NCBI GenBank assembly: GCA_030704615.1
Contig: CM060731.1
Location: 14,570,001 to 14,634,000 of the forward strand
DNA: 64,000 bases
Origin: Takakia lepidozioides
Lineage: Eukaryota; Plantae; Bryophyta
Direction: 5' to 3'
Position 1 is the first letter of the stretch; every line of letters starts with the position of its first letter. The notes beneath the pieces were generated by a model, which saw only the letters and a list, made by a program, of their open reading frames with translations, was not told where the DNA came from and did no database searches. A program made the position numbers and the translations under genes. Below are positions 1 to 64,000 of the stretch, one piece after another.

Positions 1-159
1 TTCAGCTTGCCAGGAGTGAGGCCGTGTAATTTGAGTGTCGCGTTGAGGTTGTGGGTTCTAGATAATATTTTTATCTACTTCGCATGCCAAGTACACGCAT
101 ACTGTGTGATCTCTGCAAGAGGTGACAGAGTGAGGAATGATAAAAGTGCTAGAGACTGA

Positions 160-591
160 TTGCTGGAATCCGGACAACCAGAACGCGCAGGAATTACAGA
201 TCGTGGATCAGAGGCTGACATATCAATCAAGCTCCGAGGTTCCTGCAGACTGATGAGGCACAGAGTGAACAAGGCCTGCTCTAAAAGGGACTCCACATCT
301 GTGAGCAACGCGGTCCCAGGCCTGGCCTCGACGACTGTGGCCCTGCCGAGCCTCCCGTCCGGACCCTGTCCCGATCCACGCTGCACCGAACCTGGACTGT
401 GGATGGATGTCAATTCAACGCCGTGCAGGACCCCGACCAGAACGTTTGACTTTCCGTCGGCGCCGTTGAACTCCTCGGTTACTCAGTTCACTGTTGGCCT
501 TAATGGCACCTCAACCCTGGTCAAGCCAACCGCACGGCGTACCACAGTCAACCACGCGGTGTCCTGTGTCCACGACCCTGCGGTCGGTTGA
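160..591 (+). CDS. Possible terminal exon of an unidentified upstream gene (S/T/P-rich ORF)
   Basis: GC-richer 143-codon ORF followed by (TA)n/(TG)n 3'UTR-like sequence; no recognisable domain. Confidence 0.2.
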   Translation: MLESGQPERAGITDRGSEADISIKLRGSCRLMRHRVNKACSKRDSTSVSNAVPGLASTTVALPSLPSGPCPDPRCTEPGLWMDVNSTPCRTPTRTFDFPSAPLNSSVTQFTVGLNGTSTLVKPTARRTTVNHAVSCVHDPAVG

Positions 592-3500
592 ACCGCGGTC
601 GCACTCCCAAACCTCACCGTTTTCATATATATATATAGCATGTATACCTGAGTATAATAAGCCGCACTGCAAGGCTTATTATATATATGTGTGTGTGTGT
701 GAGAGGATTGGTAACCGCAAGGCAAAGTGGCTCTTTAGGTTGATGTGGAGGATCTCGTCTGGAGTTCTCTATCTTTTCTCTATACTTACTTGCCTACGCT
801 ATTCGTCATGACCCTGCCGAACTAATTTTTTTTTTTTCAAGAAGGGGTGCGGCAGGCTTTTTGGATTTTCTGCAGTTCCGGCAGTGATAATGATAAATAA
901 TAAAAAAGCATCCTTGTTGCATATATATGTGGCTAGTGCAATGGGCTGGGCAGGTCTTGGGGTTGAATATCTTTGACATTGGGCCCTGGAAGGGCTTTAA
1001 TTTTAGATTTTCCGGCAGTCTGTTTTTGCAATTATTTATCATCGGACAGCATAGGCAGGTACGGTATAAAATTCAAATGAAAAGGCTCACAATTTGGAGG
1101 GAAACCCTTTCATCTATGAGTGCCCATGTGGCGAGAATAATGAGGTGGCAGGGTTAGAAGAGTTCCTTGTCTTCGGATGCAAGTGATATTTTTTGAGAAC
1201 CATTATCCACGTCCCTGCCTTCGGCAACCAATAGGTACGTGATGTAGGAACTCTTACAATGATGATATTTTCCCTCATGCTAATGAGTTTGTACCAGTAG
1301 TAGCATTGCCAGATATCCACTGGGAATCCTAGAGAGAGAAGCCTCTCGCCGAAGCCGGCGTAACTAAGAGCCACTTGGGAATCCTAGATAATTCCCCCCA
1401 AGTCGTCTAAAATGTTGGCCTGCAAGGCAGGGTCTTGGTCAAAACAGTTTTCAACCATGCTCTGCGTAGCTGCCATAAGTACAAAAACATAGCAGAGTCT
1501 CCCCAAATATACCTGCTCAATTTTGGGAGGAATGACAACCAAAAATGCAATGTCATGAAAACGGCCATACATGAAGATGGCACGTTTTAACTGGTCCACG
1601 CTGGCAAAATCAGGCTCCACTACTGGCAAAATTTGCGAATTTTATCCCCCATATAAATTCCTTTGGACGAGTAGCTGACCAATTTTCCAGGGCGACTTTT
1701 TGAGAGAAGAAAAACTCACTGCTGCTAACCAAAGGCCAAGGAGAGGAAACCACCCCACAAGTCAATGCATAGATTCCATAGTGCCAAAGTCCAATGTTAT
1801 TTCCCTATTAATTTTTCCGGTTTTCCATACGTAGTAGCAGCTATCAATGGCCGGTCGCATATGTTGAATCAGCCACTTAATTACAGGGAAATTATATTAA
1901 CCTCTTTGCAAGTAACCTTGCCGCACAAGTAACCTTGCCGTCCTTTTACATTGCCCCCATTTACCATGGAGAAACAAAAACAGAATGGTTGGTGCCAGGT
2001 GGCTAAATTATATATATATTATTCAATATAAATATCTATGCAGAGCCTTACTTTGTCCTGATCAATTAGAACCATGGCCCCCACAGGGATGGTACTACTT
2101 TGCAGGAGCGGTTGGTGCAAATCCTTTGTATGAGGACGGACGCAAATCAAATAATGTAACGTAACATGCTTCGGTTCCGAATGACTTCGGTTGGTGCCAA
2201 CATTCTGGAGGGAATTTAAATGACTATTGACAACAATTGAATATGAGTGAGACACCGAGAATAGAAACAGAGATAATGAAACTTCATTCATCCGTACACT
2301 GGAGTGGCAGTGCCGTCTTCGTGACGTTAAGAAAAAGTGCAGACCATGCCCACCTTAAATTTCCGCTCGAAATTGTTTTATATCTGCCCGCTGCGATCTG
2401 AGGCAGCGCAGCCGGTCGATTAACTTGAATCGGTTGATCCCGAGAGGATGGGCAGAGAGCAGGTCTGATGTCAGAAGCGAAGGCGTGTGTGGAGAGATGA
2501 GGCTCCCGAGTTGTGGGGCCGTTTTCCCAAATTGGGGTCCCTGATCCGACTGCGCTCTGTGTGTTTGCAGGAGAACAGCTGGGCCCTTTCCAGTTGCAAG
2601 AGGGAGAAGGAAGAGAAGGGAAGGGAAGGGACGATGAGAAGGGAAATCGAGCTAGTATGCTACATAAGTAGACTACGTACTACAACAACCTAGTAGGTAC
2701 TGTGGGATGTGCATCGACGATGCAGTGCATTATTGTGGACTGTTTTCAGGGGCAGCAGAGTGTCAGAGAGAATAATGTGGCAGTGTGTCCGCACCACTGC
2801 AAGTTTATTCTGCTGTGTCATGGAGTGCAGCTTGGCGGCCACATTTAGTGGTCCTCAACTATTCTAATCATATTCCTGCTTTTTAATCAGACTCGGGAGT
2901 GTACTGCAGCCATCATGCTGAACATTTCCGTCTGCCTGGCTATGAGTTTCAATTCATTGATGAGACAAAGTCAACCGATCTCCCCCAAAGCCGTTTTCCT
3001 ATATTAAGTGACCTACTATCAGTAAAAAATAATTGGACATCGAACAATGGGGTTTGGAAAAGTCACACTCTTTGAAAGATGGGATGGGATGAGAGAACTC
3101 CAAAGGTGACAGACTCGAGTTAGGGCATACACCTACACCTAACACTAGCCGTCGGTATGCTACTGCAAGCTTTGATTGGATGGACAAATACAGGAGCTGA
3201 TCCGACCATGCCCCACAAGGTAAGCAGAGTATTTAAGGACTTTCTACAAAGGGCACTGCCCAAAACATAAGAGATCAGGTACTATTTCCAACACACATGC
3301 TTCAGGGGAGTGGTAGGCCCAAGCATTCGAGTGGAATGCAACTGGCAGAGCTGCAGACGGCAACATGCTCTCGGTTTCCTTTTGCAGCCAAATGACAATT
3401 AGATGGTCTTTCATACCTAGGCATGAAGTCTATCCATAGGGTTCATCTGGTAGATGATGACAACAGTTATTGATCACGTTGCCCACAGAGAGACCATGGA

Positions 3501-4875
3501 TGTTGTGGCAGAGAGACAGGAAGCTTGGCCCCCAATCGACAAGTTGGTGAGGCTAAGTTAGTCCAGTTGAGCATGCAAGGAGCCAGAAAGTGCAGTCCAT
3601 TATATGCTGTTTCTGAACTATTGAGTGCTGTGAACGCACTCAGGTGGCTCACGGTATTCTGGGAATTCCAACTTTGCAGGCTCCAGATTATCCAGAACCC
3701 AAATTTCCCCAACCACCAACTTCATCAACAATCTAATGGTGGAGATCAAGCATATGACAACAGATTGATATAATATCACATCTGCTGGGATACAACAAGG
3801 TTGCTGTAATCGATCAAGATCAAAAGAACCAGTACAAGAATGGCTATGATAAGCTTTGAGTAAAGCAGGGACTCACGGGCTAGAGGAACAAATGGAAAGA
3901 TAGACTGACATTGGGCTCTCATATGGGCTCTTCTCTCTCTGCTGCAGCCTCTGGGCTAGCTGTCTTGGTTACGAGGTTTTCTGTGGCTCTTTCCCACTTT
4001 CGCCTTAGGCAAGCTTACTTTTTCCTTGACTTCTTTTAGAATGATCTAAAGGGCATCAATCACTGGAACTTATTTTTTGAAGATAGGCTACCACAATTTA
4101 GCCAACAGGAACATGTTTATTAAACTGAGGATGTTTGTCATCAGGCCAAATGCATCTTCAAGATTTCTGACAAGGCAGTTTACAACAAGATGGATAGAGA
4201 TGAAATGAAATATGACATTGAGTGGATTTATGGGGTCTCCTACTACAGAAACAAAGGTGGTTCATTCAATAACAGCTTTCACACATAGAACTGCTTTCAC
4301 AGTATTTTACAACTGGGTGGAGACCAGACCTAGCAATAGTATCCTAAGGATACTTCACATGGATCAAACAACGATTTCCTGCTTCTCCAACTTGCTACAA
4401 GTAACTATAGGTGAAGCCGTCAACATCAACAAAAGAAAGATATACCCAAATTATTATAACTTCATGACTTCATGACTTCCATCAATAAATGGCTAGAAAA
4501 ACATTGGTGAACTAGTTTACAAGAGAGGCACTGATGTGCACTCATTGACACTTCCCTACCAGCATTGGCCATCATACCTGTCATCCACAGAGTAGTGTGC
4601 GGTATGGGACTCAGCCTGAAATTGTCATGGCACCTCCATGAAACCAACAACAGGTTGGTTGATTTATGCAAATTTCTGTAGAGCCCGTTGCAATGGACCG
4701 CCTTTCAAATCATACGGAAGGAAGGCTGCTAAGTCAAGCACTACTACAGAAAGAGGTGTCAGGCAGCCGTGGGTGGGGGAAAGCTCCTAGTGGTACAACT
4801 GTGGCTGGCAGATGGGCAACAACCTCGTGAGCCCGAAGCCCAAATTCCCTGGAGGCAAAGAAGATGTTGGTGTTG

Positions 4876-7800
4876 TTACGGAGTGGTTGACCCTGCTGCA
4901 TCACTCTTCACTAACTGCAGGCAATAGAAACAATGCACATTACCAAAACAAACACAGACAAGTCCTACAATATTGCAAAGCAGTTAGTATAGATTTGTAG
5001 ACAAGATACTCACAGCAGTTGATTGGGACATGTCCAGCATCTCCAGCTTTCATGACCTTAGTATTAGCTCATTACTATTAGCTTAAATGATTAAAAAACC
5101 AACAGCTTGTAATGGAATTCAATTAACAAGGACATTGTACCAAAGAAACATCAGTGTGAGAAAAAACATGCTGTACTTCAGGGTTGATGCACAGTACCCA
5201 ACCTTCCACTAGCTTCAGTGAGGTAAAAGATAGCGCAGAGGAAGTAAAGAGCTAGCAAGCCAGGCTACATTTTTTTAAGTCCATTTTCCTAGGTCACAGA
5301 ACTGATTTATCCTGGATCTTCACTGCTATGCACCACGCATGTAATAATAGTATGGTGTATTTGTGGGAGTTACAGGGGACCATTACTCAGACAGAAGCAA
5401 ACCTTCATTGCTTGGCTTCCCTTACAGAAGCCGTATAGTACCCATCACCAGAACAACTGCTGGTTGTGAGCCAGCTGTAGGCTTTCCTCTCAAGTAAGGA
5501 AGGACAGTTTCTCCTACAGGTACCCACTTCTTTCCATGCCCAGATCATATTCACTATCTCGTCTTCTCTTTTCTCTAGCTGGTAAGGTGTATGCCCTCAA
5601 GATGGCTTCTGCGAAGCGTGGTACATGGAGTTGGGTTCTTGGTCCGTGATTTCCTGTGTGATGATTGTGAAATCATCAACAAGGAACCTCAGTACAAACA
5701 TAGTATTTGGCTGAGACTGATACTAAACGGCAGCATGAGGGCTAAGGACCTTTGTTGGATGTGTCTACATGTTTGCAGAGGGAGCCCTCAGTGTTGACGC
5801 TGATAAAGCCTTCGAGGTGGTGAATGCTAAGTTCCTTGCCAAAGGCCACGGGGTTTGATGCCCGGGTGGTCAAGGGTCTACAACAGGACGACCTCATTTG
5901 GGCTTTTTGGTGAGGATGAGCATAAATTCAACAGCAAGCGGCTTACCAATAGCCTGGAAGAGCTTCAGCGTTGACCTCTTTCCTCAGTGTGTCAAAGTCT
6001 TGGTTGACAGAACCAATATGGTACTTCTGGCCACTTTCTTGTCAGGACTGAGATCTAAAGATGTATACTTGACACTGCCAGATCTGTGAAATGTTCAATT
6101 TACAAGGTATAGAAAAATTCCAGAGGAAAGAGGTCAAGATAGAATGTCTAGGCCTTGAAAGAGGCTCTCCCACCCTTTATCAAACCGCTTTAAGATCTCT
6201 CCTCTTGCTTGGGTGATGCAAGAAGTGAGGTTGAAAGAGCTGTGGACTGTTGGGAGAGTTCCGTCACTTTTGTGGCTGATAAGATCATTAGAAGGAAACT
6301 GATTGTATACGGAAGAGCAGGGAGATGGTGGAGATTTTGGAGGGATGAGCACCTTATAAGGACGGCTGTAATATCAAAGATGACAGAGCTGTGGTCTAGA
6401 TATTACCAGCTGTGAAAAGCTGTAAATCAGCTAGTAAAGACTCTAGAAGAAAATATACTGGGAAGAGTTGACTGTGACATAAACTTGAACCACCTCGGTG
6501 ATAATGATAAAAAATTATGGTTGACCTTAAATCATTTGTCCAGGCCAAAAAATGGTCAGCAAGTACACACTTTAAGGAATAACATGGTTGAATTGGGAAA
6601 ACTTTTGAAACGCACTACAGCCTTCTTGGCCGTGAAGTAGTGAGGGAGGTTTCTAAAGAATGGAAGGATACAGTAGAAAGAACTGATCCCGATCCAAGCC
6701 ATCCCTGATGAACTGGAGTGTATCACGGAGGGATACAATATGCCCATTAGTTCTTCCGAGACTGCTGAAGCAATAGGCCATCTAAAGGGCTATAAAGCCG
6801 GTGGGTGTAATGGTATTGTCAACAAGCTATTTAATCATGGTGGCAATCCTATCGTAGAGGCCCTTGCCCTGGTTCAAGGTGAAGGGGGCTTCCCTTTAGC
6901 GGATTTTGCAGGTCCTGTGAGCTACTGTGAGTTTATTTCCATGCAAACAGGGGAAAGCAACGGATGGGTAGCTTACCTTAGAGATAAAGGCCTGCAGCTG
7001 GTCCTTAAACCTTTCATCCAAGGCTCGCTCTGCTACATCAAACACGAAGGTGTCGCCCTCATTGCCAGATACCTTCTCCCTCTGAATGTAGCTGCACATT
7101 GACAGGTGGATGAGCCCTTGTTGTTTGCAAGAAAATGTATGGTTTGGATGCTGAAGGGGATTTGTCCACATCCAGGTGAATCAAAGCAGTGCATCACTCA
7201 AGGATCTTGACAGTAATCACTTCCACTTACAAGCCCAGTTTGTAGACATTCCATTCTGACACTAGGCATGGAAAACGATGGACAACAGTTTGGGCTGGAA
7301 CCTTTAGTTTCCCAACATTCCACATCGAAACACATGTTCCCTCACCAATGTAGAACTCATCTTTCGCTATAGTCTAGCTGTAAGCATGTAGTTCCAGTAG
7401 GATGCTACACATACTGCGAGCGGGATCAACAGAATTGAGGGCATGTCTGATATATCTCTAGATCCATTCTGTCTACTAGGGGCTGTAATTAGCTCTCAAG
7501 AGGTAAAGAAAGGAAGAGATGTACATGCCACCCCTTCAGTGAGCATGCAATTCTGAATACTTGGGTGTCATCAGCTGCGTGCTTTTACTGGGGCAAGCTT
7601 GGCCCTACCTCATACCTTGCTGGACCAAAACCTAATAACTCCTGGACGGTGGCGATTACTTAGTCTTGAAAGTTCTCAAAGGCAGACAATCACACTAGAA
7701 GCTGTTGTGTCTGTTGGAAGGCATTTACAGCTTTATGTCCGAGTATAAAACGGCCCATGTAATCAAATCCATACCGTTGCTTGACAAGGGTCTCCATAGC

Positions 7801-9468
7801 CTGTTTGATGTTGCCAAACACTGGATGCTCATCCGCCTCATGAATGTCAAGCCTCTTTAGCTGCTGCCATAGTGTGTCTGCTTGCCCCAAAACCCCCTAC
7901 ATGTCACTTACCACCAATCCATCTGTTACAGTGTGTGCTTTCCTTGTCCATGCACTCCTGGAAGCCACTTAATAGCCCATAATTCACCTCTCATGTCCAC
8001 ACTATTGTTCTATGCTAGTGATAGATATGTGGGCTTCATCTTTCACTACCCCTCCCAGCCCGTATTGCAGAGGGTTATATTGCAGATCAACATTACTTCA
8101 TCATTACAATTGGGTAAATCTGGTAGTGCTGGCACACCTTCTGCAACTTTGTCTCCTATAAGCTGAAGGATGCCAACCACAACTAGTGCGAAGCCGGAGA
8201 ATACTACAGTTTCTGTCGTTTCAATGAACTTCTTCCTCAGTTTCTCTGAAACAAGACTCTTTAGCACGTAAACCTTGACTTCGGTTGTTGTTCCTGTCAG
8301 GCCCCCACCCCAGTAAGAAACAAATCATAACCTCAATGCCAACCACTCAATTACAGCTGTGGAAGGATTTCTGGACTCAAAGCTGAGTGCACAATTTTGA
8401 GTGCTTAAGCCTTCTGCCAACTGTAACTGGGTTTTTGTTCATCCTTTCAGTGTACCCTTATGCAAAACTACAGCTTCAGTGTCGTATTTTTATGGTTGAT
8501 GAGTTTCCCCTCAGAAGACACACCATAATAGTTCACCCAGTTCAGAACTAAGCAGTTAACTTGAGGCTGGTACAGCATGTAGAACATTTCCTAGTGATCA
8601 CATAAATTCCAATCCAGCTGCCAAACCCTATATAAGTTGAACAACTGCATTGCTGCAAGAAGCGAGGTACCTTGGGCTGCACACCGGCCCTGGGAAGACT
8701 TGGGTTGGCGTGTACGTTGGATCTCAACCATCTCGAAACCAAAAATGGCTTTCAGCTGGGCCTGCACTCAACCATCGCACAAATATGGTTTTGGGAGTTG
8801 ACCAACACAATAGAACCAGCTTACTTTTTCAGGTTGAACAAACTTGGACTAAAGCCAAAGAAAATGGATCAGGAACCTCCTATCGTAGGGGTGCAGCACA
8901 TCTCCTTTCACTCCTACATCGGTGCAGCACGCGCATGTAATGCGAGCTCACCTGGGCCTTGGAAATCACAAGGCCTGGCAAATTGCGCTGGCGATAGGTG
9001 TCAGTAATGAGCTGCGTAAGCTCCTCGCGCTTCACGGGCACATTCGGTTGCTTGTGCGCCTTAAAGATCATGTACCTCATCACATCCGCTGTTAGCTTGT
9101 CCATCTCCTGTGTACAATCACAAAAAATCCACCCCACATCATCAGAAAACTACAGTGGTGTATTTGTGAACATATCACTGTACAAACTATCCAGGACCCA
9201 ACAGGGTCTCCGAGTCGACACAAATTTCCAAAAAGGTGCAAGGTAACCGGTGACAGTTACCAACAATTAAGCATTGATTACTGGCTGCCTTTCCAACATG
9301 ATGGTCAAACACAGCATCTCTCATCTGGTTCTCCTTGGACTAAAGTTGGAGCACTATTCAAATGGTAACGACGAAGACGCAGGAAAGGAAGACGACCTCC
9401 GTAGACAGCGTGATTCCACCATTATCCGTGTCATGTTCTCGCCCTCGTCCTTCTGTTCCTCTCCCCAT
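4876..9468 (-). CDS. NSE3: NSE3 / MAGE-G1-like subunit of the SMC5/6 complex, 7 exons
   Basis: GT-AG exons in phase: 9468-9397, 9107-8952, 8761-8671, 8293-8138, 7877-7775, 7091-6977 and a probable last exon 4914-4876. Translation includes EMDKLTADVMRYMIFK..PVKREELTQLIT..YRQRNL, IFGFEMVEIQR, LWQQLKRLDIHEADEHPVFGNIKQ, YIQREKVSGNEGDTFVFDVAERALD, matching plant NSE3. First and last exons are less certain. Confidence 0.88.
5600..6870 (+). mobile_element. Old degenerate LINE family 1 (RTE-X-like) fragment: APE endonuclease plus linker, inside an NSE3 intron
   Basis: Frameshifted GVGFLVRDFL..SIWLRL..FVGCVYM..FDARV..GLFGED (APE-like), then KLIVYGRAGRWW, ELWSRYYQL and PISSSETAEAIGHLKGYKAGG, which align with the 19363-19983 part of the younger copy. 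Confidence 0.8.
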
Positions 9469-9700
9469 CCCAAGCCACTCACACCTCCTACACAATCTCC
9501 AGATGTGCTCGTGATCTCTGGAAAGCAAATCGGAAACAGAATTCTCCGCGAACAACTATAATCAAAGAGCGATCTTAATCAGTGATCTTAACCACCGTAA
9601 AGCAAACGACATTGACAAATCCCAGAGAGAAGAAAGAGAGGGGGAAATTGAGAATGACAACGAGAAGCAAGAATTCCGAAGAAAGGGAATTGTTTGAATG

Positions 9701-9740
9701 CAAACCCTAGCGCGGCAAAAAGGGCGCCACCATGACGTGG
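9701..9740. promoter_or_regulatory. Motifs in the NSE3/PFD3 divergent promoter: telo-box, E2F-like site, ACGT core
   Basis: AAACCCTA at 9702-9709; TTTGCCGC on the - strand at 9712-9719 fits TTTSSCGS; TGACGTGG at 9733-9740; the two ATGs are about 420 bp apart. Confidence 0.45.
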
Positions 9741-9890
9741 TGGCGAAGGAGACAAGGCTGGGAACCAAAAAGAACATAAAGAACAGTGACACTTCCCGTG
9801 CCCGCAGTGATGTTTTATAACAGACAGTTCCCAGTGAGAGTTGGAGTAGAGAGACGAGAGAGAGAGAGGGGGACGGGGGGGGCCACAGCG

Positions 9891-10442
9891 ATGGCGTCGT
9901 CGTCAGAGCAGCGAGGCATACCTGCAGCGCCATTTGTGCAGGATGTGCAGTCCTTCTTGATGCAGTACAAATCGGACGCATCCATCGCGCTGTCGGCCCA
10001 GCAAGAGAAGCTGCAGCAGTACAAATTGGCAGAGATGAAGTTGCTAGCGCAGAAAAGGGATCTTCAAGCCAAGGTGCCTGACATGAAGAAGTGCTTGCAG
10101 ATCGTAGGGGCGTTGATCGCGAAGCAGGGTACTGGCGAGTCCATGAAGTTGGACTTTGAGGTGGCGGAGGGTATTTACTCGCAGGCACAGTTTGAGGAGG
10201 CCAATTCTGTGTGCCTGTGGCTTGGGGCAAATGTGATGCTGGAGTACTCGTGTGATGAGGCGAGGGATCTGTTGACGAAGAATCTTGAGACTGCAAGCAC
10301 GAATTTGCAAGCCATTGCTGACGATTTGCATTTCTTGCGCGACCAGATCACCATCACCGAGGTCACCATTGCGCGTGTGTACAACTGGGATGTGCATCAA
10401 CGTCGGAAACAGAAGTTAATGAAGAATGATGATTCAGCTTAG
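9891..10442 (+). CDS. PFD3: Prefoldin subunit 3 (VBP1), single exon
   Basis: [94 protein letters not shown]; uninterrupted ORF from ATG 9891. Confidence 0.95.
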
Positions 10443-11542
10443 CTATCTTCGCCCTCTCTTTTCGTGATTCACTTTCTTTTCAGACGCCCCCTGAGATTGG
10501 AAGGGGGATTCATGCGGAATGTAACCATAGAGGTCATCACTAGACGACAGAGATTCTAAATTTGTAATTCTTCACACGCCCAAGTCCCATCCTGTGAGGA
10601 TGCTCCGGTTTTGTTTTAGATTGTAAATTGTTGGCGAGAAGGTGTTGGACAGTATCATGCACAAAGTTCAATATGGCCTGGCGGTGGGGATTGAAAAGGT
10701 TCCATGTCTAAACCCTGACCCCTAACCTTGCCTTTAGCTTCTACACCATTCACTTGTTTATTATCTCAGAGTAAATTTCAGACACTGATGAAAAGTTTAC
10801 ATTATTTCCTGTGTGGATGGCAGTATTATTCAAGGTAGTCCCTTGTTTAACTCAGTTGCTGTACAGCGTTGTATTTTTCATCAGGGGCCAACCATCCCAG
10901 GGGTATTAGAAGAAACTCCGCTCTTTGTTATCCTTATGTAGCTGACTACCACAAAGCACAAGTGACACGGCAGGGAGAGGATTGAAGGTACTATTGCCTC
11001 CAATCGGATGGGCACCCTTGCAGTGAGCAGATTTAGTCACCACTGACGTTGCCATACAAAGTCTTCCAATTTGAGAGCTCTCAGCTCCAGATAAGGTTGT
11101 AGACAACATAATTGTACCCATGAAAATTGGTAATCTTGCTTTTAGTACTTTTCCATAAGAACCTTAATGCCATATCTGTTAGCATTTGCATAGCTGTCCA
11201 TTGACCGTTTTCTTTCAACCTTGAGATGGGCAAGCAGTAGCTTCCAAAGGGGTGGGAATTTGGTCCAAAGCCTTGCCCTTTCTTGGTCCAACTGATCCAT
11301 ATTGTTAAGGGTTTTAATGCCGTGAATGCTCCGGTGATCCTCTGTGGTTGGCTTATACTGCAGAAAGCGGCAGATTTGCATTTGAAATTGGTCACCTCAG
11401 CAGAGTAGCCCCTCTCCTTCCAATGAAACTGTTTCTTTGACGAGGGGGTAAGGGGTCAAATGCTGAAGTACAAGTCACCATAGGGATCAGACACCATTCC
11501 AGTCCCTTTCTTTCCTTCTGTCTTGCCTCTGCATATCCAACG

Positions 11543-11663
11543 TCCTTACTACCAACGTCAGCCCCTGACAGAGGTAGGTTCTGTCCCTTTTGTTGTTCCC
11601 GCTCAAACTGGGCGCGGGGTTAATGGCCACAAGGCTTCGGCAAACAACATCTTATGAGTACAA
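11543..11663 (+). mobile_element. 5'-truncated LINE family 1 3' end with a long target-site duplication
   Basis: Near-identical to 63813-63929; flanked by direct repeats 11509-11539 and 11664-11698. Confidence 0.9.
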
Positions 11664-12526
11664 TCTTTCCTTCTTTGTGTCTTGCCTCTGCATATCCAGG
11701 GTGATCTACCCGTCACAATGTTCTTCTCAGCATCTGTTGGATTCTCACCATTCCAATGGGAAAATTAATGGGCTCATTTGTTTTCATGCCATGGAGGTTT
11801 TACCACATGAGGCACTATACATCCTGTTTTTGGTGCACACCAACTCCCCCTCTTGTTAAACAGCTAGCAACCCTAGTTGAACTAAGCTGACTATGTTACA
11901 ATGTTACAGCCCACTTGGTTTTTGTCTTGGATATCTATAAATATTGAAACACATGACAAGAAATTTGAGTCCAGAGACCTGTTGCAAGCTTGGAAGTACA
12001 TGGCTGAGTTCTTGGGTCATGCATTACTTTGTCCTTTCTTTGGATGGAGGTATCTAATTGTCAAGTTATGAGGTGGCAGTGCTCACTAGGGTTACAGCTG
12101 GAGAGAGGAAAAGACAAGAAAGAAAGAGGGGTTTTAATATCTAGCAGATCTTAGATTGTACACGAGATATTTGCCCTTGTGAATTTTAGAGAGGGAGAGT
12201 TGAAGAGGTGTGGATTGGAGGCGGTTAAGACATGAACATAACTAGCTGGCTACAGCTTGTTGCTCTTCTCAAATGCGCACATGAAAGCCAATCATGCATT
12301 GTCCCTGAGAAACACATCTCACTTCTTAGGAAACAATTTAGACATAGGTGAGTGCTACTGAATGACAACGATTTACCTTGTCTCACTATGAGACAATGAA
12401 CTATATTAGCACCCTCTCCTGTACACTCTTTGTTATGATACCAGCGGCAATTGTTGAGGCTCAAATATTGGGAAGGAAGTAACATACAAAAGGAACTGTT
12501 CAACTCAAATCCTCAATATCCAACCC

Positions 12527-15500
12527 TTAATGCCCAGACCTATGCAGTTGTCTGGAAATAAAAAGGAAAGCTGCCTCTGTTGTTCTGTGGCAGTAAGACT
12601 CAGCAAGCGCAGATACCACATCACATCCAAGAGCCCGGGCTTCTGGCTTTGCTGCAAGATGTGCCATCAGAGGGAGCCATACCTCTGGGTCCGACTCCAC
12701 AGCTTTGGCAAATGCCAAGAGCCCAACTCTCAACCGTTCCGGGAAATCCTCAAACTGCATCCAATGGGTATACAATTTTAGTTTCATAAGCTTCAACCGT
12801 CCCTTCACCGCTACTAAAATTGAGAAAGGGCACATGGATTGGAATGTCTTGCAAACTTGCTCAGAAAACCTCAGATATTGTACATACAAGCACACTTAAG
12901 CACTAAAGAGCTTTCACTACTGTAGTAGCAATAGTCTGATAAGTATTGGAAGTGCCCTTCAGATCCTATAGTAGGGTCCCAGAAAGACCACAACACACAA
13001 CCTCTTTTATGGTCTTGTAAGGAACAAACTGTACAGCCATAAGGATTAAATGGAGTTACCTGAGGCGTGTCTGAGTCCGATGCTTTCTCCTCTTTCCTGT
13101 CCGCTTGTGATCCCAACACACCAGTCTCGGACGGGCCTGAATGAACTTCATGGCTAGCACCCTCTGGCCCCACACTCCAAGATCTTTTCTCCTCCTCTGC
13201 AGTTTTCTTACTCCAGGAGAATGGATTGATAGACTCAATATTTCCAAATAGACTCCAAAATAAACTTTTCACCTTTGGGGATGTACTCCTTTCACCATGG
13301 GATTCCTGATTATGTTGGCTGGAGCGACTCCCGTTTTCAGCTCTTTCTCTCTTTTCAACCCAGGACACATACGCAGGATGCTTCTCAAGCTCCAAAGCAT
13401 GTGCATAAAAATGCTTCAAGAGAGCATCAAAGGCCCTGACTATGTCCTTAACAAGCAGAATTCGAACCCTCACACCTTCACCAGACAAAATGAAACTCGT
13501 CACATCCAAGGCCGCTGAGGCAACTGCACGTGTGTCAAAAGCTCCCCGAATACCCCCTGCTCTCCGACGTCCTAATCCATCCTCCCCAGAACTGGTTGAA
13601 CCACTTGCTGGTGCAGTTTGATCTGCTACTGCTACCACCTGCAGCAAGTAACAGCTACTCATGTGTGGGCTGAAGGCCTGAGGAGTGATGAATGTGATTA
13701 CATAGCTGTACATTTTGTTGGGCTTGACAGGGTGGACAGCTCGTTTCCAAGCCAGTACATTACGACACAACTTTTCCTCACCCTTGAGTTGAGAGTGACC
13801 TGCCTGCTCTACCCGAGCTAGGAACATAGTCACAAATTCTAGTATAGGATTCAAGCTTTCCATATTTCCAGATATATTCGGTATAGCTACACTTGACCCA
13901 CCTGCCAGAAAGAACAACTGCGTCTCATCCTCATGAGGGGCACTTCTTTCTTTGCAAAGTTTGGTTATTTTGAAAATTTCCTTACCAAGCGCTCCAACCG
14001 ATGCCAGCGGATAGAGCCATTTTTTCGAATAAGGAGCTCTCTTAGTGTTTCTCGCATCTGTGGGTCAGGATCTGCTAGCAAACGACCCACAATGAAAGGA
14101 TATGCACTGGTCACGACTCTGAAACCCGGATCAAGTGTGGTGGCCGTTCCTTCTAGAGAGCCCAAAGCTCGGACCACCATCGCATACTGGGGAGAAAGCC
14201 GGAAATTGAACTTGTACATTACAGTCCACAGCTGGTTCATTATTCCCTGTGTCATCAGCCCCACAAACAGATATCACTAATGTTAGCGCTTTGGTTGAGT
14301 TCCAGGGGCACTGGCTCAACTGAAACTCATGGTCCATGACTTCCAAAACCCCACTACAGTTAAGAAGCACCTCTGTGGCACCAGGCTGCCTACAAACCAC
14401 AATGAAGCTTCTCACTATAATGCCTGATACAAATTCTCAAGAACAAATAGGCTTCATGACCTCTAGCGTAAGATTGGGATATGATGATGCTCCACAGCTG
14501 CTTAGGTGTGCCTCTACCAGCTTTCTCCCTCAGTTAAGCTACTGCAACATCGAACTGTGAGCTCAGTGGGTGGAATCCCTACAAGAAAGAACATATGCCA
14601 GGATTGCACTGTTATCGAGGAAGATGCTGACCAGAGGCCAGTGCGACATTACAACCCTCCATCATCTCTTATGAATACTGAGCACTTTGAAACAGGTACA
14701 CACCACCATGGGAGCACTATGTTGCTCAAGTATCCCTAAATGCCTAGGGACCTATTTAGGGATCCTATGGGCCCATGTGTATGAGAACCCAGAACCCCCT
14801 ACATTTTTCACCACAGTGCTCTAACCAGTGGATCTAATATACTCAGATGTATTGCTAAGGTACTCCCTTTCTAACATACAGTGAGAACCCTTCCACTGGA
14901 AACAAGCAAATACTGACCTGGAAATCTAACTGCGACTTGGTCTCCTCGTCACCGAAAGAAGCTCGCAGAGCCTGTGCTATTGGTCCTAGCTGCGTACCCT
15001 CTGGAATGAAGTCTAGCATTACAAAATCCCTGGCCAACCCCTCTGAATCGCGATTTACAAAATGTATCAACTGTATGCCACACATGCACACACGTTTTAG
15101 CTTTAATACCACCGTGGATTACTGTAAGACAAAGCATGAAATATCCTTCAAAGTCTGGAAACAATCTAGTTGGGACAAATAGACACAAGCATTTAGATTG
15201 TAGTATTGAACAGCAAAAATGAAGAAGTTGCAAGAAGTTCTTACAGTACGAATGAGACCAATGCGGTACTCCCGGCGGAGTTCACTCATCATTCCAAAGT
15301 CAAAGAAAGCAAGAATACCCTCCTTTGTCACCAGAACATTCCCTGGGTGGGGATCAGCGTGGAAGTAGCCTTCCTCTAAGAGCTGTCGTAAAGAACTAAG
15401 TACTCCCTGCAAGAACCATGACACCCAGCCCAGAATGGGCAACCAGGTAACGAGTGTCACTACTCCTGATCACACCTTGGTCCATTTTGACACAACCCCA

Positions 15501-18500
15501 TGTGAAAGTATAAGTGACAATCATGCTTGTGCTGCATTGGATCTTTTGGATCTTTACTTCCCACCTTGAATGTACACAGCAATGATTGGACCCTTTCATA
15601 AATACCTAAGGGTGACCTTTGTAATCCGTGGGCATTGTCAGAGAGTCTCACAGACCTATCAAACTTAGACAGAACCGGGTACAGCGAGACATGCACATCT
15701 TCAATTGAAAAATGTAGGAGGAGCATGATGACCTGGTCAACCAAGTGTTGAGTGTCAAGCTTGGCAGCAGATAAGGCTTCTTTGTCTGTGAGTTTGATGC
15801 CATCAATCCACTCCATGGTCAGGATACCTCTGGTTGTAAAATCCCAATAGATCTTAGGAACCTTCACTGCCCCATCTCCAGCATCCCCATAGGGATCAGC
15901 ACTTGTCTCATCCCTCGTAGACTCCACTTGGGTGCCTTGAGGTGCACGCTTCACTTGGTTTGTAGGGCGGCCGTGTTCTGAGAACAAAATTGGCTCACTG
16001 GTATTACAAAGCAAGGACGCATTGACTTCAGTGCTTGACCTCTTCAGTCTCCTTTGCACACAGAACTGTACCCTGATTCCATGCCGCAAGCTTCAAAGTG
16101 TATCTTAATCAAAATACCATTCAATGGAGGCCAAGTTGAGGTAAGCCTTTAACAGCAAAAAGTCTGTACATAAAACCCACTGGGCTCAGTATGCAAGTAT
16201 GTGTCAACCATCTCTTTGTACACAATAGAGGAGGAGAGGCTTACTGGAGGCAGGCCGGAGGCCATAAAGTCGAGAAAAACGCTCTGCATTCCGCCCCTCT
16301 TGAAGGTAATCGACCTCTTCGAACATGTGCCCTGCCTGTGCTTCCAGTCAACAAGCCAAATGTACCAACATTAAAGCAGAATGTAGATTGATGCATAGTT
16401 TGATGCTGAACATTACAATATACCCTTCACGTTGGAACTAATAGCTGTCTGTTCTGTTTGTTCTGTATATGCCAAAGGAGGAGACTGATTCTTTCGGGGA
16501 GCTGTGGTAATCACCAGTTCATCGACAACAGCCACAAGGTCGCCACGCCCTCCAATGAAACGCTGCAGCTGGCCTCCAATCAGGCGCAAGAGATGGGCAT
16601 CCAGTGCTAATTGCTCCAAGATACCTGGCCTTTGTACTTTCACAGCTACCTTCTCCCCGGAGTGAAGTTGTGCTGATTTCTCCAGAAAACCCATGATCCA
16701 TTAGTTTCTCAGCAAAAGCTTGTCATGCATCAAACCAGAAAATTTAAGCTGCATCGCACAACAGCTAACCATAACAAACAACTGGAGGCAGCCGACTTGT
16801 CCAACATTGCATAACAACAGAATAGTATCTCAATAGTACACACTACTGGGACAGATGCATACACACAAAGAACAAATCTTGGCTTGCCAAGATTGTGATT
16901 AAAGATTTTAGTGTGCAAAGGTTGTTTTGGCTATTTTTTCTTCTACAAAATTAGCAAAGACATAAAAAAAACAAATGAAAAGAAAAACAAACACAGAAGT
17001 AAAGCAAAGAAAGAAAAGAAGAAGGAAGTGATAAATTTATTTGTCCAGGGTACACCCACAATGGACACAGTAAAACAACAGGAGAGGATGTACTGAGAGA
17101 GAATGTACACATAAGACATTTGCCGTAGCCTTGTGGATATAGAGTCGATTAACTTAGGATATCTGATGTTGGACATATGTTGCAGCTGATCCCACCATCT
17201 GACCTCGAATTCATCTCGTCGGGAGCTTAAAAGAAGGGATGCCAAACTCACCCTGAACAGCCACATTGGCTGTTTCACCCCCACTTGAATGGATTCTAGG
17301 GACTTAGCCTGGTTGGAGTTATCAACCCATATTGCAGATGCGTACTCCAAGGCAGGTCTAATAACACGACAAAGAACAGAGAGAGAGAGAGATTGTACTC
17401 ATAAGACGTTGTTTGCCGTAGCCTTGTGGCCATTGACCCCGCGCCCAGTTTGAGCGGACAGAACCTACCTCTGTCAGGGGCTGACGTTGGTAGTAAGACT
17501 AACCTTCATATATAGAATTAATCCGGGTTTTCCAGATATCCTCTAGAAATCCCTTCACACAAGCATCAATCTGCTGTGTGTGATTTGCCCAAAAACTAGG
17601 CCTCAGGAGGGCCTGGGCTTTTGGCTCAGCCTCGAGACTTTCAAAGGTTGGTAAACAGAGGTACAGAGGTACAGGCACAATTCCCTTGATAGATTTGAAG
17701 AGAGCGTCTCTTTGGTGAGAGAACCCCGGACAGTGTATCAAAAAATGAATACTGTCTTCAGGTTGCCCACACAACGGGCAATTGCACTCTCCCTTTCCTC
17801 TCTGCTTCTGTTTGCTGTTCAAAGGTAGGCTTCCTGCCCTGAGTTTAAATTTCAGTCTAGTGCCGAGAGTGGGTAGACCCTTGAGGTCATCCAAGATATC
17901 CTCCCCCATGTCACTGACTGGAAACAAGTTCAGGGAAGTTTTCTGCCTAACTTCATTTTCATCAGACAATCTCATGGCAACAGACATGGCTTTGGACACT
18001 ACAGCCTCTAAGTCAGATTTATCCAGCAGGGTCAAGACTTGCGGTTCCAGGTCCAGGTCCTTGAGAATCTCTTCTACTCTCTTCTGTCAGGACTTAGCCT
18101 GTTTGACAGGGCGGTCCTGTTTCCAAGATATAGAGTCGATTAACTTAGGATATCTGGTGTTGGACATATGTTGCAGCTGACCCCACCATCTGACCTTGAA
18201 TTCATCTCGTCGGGAGCTTAAGGACGGAATGCCAAACTCACCCCGAACAGCCACATTGGCTGTTTTGGAGCATGCTGACATACACTCCTTAAGCACCCCC
18301 ACTTGAATGGATTCTAGAGACTTAGCCTGGTTGGAGTTATCAACCCATATTGCAGATGCGTACTCCAAGGCAGGTCTACTAACACGACAAAGCATGGTTT
18401 TCTTAACCTCAGAGACCCCTCTGCAGTGGAAAAATTTAGTGAGCCCCAGAGCTTTGCCCTTGCCAGTTTGAACAACTTTCCGGATATGTGCATCCCATTT

Positions 18501-21500
18501 ACAATTGGAGGAAAACTCAACGCCCAGGTAAGTGTAGGAAGGGAGGACCGGGATCTCTTGGCTACCCCACTGCCACTTAAGATCACTTCCTCCCTCTCCT
18601 TTGTCGTTGAATGCTACCACTGCACATATGCTGACATTAGCCTCTAGCCCCCAAAGATCAAAGTATCTCTTCGCGCAATCAATCAACTCCTGGAGATTGG
18701 TTGGAGTCTCCCCTATGCCTGCGAAGTCATCCGCAAACATAAGGGCTGGTATGGTGGTATCACCCACCCTTAACCCAAATCCCTCACTTTCCACATCCTC
18801 AAGGAGTTGATTGATGAAAGCATTGAAGAGCAGAGGGGAGAGAGTACATCCTTGAGCTACACACTGGTATAAGTCAAAGAAGTTGGACTTCTGTCCGTTA
18901 ACAGTGACACAGCTTTTGGTGTGAGCATACAAGTTGTGGACAACTCTCCACATCTTTCCCTTGATCCCACAAGACCAGAGGCGGAACCATAGGCCATCTC
19001 TCCACACTGTGTCATAAGCCTTTTTGACATCCAGGAAAAAAACATAAGTGGGTTTCCCTTCTTTTTTCCTTCCCTGGATAATCTGGCTTAGAGTGAAGAT
19101 ATGATCCACACAGCTCCTGTTTCGCCGAAAGCCAGCTAGGCCTTCGTGGAAACAACCTCTAGACTCCAGATCAACCTCGAGACGAGTACTTATAACTCTG
19201 CAGAATGTCTTGCCAACAGCATTGCGGAGCGTGATGCCACGGTAGTTCCCCGGTTCTTCTCTGTCATCCTTCTTGTATAGATTGACAATGACCCCCTGTC
19301 GCCAGCGAAAGGGGATCATTTCAGTCTTCCAGATAACGTAAAGAGGAGAACTAGGGCCTCTATCATGGGATCGCCACCGTGCTTGATAAGCTCGTTGACA
19401 ATACCATCAGGTCCACCAGCTTTATATCCATTAAATGTTCAATTGCTTCCACAATCTCAGAAGAACTAATGGGAGCGTTATAAGCCATTGAAATGTACTC
19501 CAGTTCATCAGGGCTGTTTTGAATCATAGGAACAGTTTTTCCAACTGTGTCCCTCCATTCAGCAGAAGACCCCTCACTGTTAGACCTAGAAGTTCTGCCA
19601 AGGATACTGTAGTGAGTTTCAAAGGTTTTGACAATGTCAACCGATGAAGTCACCACTGCACCTTTAGTAGTCTTCAGCGCTTGTACTTGCTCACCATTTT
19701 TCGGCTTGTACAAACGTTGAAGGGCCAACCAGAATTTCTTGTCATTACCACCATGGTGGTTTGAGTTTATTTTACTGTATAACTTCTCCCAGTATAATTT
19801 CTTCTGAGACCTAACAAGCTGATTGATATCTTTATGGAGCTGGTAGTACCTCGCCCACAATTCTCTGTTGGTTTTCAAATTGCAGCACTCTTTATAGAGG
19901 GCTCGTCTCTCAGCTATCTTGAGTTTAATCTCATTGGTCCACCAATTAACAGCCCTACCGCAGACAATTAGTTTCTTCCCAAAGAGAGAGAGAGAGAGAG
20001 AATGTAATCGTAAGACGTTGTTTGCCGTAGCCTTGTGGCCATTGACCCCACGCCCAGTTTGAGCGGGAGAGAGAGAGAGAGAGAGAATGTACTCATGCGA
20101 ACGTGGGCTTGCCATAGCCTTACCGCCATTGACCCAGGGAGAAACCGGTTAGAGAGAATGTACTCATAAGACTCTGTTTGCCATCGCCTTGTGGCCATAG
20201 ACCCCGCGCCAGTTCGGACGGAAACATAGGGAATAGTTACTACCTTTGTGAGGGGCTCACTCCAATAGTAGGACTTACCATGATACGAACAATTAGTTCA
20301 GGCTTTCCCGATAGCCTCTGGAAAACCCTTAACACAAGCATCAAGCTGCTGCAAGTGAGCAGCCCAAAAGGAGAGAGAGGGAGCGAGGGAGATGAGTACA
20401 CCAAAAGTGCTCAGCTCAGTACTAAGGTTTTAGCCAGTATGACTCATGCACTGTGTAGACAAGTCAATTCCAACCCAAACACTAACCAAATAAAAACCCC
20501 ACCAGTGAAATCTAGTTCTCTCCAACCTAGGAACTATATGTATGTGGATGAAATACACTTGATGGCCAGAAAGATCAGGAAAGGGTGTACCTTTATACAC
20601 CTGGCCCAGAGATGCAGCGGCCACAGGTTCATCTGAGATATCCGCAAACACCTTCGAAGCAGGTGAGCCTAGCTGCTCCTCCACGTACTTCAGTGCTTCT
20701 GATGTAGGGAATGGAGGAATTCGATCCTTTAGTACAAACAAGCCCACAGACCAAACCATCGTTTCAATGCCCCACATTTACTGCCATAAAAACTCCTTGG
20801 CCTAGATACGAGAGCTGCAACCATGTCCATTTATGGTCACCTGGCAGTATAAAAATGGTTCTGAGATGTACTTTCCCAAATCTAGGGGATCGAATACATG
20901 CAAAGGAACATCGAGATGCACCACCAAAGGGCTGTTTGGGGCTTCCAGCAAAAAATTTAAACAAATTAACCTACTACGATTGGTAGTCTAGACGTACAGA
21001 TAAAGTGACAGCATCTCAGAAAATATTTGTAGTGCAACCCTCCTCAATGGTCAGATACATTACAGGTTTACTGTTGGACTCCAGTAATTGCTTGGCCAAG
21101 AAAGTGTTGTATGAGTTTAGTTAGTGTTTCAGAATACTAGATTCGTCTTTTCCAAAGCTCTGAAACAGAACTCATCAACCATCCACCCTACAATGGCATG
21201 GCCTACTATATTCAAATCAGATACCACTGAATTAAAAGGAATGGAGGTAGCCTGAGGTTAGAACAGACCTGCAGCTTTGCAAGCTCCAGGCAGTAATCAC
21301 TAGGTAGTATGTCGGGTCGTGTACTGAGTGCCTGGCCAAGCTACACCACCCACACCAGAGGGACAACAACAAGCACAGTTCTTAACGATGTAACATTACA
21401 GCAAACACAATTGATAACCACAGCTACAAAATTAAACATCTACCAGCCAGATATTTCCAAAATTTGGAACTCGAAAGAAACCTACTTTGATATAAAAGGG

Positions 21501-22816
21501 CCCGAGACGGATCAGACTGCGCCGCACCTGCAACCACTCAGCCCCCATCCACCACACTTTAAAACCAGGTATTGATGAACAATGACTAAAAAATGGCCCA
21601 TCGCATGATGACAAACCTCAGCTCCCGCAATGGCACGGCACTGGCTATTGGACCTAACAGTTCACTTGTTGATTGGCCTAATGTAGCATGATAAAGACTG
21701 ATTAAGTTCATATGCTAGGTTGAATTGCATCAGTCCTATCAGCCATTTTCTGTTGTCCAAACATTCAGACAAAAGACTGCAGTACTATTTCATAAATCTC
21801 ATAAATCTGACTCACTCCAAGTAAGCTTCCTAGATTGATAATACCGCAATTTACATTGCCTACTGATCCCTGAAAGTTTGAACTGGTTTCCTGCAATACG
21901 CTTATTAGTGTGCATCACTGCTGTGCAGTTCTGCCCTGCACCAAAAGTGCATATAAATTGCAACATCTGATTGACAATAGAGTGAGCCCAGTTGGATAGT
22001 TGTACTTTATCAGCCTGCCTGCGGATGTCCTTTTCGATCAAATGCCACACAGTCAGCATGCCAATCTCTGCCGTGATCAGCATCGCCCGATACGCCACCA
22101 TGAAAGGCCTATATCGGTAATACTTTGCAAAGGCTCCAGGATCATAACACTCCCATCTCGTGGGAGACCGTACACCCTGGCCTGCTGATCGAAAGCCGCG
22201 CATCCCCACCAAGAACCTGCAGACAAAAGAAGCAAGATCCACACAACCTTAAGCTTACCACTTGGCCATGAATATGTGCAATTCTGGGTTCAGGGTTTAT
22301 GATGATCCAAGTAAACATTAGAAAGATGATTTCTGCCAGTCTGCAGCTGTCAAGGTAGGCCTGCCTGCATACCACTTCTGTTTGGAAGAGTAAGAAGGTG
22401 GTTTTTGTGAAGTAAGCTTTTCACATAGTGAACTCTAGACTGCTACAACCAACAGTTTGCCAAAGCTTCCTCCAAACACAAGCCAAAGCTCAGCTTTTGG
22501 TGTTCCAATATGATGTCATTAGCAAGCTGCTAAAGACAGCTCAACATCTGATCAAATCATACATGTTATCAGTAGGAATTGATAATGGGATCACTCTCCA
22601 GCTGGTAGAGCCATCAACCTCGAGATAAAAATCAGGTTACTCACTCTTACTTGGGCTCAGGAGAATAGTACAAAAGAGTAACCGGCAGGGAAGGGGGAAC
22701 ATACAGGTGAGGAAGGCCATTAATGCGATGAGGACATTGCAGAAGAAAACCTCCATCTCCCAGCAGTTGACCACTTCTCGCTTGAGGCTGTCTGTATGGG
22801 TAGAATTCTATAACAC
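12527..22816 (-). CDS. ABC1K2: ABC1/UbiB atypical kinase, ABC1K2 (At5g24970)-like; N-terminal exon(s) upstream of 22816 not resolved
   Basis: Approximate exons 22816-22705, 22216-22006, 21527-21486, 21340-21269, 20726-20591, 16672-16515, 16335-16245, 15977-15733, 15406-15245, 15070-14918, ~14247-13986, ~13638-13060, 12754-12527. Motifs [78 protein letters not shown]. Confidence 0.88.
17102..17375 (-). mobile_element. Internally deleted LINE family 1 derivative (stack unit E)
   Basis: About 240 bp homologous to 18127-18391 joined directly to the last ~35 nt of the element, ending in (TC)n at 17095-17102. Confidence 0.85.
17393..19983 (-). mobile_element. 5'-truncated RTE-X-like LINE (family 1, stack unit D): linker, reverse transcriptase, C-terminal CCHC; inactivated
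   Basis: RT motifs [53 protein letters not shown]; C-terminal [24 protein letters not shown]; frameshift near 19420 and premature stops at 18087 and 17499; (TC)n on both sides. Confidence 0.95.
20002..20369 (-). mobile_element. Three stacked short 3'-end copies of LINE family 1 (units C 20002-20066, B 20087-20150, A 20158-~20369)
   Basis: Each ends in a variant of ..AAGGCTAYGGCAA..ATGAGTACATTC and is separated by (TC)n tracts at 19983-20001, 20067-20086 and 20151-20157. Confidence 0.9.
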
Positions 22817-23131
22817 CTGCAAAGCACTACAGTACATTTAAGATATTGGCTGAACAGAAAGATCCTAAATACACGTCAAACCCTAACAAGACCTAGAGTC
22901 TGCTGACAATTACCTGTAACCAGCTCAAACAGTACATCCATGTTGAATACAGAGACATGTATTTGGATTCCTTTGTTGTTCTAGTGTCCCATAGGCCCTC
23001 TGGGCATCGGTTCAGATTCCCAAAGAACCATTTATAATTGAGAATATAATATATAATTGAGAATTCTGTCCCAATTCACCAGCCAAACTTGCCAAACTTG
23101 CGGAGGAGTTAACTCAAGAGATACAATCCCC

Positions 23132-23153
23132 AAACCCTAAACCCTAAACCCTA
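23132..23153 (+). repeat. Three telomere-type (AAACCCT) units / telo-boxes
   Basis: aaaccctaaaccctaaacccta. Confidence 0.6.
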
Positions 23154-26007
23154 TAGAGATCGTTTCGCAATCGTGTCAAAACAAACCAAGTTAAACAAGG
23201 CGGTGAGACTCAGTTGCCCCCCCTGTTACCCCAGGGTCCCAGACCAGTCCTATTTCTGCACACTCCGACAGGACTGAAGCAAATTTAAAATTATGAAAAA
23301 TCCATGGTTCGTGTTTGCTACTGGAAATGATGAGATGTATTTCGGAGGAGACGATAACCAGATGTGCAAGTATTGTGCACGCTTTTCAAAATCAATCAGA
23401 CAGCATTTGCTGTCCATGTCACCAACCTCCTAAGGGATCAGTTATATCTTAACAAGCACTGGGGGTCCAGAGCCATGATCAATTGGCCAGTCCTGACACA
23501 AAAGTAAGTAACAGAAGCCTATTTAATTCTGATTCTCGAAAGATCCCCACAATACCGGACAAAATGTGGAGACTCGATAAAGTAAAATGCCACGATGTGC
23601 GGTCAAGGTTGAGATAACCAATATTAACAGAATTTTTTTGACTCAATCAGAGGGTGAGGCTTCTTGCAGCGCCTGCCAGGAAATCTTAACTGCACAACCT
23701 TCACAAGCATTCAGGTTAACCACACCCTGCCAGCATCACCCCCCGTTTGAATTATCCTTGGGGAGTTCGTGATCCATGGCCCTGTCGCATTCAACAATTG
23801 CCTGCTGCCCAGTGATCGGCCTTACCAAACATACAGAATTAAAGTGTCATTCCACCGGGCACGCCAAAATGATCCAGCTTAAGAATTTCATCGTTCTTCC
23901 AAATTGAAGGGAACATCCGGATTCACAGCACGATTTGTCAACCACAAGCCTGAGTGGCGAATAGAAGGTACTCTTGATTTGAAACTTGTAAGGAACAGAG
24001 AAATTACTGGATTGGAGCAATTGACGGACTGCGGGAGTCGGACGGCGACAGCAGCGATAGAAGTGACAAAATAAAAGCACCCCAGAGTTCCTCATCAGCT
24101 GCTCCTTCAGAGTCTCATAGTCTCTTCACCGCCCTGGACCTCCAGCTCAAATCATTTTTTATCGCCCCCCAGAATCTGAAGCTCTACGACTGCGAAGCAG
24201 CCATGGAGGATAAAAGTACAATAAAGATGCTCGACTGCAGACAACATTTTGCAAGGTACTGCAAAGAATGAATCTGATACTAATACTTCAAAAATACAGC
24301 AACAAATAAGCAGAAATCGAACTGGATTTGATCACAGAATAGCTGCCCCACAATAATTTCATCAAATGCAGCTATCAAACACAGCTGAATCGTGAATGCG
24401 AGCTTCAGAGACAGTGCGAAGTGCGGAGAGCTGTGAAGAAGCCAGACCCTCAAGAGTCTTGGCGGGTCATTGCCGGTCACACAGAGCGCCACCCTTTTTC
24501 AGTAAGGTGGCACCAGGTCTATAAGTTGCGGATTTACATAGATATGCCACCTTATTATCTGAGGTAAAACGGTGGTAAATGGTGGCCGACCGGCGCTAGG
24601 CGGTCCTACTACTGTCTACGCCCTCCACGCGCCCGGTGACGTGGTGCATGGCCTTGTCAGCTCCAAAAAGGACGATGAACAGAGTCTCGTGGATGAACCA
24701 CACGGTCGCCGTAGATGGATGTTTTCTCCCGGCCACAAAAACTCGGCTATAATTGGACGATAAAATGTTCCAATTTTGTCTTCTCCAACATTGAGAGCCA
24801 TCCAGGTGATTCGGGGTCAAATTCTCTACCTGGTAGGTTGAAATTTTCCTCCTCATAAATTTCGAAGGGTAACAATAATTCTGGGACATAAATTCGGGAT
24901 GCCCTGTATGTCCGCAACCAAACATAGTGACGTGGACCACGTGTAAGGGGACCGTATGTCCGCGCGCGCCTATCAGCCCTGTCTGTGTGTATATGTACAT
25001 ATACGGTACGTATCGTATACCGGAAAGGAATGAGAAATGAAAGCTGAAAGGAAAGAAAAGGAAAGGAATAGAACAGAAGAATGGCAGAGTGTCGTCTCTG
25101 CCACTCTGCCTGCGGTCGGGGTCGGGGCTCTCGAGTGTTGTGTAGGCTGTCGCGCCGTCTCATCGGTGCTGATGTTGCAAGCAATCTTGTAAGCTAGGGT
25201 TGGACAGTGCTGTAGGTAGGCGGGTTGGACATACTGGATCATCGTCTCACATAGTTTGTATTTTTCATGTGATTTTCCAGGGAAGAAACTGTCCGGCGTC
25301 GAGCTGCAGAGCCGCGGTGTTTCTGAGGTCAAGGAAGTGGTACGGCGGGGCTAAGGAAGCTGAAGCTAGCAGTAGTAGTTGGAATCTTTCGGTAGTGTGC
25401 CAAAGAATGTGTTTTGGCGAATGAAGGATGGAAGATTGATCTGTCTGCGGCAGTGTGAGGAAGAAGTTGAAGATTCAGCGGTATAAGGGGACAGTCACAT
25501 GCCATTAAGAGGATCTTAGATACGCAAGTCATAATGGTTCCAAGCAAGGGGATGATGCAGACAGAGATGGTACTGGCAGCTATGGAGATTGATGCTCCCC
25601 TGTATTCCTCTATGAAAGCTTTTCCGAACACCAGAAAGCGCATAAATGGTAATCTCTTTTGGTGCTGGATGTCAAGATGCATAAGAACTTATTCCTGATA
25701 GTCTGGTAGCATCTGCCATTGTAGCTGCAATGGCCTTGTAAGGCGTGAGTAAGGGGTGTTTTCCATACTACTGGCAAAGAGCCTTTGATTGTTGAACTCT
25801 GGCTTGCTTTGTTGAACGGGTTTGAATGACACAAAGAGAGATAGACAGGGACAAGAAACGTGGAGAGACCATCTTGTCGGACTGGCTTGAGTAGTCAGGA
25901 TTGCAATTTCATGATCGGTATGCAGTCAGAGACCTCAAAGTGACTCATGTAAGAGTCATCCCTTGCTGCACAAAGTGGACTCATGTATTCTTTGGACTCT
26001 GTTGTAA

Positions 26008-27578
26008 ATGATTGGAGCAGTGGAAATGGAAGAGCCACAAAGATTCGATGACAGCATGGTGGCCACACCTCCAAACCTTCCAAGGTTACCTGCAAAGCTG
26101 AGGCTGTCGGTCAGTAGGAAGGAAAGGTCTATGAATGGTGTTAATGTGCAAGAAGATGAGATCAGAAGGGAAAAACTTTTGTATGATGCTGATGTCCGAG
26201 AAAATGGGATGGAGGACTTTGAGTTGTCCGAGCGGAGACGAGCTCTGTTCGAGCCTCTTGGACCAGCCTTCAGAGGACCTCGGGATGGTTCTCCAGAGAG
26301 CATACTTCCCCCTCCCGACTTTGATACTGCTTCATATCCTCGTGGCTGGGTGGTTGGTAAGAAGCGCAAGCTCGTCAATGTTGATGTGGTCGAGAGCATG
26401 CGCCGTATTGCTGTCCAAGAGATGAACAGGAAGGTGCGGTTTTCTCTTTCTTTCTTTCTCCTCTGGTTGGAATCATCATTGTGCTCTGGATTTTCTATGG
26501 AAATGGTCCACAACGCCAAGAAGTAGGTGAGTCCATCAGTATAACAATGCCAAGTCTATGTTTTGAACAGCGGATAGTACTGAATTGTTGTGCTAAGACC
26601 AAATATAGAATGTGGGAAAGCTTATCAAGATTGGAGTGTTGTTCCTTTTGTGAGGCTGTAAGTATCATTAAAGGCTCGCCGCAATCACAGGATGTAGAGT
26701 AGCTAGGATGTGGATGCTGATAATTTGTCTCATTTTTGTGGTAGGATCGGGAGATAAATGGATTGAATGAGCAGCTGGAAGAGGATTCACGCACCATGGG
26801 ACATCTTCAGATGCAGCTCCAACAGGAGCGGACTAAGCGCATGCAGGCCAGTAATTCGTAATTTCCAGAGCTAAATGAAAAAATGAAGAACTTGCATCAT
26901 GGAGCCTGGACTACATTGTCTGAGGGTTATCTGCATTATGAAGCTAAACATGCTAAATATGGGGCAAACATGGGCATCTGAGGGTTATCTGTATAATGAA
27001 GCCAAACATGCTAAATCTGGGGCAAACATAGGCCTATTTTCTGGGATATTGTCGAATCTCTGTAGTTGTAGCTAGGGTCTACAAGGAAAATCTGCAAGAG
27101 TTTGTATGGTAGACAAACGTCGATTTGTGTGTCACACTATCCTATGCACCAGGGATGTGGGATTGTATGGGAACATGTTGGGAACGGGGACTAAATTGAT
27201 TCCAAGACGCTTTTTGTACTGATGCATAGTCTCTCCCCTGGTGGATAGAGATAAAAAAACTCTTTACCTTTCCTTGCGGGTTGTTGAACCATGTTTGAGC
27301 TAATGGATTAGTAGTTTCAGATTCCATGAACACTCTAGTCGTAATAATCAACCAACGAGTTGAGTCTCCGAAACATAGCTTTGAATTACATTGCAAATCA
27401 ACACATGGTGTTCCACATTACCATCTAGATGGGTAACTGTAAAGTGCTGATTATCTTGTGTGTTTCTCACATCAAAGGAATTCTGATACAGGCAGAGCGA
27501 GATAAAAACATGTTACAATCACAGATCAACATGCTTATGACCATGCTCAACGAAACTGAAGAGGGCGCTGAGATGTAA
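26008..27578 (+). CDS. HDR1: HEADING DATE REPRESSOR 1-like coiled-coil nuclear protein, 3 coding exons
   Basis: Exons 26008-26433, 26745-26846, 27492-27578; [71 protein letters not shown]. Confidence 0.85.
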
Positions 27579-28239
27579 CTATTCTGGTCATCATTTGCAT
27601 CTGTGTTAGTAGCTCAGTTCAGGTGAGGGTTCTCCTTTTTAAGATGTATATGCCACTTGCATTTGCTGCCATACAGTTTCTTGAAGTACAGATTGCTGCT
27701 TGGAAAGATTCATTGACCGGCCAACCAAGGAAGAAGGGGCTGGTTTATTGGAAATTTCCACTGTGTATTACCACATTGGTATATTGATAGCCTTGCAAAA
27801 AAGAGAAAGTGCCTCAGTAATTTGGGCCGGAAGTTGTATAGTGATTGATAGTGGACAACAGGAGGTAGATTGTGGATGACTGCATATGATATTGGACTCT
27901 TATCAGCTGTGAATGTTTTGCAATCACTTTTTCTGGTTGATCTGAGTGTTTTCTGGGACTTCAGGAGTTCAAAAAGTTTCTTACCGTTTCTAATTTCTCG
28001 TCCTGTTGATTGCATTTCCGTCCAAGGTTGAGGATGAATGTACTCGATTCACTCACATATTCCCATGGACTTGTCCACCTTAAGAGTGATGATGGTTTGT
28101 AATCACTTAGAATGGTAGATGTCATTGTTTTTTATGGTTCAAACTGCATCCTGTTGAGCTAATGGTATGACTTGCTTTCTCTTTATTTTCTAGTTTTCTC
28201 ACCTCATGGGATGTTCAGAGCTTGATGACTGTTTTTGCT

Positions 28240-28308
28240 AAATGACTGATTAAATAAATGACTGATTTAATAAATGACTGATTTGCATGACTGATCAGTC
28301 ATTTATTT
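28240..28308. repeat. Short tandem AAATGACTGAT units ending in a 16-bp palindrome
   Basis: Four ATGACTGAT units; ATGACTGATCAGTCAT at 28287-28302. Confidence 0.7.
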
Positions 28309-28684
28309 GCTATATGATCTGGGCCCATAAATGTTAAGAAAATTTTACTTCCCTACTTATGCACACTACCAACCAAATGATAAGTGTTATTTGCTAACAA
28401 TTGCTTACTCCCCTCTTCATTAATTTGTCCTCAGGAAACGTTAAGTTCACCATAAAGGCTTCCTAGGTCAAATGATGTCAGTGCAATTCTGAGACAACTT
28501 TCCTGGGTCTCTCAGAATATTATTTCTGTGGTTTGACCTAATATGGATGCCCAAGAGTTTGTCCATTATGAGGTTGAGTTTGATCTTAACCACCCTTATG
28601 AAGTAACCACCCTTATGAAGTAACCGGTTCTCGAGGCTGTGCATACGTCAATATTTGGAACAAAGGCCATACTACGTTATGAAA

Positions 28685-28840
28685 ACTATTTCAGCCATGA
28701 AACGCCTATGCATCTTCTTCTTTTTTTTCTTTTTTTTTTCAAAGGGAAACACCTTGGAGCGACTATTTCAGCCATGAAACGCCTATGCATCTTCTTCTTT
28801 TTTTTCTTTTTTTTTTCAAAGGGAAACACCTTGGAGCGAC
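28685..28840. repeat. ~77-bp tandem duplication
   Basis: actatttcagccatgaaacgcctatgcatc..aagggaaacaccttggagcgac occurs twice. Confidence 0.85.
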
Positions 28841-30698
28841 AGCTTACAAATCAGGCCCCTTAATAGTGAGGTGCATCTTAGAGATACTCATCAGCAGCGT
28901 TTTTTTATTGGCGATTTTTAGCCATTTGGCCACCTGAAAATCCCCTTGGGGAATGAAACAAAGGGAAAAAGACATCCAAATAAGGCAATTTTCGCCAAAA
29001 ATTGGGGCGTCTCAAAAAGGTCCTCGCCTGTGGACCCAGGGGCAGCACAGATGTAGCCATGGCGGACCCAATGCAGGATGATCTGATGGGCGAGATGAGG
29101 AGTGGGTTTAGGATTGTGGGGCCTCCTCCGTTTTCCTCTCCTATCTTGCTAGAACTATATACCTCATTTGTACCAATTAGCCTATGGTTTTCCCATAGAA
29201 AGAGTTCCATTCGTCGATTATGGCTTTCAACTATTTCTGTACTTCGCCTTCTATTGCTCATCAACATCCATAAAATATGGCAAGACTGGAAATACATGTA
29301 GCCTACCAATTTGAGGAAAATTACCTAGAGTGGGCCACTTGCACTACCCTACAACCAATATATATAGCCACTCGTACCCCTTTTCAAAATCCTTAAGAAA
29401 AACCCTGCTCATCGGCCCACAATCGATGCGTATTTCCTCCCCATAATTGAATGATTCCATATATTACACTTCATTTCATAAGTATTAATTTTATATTTAT
29501 TAAATGTTACATTCTGTAAATATAATTTGCTACAATTAACCCCTTCATACCTTGTTAATGTGTTAACCTTGTCGAAATGTTATTTTTTCTCTACCGTCCC
29601 TATTATTAACATTTATCCAGGGCAAACTGTATGTTTTTTAAGGCTTATACAATGGCCCACCCCATTCCATGCAAGAAACCCCAATCCACTTTGCACTTCC
29701 CTCACTCATCTCTCTCATCTGCCAAACAGCCGCATCTTGGAGTAAACAATATGGTAAAGTTGCATGTTGCAGCTTTGGATTCCATTGAGAATCCATAGAG
29801 AACTTTGTGACGAAGCAAAACCATGAGACCACTTATTAGGCAGCTAGGGGTTGGACGTTCAAATTCAAACCCACTATCTCTTGATGGATAAGATCACTTT
29901 AATCATGTTTTGTTGGTGGATTGGCCAGTTCTCTGCTCCTGGATATTGCGCTTACCGATAGGACTTGCGGAGTCAACTCTACAATTACTGCACTAGCCAC
30001 AAGCTCACAATCGGAGCTGCCGGTTGGATTTATAAACCTCTTTTGGTTGGCTCTATTAATGACCTCAGGTTGGAGACCTGACCAGATGGATAGACCGTTA
30101 GAAAGTTTTTTGACTGGAGACCTGACCTCAACATAAAGAACCGTTAGTGTATTTCATTGAAAGTACTTTTGAGAACTTTACAAAATAAGCAGACATTCCG
30201 TAAATATGATCCCTCATTGAGTACCCTAATTGAGTACCTCATTTTTCCTTTCACTAAGGGTGGGGAGAAAGCCACCAGAGGTGGGGCTAAGCTTACCACC
30301 ACCGCCCAATAAAGGTAAAGTTCTAACTCTTCAAACAGTGGAAGTTCGACTCTTCGTACTTCCTTGGTTAGAGATACCGTACGCAAGGCCGAACCTCGAC
30401 TTCAAACCTGCCTAGTACCCTTACGTTGACTTAAATCAAAACCCTTCCATGCGAACACCCCAGTCTTTGTAGAGAATTGCTTGACCATATGAGCATGAGG
30501 AACAACAATGCTGCGGAAGACGACAGCGACTTGTTCGGCAGTTGTGAAGAGAAAACAGGTATTGTGGCCAATTAAAGGTCAATATTACATTCAATCTCCT
30601 AATTTTCCAACGCACTTCCGATTCTATCATGCTGGGTTTGACGGGACGGAGGCCCCAAAAACTGTGTTTAGTTTGGTCACGTTACATTGACGAAAATT

Positions 30699-30907
30699 TT
30701 GGGACACCACGTTTTCTTTCTTTTTTTGGACTTGTGCAGCAGTGATACGAACAACCCTTCCCTTGTGATTTGATATATCAGTGAGAGTTGACATAGGTTG
30801 GGACACCACGTTTTCTTTCTTTGGACTTGTGCAGCACTGGTCCTGCTTTGATGTTAGTGATACGAATAACCCTTGTGATTTGATATATCAGTGAGAGTTG
30901 ACATAGG
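30699..30907. repeat. ~100-110-bp tandem duplication
   Basis: ttgggacaccacgttttc..gatatatcagtgagagttgacatagg occurs twice. Confidence 0.85.
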
Positions 30908-31558
30908 CAGAGTACATACATACGCATGGAGCAGCTGGAAGTTTCCAGACTGGCGTTCTTACACCTCAATCCTTAGAAACGCCAAAATTAAGAAATTCTC
31001 ACACACCACTCATTGGGCTACTAACCCTCGTGGGCTCTTTTCAGATGGAAGCGACTAGCAGCATCATTACCCTCCTAGGCATTCACAATATCAGCCGAAA
31101 TTCCAGAGCCTGAGATCTTGACGCTGATGACAACAGGATAGGGAAGATGTGTGGATGCACCATGAGAAATCATAGGCTGGATTAGTAGCATCTCTGGCCC
31201 CAGTTGGCCCGCCGGATCTGGCAAATATCTGACATTCTGGCAAACCACAGATGTGGCCACCTGCCCATACCTAAGAGAAAGAGAACTGTACTGGAAGCTG
31301 ACTCCTTCCAAGAAATACTACTATCACATATATAGAGACAACATCACCTCTCAAACTGGCTGTCTCTATCTGTTTGTCATTTATTATTTCTAACAAATTG
31401 TAGAATAAAATGGCCGCTGTTGCTATGGTACTCAAGGGGGTGTGTGAATAGTTCCCTGCTGGATTTGCACCGCTCTCAATGGAAGCGATGAATGGGTAAA
31501 AGAGCCGGATAAAAGAGCCGGTTGGAAGAAGACCAAAGAGGAGAACACAGCACAAAAC

Positions 31559-34225
31559 CTACAGCACAATCACTGCTTTTTCCCGAGATTGTGTCGGTGC
31601 AGGATACGCAAGGATTGGTTCATAGTGGTCTGCACCTGCCCCACACCATCCTGATTGCCCCCCCCCAATCCCTCAAACTTGGTTACTCAACCATCCGTAG
31701 ATTTGTTGGGATTGTAATGCTGAACTTAATCACATAAGTATATTTCCACAAGTTATTCACTCCTGCAAACTCTGCACCTTAACCAAACAGAGCTCATCTC
31801 TTTGATCATGGCAGTGAGGGAGCCAAAGGAGGGAGAAGTGATATCACAGGACACAACACAAAACACACCTCCACAGGCGAGATAGTACCAGGGAGCATAT
31901 GTACCTGTGCCCTTCATAAAGAGGAATATAGGAGGATGACGGATCCGAGATTGGTTGTGGGGACGGTGTGGGAGAAAGAATAAACTGTTGTTGCTGTCTA
32001 CCATAGCATCCGCCCCATGTGCCTGCACCTAGAATCCATGAACAGTCCCACTCGTCAACCCAAAAAGTGTCCACACAATGTTGCCATCATCATGAACTAT
32101 TACTCTCATTGTAGGGAAAAAGCGGTCTTAAACCTTCCACTTATCTTAAGCAATGTCACAGAACTCTAGAGGTCTAGCAGTCAGACACAGCACTGCGAGA
32201 AAATAATGAGATGTGGAAATGTCAACATTGTGTTCTCATGAGTATTGCGACACCATACTTTGAAGTGAAAAATCCTTCTGTGAGATCTTCCTTCTAGCCA
32301 CAGATATAGCTCCCTTCACCTTAGTCTCATAACTTGTACATAAGTTTCCGAACCTGTCTGGTGCTACATGTCTTTCCCAGCAGTACTCACTACCACACTC
32401 CTAGTAAATAGGATAGTATGGACCTTGCAAGGAAAGCTACACGTACCACGAAGATCTCGCGCTCATACTCCGTGGCCAGACACTCAATAGCAATGTCGTC
32501 ACCAAAAGCGGCTGCTCGTCCTTCACGATTCTCATCGACACTAAGCAGTCCTTCCTCCGTGTACTGAAGTGTTATAATATCAAACATGTCACTAAAACTG
32601 CCAGAGAGGGACATGTACTTTCCCCAGCTCTCACTGTCAGCAACTGCTATGCAACGATCCTTATACACCGACTCCGCTGCTGATTCCCTGTGAAATGACA
32701 AAGAATTCCATAAGTTACTTCTCATCCCCATCAAGAATTTCAGAGAGGAAAAAATGCATATTTGCTTCCCTAAGATTTGAACTCAAGCAATCAAACCATG
32801 GCACTACAATCCGCGATCATCAGAAAGCATCCAAATGTAGTCAACTAGGTAGAAACCAGCATATCCTGTCTCTTTTTACTGAAGGGAGAACTACCAGGAG
32901 CCAACCTCAAATCTTCCCTTATTCAGAAGCTGTTGATAGTCAGACAATCAATGTCTCTGGGAATACAAAAAATAGCAGCACAGGAGCAAGTCAAGAAAGT
33001 GCGCTTATCTTTGAGAGGACAATTTACTTGCAGAATTTAGTGAAGTTCTGGACTGAAAGAAAAATGAACTGCCTACTTAACAGGTTTTCTCACTCCAAAA
33101 TTGGTCACATATTATGTGAGCGGATGTTGAGAGAACAGATAACCCGGGACCTCCAGGAACGGATTTACTTTCGAAGCTGTTAATTCGACAAAGATTCGAC
33201 AAAGCCGCTACTGCAGGTCTTCACTTACACAGTCGCTCACTGCAACTTGCTAATCCTCTAAAATTACAGATCACAGAAGTCATAGAGACCGGAGCTACAC
33301 CAGCTCTCACGTGCACAGCTATCAACACGCTGCATTTTGCAGCTGCAATTTCCATAAAAAGAGCATGTCTCAGGGAACGTACGCATGGTCGTGTAATGTA
33401 TCGGGACTGAGATGAACTCTAAAGCCTCATACAAAAGTAGCCGCTAGAAACATGACAACCCCGGGTGTTTCTCTTTCACTTGATCCTTGAATGAATGCAA
33501 GCTCAACTCAATCAAACTAGGAACCTTTCCCAGGCAGTCAGTAACTTCAAAGTACCACAGTATCATGCCAGACGAAATTCAAGAACAAAGAGTACTTCCA
33601 AGTCATACGAGGGAGTCATTGACAATCTGTCACGAGTAAACACCGCATACCTTGAGACACCGACCTGCACAAGTTCTGCAATGCTGGCGTCCAGTGCTTC
33701 TCTGTCAGCCTTATTCGCAAGCAGCTTGACCTCTTGGACAACATGCACTCCCCAGCCTGTTGTCAGATCTGGTGTATACATGTGCCTGATCATATCGTTG
33801 ACTGCCTGCTGGTCGAGAACACCCGCCTCATACTCTTTCAGGAACCTCTTTACTGTAAGCAACCTAACCTCCAATGGCGATTCCTTCACCAGCATAGCTC
33901 GCTGCGACGCAGTAAACAGACAATTACCGTCCGCCTCCACATCCCCGCCATGATGCAGAGTTAGAACGAGTGAGATCGACTCTGTCGGGTGTGTCCATAG
34001 CACACCCCGTGATGCCACATTGTTCAGTGCTTGCAGCTGCAACGGTTCCAGGCCACCCACGCTCTCCCACTCGACTTTGTTTTCGCTCAAAACTGATGTA
34101 GGGGACAGAATCTCGGCGGACTCCAGCATCAAGCTTTTCGCATCTGTGCTCGCAAGAGATTCCAGCTCCGGTGCTCGCCAGACCTCCACCATTGTCTCCC
34201 CCTCATACTGTGCGGTCTTTCCCAT
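31559..34225 (-). CDS. Conserved plant uncharacterised protein with OTU-like cysteine protease motifs, 4 exons
   Basis: Exons 34225-33651, 32687-32447, 32028-31905, 31650-31559 in phase; HGGDVEADGNCLFTASQ (Cys box), AFGDDIAIECLATEY, GWCGAGADHYEP (His box). Confidence 0.85.
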
Positions 34226-34810
34226 ACTTGTGCCTGCGCACCTGGGAGCCGAACTTGCTTGGGAAGAGGCTTGAGCCAAAAAAAAAACTTGACAAAAGCT
34301 AAAAGAGCAGGAAATGGCGATACCATGCGGGAGGCATGTCACTACATTTTGTTCGCTTCTTGTTTGCCCGTGCAACGGTCACACACAGCGATAGAGATGA
34401 TAAGATCTGAAGGCGAAAGACGACGATGTGGAGAAGAAAACGAACAAGACTCTGGCACCGGTCCCAAGCCAAAAAAAAAAGAAAAGACGCGCAGCACGCC
34501 CCACCTGAACGAGACAACGGTACTGCGACACTCAAAAGAGCAGAGAGCACTAAGAAACTGCCTCCGATCCAGACGACGATGTGAAAAAATAAATGCAGCA
34601 AGCTGGTGTAGTCAAGTAGCGAAGGAGAACACACACGACGCCGCAATGAACTGCAAAATCTCGCGAGCAAACAAGAAACAACAGACTCTCCGCGCAGTGT
34701 GTGGGGGGGCTCGGAGGCGGAGACGAGAGAGGGAGGTCCAGAAGACTGACGAGTCCAGGAAGCAGAGCGGGGCATCCATCTTTTACCCACCATCTCTCGC
34801 CTTCCAATTA

Positions 34811-35202
34811 AACGGTCCAGATGCACCATCCTGAAGCTTGAACGGTTCGGAGCGCGAGGAAGTCGGAGGAGAACAGTCAAACTCAAGGGAAGTGAAAAGA
34901 CGGCGGTCAATGAGTCCACTGCCCGTAAAAAACCACTCAACGGCCCCGATCGGAATTGACGGACACGATCTCCTTTCAGGATAGAAAATGTGAAAAGGTT
35001 TATTAACGGTGACAGCCGTCATTTGCCACCCTTTATTAAACGGTGGCATCCACCCAAGAGAGCCGGACGAATAACGGTGCTTCATCTATCGATTCTACAG
35101 AGAATAAAACGAGATGTGGTCAGTAGCCCAGGCGTATGAATGAATGAACATTCACGCGTGCCACCCGATTGGCGCCAGGAAAGGGTGCTGGCACGCCAAC
35201 GG
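34811..35202 (+). promoter_or_regulatory. Cluster of 7 AACGG (MSA-like, MYB3R) cores upstream of the OTU-like gene
   Basis: AACGG at 34811, 34841, 34939, 35005, 35039, 35073 and 35198. Confidence 0.55.
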
Positions 35203-36918
35203 TCAGATTGCCGCCAAGAGTGTCAGTTTCGCCAGCATCGCCAGGGCTTTCGCCGTCGAGGCTTCAACCAGTATCGCCATATGCGTCGCCAGTATTCCCT
35301 CGACGATTCCAGCATCTCCAGTTGTGCGTGTGACGGATAATAAAGTCCGTCCATACATTCAATGAGATGTGGGGTGCAACGTTCCCGCCTCGGGGCTGCG
35401 GCAGCCACGTATTGAAGCCTTTTGAGCAATGGGCATGGAAACATTGTCGACCTCTTTCCATACTTTTGATCCGCCATCACTGCACTTCTTGTCCCCATTT
35501 ATTGACATTGAGTGCTAGTTAATGCTCACGAGGTGACGTTGCCTCGAGTAAGTTGTGTATTGGGAACCCAATCCCTAATGTGTGCTTCATCGCTTATTAC
35601 TAGTTCTTCCTAGGCCTTCGATATAACAAAATCTTGTCAGAGTTTGGTGTTGGGTCAGTGCAGTTCCTCTCAATATATGAAGAGGGCATCTTGATGGTAA
35701 GACATCTTGTGCATGACCTGTTCAGACTTCAGACTTCAGACCCCTGCGAGCTGACTCTCTCTGCTTGGGGCACTGCCCCTGTTTGCAGTGGTGGCCGAAA
35801 GGGGATTGATTTCTCCCTCTGGTGTTTCCTTGGAAATAAATAAAATGTTACCTTTCTATAAGCTGAGGCAAATTGCAGACATGATGACTGTCTTCCCTTC
35901 ACTCTATAGGCTTCACTATCCCTTGCTTGTCATCTCTAGTGTGCTAATACTGAATGAACTACGCAACTGACTTTCCTCCTCCATTCTCCCAAGCAGTCAA
36001 AGAACAGCATGCACTCCCTCTCTTTGGTTTAATTCAGCAAAATTCTAACTAACATCGTTCCTAATCTAAAACCCTAAGGCAGCATTGAATGTGGAATCAC
36101 AATGCTGGTATCAGATCAAAGCAGTAGCAGCAGTACTAAATATTCCATGACTTCAGGTCTACTGCACCACAAATGGAAGCACTGACTCTAGAATATCCTA
36201 TTTGGATTTTATTTTTCTTAAAGGAAACCTGGGATCTGGGAATATCCTGATTGGATTTCCATGAAAGATTTCAGATCGACATCTGGCCCACTACTATACT
36301 ACTATACCTGCTGATTATCAATATTGAGTCGCCAACATCTAGAAAGGTCCCAGGAGTTGAAGTTTCACACTCTCATTATGATGAAGGGGCCTGATTTATG
36401 AGCGGTCACTCACTCCTGGGTTTTCCTTTTTTCTTAATAAAATAAGACCCATAATTCTGATCTTTCTAGATCTTCTTTCTCTCTTTTTTACTTTTCAAAG
36501 CTAAAACTGGCCTCCATCCAGTTAAACAAAAAACAAAATGACTATATCATCAACCGTGCAACTCACTATGCAGAGAGTGTCCCATGGTGGAACTCATCAT
36601 ATAGTGTTTGGCGGGTATATCTTTTACTCAGGTACATATCCAGATATATAACCTGATGTAGCAGATCTTATGTTAATCAAAAAAAAAAAAAAAAGGTATA
36701 TCCGTACCCTACAGTATCGTTTTGCAGTATCAGCCAATCGAGATTAATGCACTACAATCCCTCATAAGCCATATCCCTCGCATACTAAGGTGGTGCTCTG
36801 AATCCTTCCACCACAGAAGAGGTTCCATCTACCAATAAGAGGTAGAAAGTCCCTACTGTGACAATTGGAACTTGCCTTCAACACATTTGATTGAAGTGAC
36901 TAAACACCAAGTTTTAAG

Positions 36919-37478
36919 AATGTACTCATAAGACATTGTTTGTAGTAGCCTTGTGGCCATAGACCCGGCCCCCAGTTTGGGCAGAAAGAAAGGAAATAGA
37001 CACTATCTTTGTGAGGGCTCGCTTCAGTAGTGCGACTTACATTGGTACAAACAACTAGTTCAGGCTATCCACACATCCTCTAGAAAGCCCTTCACATTCA
37101 CATCAATCTGCTGTGTGTGAGCAGTACACCCCAAACAGGGCCAGGGCTTTAGGCTGAGCCTCCAGATTTTCGAAGTTGGTGAACAGAGGTGCAGGAAGAA
37201 TGTTCTTGATGTTCCTGAAGAGCGTCACTCTCTGGTGAGAATACCACGGCCAATGTATCAGAAAATGGATATTGTCTTCAGGCTGCCCACACATCGGGCA
37301 ATTACTATCTCCTTTTCCTCTCTGCATCTGTTTATTGTTCAAAGGTAAACTCCCCGCCCCAAGTTAAATATCAGTCTAGTGCTGAGGGTAGGTAGGCCCT
37401 TCAGATCATCCTTGTAGTCATCACCCATGTCACAGACTGGAACCAAGTTCAAGGAAGTTTTATGCCCTAACTTCGTTT
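36919..37478 (-). mobile_element. Diverged 5'-truncated LINE family 1 copy
   Basis: CPMCGQPEDNIHFLIH..FTNFENLEAQPKA; family 3' end ..TTATGAGTACATTC; candidate ~9-bp TSD TCTTAAAAC. Confidence 0.9.
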
Positions 37479-37926
37479 TAAGAGGGTGACACAGAGAGTT
37501 TTGCAACATGACAAAGAAAGAACCTGTCTACTGCCTGTGACAAGGTCCCCTTTAACTCATGGGGTTACAGTTCACCTAATTACTTGCTACTTCATCTGTT
37601 AGGAGCAGGATATCTCACAGCTTCCTCATCCACTATGACTCTGTGCAGCCTTCCCTTACACCTCTGCACACAAACAGAAACAGACTTTTTTGTCACATCA
37701 CTAAGAGAGAGAGAGAGAGAGAGATGATTTCATGGCAAGAAACTAAGACACACAAACATGGATGACATCTACAGCTGCAAGTGAAAAGCAGAAGAACTGA
37801 GAAAACAGGGGAAAAACACAAAACAACAACACAGCCAAGTGCAAGTTCCGAGCCCTGCACAGCCTCTCTCCAGGAGCACAGAGGGCATAGTATTCAGCTG
37901 TGCTTGCCTCAGATAAAGGAAAGAAT

Positions 37927-37990
37927 ATGTACTCATGCCGTTCCCTGCAAACGTTGGCTTGCCATAGCCTTACTGCCATCGATCCCCCAA
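37927..37990 (-). mobile_element. Short 3' end of LINE family 1, B-type variant
   Basis: GATGGCAGTAAGGCTATGGCAAGCCAACG..CATGAGTACA resembles unit B (20087-20150). Confidence 0.7.
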
Positions 37991-38248
37991 GAAACTAACT
38001 GTACTAGAGTTTTTTTGGGGGTTCGCACCCATCAGGGTTTAGCTTATCCCTGCAACTCAGCTGCAGGTATTAACTTATTTTCCCACAACTGCCATGAAGG
38101 CGCTCACAGAGGCACCTGTCCGCGTCCAAACTTGACAGCCCAGTTGCAGGGTTATTGATTTTAGTTTTACAGCCCTCCGTTTACCACAGAAATGACATGT
38201 CTGTCACTCTGGATTGTGTGATAATGAAAGAGAGAGAGAGAGAGAGAT

Positions 38249-39814
38249 TTAACCTAGACGAATGTTTCGAATGGGAATATCCTTCAACTCGCGCCGCATG
38301 CATAGCCACTCGCCAAGAAGTGCCGTGACTACCACGCACACAGTATACACTAGCCACCACGTGAACGAGGAAGGCAAACCGTTGTAGAGAAAGCAGAAGA
38401 ACAGATGAATAATGTACATGGTGGCCGTAAAATCCAGACACTTTTTGGCTCTCTCTACTAATAGAAACAGGTACCCAGCTCTGTCACACCATCCCACATC
38501 CGTGTCAGCAAAACCACACCAAATAAACTGCCCACTCCACCCCCAACGCATACACCTTTTCTTCTGCTTCTTTATACAATGCCTCATTTACAAGGCAATA
38601 ACCAGTATGGAAAGTTTAATATCCAAGACCCATGTCAATTTTCATTGCCCTAAGCTCCACCGGTGACAATTGACAAAGAGATTTGAGTACAGCCTCGGTG
38701 TTTAGTTACTGTCAGGTGACATTTATCCCGATCATTCTGTATCATAATCTTGCATTCCATGGTGAGACACCGGTCATAAAAGAAAAACTAAAACATTCCT
38801 TGCTCATGGATAATTAGGTCATGAAAAGGTCATTCTAGATCAGATGTGACACCTCTCACTGGCATGCTTCTAGTTTAGTAAAGTACCTCTCACAAAATTG
38901 ATCCTCCTCGACATCCACACATCCAGTAATCTTTGCTGACCATTATCTAGTTCATAATCTAGAAAGGGTCTCCAGTTGTGAGCAGCTTCACAATTGACAT
39001 ATGCTACTAAACTTGCTCCTGCAGCTTGCTATGGGAACATTTGTTGGAACAGCTAGATTCCAAGCCTGCTCCTGACAAGCCCAAAAATGAGACTGACAAA
39101 AGTCAAGGCTATTGAATCCTTGACCTCAAACACAAAAACCCTAAAAGAGACCTAACGTGAAAATCCCTCTCTCTCACAAATCACAGAGGCAACATTCCAC
39201 CACTGAATCAAGACTTCAGCCAGTGGAGCTACTCCTGGTCTCTTATCTTAATCTTCCTTCATTTTATTCACTTTTGAGCTTCACAAAAACTGGGAACGGA
39301 GTACATGGCCAGAAGATTGTGCTGAAGTGAACATTGAGCTGTTTCTACGACAGTAGCGAATCGACAGTGTGCTTCGGTGACAGATTCTGTACTAGTGGCC
39401 GTTTGAGGCCGAATTTTATACCCTGGTTGGTGAAAAACCTACAGTTTTCTCAAGCATCGCATGTCCACCAGGACCACGCTTTCGACGCATGGAAACGAAA
39501 GCCATAGCAAAAGTATACAGGTAACGGTCTATCTTTTGATGAGCATCATGATTTCACACACAAACGACCAGAGGAAGGAGAGAATCGCACCCGGACAACG
39601 AATTGAGAAAATGAGCAGCAATAGTCCACCGTCCAATGTACGAAGACCCGGTGACAAGAGAATAATCAAAGAAATACTTGAGTGTCAATCTAGATACTTG
39701 AGTCCCCACAAATGCCCACAAGAGAAGCCCCATACTGATATAGTATAGGCACTGTATGCACACTATCTGCCCAACAATCAACCATGGGTCCCATATCATG
39801 GCCCCATAAAACAT
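38249..39814 (-). CDS. SYS1: SYS1 Golgi integral membrane protein
   Basis: Exons 39814-39591 and 38480-38249 (a short further exon is possible); MFYGAMIWDPWLIVGQIVCIQCLYY, VERAKKCLDFTATMYIIHL, LLGEWLCMRRELKDIP. Confidence 0.92.
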
Positions 39815-40076
39815 CGCGTTCAACCGTCTCCGGATTGCTTCCTGCACAGCTCCACCGAGCCCAGTAGGGCGCGTGCCTCGGCGTCTGCCCTTCCCCTCCG
39901 TGGTGAATCTCTGCACTGCGCCAGTGAGAAAAGGATCCCACGACAGGCCCTTCCTATGCATACAAGATGTGCGCATAAGACCGGTGTGGACAGACCTGAT
40001 AGGGTTGAGACTGTACAGGTGGGTTATTCAGACTTAGGTTATACTTCCTTGCTTCTATTAATTTGATTTTTAAAGG

Positions 40077-40104
40077 GCTTCAATCTTCAATCTTCAATCT
40101 TCAA
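40077..40104. repeat. (CTTCAAT)4 heptamer microsatellite
   Basis: Direct reading. Confidence 0.8.
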
Positions 40105-41778
40105 TCCCCCTAGACAAAAACAAAAACAATGTGGAAGGGGATGATGAGGCTTTCGTCGGAGGAATGTAAGTATGCTCTCCTGATTTGCAGGGTTGTTGTG
40201 TTCTGCCTGCGGCGTTGCAGAAGTTGCGCACTCGGAGATTCCTAGGTGTGGTGTCTGGAGCTGCAGTGGTAGTGCAGCTTAAATTTATGGGCTCCAGCTG
40301 ACCGTATACCTCAATCAAGTACCTATTAGAGAAGAACGGGTTGTGACCCCAATCACAGGCCTTCGAAAGTGCCAACTTGGTAGCACTTTACGATCGCTAA
40401 TAAAGGATTTTACCTCTTATAGGTAGTTAAAATCGTTCATCTTTCTCTGGGTGTAGTACACTCCGCCAAGAAAAAACCTGTGTTCGATGATTGTCAGAAG
40501 ATAAAGTCTTAAGAAGAGGCTCTTCTCTGTCATGACTGCTGCCAAGGACAAGCCAACATGGGCGTCCTTGGTATGGCCACAGTAGCCAAGTGGCTTGAGT
40601 AATGCACAGGGACAGCCAAAGAGCTAGAAATATGGTATCAAAAATCACCAGGCCAAAGCTGGAGACATGTAAGCAGGTACACAGGTTCATGGTGTTTGGG
40701 ACAAATGGAAACCAGTGTGCTCTGCTTCACTGGTTGTTCAGCAGTAGGTCGTTCTTGCGAAGATCTTTCGATCCCTTCACCCTCTTCCCTGTCACAACCC
40801 ATGAGGTTGTTAAATTTATCACAAAGTTCAGAACATCCAGCATAGCCGTCGCAGTTACTGCACGTCATCTTTGCTTTGGAGCCTCACCACCTCAAGTTCA
40901 AACGATATCTGCTCCGGCAGCTTAAGTTGCTCTTTGTATGGTTAGAATCGGCTTTCTGAATCAGCCCGGCCATCTTCCAATCCAAGTGTTTTGCTCAACA
41001 CAGCTCAGCAAAACAGGGTGAAGGCCTAGAAGCCACCCCTATGCAGCCATCAACGTCTGTCTGAGCTTGCTCTCCCTGTCTTACCTCTTGCACAAACTGA
41101 GTGGATTAGTGAAGTTTATATAGCTGTGAATTAAACAACAAGGAATCAGCCTGTGCAAAGATTTACATGCAGATTGCGAAAGTGTGCCAATTCCACTTCA
41201 GCTAGCGGGTAATCGTGATTTATCTGCTATCTCCATTGTCAAGTAAAGGGTTATATAAATTGATTCATGGAGGGATGAGGCTTCAGAGAAGCTCCAAAAA
41301 TTTACGGGAGCGGCCGAAAGTAGGGACGCTTGGACCCCGCAGAGGTGTGTGTTCAGAGGCAGGGGTGTCAGCACGACAGTCCGTCCCTAACCGGTCATAG
41401 GACTGTCGCCTTCACCCTCGTTAAGGACTGATGTGTCTGCAAGCGAAGAGCAGCGTCTATATAGCTTTTCAGCGGCAAGTTGTGGCCAATCGATAAGGGA
41501 TAATTCAAAGAATTCTTCTGTCACGCAAAAGTAAGGACAATAGTATCGCTGGGGAAGTTATCGTGTGGAGATAGCGTGGTATTAATATCAGGATGGTCGA
41601 AAAGAACACATTAACATTTGATGGAGTTGATTAACCCTAATTGTATTTTCAGCATCTCGTTTCTTCTCCACAACTTTGACGCTACGAGGAGGGAGGAGGT
41701 TGCGTGGACATTTCCTACTTAGGCACTGAAATCGTGCTTGTTCATGAGGGAATTGTCACCGATATAAATCTCTTTAGG

Positions 41779-42902
41779 TGCATTCGGAATGGATGCAGAC
41801 ATGCTACAACCAGAGGCAGGATCAACACGGGTTCTGTCGTCATTGCACCTTGGATTTTCAGGTATTAGCAGCCTTTGAGACAACCTTTTCCCAAATCTTC
41901 TGTTTCCACGACAGTCGAAATCGGAAGTTGAATTTTAGAAGTCCCTTCCGTAGGACCAGAGGCCAGACCCTCAATTCGAGAGAACGCTATTGCTTCCGTC
42001 AATATGGCTGCCAGGAAGAGTGCTGATTTGGTTGAATTTGATGTCCAGGTGATAATCATACACACTTATCTGGGGTCTATCAGGCATCTCGTTTTGGAAT
42101 TGCATTCGAAGATTCTTCATTCGTGGTTATAAACTGGCTTGATGGCGTCTTAAAAATATTGAGTTGAGGCCAAGCGACCAAAGATGGCGTGCAATTGTTT
42201 TCCATGACAATTACATCATCCCAGTTGATAAGGTATGGTTGAAGCAGGAACAAATTCCCATTTTCTTTTTCATTGCTTGTCATGGTAGGTCATGGCAGCC
42301 TCTGGTTTAGTCTGCACAAATAGGGGTGTTGGTTGTTCTTCCGGGCCAAGGCAGTTGCTACATTTGTTTTTTTGTGCCAGAGTGTGTGATCCACCTAGTT
42401 CTCTGCCAGATACTTGGTTACAGTATAAATACTCCATCCACTGCTCCTAATGGATTTTCTGAAATTGTTTGTTGTGAATCCAGGTGGATTGCATGGCATA
42501 GTTAGGGCATTCTTCAGAATCCCAGTCTTGTGTTGCTGGTCAAGAATGCAGGATGTGCCACTTCACTGACAGCAAGCTCGAGCGTGAGTATGACACATCA
42601 TGCTGGCAGTTGTCAAATATTTACTTGTGAATAGCGGGAAATTAGTGTTGTATCATGAACTAAAGAAAAGTTGAGGAACAAGAGGTATTGTTCTCACATT
42701 AAATATGATGAGGCTCACTATTTCTAACAGTTTTTGGCATTCTTTATTAGTGAAGAAAAGCTAGCTGTATAGTTTTGAGGGTGGTTAGCAAACTGACTTC
42801 TGATCCATGCAGCAATGTCAAGGAAGCTCTACAGTTCCAGGAAGAATACAGGGTCAATGGTGTGATGGTGGACCATGTTTTGGAGATTGTGACAGTTACA
42901 CG
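41779..42902 (+). pseudogene. GDPD1-like glycerophosphodiester phosphodiesterase pseudogene, N- and C-terminal exons only
   Basis: Exon-like pieces: SIRENAIASVNMAARKSADLVEFDVQ (41954-42047), TKDGV-IVFHDNYI (frameshifted, ~42174-42233), GGLHGIVRAFFRIP (42484-), NVKEALQFQEEYRVNGVMVDHVLEI (42813-42902). Confidence 0.75.
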
Positions 42903-43074
42903 GTAATTGCAGCAACCTTCTGCCACCTCCAGTTTTGTAGTAAGAATCGAGCCTCCCTTGACATTGAAGGGACTGGCAGTGGTTTGATCTCCTACAAGGT
43001 ATTTCTGGTTTGTTCCTCCCACCGGAGAATTGCCTGTCCCCATTCTTCCCCATTCTGTCTATCAGGGGTTCTGT

Positions 43075-43365
43075 CTATCAGGGGAATTGTGCCTATACTT
43101 CTGTTTACCAACTTTGAAAGTCTCGAAAGCCCAGGCCCTTTTGGGGCATAGTTATTGAGCAAACCACACACAGCATATTGATGCCTGTTTAAAGGGATTT
43201 CTAGAGGATATCTGGAAAACCCGGATCAATTTTTTATTTCAAGGTAAGTCTTACTACCGACGTCAGCCCCTGACAGAGGTAGGTTCTGTCCCTTTGTGTT
43301 CCACTCAAACTGGGCGCGGGGTCAATGGCCACAAGGCTACGGCAAACGACCTCTTATGAGTACAT
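43075..43365 (+). mobile_element. 5'-truncated LINE family 1 copy
   Basis: Homologous to ~63627-63930; ends ..TTATGAGTACATTC. Confidence 0.9.
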
Positions 43366-46044
43366 TCGTTTCAGAAGGTCCTGTCTTTCTAACAGAAATA
43401 TCTGTAGCTTCCTTTTGCCCTGGAGCTGATCTCAAGTTCAATTCTTACGGTGTAGAGCACTCACAGGCCCACAGCGTTTTCCACCCTTGACTGCAAAATG
43501 TGCAGCTCTGGCCACCTTTTTATTCATAACTAAAGACATGCTCAGATCTTCAAAACCTGACCGTAGAATCCTCATTACTCCCCTACTTACACCGGGAAAT
43601 TCTTGGCATCTTACTGCTAGAATTGGAATCTTGTGGTTTTTGAGTCAGTATGAAAATTTCTACAACCTCTGCAGAGTAGGCACAAAATTTGCAAATCTTT
43701 CCATTATTCCTGAACGGCTTAGCCACTTGAAACCCAATCCTACAGGAAATGTGCCTATCATCATTATGGTGGCCACTTTCTCCCTAAATTTTATTTACCT
43801 CATTTGTATTGGTCGGGAAGGGGTCCATGATATTCCACACTTTGCCACCTTTCTTGGGTTTGAGACAACAATTCATGTGTTGTTTGCAATGTTGTTATGA
43901 TTCTACAGTTTTTTGGATTTTTTTCGGTTTCTTTGTTGTCGAGGAAGCACTAGCCCCAGAGGCGCAAGCAAATGGGCCTCGAGGGGAAATAGATTCCCTC
44001 CTGGCCCCCTAAGGGTGCAAAGAGATACCTTGCACAAGGGTTTGAAATTTGAACTCTCCACCCAACCATAGAAAACAAACAAGCAACAAGCTAGTCTTCC
44101 CCTTTGAGCTCTTCCTATTTATACTCAAGGTCTATACCGAGATTTAGCTGAGACGACTATAGCATAACTACATGCTCAAAACTTTCGAAGTTATTTCCAA
44201 CTGCTATTTTGGTAGTTTGACTTGAATCATTGCTAGTTTAAGCTAATTGAGGCTTAGCACTGAGGTTAACTATGACTTGTCAGTACTGCTATTATGGCAT
44301 TGTGACTTGTCATCACAATAACTCAAGAGTAAAAATAACTTGGTAAGGAGTTGATTTCCAACCGTTGCACATTTGTATGTGTTTTTGTCAAAAAGTAGGG
44401 AAATGGCGCTGCAGTTCATATTAAGATCGCCTAATACCGAGTTATTAGCCAACACGGGACCACTAGGAGATCAATTGGATAGTGCAGAGAGTGATATCTA
44501 GATGATCTTGGGATCAAATCTTGATATATAGTTGGGTGTGGTATGTTCTTCTTCCCTTTCCCTTGGGCAGTGTCCCATCAGCAAGCTTTCACTACAAGAC
44601 TAAAATGAAAGAGGTTATTTTTTCCTCTCACTATAATTAAGGGGCCTGATTTGTGAGCCGCTTCTTGCTCCCAGGTGTTTCCCTTTTTAAAAATAAAAAA
44701 TATCATGGGCAAGCCCTAAAGTCCAAGAGACCCTTTTCCAATATTGAGGAAGTACATTTTGGGTGTACTCTTTGCAGATCTTAGTACTTTTTAATGGTTT
44801 CAATTGCAATTAAACTTTTGAGAACATAGCCTTTCTTACATTGACAGTAGTTTCCGAGATATAGACTTTTTTAGAACACAAGGGTCATGTGAAATTTGGA
44901 GGGGCCATGGAAAGTTTACCCTTTGTATGCCAATCACAATTGGGCCATGGTTGGGCCCACTCAAGCGCCACATTTGTAAACTCTTCCCTTGGATCTAGAA
45001 TTTTCTTACCATTCTTACTATTGTGTTGCATTTCACATGCTCACAGGAAGGATTGAGTGAAACATCTCACTATCAAGGAGTCACTCTCACCATAGCTGTT
45101 CATTTTGGACATGAGTTCGGATAGCCTCTAAAAATGACAACTAAGGCTTGGCATGGTAACTCCGTACAAATCTAGTAGATTCCAACCATGAAACGTCGAG
45201 GCTAAGCTCTCCAGAAAGCGGTCCGAACCTGTGAACAAAACTCACTTAGCATGAATGTCTCGCCAAAACTATAATCAAATGAATATACCAACCTCAACAA
45301 GGAATAAGCTCATTTGATTGCTAAAACTTACTCACTCTCGCATTCCAATGAGCATTCATATTCATTCATATCCCTTAACATTCCAACATATCCAACCAGA
45401 TATTTGAAAACAAACACTATCTGACAAGAGTTTCGCATGGAGAGACTCATTTGGGAGAGAGAAGCCATGAAACACTCCAAGACAACTCATTTGTGACCCA
45501 TGAGCTTTACCGGATTAATTTTCTAGAGTAATTGTTTAGGTCATCCTCAACAAGTATACGACTACTAGATCGGCCAAATATGAAATGATGGGCACATGTG
45601 ATAATGGTCCTGATACCTTAGCATTACGAAAACATATTATGCTTCATTAAAATTCAGTATTTTTAGATATTTTTTATATCCTCCACCAAAGTATAGTCTA
45701 AAGAAATCGTTGACACACTTATGTGCCGGGCTTAAATCAAAAGACATGATTCGAATTAAAAAAATCAAAAATTGGATACAGCGCTGGAATAACGTACAAA
45801 TTGGATATACCAAACCTTTTCGCCTTACGGAAATCATTTCCTAAATAGAGTAATGTTGCAATCGTGGATAGATTAGATATCTCAAACCCTTTCGCAGCGC
45901 GGACGTGATCTATTCAACGAGACATATTGACAACTAGTTTTATTCGAATTATAATTATGGTGATATAGTGGAAGGGTTCATGAGGGAAAGTACGATAGCT
46001 AGATTTGATATCCCAACAAATAATAATTACAGATCCATGAGAAA

Positions 46045-46505
46045 CAGTTCACATCCCTCAATTCATATCCTCCATATTGGTTCAAAAGCATGCAGGTTTT
46101 TGAACACAAATACTATCAGACAAGAGTTCCGTGTTGGGAAACTCTTTTGATACGACAAAGCAGTTCAAATCCCTCATATCAGTTCAAAAGCATGCAAGTT
46201 TCGAAAACAAACAATGTCAGACAAGGGTTCCGTGTTGAGAAACTCTTTTGTTACGGCAAAGCAATTCAAATCCCTCACTTTCTATCCCTCCATATCGGTT
46301 CAAAAGCATGCAGGTTTTGAACACAAACACTGTCAGACAAGAGTTCTATGTTGATAAACTCTTTTATTACAGCGAAGCCAGAGCAAAGCAGTTCAAATCC
46401 CTCACTTCATTTCCATCCATATTGGTTCAAAAGCATGCAGGTTTCCAAACCCAAACAATGTCACACAAGAGTTTCGTGCTGAGAAATTCTTTTGTTACGG
46501 CGAAT
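46045..46505. repeat. Four degenerate tandem units of ~100-130 bp with internal hairpins
   Basis: Unit cagttcaaatccctca..ggttcaaaagcatgcagg..cagacaagagtt..gaaactcttttg; partial related copy near 45405-45452. Confidence 0.85.
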
Positions 46506-47199
46506 TTTTTCCAGATTCTGTATCTGGATTATTCGTTATAGGCAATTGTGCACCACTATGAAACTCATGTGTGTGAAGATCTTAGACTGATTTCCACATG
46601 TGGTAGTAATCAACATACTTTCGCTTCGCAAGAATTGAGGTCATATGGGTCGGGATAGCTCTCCGGATGTCTCAACATGTGTCATTCTGGGGCACTTATA
46701 TTACCATTTACATAATTGTATTTTTTCCTCTTTGTTAATCCACATAGCCGTCCCCTGTACTTTGCCTTCCATGTAGCCAAATATTCTTTGGAGTTATCCA
46801 TGGATATCTGTTAAGATGCATTGTATAGTATGATAGATCTATGTAGATTGGTATTGATAAGCGTGTTGGTTACTATAATTTTGCGTGATAAATTTGCTGA
46901 TATTTGGACGTAGTGCCATTGGTTAATGGGAATAAATATCCTCACGAAAGCACATTACGAGGGGCATTACGACATTTGATATGTATTTACGTATCAGACG
47001 GATGGATTTATTGATGAATATAGATACATAATATAGATTGATACATTGCATATTCACCACTCAGAAGGATGCCAGCCTTACTGAATATCATGAATATTCA
47101 AGCGAAACTATGTCATGACAGATCACTAACGACGTAGAAATCATTTTCTCTATTGAAATTATGTATGTTCCTCCTCTTTCAAAAACCTCATTCACTGCC

Positions 47200-48112
47200 G
47201 CGACTTTTCAGGGGAGTGAGAGTAGCCTTTTGGGGACCCATGGACAGAAACAAGGGTTATATCTCCAATTCGCCTAGGAACCTGCAAAATATCTTGCGCA
47301 TAAGATACATACAGAGACACAAGTGATCAGGAAGATGATTTAACATCCAACCCAAGCCCAAAATTATATTGAGGTGACAGAACCATTTACACAATCTGTC
47401 CACAGTTCTATATAATGCAATGAAAGCGAAGATGAAAGGAAACATGGAAATGATAATAGGAATTCTCAACACAGGTCTCAAATTACACAAAAGCAACCAC
47501 AAGTAGGTATAATCCAGCATTGACCAGAACACTGATATGTGGTGAAAGAACCAAAATATGAAGCCAGTTCTACATGCATCAAGGACTTTTCTAACCAGAA
47601 AAAATATGTGAGTGTCAAAGCATTTACGGCTTCTCATGGCAGGCTGCACTAGTAAGCACCATTGCCGTTCCGTCATTTCCCATGTCTAGTGTGAACACCG
47701 TATTAGAAGAAAATCCTCTGTCCATTTTCACAGTCTCACATTCTGTGCAGCCATCTCAAGAATTACAAAAGACGATTTAATCCGCAAGCCACTTGCATTC
47801 TGCAACACAAATCTCTAGTGACCTTGTCAAAGTCGAGTCATGCTAGCCTTCACATGTTGGAGAAGTTAAACCTACAGGATGTGCTTAGACGAAACTGTGG
47901 ACTAAGCACAAGGTAGACTTACTTCAACAAAGGCAATGATCACACGCTCCAACCAAAAGTTCCATTGTCATCGTAAAGTTTGACTTCAATGTTGAAACCC
48001 ACAGAATGTTTCACATGTGTGAATAGCTCCTCAAAGGTGCGGTGAGAAACCTCAATGATACAGTCCAGAGACATTGATCCCAATGGTCTTCGGTGAAGGG
48101 GTCTGCCAACCT
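47200..48112 (-). pseudogene. GDPD1-like pseudogene, central exons, inverted relative to the 41.8-42.9 kb piece
   Basis: VGRPLHRR..TFEELFTHVKHSVGFNIEVKLYDD (48112-~47912); ENGQRIFF*..QPAMRSRKCFDTHIFFL (~47735-47597); VPRRIGDITL-FLSMGPQK (47281-); AG/GT boundaries retained. Confidence 0.7.
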
Positions 48113-49934
48113 GTCAATTGAAACCACAAAAGTTTATGATCATCTGTGCTTGTTACCAGTATGATTTTCAATCAAGGTAAATGTAGTTCAAGAGCTGATA
48201 CGATCATCAGTGAACGATAGTTGCAATTTGTTACAGGAGGACAACAAGTTATCAGTTCCGCCTACTTAAAACTACAATCCATAGGAATATGCTGAGGTAA
48301 AGCTCCCTTCCCTTGCTCTTATCGCCTTCTGTGAGTCAATAAATTTAATTTGCATAGGAAGCCCAAAACATAACTAGATATAGACAGCACCCGTAAAGCG
48401 CAATCGTTTTGCTCATACATATTACACATATTGGAAACACATGTTAGTTTCGCTACAAGAAACTAAGTTTTGTATGTAGTCTGTAATCTATGTATTATTT
48501 CCACAATCTTCTATAGGGGTACGTAGAAGAAATTCCCAAATTCTAAGAACTTCATTGTGAAACCTAACCAAATGATATGATACAAACACTATTCAAACTT
48601 TGGAATGGTTACTAGAAGTAATTGTAGACATTGATGTTCTCAAAGCGAAACAATCTCAGACCTCCTCAGACTCTGTGCTAAAATTCATTGATGATCTCAT
48701 TAATGATCTAAATGACATATATACATGCTAACTCCGTTCCTAAAGGAAATTCGCTAGGCGAAAGTATCCTCATTTGTTATTCTTTCTATATTGTCCTTAT
48801 CGGTAAGTCATTTTATTATCATGTATCGTCAATACTCTACCAAAAACTCTTGCATTTGTCTTGGTACAGTATGTCTACAATGTGTAGATTTTGATTAATC
48901 CAGTTACAGAATGTAGGCGAGTATCAAAATTAAACTTAGTTATATCTTAAAATCATTTCAATCATTATCGTTATATTTTCTGCTTACCATGTGTTTGGTG
49001 TTATTTTCGGAGGACGGAACAAATGCATTTTTTGGGTTCTATTAGCATCACATTTCGATAGCATTAGGATTGAATTCTGTATCAGCTGTAACTATTTTGT
49101 TTTTGTTGCACAAAATTCTTGCGATATGTCTTCTGTTAAGGACCTCTTTTCCTCAACTATATCTAGGCTTCCTCAAAGGATGACTTTTTTGCTTAGTTTG
49201 TGTGTGTAAAGCTCAAAATGTACCCTTCTTCGTCATCAATGCCAATGTGCATTCACATAAACTTACCACTATACAACAATTATTGCAAGGCGATTTTGAG
49301 GTTTTAGAGGGTAGGTTGGAGAATGCAAACTCCTTATGTGATCTCACTTCCCATCAATTTACTACTTTACTAACATAATGTTCTACGATATCCTCTTGAC
49401 AAAGCATGAGAAGGACCTGACAATGCCAGTACACGAAATGAGATGACTCCTACCGGAGCTTATGGACTAGGATGCTGCCTTTGATCTTCCACCATCTCAT
49501 TTGCATTTGAGACCAGCAGCACATCTTGCACTTTTTCTCATTGCCCTAAACTCTATCTCTAGTGGAAGTTTGGAAGATTTTTTTCAGTATTTAATGAGCA
49601 TCACCTTCCACAATTTCTCTTTGTTTGTCATTCTTTGGAAACATTCTTCCAAGCATTGTTAGAGTGATGAAGGGTATACCACTAAGGGTTTCTCAATGCA
49701 AAACCCACCATTGTTTAGGTTTGTGCCCATATCACCAAAAAAAATTCGATGTGAAACCCGCCGCCGCCACTATAGGTTTAGGGTCTGTGGCTACACTATT
49801 GAAGGTTTTGCCTGGCTGAATTGGCACAGATGTACCGTATAAATGCACTTCTATACCCGCTTATGGTTTTGTTCCGTTTTGAAAACAGTTAACTCCTACG
49901 AGGTTTAAAAACATAAAACTCCCATGACCGTGGG

Positions 49935-50148
49935 TTGCGCTCACGTGAGCTTGCGTGAGCTCACGCAATACCAACCCCCACTGAAAAATACCTGCCAAGG
50001 ATAGAGGGCTAAAAGCTATACCCCCCTTTCACTTTCGCTTGTGATATTTGCACAATGGGCTCACGCAATACCCAACCCCACTAAACTCCCTGCCAAGGAT
50101 AGAGGGCTAAAAGCGCTCTCACTCTCGCTTGTGATATTTGCACAATGG
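49935..50148. repeat. Adjacent palindromes plus a ~95-bp direct repeat
   Basis: GCTCACGTGAGC followed by TTGCGTGAGCTCACGCAA; gctcacgcaatacc..cctgccaaggatagagggctaaaagc..tcgcttgtgatatttgcacaatgg occurs twice. Confidence 0.8.
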
Positions 50149-52218
50149 AAGGGTTAAGAGAGAATCACCGAATTCTCTCAGCATAGGTCAGCCATTACCC
50201 AAGACTTGGAATAATTAAGGAGGAAGACAAGTGTGAACGCATTAGAGACCTGTCTATTTGCGCTCCTAGTGTGGAGGAGCAGACTGCCATTGCCAGTAGC
50301 ACAAAATCCTAAGGGAGAGGATGGAAAATAAACACGTACTCTACCGTCTGTTGTCAATCAACTTGGGAAACTCCTACGTATCTATCCATACATCCACCGA
50401 AACCGCACATACCGACCATTTTTCTGCCGCTGCCAATGTCCCATCAGCGTGCTGGCACACTCTGCGCAATCCCCGCTGGTCGCACGTGTAGTACGCATTG
50501 CTGGCGTCGGAAGGAACGGACGCTTGTCTGCGTCTGCAGCTCTGTCTTCCTTATTTCCAATCTCTTGTTTACTATCTCAGCAGCGGGCGGCTGCACCAAG
50601 GAACCGCAGATCTGTCCTTATGTGGTGGGGGTCCCTTTGCATGAACTTTGCCCCATTGTTTTCACAGTAATCTCTCGAAAGACGATTAACCCATTGCCGA
50701 CCAGTAGCAGGACCAACCTGCTCCAGCCTGCCAGCCTGCATGCACTGCAGAAGGGGGGGCCGACGTCTACAATTATCCGCCACCCGCCAGTACCCGCGCC
50801 AACATTCGGGCGGCGGCAAGACTTGAGCAGGGTGCTCCCACGTCATAGTTTCGGCCATGGCCACAAAAGTCGCCTCAACTTTCTGCCAATTGCACAAATT
50901 ATCTTGGGGCAAGTGCCTTCGAAAAAGCGCTTCCACCGGCCTACAGTGTTGCAGGTTAATCCTGAATCCAAGCAGCTCAGTGATGCGGATTGAATGGGAC
51001 AGTTTCCGGATGCGCCAGATTGAGAATTAATGAGCTCTTACACTTACCTTCCGTTACATGTTACTTTCCGTTACATTTAAGTAACAATCAAGAGTTCAAC
51101 GTCCACCAACTATCAAGAACGTACCTGCTCAGCGCGTAGGCCTTCAAAGGGACAACGGACGGTCGAAGGAACATGATTAAGGATCGAGCCAAATATGACC
51201 GTCGTCACACCACAGCACAACCACCGTGCTGCTTGCTTTAAAGTGCGTGTCGAAACTAAGTGAATGCGGACTCGTACAGAGACTCAAGTGACTTAGTGGA
51301 ACAAGTATGCTCTTTCAAACTGTGACTCTGTTCAGATGCGTTAAGTATCCACGAGAGTTTCTACATTGCTTAAGGGACTAGGACTGAAGGATTTATATTC
51401 TGCGTGAGATACAAACGCATTCATTAGATCTTAGATAAATTCGCTCAGTGCCACGAAAGAAGAGTCACCCCGTATCTTTTCTCTGAAAATAACATAAACA
51501 ACCTGAGATCCGGAAGCTCACAGAACTACATACAGTTGCTAAATCAACACACAACAACGAGAAGAAAGCCGTGGCAAATGGAGGTTTCTGAAACGCTCGT
51601 CAGCAGTCTTGGCATGATTCCTTTATCAGAGTCAAAACTCTTGCGTACTTTATTACAGACATAAACTCTGTTTGAGTTCTGTACATTGTTTCACAACTAT
51701 GACTGCAAACTCCCTACACCTCTTCAGAAAGCAGCCAACACAGCCAAAAGCAAAGTGCAAACAGTAAGATCTGAGAAACACAGAAAAACAACCATCTACT
51801 AAACCATCCATTACATCTGTGCTTTCTTGCGAGTAATCCTGCATACACATGTACCTACCTTCAGCCTACTGCGACATTCACTAGCTGTCTGGACTAGTCA
51901 ACACCACAAGATACAATACCACGAGTCAGATCAAGGAAAAGAAAGCCACTGGCAATGCCTTTTATAGCTAATGCCGCTCAGATCTTCCTCGTCTGTCCTT
52001 CAGTATACCAGTGCAATCGGATGAATCAGACCATTCAGAAACAATGTATTCCCTAGCCTCTACCATTAGCCTGTCCACTCAGAGATCCCCTCATCTGTGC
52101 TACAGTCTCAAGATTCCAAGCAACACCAATATATCATTCGGATCTGAAGCAAAAGTGTTAGAAACGTAAGATCAAAGCATAGGCCGCTTCGTAATTGAAG
52201 CACAGAGTTACAAACAGC

Positions 52219-52581
52219 CTTCTGAAGTCGACCTGCATGGAAACAAACTCAGGGAACATATATGCTATCGCAGCTTCCGCCTTGGTATAAGTATAATCGG
52301 CAGGAGGGCCAGGAGGTACAGGAAGAGCGTAGACAACTTCCGTTAACACTGCAATCCACCCTGCTGATTATACTTATACCAGGAGAGAGGCTGCGTCCAG
52401 ACTTCTGAAATCGACCTGCATGGAAACAAACTCAGGGAACATACATGCTATCACAGCTTCCGCCTTGGTATAAGTATAATCGGCAGGAGAGCCAGGAGGT
52501 ACAGGAAGAGCGTAGACAACTTCCGTTAGCACTGCAATCCACCCTGCTGATTATACTTATACCAGGAGAGAGGCTGCGTCC
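52219..52581. ncRNA. Candidate tandem pre-miRNA pair (two 180-bp units, each with a ~125-nt hairpin)
   Basis: 22-nt arms 52283-52304 and 52360-52381 are reverse complements with one mismatch or G:U; extended lower stem; repeated with period 183. Confidence 0.55.
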
Positions 52582-54027
52582 GTCAGCGTCGAAGGCGAGA
52601 GCTCCCGCGAGAACTCCAGAGAGAGCTCCGGAGAGACTCCAGAGACAAGAGCAGATCCGCGGGCAGGAGCGTAGAGAGGGTAGAAGAAAAGGCAGGAGGG
52701 AGATGAGGAGTGAAATCGACGCGTATAAATACACGGGAGAGAGGCATGGATGGATGTCTACATTAAACATTCATCCAGTTGCTACCTGCCCTCGTTGCTG
52801 GGCCTAACTACATTGAGGGACGCTGGTCCGTTTGCAGTGACCCCGTCCCTCTTGGATCTCTCGTCTTGAGCACAACGTGGATCCGAGAGGGTCGTTTGTA
52901 TCGTTAGGCATTCTCGACACAGGAAAGTTGTGAGAAGAAAGCAATGGAATGTTTGGGCTAGATGAGCTTCACGCCCATCCGGAATTGGCCTCATTGATTT
53001 CTCTCTTCTGAAGGAGGGCACTTACTGGTATTTCACACCCAAGCTGGAACGGATCTTTTGTTTTCTTGGAAATTATGTCTGTATTTCATGCTGATGCTTA
53101 TTGAGTCCCTCCTTTCTCTGATTATTTCTCTCGCTATAAAGTCTCTTTCTCACGTACATTAGCTCAAAAGTCAGCTTTCTCTCGTTTGGTATATGGATCG
53201 TGCACTTTATACTTCATTCTCTCTTCTGCACTAGGGCTTTACAGTTAGATATTTCTTTTCCCACCATCATGAGTAATGTATAAAAGCCATGAGGTTGGTG
53301 AACTTTCGTTCTTGCAGTAACTTGATACTTCTCCAGTTCTGTGCACGGGACTTACAAAGCCTCGTGTTGTGATTATTTAACACTTTCACATACTGGTTCT
53401 GCTCGACTCTGTTGTCACACTGAATCTTCTAGTGTCTAGGTTGATTGTCTTTTCTGATATTGTGGAAATTTTGAACACGGTTTTATAAGCAAAAAACTGT
53501 TCATAGTGTGCTGAGTATAACATTGTTGTGAACACTAAGTTTGAAATCTCTGGAATGGAACCAATAGAGCCTGTTTGTGTTGGAGCTTGGTGGTGTGAAG
53601 TGTGAAGGGATTGTGGTGCATTTGCAGAAATACCAAAAAACGCAATGATGTCTATTCCATATTCGTCTGTGTGTTCCTGAGTAGCTTCATAACATTCTAT
53701 ATTTTCCATTCAACCTATTGTCACATAATTGTTTTCTTGTCCTTCGCCTGTGTCTTAAAAAAAGGGCTTTTTCTATTTTCGGACCAACAGTCTACCTTAT
53801 GACTGGGGTATGGTATATTATATGAGTTCCAAGACAAATTACACTAAACTGCCCTTGAAAAGGAATGTCTTATGAAACTTTGTAAACAAAAACTGTTGAG
53901 ATTTATACATGTTATCTATCCTAACAGGGCAATGGAATGGCTTTCTACTTATTCTCTAAACACAGCGAGATCACATACAGAGATGCATACAATCTATGCA
54001 GAGCAGATTGACAGACCAGAGAGGAGG

Positions 54028-57000
54028 ATGGGGGAAGAGATCCAAATGATGGTGAATTACTATGTGCGGATGGGATATGGCCATCACATTCAATTTCTCT
54101 GCGCACAACACCTCCTCAAGCGTCCCCGTGATGCTCCTCTCCTCTTCTGGCATGTTAGTAGCTTACGCTTCCCCCTTTCCCCTTCTCTCTATAATTATCC
54201 AAAGTGCCTGGGAGCCCACTTCCGTGAGGCATTCTGCATTTGTGCCAACACTGAGTAGATTTCTGGCTTTGTTTCAGTTCAGTAGTTATTTTGTTCTGTT
54301 TCGGTTCTCCATCTCTTGGGGCCTCCCAGGGACGTGATAAACTTGATAAAATGTCCTTGTATGGGGGGTGGCTTCAAGCATAGCCTTGAGCCATACGGCT
54401 TGTTGTCTTTATGCTAATATAGTGGCTTTGTCCAGGAGCCCTAGTGGGGGGGTGGAATCAGAATTTAAAGTGCCCACCTTGATGTCAACAACAGATGAGT
54501 TCAAGTTGAGAGTGGTAAGAATGAACGAGACAGGGTAAGTATGTAAAGGCCAGACTTCCTTGAGAAGTCAGTTGAGGGATTGAGATGACGAGTAGTAACG
54601 CCACAGGTGAAATGCTGTTCAAGTGAAGGAGCTGCAGCAATGCTTGACAGCCTGTGATTGACAAAATGGGAAGGAAGATGCTTTTCATCTATAGCAAAGA
54701 TGGTTTTCACATGTACAAGTTTGCTTGCATGGTTGGGTGGAATCAGGCATACGGAATGATGCTGGAAGGGTGCTACTCAGAGGCATTGCGAAACATGGAG
54801 AGGCTGGAGGAACAGAGGGAGCTTGAGGTTGCAGTGTTTGCTGCCATGCTCCATGCTCATCAGCACTGCCGAGTTGTGGACGGTGATGAGGTCCATAGCC
54901 TGCGTAAACGGCTTGAGCTTGCTGAAATAAATGCCTCTGAGAGGGCACTTCTGCTCGCTGCAACTCTGTATTGGCACCTTGGGGGCACCGACAATCTGCA
55001 GAGGGCTGCAGAGCTTATTGCCAGGTAGCTTTGTTGTTCCTTAGCCAGATCTCTTTGTATTGAGAGGATAAAATTGCACTATGGCTCCAATGTTGTGAGA
55101 AGATGGTTCTGCTTGCTTGCTGATGCTGGTGATTTGCATTCTGGCTTTAAAATTCACATTCCAACCCTGTTTGCAATACTGGCCCTTGGCTTTTGATTTA
55201 TATGTGACCTGCTGAAAGACATTATTTGATCTAGTGTATCTGTCAAGGAGACTCCTCGTGCACTTCCCATTTATCAAATACATGCAGCTTGTGGTGAAGA
55301 CTTGTAATGTTTATACTTGAATGTAACATCACATTGACAGTGGAACTGATCAAAGGCTGAAAGCTGAACAATCGACAGTGAGCTCTTAACTTTACATTCT
55401 ACTCCATCTACCATAGTAAGGGTACAGCAATTCAGAAAGGAGAAGATAATGGAGGTGTAAATGCATGCCAATGCTTCCTAGGCACCCATTACAAAATTAC
55501 CGTTTGGAACGATGTCACATTAGTTGAAGCACCCAGCTAACTATCAGCTAACAAAAATGTCTATGGGGTGGGTGTATTCTCTCTCAGTCACTTACAACAT
55601 GCTTCTCTCTTTGTGTCAGATTGCTCAAATGACTACCAAGTTCATAACGTGATATACCTTATGATTCTTGGGGCAGCGGGTTGAGGGTGAATTGGACTAT
55701 AGTCTCCTCTTAGTACCTGTCTCTTTCTCTCTGATAAACTGCATTGCAGTGCTCAAATGTCTACCTTTCATTGTGTAATGAACTATAAGACAGGGGGCAG
55801 AGTGTTGAGGGTGCAGCCACACTATGCCCAGGCTCAGTGCCTGCATGCTTGGCTAGGCCTGGCAGGCAGCCTTAGTTGCAGTGATCAGGGGAACCATGAC
55901 AATGTTGTCAATTGGAGTAGTGCTGAGGCAGCTCTGTGCACATTCGATGAAGTTCTGGCCAAAGGAAGTTTCATAGATGCTCTCCTAGGGAGAGCCTTCT
56001 TCTATGAACTTAAACAAGACTATGCCAAAGCTCTTGAGGAATTGAGCCAGGTGATTCGCAATGCACATTTAGGTAGCTTCTTGGACATTAGTTGTTTGTG
56101 CAGTTGTGAAAACTGAAGGGACAATTGTCATTTCTGACTGGAAGGCATTACAAGTACATTCCATGTGGAACATGTGGCTGGGCATCTCTACCCTGCCTCA
56201 GTCCACCAATATCAAAAAAATTCTACAGCTCATACAAACATCTTGGCAGCTTTCATCTGGTTCCTGACGAGATCCAGAAATGTCTGTGAGTACCCTCAGT
56301 ATTGGGTACGATCGAAATCTAGTAATAGATCAGTAACTAATTGCACTGCACTATGAGGCTCTGCTCACCTCAACCTGAAGTGGTGTTAGGCGTTAATTAT
56401 GGTTGATCTAAGGGCTCTACTGATGGCTTGGTGGCAGCTTGAGAGTGTCACTGATGGTTGTTAGCTTGGGACCAGGTGATAGTGTTGCACCCATGGTTCT
56501 TGCCAGCCCTATGCGAGAAGGCGCGCTTGGCAATGCTGATGCGTGACTGGGATCTTGTCCAGGAGACAGCTCAGCTTATCCTTCAGAAGGTAGACCCAAT
56601 TGTCCACTTTGCTCAATAAATTGCCTCAGTCATGACACATCAATCCTTGTGCTGAATGATGTCGTCATGGTTTCTCAGGAGTCCAACAATATTGAGGGAC
56701 TGCGTCTGACCATACATGTAATGCTGTGCACTGAAAACAACATGTCTGCAGCAGCCACACATCTTACTGATATTCTCAGAAGCATTGAGCTGCAGGAACC
56801 CAGAAATGCTGATCTCTGCCTTCAAGGTAAAGTATAACAACACCCACATCAGTACATCCCATTGTCTTGATTTTTGGGAACAGTTGAGTGAGGTGTAACT
56901 TCTCTGGGGTTGATGCGATTATGTTGATAGGTCATGTCTGGGTGAAGGACTAGCTGCTTGCTACTTATGCTGAGAGAGATCAGTGGTGGACCCCGAATCC

Positions 57001-60000
57001 TCCTTTTCTTCCAAGGAGGTTAATCTAAATGTTGTGTTCAAAGGGAGCGAGAGGGTTCAATAAGCCTTGAGGCCCGTTTCCAGGCAGCACGACTCTACTA
57101 ATTGCAGGCAGGACACCTGATAGTATGTGTTCAAGACTATGGGGTGTTTGGAATTGGCAGTGGCGCAGCCTTCTGCAAGACTGGCAGGAAGAGGAGGAGC
57201 TGTGGTGCTACAAAAGACAATGGCTCTCATTGAACGGGCTCGCAGACTGAAACCGCAGGAGGCTATCTTAGCTATTGAACTGGCTGACCAGCAATTCCTT
57301 GTAGGGGACTTCAAAACCGCTCTATCCACTTACAGGTATGTTTGAGAGAGAGAATTTGTCTCTCTGTAGCACTCCACAGTGATGAACCTACCAGAAGGGC
57401 AATGAATTGATACTTATAACGTCCACAGAAAGCTCAAAGAACTTCTGTGACAAGACAAAGCATGAGGCAAGAAATGAAATGAAATGGTGCTTTATAACGT
57501 CCACGGAAAGCTCATAGAGCTTATGGGACAAAATGGAAGGAAGAACATGAGAGAAAATAGGAAAACCAGAGTCAGAGAAAAGAACTATTGTTCGAGTGAT
57601 TGTCTAAGGGTGAATGCCTCGTGCAGGTAGGCTGCCAAACATTTCTGATCCTCGTAGTGGAAGGCTTCAGTGAGAGATTGGGTTCCACGGAATAGACAAT
57701 GGAATCTCCCACGGATCTCATAGTATAGGGGGCAATAAAGAAATGAAATGAAATGGTACTTTATAACATCCGCGGAAAGCTCAAAGAGCTGATGGGACAA
57801 AATGGAAAAAACATGAGAGAGGAAACAAAACCAGAGCCAAAAAACGGCCCAAAAGCAACTACTGCTCAAGGAATTGTCTAAGGGTCAAGGCCTCGTGCAG
57901 GTAAGCTGCCAAGCATTTCTGATCCTCATTGTGGAAGACTGCAGTGAGAGATTGAGTGCTGCGGAATAGACAGTGGAATCTCCCACGGATCTCATAATAT
58001 AGAGGGCACTAAAAGAAGAAGTGTTCTTCAGTCTCAATTTCCTGGTTGCGAGCTGGGCATAGGTGGTCCTCCCGTTGGAGGTTTTCCCATCTGCCAGTCT
58101 CTATCCATAGATTGTGGGAGCCCACCCTGAACCGCCCCAATGCCCTCAGGAGGAAGGAGATAAAGGCGCCGAAAGGTAATTGGGCCGAAAGATTCTATCA
58201 TCACAGAGAGCCAAGATTGTCTCTCGATAGAACTGGAGCTTTGTTGTGAGATTGGGTAGCTTCCGAGTTTCCTGACATGTAGTTCCATAAGTTCCCTTCT
58301 AATGAGTGTGTGCGATCCTGTTTGGATATGAAGGAGAAAGGAAATACAAACAAAGATTACAATAGGAGGTCAAAGGGCCCATGGGCACTCTGAAAGTACA
58401 AGAGAAAACCACCAAGAACACATCACACCCTCCAAAACTTGCTTTGGTGACGGAGTGCCTCATGATGGTGAGCTGCTAAGCTCTAGTCTAAGTAGATCAA
58501 GCGTTCTCTGGGCAGAAATCCCAGACTAGGCAAAGAGTAATAGACATGTCAATGCATTACTGAGTTCCTCATGGATCCAAGCACTGTCAGCGGGTATGAT
58601 TTTATGGTCAACTTATTTGCTTGCTTACGGGCATTTGAGAAGAGATGTCTTACCTAAACTTGTCTTTATCCAATCAAGAAATGAAATAGAACAGGCCTAT
58701 AATGCCTATTAAAGAATTAAAGCATAGGTTGGCAGCGCTGCTGGATGAGCTGAACATGGAGGCCGTGTATGGTGCCATTCAGTGCTTGCTTGTCCTTGGG
58801 GAGGTTGACGAAGCTGAGCAGCAGCTTGAGTTCTTGGTTGAGGTCTCCATCTCCACTGGCAAGTCTGCCAGTCTCTCCTATCTCATGGCCCAGTTAACCT
58901 GGACGAAGCACAAAGACCATGGCAGGTGTCAGGACCTTCTTGATGAAGCGATCAACGTCCATTCCAAAGTATGAAGTGAATTTTGTAAGGGTTCTTGCAA
59001 AATTTTACAAGAGATAGATCTAAATCACCACTGACCTGGTCCACACACCTAAGGAGAAAAGAAAGCATTACTAAAGTGGCTGTCAGTATGCCAACTGTGT
59101 TCTAAAGGTAGAGGACTATTTCAGTGGATTCTTCCGTTGGATTCTTCAGTTTCCTGTGTGGATGTCTGTGGCACAAATGCTGGGAAATTGTCTTCCGATG
59201 TGATAATTATGCGGACACATTGAACCATTGCATTCTCCATCTCTACTTGAGATTAGTGGCTTCCAAAATATTCAATATTCTGCAAGAACGTGTAAGCTCA
59301 GGCTCCAGTGGTGTAAGTTGGTATAAATGTCATCCTTAGCTCACATGAAAATTCATGCACCTGGGCTCCACATAATCCTGTCAAACCTCCACCATCGTTG
59401 CAGGCCATGAGACCAATCCATGACTACCAATTCTACACCGAGTTGAACCCTGATAGGCTACTTGGAATCGTGCACCTCTACATAACACTATCAAGATATG
59501 AATGCAAAGGGCCTCATGTTGAGAAAAGCTACTCATTGCTGCGCTGTGTGAGCATTCTGGAGCAGCTCCTATCTTTTGCACCAGCACTGGTGGGTGCCCA
59601 GCTCATGCTTGCCCGAGTTCTGGTGCACTTGGGGGAATCTGAGGCTGCCCAACGGAGCCTTCAAGCTGTCCTGGTTCTGGACTCTGGTTGTGCCAGTGCC
59701 CAGCTTTTACTTGCACAGGTTACTATCCATTTCTCGAAAAATTGCTGTGCTGTTGTTCAGAAAGGAAGTTCACAACTATTCCTGGCAACTGGCAATTGAT
59801 CTTGTTTCACCCTCTTTTAACCGAGAGGAGAAAGGTGGATACTGCTAGCATGGAGTTTTCATTTCATGAAATGACAGTACAAAGATGGGCTTTGCTCTAC
59901 AAATTAAATATAGCCTCTCCGGAGTAATCATGATTTTCTTACATGTAGGTGTATGTGGATCAAGGAAAATATGAAATGGCAAAGCAGAGCCTGGAACAAG

Positions 60001-62328
60001 CCCTCAGTGAAGATTTCATTGTGCGAGAGACTGTAGCTTACCATGTCCTGCAGGCTCAAATTTTGGTCACTTCTGTACAATTTGATGACGCTCTACAGGT
60101 GCCTATCTGTGATTGACTGTGGTTGGGAAGAGATTGAGATTGTGCGGGTGGCAGAGAGAAGGGCTTTCCGAAGGGGCCTGCAGTCAGGGGGTTACATAAC
60201 AAGGGCGTATAGAATTTTATGTACTCTTAACATCCGAGATACCAAATTCTGGAGGGTAAATTAATCAATGAGTCTGCGTCTTCCTCTTAAATAGCTGAAA
60301 ATCTGGGAATGATCTTGTGTGCAGGTTCTAGAGGCTGCCTTGTGTCTGCCTGGAATGAGGCGGGTAGCGACAGACTCACAAACATCATATTATAGCTGCA
60401 AAAAACATGTGGAGACAAGTGATGCTGATCGAGTCATGGTTTATTTGCTATTAGCTGAAGTCCACATGCAGTTCGGCCACTTTCCAGAAGCCACAAAGAC
60501 AATTCAGGATGCGATGAATGAGTTCTCTGGCACCCCGGAAGAGGTGATGAGATATTCCCCTCTCAGATTAATGGATAGGAACATCCAACAGCATGTGTAA
60601 GCCTTCAGTGAGCAAGTGAGGGAGAGTCCATATCCAATGACAGCAGATGGCTAGTTTGGTCCAGTTCCTTGGAGGTGAGCGCTCATAGATTGGAACCTGC
60701 AGGTGCAAGTAGTCATAGCCAACTGCGACCTTGCATTAGGGAGAGGAGATGTGGATGCTGCCCTTGCTATGTTAACCCAGGTACTCCATGGGAAGATGAC
60801 TTTAACCCATATTTGTTTCCATTATTCTCCAATCAGTGATATTGGCTGAGATTGGGCATCTCCAGTGGTCTAATTCCTCAATTTTCAGAGATGCTTGGTA
60901 ATGACTTTTGATGTTGCATTTGTTTGAGCATCTATCATTGTGCAAATTTCTTACTTTTGGACAAGGGAAGTTCGGTTGAAGAACAACAAAAGAGTGCTGT
61001 GAGTTTGTCTAGCTTGTTTCAAGTAGCCACAAGGATTGTGTCTGTACTGCAACATATCTAGGAATTTAAAGATAGCGTATAGATTTTCACTGAATGGTTA
61101 AGAGGCTTACAAAGAGGATAAATATTCATAATTGAAGGATCAAGCTGGCAATGTGACAGGTGCCACCTGAGAGCAACTACTTTGTTCAGGCCAAGGTGGC
61201 CTTGGCTGATGTCTACATGAAGCACCGGCATGATAAAGCTCTTTTTGCAAATTGCTATAGGGAGCTTGTGGATTTGTGTCCAAATGCCAAGGTCAGAGAC
61301 AACATGGCCATCGTCTCCTTCCATCCTCAACAGATCATCTTGTACCACTATGGCTTTCATTATCTGCTACATGTTGACCAATGTGGAAGGGAAGGGAGGG
61401 TACTTTCTTTTTCTTGAGGTTCTGGCTTTAATTAGCATTTATCAGCTCTGATTCAGATTTGATTTGGGAAAATCAGAACACAGATTCATCAAACACTGGC
61501 CAAGTATACAGACTTACGAAAAAGACTGCATTGTCATCCACTAGGCTGGCTGTAATGTATGCCTGAATTTTGTTCTGGATTTTCAAAGACTTTCCCCATA
61601 CTTGGTCTCATGGCTCTCAGGGCCCCCTATGGATATGATTCTTTCTGTCTTTCACACTTGACAGGAAAATTCCAACTAAAAATCCTACTGAACAGATATC
61701 TATTTCAGATGTACATGATGCTGGGCGAGGCTCTTATGAAGATTGATGAATCAGAGCAAGCAATTCGGGCCTATGAGGCAGCTTCCAAGGCAAGCCCACA
61801 AGACGCATTGGTGGCTAACCAAGTGGGGCAAGCACTTGTTACCACACATGACTATGGCAAAGCTTTGGAGCACTATGAATGTGCTCTGCAAAGCATTGAG
61901 GAGGGGTTGCCCAAGCTTGAGCTGCACTATGATCTTGGAGGTATCCTTTTCTGGCGTGTTTTCTTCTTCAATTCTTTCCAGAGAGTTGGGCACAAAAATC
62001 TACAGTTGTTTCTGGAGTTTTAAGACAGACTTATCAGAGGACCCTGGTAGCACAGATTGAAGCCCTTACCTGAGGGAAGGAAAAGGCTACTGTGAGAACT
62101 CTGTCTTTCTTCTACTAACTGATTATTTTGTTGGATGCAGAGCTGTATTTCAAGCTCGAAAACTACCAGAGAGCAGAAGAAGTGCTAAATGAGATGCTGG
62201 CCAAGGTGGAGGATGGGCGTCTCCAAAGAGGTCAGAGAAATGCGAGAACACTTCTGCTTTGTCTCAAGGCATCATTGCTTCTCTCCAAAGTCCAAAACAT
62301 CCAGGGGAAGCATGGTTCTGCCACACAG
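54028..62328 (+). CDS. TTC21B: IFT139 / TTC21B, IFT-A TPR protein; 5' part only, gene continues beyond the window
   Basis: Exons 54028-54153, 54747-55024, 55801-56050, 56476-56589, 56679-56827, 57160-57335, 58728-58969, 59404-59718, 59949-60098, 60325-60543, 60703-60780, 61160-61291, 61709-61940, 62141-62328; VNYYVRMGYGHH..FWHAYGMMLEG, AEQQLEFLVEV..GKSA, EATKTIQDAMNEFSGTPEE, LFANCYRELV, GQALVTTHDYGKA. Confidence 0.92.
57401..58310 (-). mobile_element. Stack of three 3' fragments of a second RTE-X LINE family with (CATTT)n tails, in an IFT139 intron
   Basis: RALGRFRVGSHNLWIETGRW..CPA..EIETEEHFFF*CPLYYEIRGRFHCLF is a typical RTE-X C-terminus; units ~58310-57757, 57738-57488 and 57470-~57410; CATTT tracts at 57739-57756 and 57471-57487, degenerate tract at 57401-57410. 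Confidence 0.85.
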
Positions 62329-62737
62329 GTACAGATTCTGGGTTATTTGGTTGCCCTTATACCCTACCTTGTTGCATTTAGTAAGAGCCTGACTGTTGCC
62401 GAAGGTTACACTCTATTCAACTTGGACTCGTGCGCGTCAAATGTCGCATTTTGAAGCATTCTGCCAAGATAGAAACAGCAGTATCTCTCTCCCAGGGACA
62501 CTTGTACTTCTTAAGAGATTCCTAGTCCTCGGCAGAAGCCTTCAGCTATGGGGACACTGTTGCTCGCGCATTTGTGAGGGTGGGATTAGATTTTGCGGGG
62601 TGGGGACATACGGCTTTACGTTTGTAAGGTTTTTTCTTAAGGTTTTCCTAGAGTTGGGAGTGTAACTCCACCTTTGGAAAAGGGGCATTTCACCCTCTTG
62701 AGTTCAGTGTACTGGCCTTTGCCCAAACTGCCCTTAC

Positions 62738-62774
<37 letters not shown>

Positions 62775-62777
<3 letters not shown>

Positions 62778-63929
62778 TCCTACACTTACCTGGGCGTTGA
62801 GTTCTCCTCCAATTGTAATTGGGATGCACATATCCGGAAAGTTGTTCAAACTGGCAAGGGCAAAGCTCTGGGGCTCACTAAATTTTTCCACTGCAGAGGG
62901 GTCAACTCTGAGGTTAAGAAAACCATGCTTTGTCGCGTTATTAGACCTGCCTTGGAGTACGGATCTGCTATATGGGTTGATAACTCCAACCAGGCTAAGT
63001 CTCTAGAATCCATTCAAGTGGGGGTGCTTAAGGAGTGTATGTCAGCATGCTCCAAAACAGCCAATGTGGCTGTTCGGGGTGAGTTTGGCATTCCGTCCTT
63101 AAGCTCCCGACGAGATGAATTCAAGGTCAGATGGTGGGGTCAGCTGCAACATATGCCCAACACCAGATATCCTAAATTAATCGACTCTATATCTTGGAAA
63201 CAGGACCGCCCTGTCAAACAGGCTAAGTCCTGGCAGAAGAGAGTAGAAGAGATCCTCAAGGACCTGGACCTGGATCCGCAAGTCTTGACCCTGCTAGATA
63301 AATCTGACTTAGAGGCTGTAGTGTCCTCAGCCATGTCTGTTGCCATGAGATTGTCTGATGAAAATGAAGTTAGGCAGAAAACTTCCCTGAACTTGTTTCC
63401 AGTCTGTGACATGGGGGAGGACATCTTGGATGAGCTCAAGGGTCTACCCACTCTCGGCACTAGACTGAAATTTAAACTCAGGGCAGGAAGCCTACCTTTG
63501 AACAGCAAACAGAAGCAGAGAGGAAAGGGAGAGTGCAATTGCCCGTTGTGTGGGCAATCTGAAGACAGTATTCATTTTCTGATACACTGTCCGGGGTTCT
63601 CTCACCAAAGAGACGCTCTCTTCAAATCTATTAAGGGAATTGTGCCTGTACCCCTGTTTACCAACTTTGAAAGTCTCGAGGCTGAGCCAAAAGCCCAGGC
63701 CCTCCTGAGGCCTAGTTTTTGGGCAAATCACACACAGCAGATTGATGCTTGTGTGAAGGGATTTCTAGAGGATATCTGGAAAACCCGGATTAATTCTTTA
63801 TATGGAGGTAAGTCTTACTACCAACGTCAGCCCCTGACAGAGGTAGGTTCTGTCCCTTTTGTTCCCGCTCAAACTGGGCGCGGGGTCAATGGCCACAAGG
63901 CTACGGCAAACAACGTCTTATGAGTACAA
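62775..63929 (+). mobile_element. Young 5'-truncated LINE family 1 copy inserted in a (TC)n tract in an IFT139 intron
   Basis: Near-identical to 17393-18543; open frame to TGA at 63923; (TC)n at 62742-62775 and 63930-63943. Confidence 0.95.
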
Positions 63930-64000
63930 TCTCTCTCTCTCTCCTTTGATTCAGTTCCTCGGGACCTTCTCTTCCAACGGCTCCATAGAGTGGAAGTCCC

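Follow-up and report, generated by a model that had tools for sequence, protein, structure and literature searches.

Within the 64-kb window that we analyzed, by which we mean the whole stretch of 64,000 nucleotides, an ABC1 kinase gene on the minus strand contains a 3.9-kb intron, 84% of which is occupied by an array of LINE fragments in sense orientation to the gene. The upstream exon (20591-20732, minus strand) matches Pfam ABC1 profile positions 2-51 and ends at the donor AAG|GT (20591|20590), and the downstream exon (16515-16672, minus strand) matches profile positions 49-100, with VAVKVQRPG inside, and follows the acceptor CAG| (16673|16672). Reading of the sequence together with BLAST resolved the array (17095-20369, minus strand) into five co-oriented, 5'-truncated LINE 3' ends, units A to E, lying head to tail. 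Each unit ends in ATGAGTACAWTC followed by (TC)n, and the following unit begins directly past that tract. BLAST of unit D against the window and an alignment of all 3' ends showed that the same 3' end is common to all units and that all are 5'-truncated. A 38-nt terminal pattern gave 6 matches (0 expected), and the 14-nt terminus gave 10 (~1 expected). An Rfam search of the array returned nothing above threshold.

The units, all on the minus strand, differ widely in what they retain of the element. Unit A (20151-20369) is an old, diverged 3' end with a body of ~214 bp (20156-20369) and the tail TCTCT (20151-20155). Unit B (20067-20150; body of ~66 bp at 20085-20150, (TC)9 tail at 20067-20084) comes from a different family, which has the terminal module alone in common with the family of unit D. 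A 3' end of the D-type subfamily makes up unit C (19984-20066; body of ~67 bp at 20000-20066, (TC)8 tail at 19984-19999). By far the longest is unit D (17378-19983), with a body of ~2593 bp (~17391-19983) and a (TC)6.5 tail (17378-17390). In unit E (17095-17376; body of ~276 bp at ~17101-17376, (TC)3 tail at 17095-17100), D positions ~1599-1864 are joined to ~2562-2606, and the unit has thus lost ~700 bp and 27 bp internally. Immediately upstream of unit A lies a degenerate TC-rich tract (20370-20391, minus strand), probably what remains, on the upstream side, of the tract first targeted; a search upstream of it for a further LINE end found none that was recognizable (z ≤2.5). Beyond unit E, positions 17081-17094 on the same strand read AGTACATCC and then TCTCC, which is the element's last 9 nt again plus a TC stub, and, judged from its letters, this segment is a possible sixth micro-unit.

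Unit D begins within the linker between endonuclease and reverse transcriptase (EN-RT linker), which matches RTEX-2_Ec32, and continues through a reverse transcriptase (RT) domain (18516-19274, minus strand; Pfam RVT_1, E 5.2e-30), a C-terminal CCHC zinc knuckle (17730-17786, minus strand; C-x2-C-x7-H-x4-C, from the translation) and the terminal module. It is a dead copy: two or more frameshifts, a TGA at 18087-18089 and a TAG close to its end break the reading frame, and it has a 14-bp deletion. The top matches in a database search with the element were Ectocarpus proteins, which suggested a brown alga as host; that idea was refuted, and the host is a land plant of bryophyte grade. Over 238 aa the D RT shares 56% identity (E 3e-86) with Ectocarpus protein P0034, a copy of RTEX-1_Ec32 whose aligned segments agree with the published RTEX-1_Ec32 consensus. 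By eye, the Ectocarpus RTE-1/2 consensus was far less similar to the D RT, and L1 ORF2p and R2 in the PDB reached only 62-74 bits against it. The endonuclease domain is absent from the window, all copies there being 5'-truncated; the homologues P0034 and P0035 have PF03372 and PF14529. The element has no real 3' UTR, as the open reading frame of a solitary copy (62925-63923) stops (TGA) 8 nt before the element end. The terminal peptide is GRGVNG here, RGRVVNG or KGRVVNG in Ectocarpus, and VVNG in L001 and L038, and a CCHC-type motif stands at the same position in RTEX-1/2_Ec32, where the spacings are not identical, and in L001. From these comparisons the element appears to belong to the RTE-X clade, a membership that is transitive via the classification of the Ectocarpus authors. 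The original prediction had described five co-oriented copies chained through (TC)n tracts inside one ABC1 kinase intron, with an RT in unit D and an internal deletion in unit E, and had called the element RTE-X-like; the sequence, BLAST, the 3'-end alignment and the flanking Pfam ABC1 exons bear out the arrangement, the RVT_1 domain and the deletion were both seen, and the identity to the RTEX-1_Ec32 copy agrees with the classification; its reference to a plant also proved correct.

Two multi-copy relatives, for each of which one encoding locus was found, have a conserved 3' module and (TTA)n-like tails. In a scan of metagenomes, the exact 21-nt terminal motif gave 0 matches, and the 36 matches to a degenerate 23-nt module were rejected as chance, lying on prokaryote-like contigs (two of them from gut) without a LINE end.

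Copies elsewhere in the window bear on the origin of the (TC)n. A D-type copy on the plus strand (62742-63943; body ~62776-63931) sits in a stand-alone tract, with (TC)17 on its 5' side (62742-62775) and (TC)7 on its 3' side (63930-63943). Its target-site duplication of 14-17 bp contains (TC)7, the two sides sharing the 17-mer (TC)7-CTT; its C-terminal open reading frame, mentioned above, is intact, and a search for a LINE end upstream of the (TC)17 tract found none. D-type copies at three sites outside (TC)n end in ...ACAWTC with no (TC)n following. One of these, a 125-bp copy on the plus strand (11511-11698; body 11541-11665), has a target-site duplication of ~30 bp that begins TTTCCTTCT; in the target, TC stands before it. 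Another, an old copy on the minus strand (36911-37479; body 36918-37479), has the target-site duplication TTAAAAC with CTC before it in the target, and for the third (43074-43367, plus strand) no clear target-site duplication was found. A solitary B-type copy (37923-37995), with the same element start position as unit B, also lies outside (TC)n. Because three non-tract D-type copies have no tail and a fourth lies in a stand-alone (TC)17 with a duplication, we infer that the (TC)n is derived from the target; an element-encoded tail was rejected, since copies outside tracts lack it.

The association with TC tracts exceeds expectation in the window. Tracts of (TC)/(GA) with at least 3 units make up 1.3% of the window, and the probability of finding at least 5 of 10 insertions in such tracts is P ~8e-8, a figure to be read as an order of magnitude only because insertions within a chain are not fully independent. 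Six of the 10 termini lie inside TC tracts, and in all six of these copies it is the sense strand that carries TC. As the other four copies (ending 11665, 36918, 43367 and 37923) lie outside (TC)n, the association is a preference and not a strict specificity. Decayed LINE ends were also sought upstream of the other (TC)n tracts in the window, and none was significant except for an 11-mer in common with the B-type 5' end.

Identity to unit D, which mixes age with subfamily differences, is 78% for unit A, 86% for unit E, and 94% (over 66 nt) for unit C, while the solitary copy with its end at 63943 reaches 96-99%; between unit A and the old solitary copy that stops at 36918, identity is likewise 78%. 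Units C and D are not separable in age (4 versus 0 differences over 66 nt). The array draws on two or more families and on two or three age classes, and the units' lengths, family membership and divergence support reading them as independent insertions. The notion that the target is duplicated on insertion is supported by the (TC)7 within the duplication of the solitary copy, and the proposed reuse of one site by subfamilies of different ages is supported by identities to unit D of 78-94% and by a unit B from another family. The same prediction had named common breakpoints and identity, as left by tandem duplication of DNA, as the finding that would speak against it; the lengths and 5' breakpoints of the units differ.

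A second LINE family in the window behaves in a similar manner. Three diverged, nested, 5'-truncated copies (57401-58310, minus strand) are linked by (CATTT)n tails (57739-57755 and 57470-57485), so that 3 of 3 window copies of this family, which differ from one another, sit in one chain. A tblastn comparison found no protein similarity between this family and the TC family. The second family thus chains as the TC family does, via a different tail of its own.

Taken together, these observations make it probable that the array arose by several separate retrotranspositions of RTE-X-type elements into one TC-rich tract, each target-primed at TC|T, with target-site duplications that renew the landing pad. 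The element RNA would end in ...GAGUACAWUC, essentially without a 3' UTR, and target-primed reverse transcription would begin where the nicked bottom strand pairs with the terminal UC, which corresponds to TC|T on the top strand. At both non-tract copies with a clear duplication, TC precedes the duplication in the target. A (TC)n tract would offer a TC|T site every 2 nt on one strand only, and for this reason the tract would be a hot spot and insertion orientation would be fixed. Cleavage of the second strand 7-30 bp downstream would generate the target-site duplication, which within a tract would itself be (TC)n; a tract would be left on both sides of each insertion and the landing pad thereby renewed or enlarged. 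Frequent 5' truncation would explain why most units are short 3' ends.

As for what directs the element to TC|T, we lean modestly toward pairing between RNA and target, and away from an intrinsic preference of the endonuclease. The strongest competing account accepts the same sequential insertions but lets the endonuclease encode the bias toward TC|T and (TC)n, as is assumed for elements of the Kibi type, and gives pairing no role. Sequence-specific APE-type LINEs do exist (as reported in PMC3812793), and outside tracts no more than 2 nt of microhomology is available, a weak basis if pairing acts by itself. Against this account, the second family in the window chains through another repeat that matches its own 3' end, and in Ectocarpus the RTE-X elements combine a (C)n tail with duplications rich in C (PMC12477816). 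Since the specificity always equals the element's own 3' end, pairing is simpler than repeated co-evolution of the endonuclease, and we regard an endonuclease-encoded preference as less likely, while still the most serious competitor.

The remaining alternatives fare much worse. LINE reverse transcriptases are known to jump between templates, which could have strung RNAs head to tail in a single insertion event, and the ages of units C and D, which are not clearly different, would accommodate it. Units A, E and D differ mutually by 14-22%, however, and unit B comes from another family; moreover, 6-9 TC units separate the units, yet the RNAs appear to have had no long (UC)n tails, because the non-tract copies carry no (TC)n. 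True tract targeting is also shown by the solitary copy whose (TC)17 tract stands alone, and we consider a single event highly improbable. Insertion without an endonuclease, at a fragile tract of polypurine-polypyrimidine that forms H-DNA, is more doubtful still. Tracts of (TC)n.(GA)n can adopt non-B DNA, but fragility predicts random orientation and no family specificity, whereas TC was on the sense strand in every tract-associated copy, the second family makes use of (CATTT)n, a repeat that forms no polypurine-polypyrimidine tract, and the clear duplications of 9-30 bp at other sites point to ordinary endonuclease-dependent insertion. Tandem duplication of DNA, unequal crossing-over or repeat mis-assembly has only the tandem look in its favor and scarcely deserves credence, as unit lengths (~214, 66, 67, 2593 and 276 bp), family and divergence differ, 5' breakpoints are unshared, pairwise identities range non-uniformly from 61 to 94%, and coincidence is limited to the 3' ends, the signature of 5'-truncated retroposition.

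Returning to the reading of sequential, target-primed insertions, the sequence makes legible how a LINE that prefers sites resembling its own 3' end copies the repeat in its duplication, so that the site can be reused and families of different ages stack in one orientation. The array accounts for the growth of a 640-bp intron to 3.9 kb, and stacking of this kind accounts for two further local features, long (TC)n tracts found with LINE ends and sense-oriented LINE debris with polypyrimidine tracts in introns. If RNA rather than protein sets the preference, a change at the 3' end would retarget the element, which would bear on the evolution of LINE site-specificity and on RNA-templated insertion tools. 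As a tentative generalization, which we think less likely to hold than to fail, the RTE-X-type LINEs of this plant may choose sites mainly by pairing of the RNA 3' end, sister families in one genome may gain (TC)n or (CATTT)n specificity by a change of that end, and each insertion may enlarge the pad through a duplication made of repeat only. If true, this would amount to a natural RNA-programmed, self-amplifying safe-harbour system, one that also gives rise to microsatellites and loads introns with sense-oriented insertions.

The array is a clear example of a known behavior, in which a retrotransposon favors a simple repeat and copies that repeat at insertion, with precedents in Kibi, Zepp and Ectocarpus RTE-X. 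Kibi belongs to the Tx1 group of elements, and the RT here is of the RTE-X type. In fishes, the Kibi elements are APE-type non-LTR retrotransposons specific for (TC)n (Kojima and Fujiwara 2004, as cited in PMC3812793); like them, the element here enters TC microsatellites. Strict specificity of the Kibi type would place the target repeat on either side of essentially every copy, whereas here there is only a preference, with 6 of 10 copies in tracts. In green algae, Zepp and Zepp-like L1 elements insert into existing copies and form tandem arrays of mostly 5'-truncated 3' ends (Higashiyama 1997, as cited in PMC8226300), and the TC family and the second family likewise form co-oriented arrays of mostly 5'-truncated 3' ends, made at the ends of earlier copies. 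Zepp, however, belongs to the L1 clade, ends in poly(A) and forms clusters at centromeres or telomeres on a chromosome scale, unlike this small intronic array of RTE-X with a TC terminus. RTEX-1/2_Ec32 of Ectocarpus are of the same clade and have in common with the present element the EN-RT linker, a C-terminal CCHC, a terminal G-R-(V)-V-N-G, an open reading frame reaching nearly to the 3' end and a target-site duplication that resembles the tail. In Ectocarpus, RTE-X has a (C)n tail and C-rich duplications, and the non-autonomous RTEX-N1_Ec32 "can be present in tandem" (Genome Biol 2025, PMC12477816 supplement 3). There, tail and target are (C)n and C-rich and the tandem habit is an annotation remark without analysis, whereas the present element ends in and targets TC|T and (TC)n, in a land-plant host. 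In LINEs and SINEs of the RTE clade, the first nucleotide of the duplication matches the microsatellite-like 3' tail, and it has been proposed that pairing occurs as reverse transcription begins (Nishiyama and Ohshima 2018, PMC6007223; Bov-B study 2026, PMC13295347). Bov-B targets "rarely" resemble the 3' repeats (PMC13295347), whereas here entire tracts identical to the 3' end have been used repeatedly.

Read on the minus strand from 20391 to 17081 (positions are given as plus-strand coordinates), the array opens with a degenerate TC-rich tract without a tail (20391-20370) and continues through unit A (body 20369-20156, tail TCTCT), unit B (20150-20085, tail (TC)9), unit C (20066-20000, tail (TC)8), unit D (about 19983-17391, tail (TC)6.5) and unit E (about 17376-17101, tail (TC)3). 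Using a BLAST search of D, the 2.6-kb unit, against the window and a multiple alignment of all termini, we found that units A-E have the same 3' end and different 5' cut points, and that every unit terminates in ATGAGTACAWTC or a near variant. The (TC)n tracts were borne out by TRF and a regular-expression census. From these analyses, we conclude that the original prediction of five co-oriented LINE copies chained head-to-tail through (TC)n was right in all particulars. Directly after the E tail, we observed AGTACATCC-TCTCC (17081-17094, minus strand), the element's last 9 nt plus a TC stub, which could be a sixth, extremely short insertion or a local duplication. At the upstream edge, the 9-mer ATGAGTACA is present as an exact inverted copy adjoining the TC-rich tract, at 20392-20400 on the plus strand, opposite to the array.

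Besides those of the array, the window contains five more termini. Three D-type copies, with ends at 11665, 36918 and 43367, are located away from TC tracts and terminate in ...ACAWTC without (TC)n, and the solitary copy of the B-type, a LINE family that shares its terminal module with the D-type, likewise has no (TC)n tail. Clear target-site duplications were found in two of these D-type copies (about 30 bp in one, TTAAAAC in the other), and at both targets the duplication is directly preceded by a TC, which overlaps the final two nucleotides of the element. The copy ending at 43367 carries a 16-bp direct duplication (TTCTGTCTATCAGGGG twice; 43053-43084, plus strand) at its 5' junction, and this duplication spans the element's first bases. 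The copy at 62776-63931 sits in a (TC)n tract and is flanked 5' by (TC)17 and 3' by (TC)7; no recognisable LINE end was found upstream of this tract. A 17-mer, (TC)7-CTT, is common to both junctions of this copy, indicating a repeat-only duplication and directly supporting the proposal that each insertion regenerates or duplicates its target. As copies outside tracts lack (TC)n and this copy lies within one, we conclude that the (TC)n tract is the target, as opposed to a tail encoded by the element, and that insertion enlarges it. Eight (TC)n tracts in the window have at least 6 units: four are found after a LINE terminus, one is found ahead of a LINE 5' end and three are unrelated to LINEs, so such tracts also occur independently of the element.

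Each of the six copies associated with a tract has TC on the sense strand of the element. Tracts of (TC) with at least 3 units, in either orientation, make up 1.3% of the window, and the probability that at least 5 of 10 insertions would fall in them under random insertion is about 8e-8, a value that gives only an order of magnitude because chain members are not independent. All quantitative statements refer to one 64-kb window. We propose that the nicked bottom strand would pair with the RNA's terminal UC to create the priming site for reverse transcription; along a (TC)n tract, a site of this kind would recur every 2 nt and on just one strand, a long target-site duplication would renew the tract, and 5' truncation would leave most units short. 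Alternatively, a preference for TC|T could be encoded in the endonuclease, a domain absent from the window, and we regard pairing as somewhat the more probable of the two.

The units differ in both length (about 214, 66, 67, 2593 and 276 bp for A to E) and identity. Identity to D is 78% for unit A, which is just as distant from the window's other old copy, 86% for E and 94% for C, and the solitary copy ending at 63943 matches D at 96% over 1.2 kb and at 99-100% in the last 200 nt. Thus, the common breakpoints and uniform identity named in the original prediction as the refuting outcome are absent from the array, and we do not read it as a DNA duplication. Judged by sequence divergence, A likely inserted first and E second, before C and D entered between B and E. 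Template jumping within a single event could explain only the C-D pair, as differences of 14-22% between units are beyond the reach of one such event. Unit B has only the terminal module in common with the other units, and it has a relative with an identical start position at 37923-37995. Both B-type copies (20085-20150 and 37923-37995, minus strand) begin at the same element position, GTTTCT..., and this shared start suggests that B-type is a non-autonomous element of roughly 70 nt, not a random 5' truncation. The 11-mer TTAGTTTCTTG occurs again at 37725-37750, just upstream of a (TC)10 tract (37704-37724), and this occurrence may be a deletion derivative.

At 57401-58310 (minus strand), three units of a second LINE family are chained head-to-tail through (CATTT)n, and the window contains no other copies of this family. 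The units are nested 5' truncations that have mutually diverged (roughly 80-90% identical by eye), and (CATTT)n agrees with the family's own 3' end. A CCHC region of its own and a longer 3' UTR characterise this family, which shows no detectable protein similarity to the TC family. As each of two families stacks via its own repeat, we argue that specificity follows the RNA 3' end.

D encodes an RT (RVT_1, E 5e-30) whose closest database relatives are Ectocarpus proteins. Identity is 56% over 238 residues to P0034, an Ectocarpus copy of RTEX-1_Ec32 whose aligned segments agree with the published consensus, and the L1 ORF2p and R2 structures reached 62-74 bits only. The Ectocarpus RTE-X LINEs RTEX-1_Ec32 and RTEX-2_Ec32 (PMC12477816 supplement) resemble the element in four features: an EN-RT linker, likewise present at the D 5' end, a C-terminal CCHC knuckle, a terminal peptide like the element's G-R-G-V-N-G, and a stop codon only 8 nt before the element end. 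Together, these features and the RT relatives support the designation "RTE-X-like", transitively via the Ectocarpus authors' Repbase-based classification. D itself is a dead copy that carries a 14-bp deletion and two stop mutations and is frameshifted at least twice, and the copy at 62925-63923 retains an intact stop 8 nt from the element end. Two distant relatives from public eukaryotic assemblies (L001, 6720-6780; L038, 5030-5095) share the element's terminal coding module (VVNG...stop within CATGAGTA) and carry (TTA)n-like tails; the terminal roughly 50 nt are kept as coding sequence across these very distant hosts, and the repeat varies. Scans of public metagenome collections for the terminus produced no usable match: an exact 21-nt motif was absent, and the 36 hits to a degenerate 23-nt module were chance matches in prokaryote-like contigs. 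At 6293-6864 (plus strand) lies an old fragment from a different RTE-X-like family; it covers the EN-RT linker region, where it is 37% identical to D in amino acids and 70% in nucleotides, and no 3' end was recognised for it.

The exons flanking the array match Pfam ABC1 at profile positions 2-51 and 49-100, and joining the donor (AAG|GT, 20591|20590) to the acceptor (CAG|, 16673|16672) restores the reading of a 22-residue stretch. The array accounts for about 3.3 kb of this 3918-bp ABC1 kinase intron and is sense to the gene. It places sense-strand polypyrimidine tracts in the intron at 17095-17102, 17378-17392, 19983-20001 and 20067-20086 (minus strand), and a CAG at 17095-17093 (minus strand) comes after one of them; these tracts are potential cryptic splice acceptors. 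Elsewhere in the window, a prefoldin subunit 3 gene (9891-10442, plus strand) is a single unbroken 183-codon ORF, apparently intronless, with identities of 75% to Sphagnum, 74% to Diphasiastrum and about 70% to Marchantia, which assigns the host to the land plants at bryophyte grade.

In our literature search, we found no published account of a plant RTE-X element stacking through (TC)n. Marchantia and Chlorella already have RTE-X annotations, Kibi provides a known case of (TC)n specificity among LINEs (PMC3812793), and Zepp one of self-targeting arrays of 3' ends (PMC8226300). A correlation between tail and target has been described in RTE-clade elements (PMC6007223), and Bov-B targets are rarely similar to the tail (PMC13295347). 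The Ectocarpus annotation reports C-rich duplications together with a (C)n tail, and it says of the RTE-X LINE RTEX-N1 that it "can be present in tandem" (PMC12477816), which makes in different words the same point as specificity that follows the RNA 3' end.
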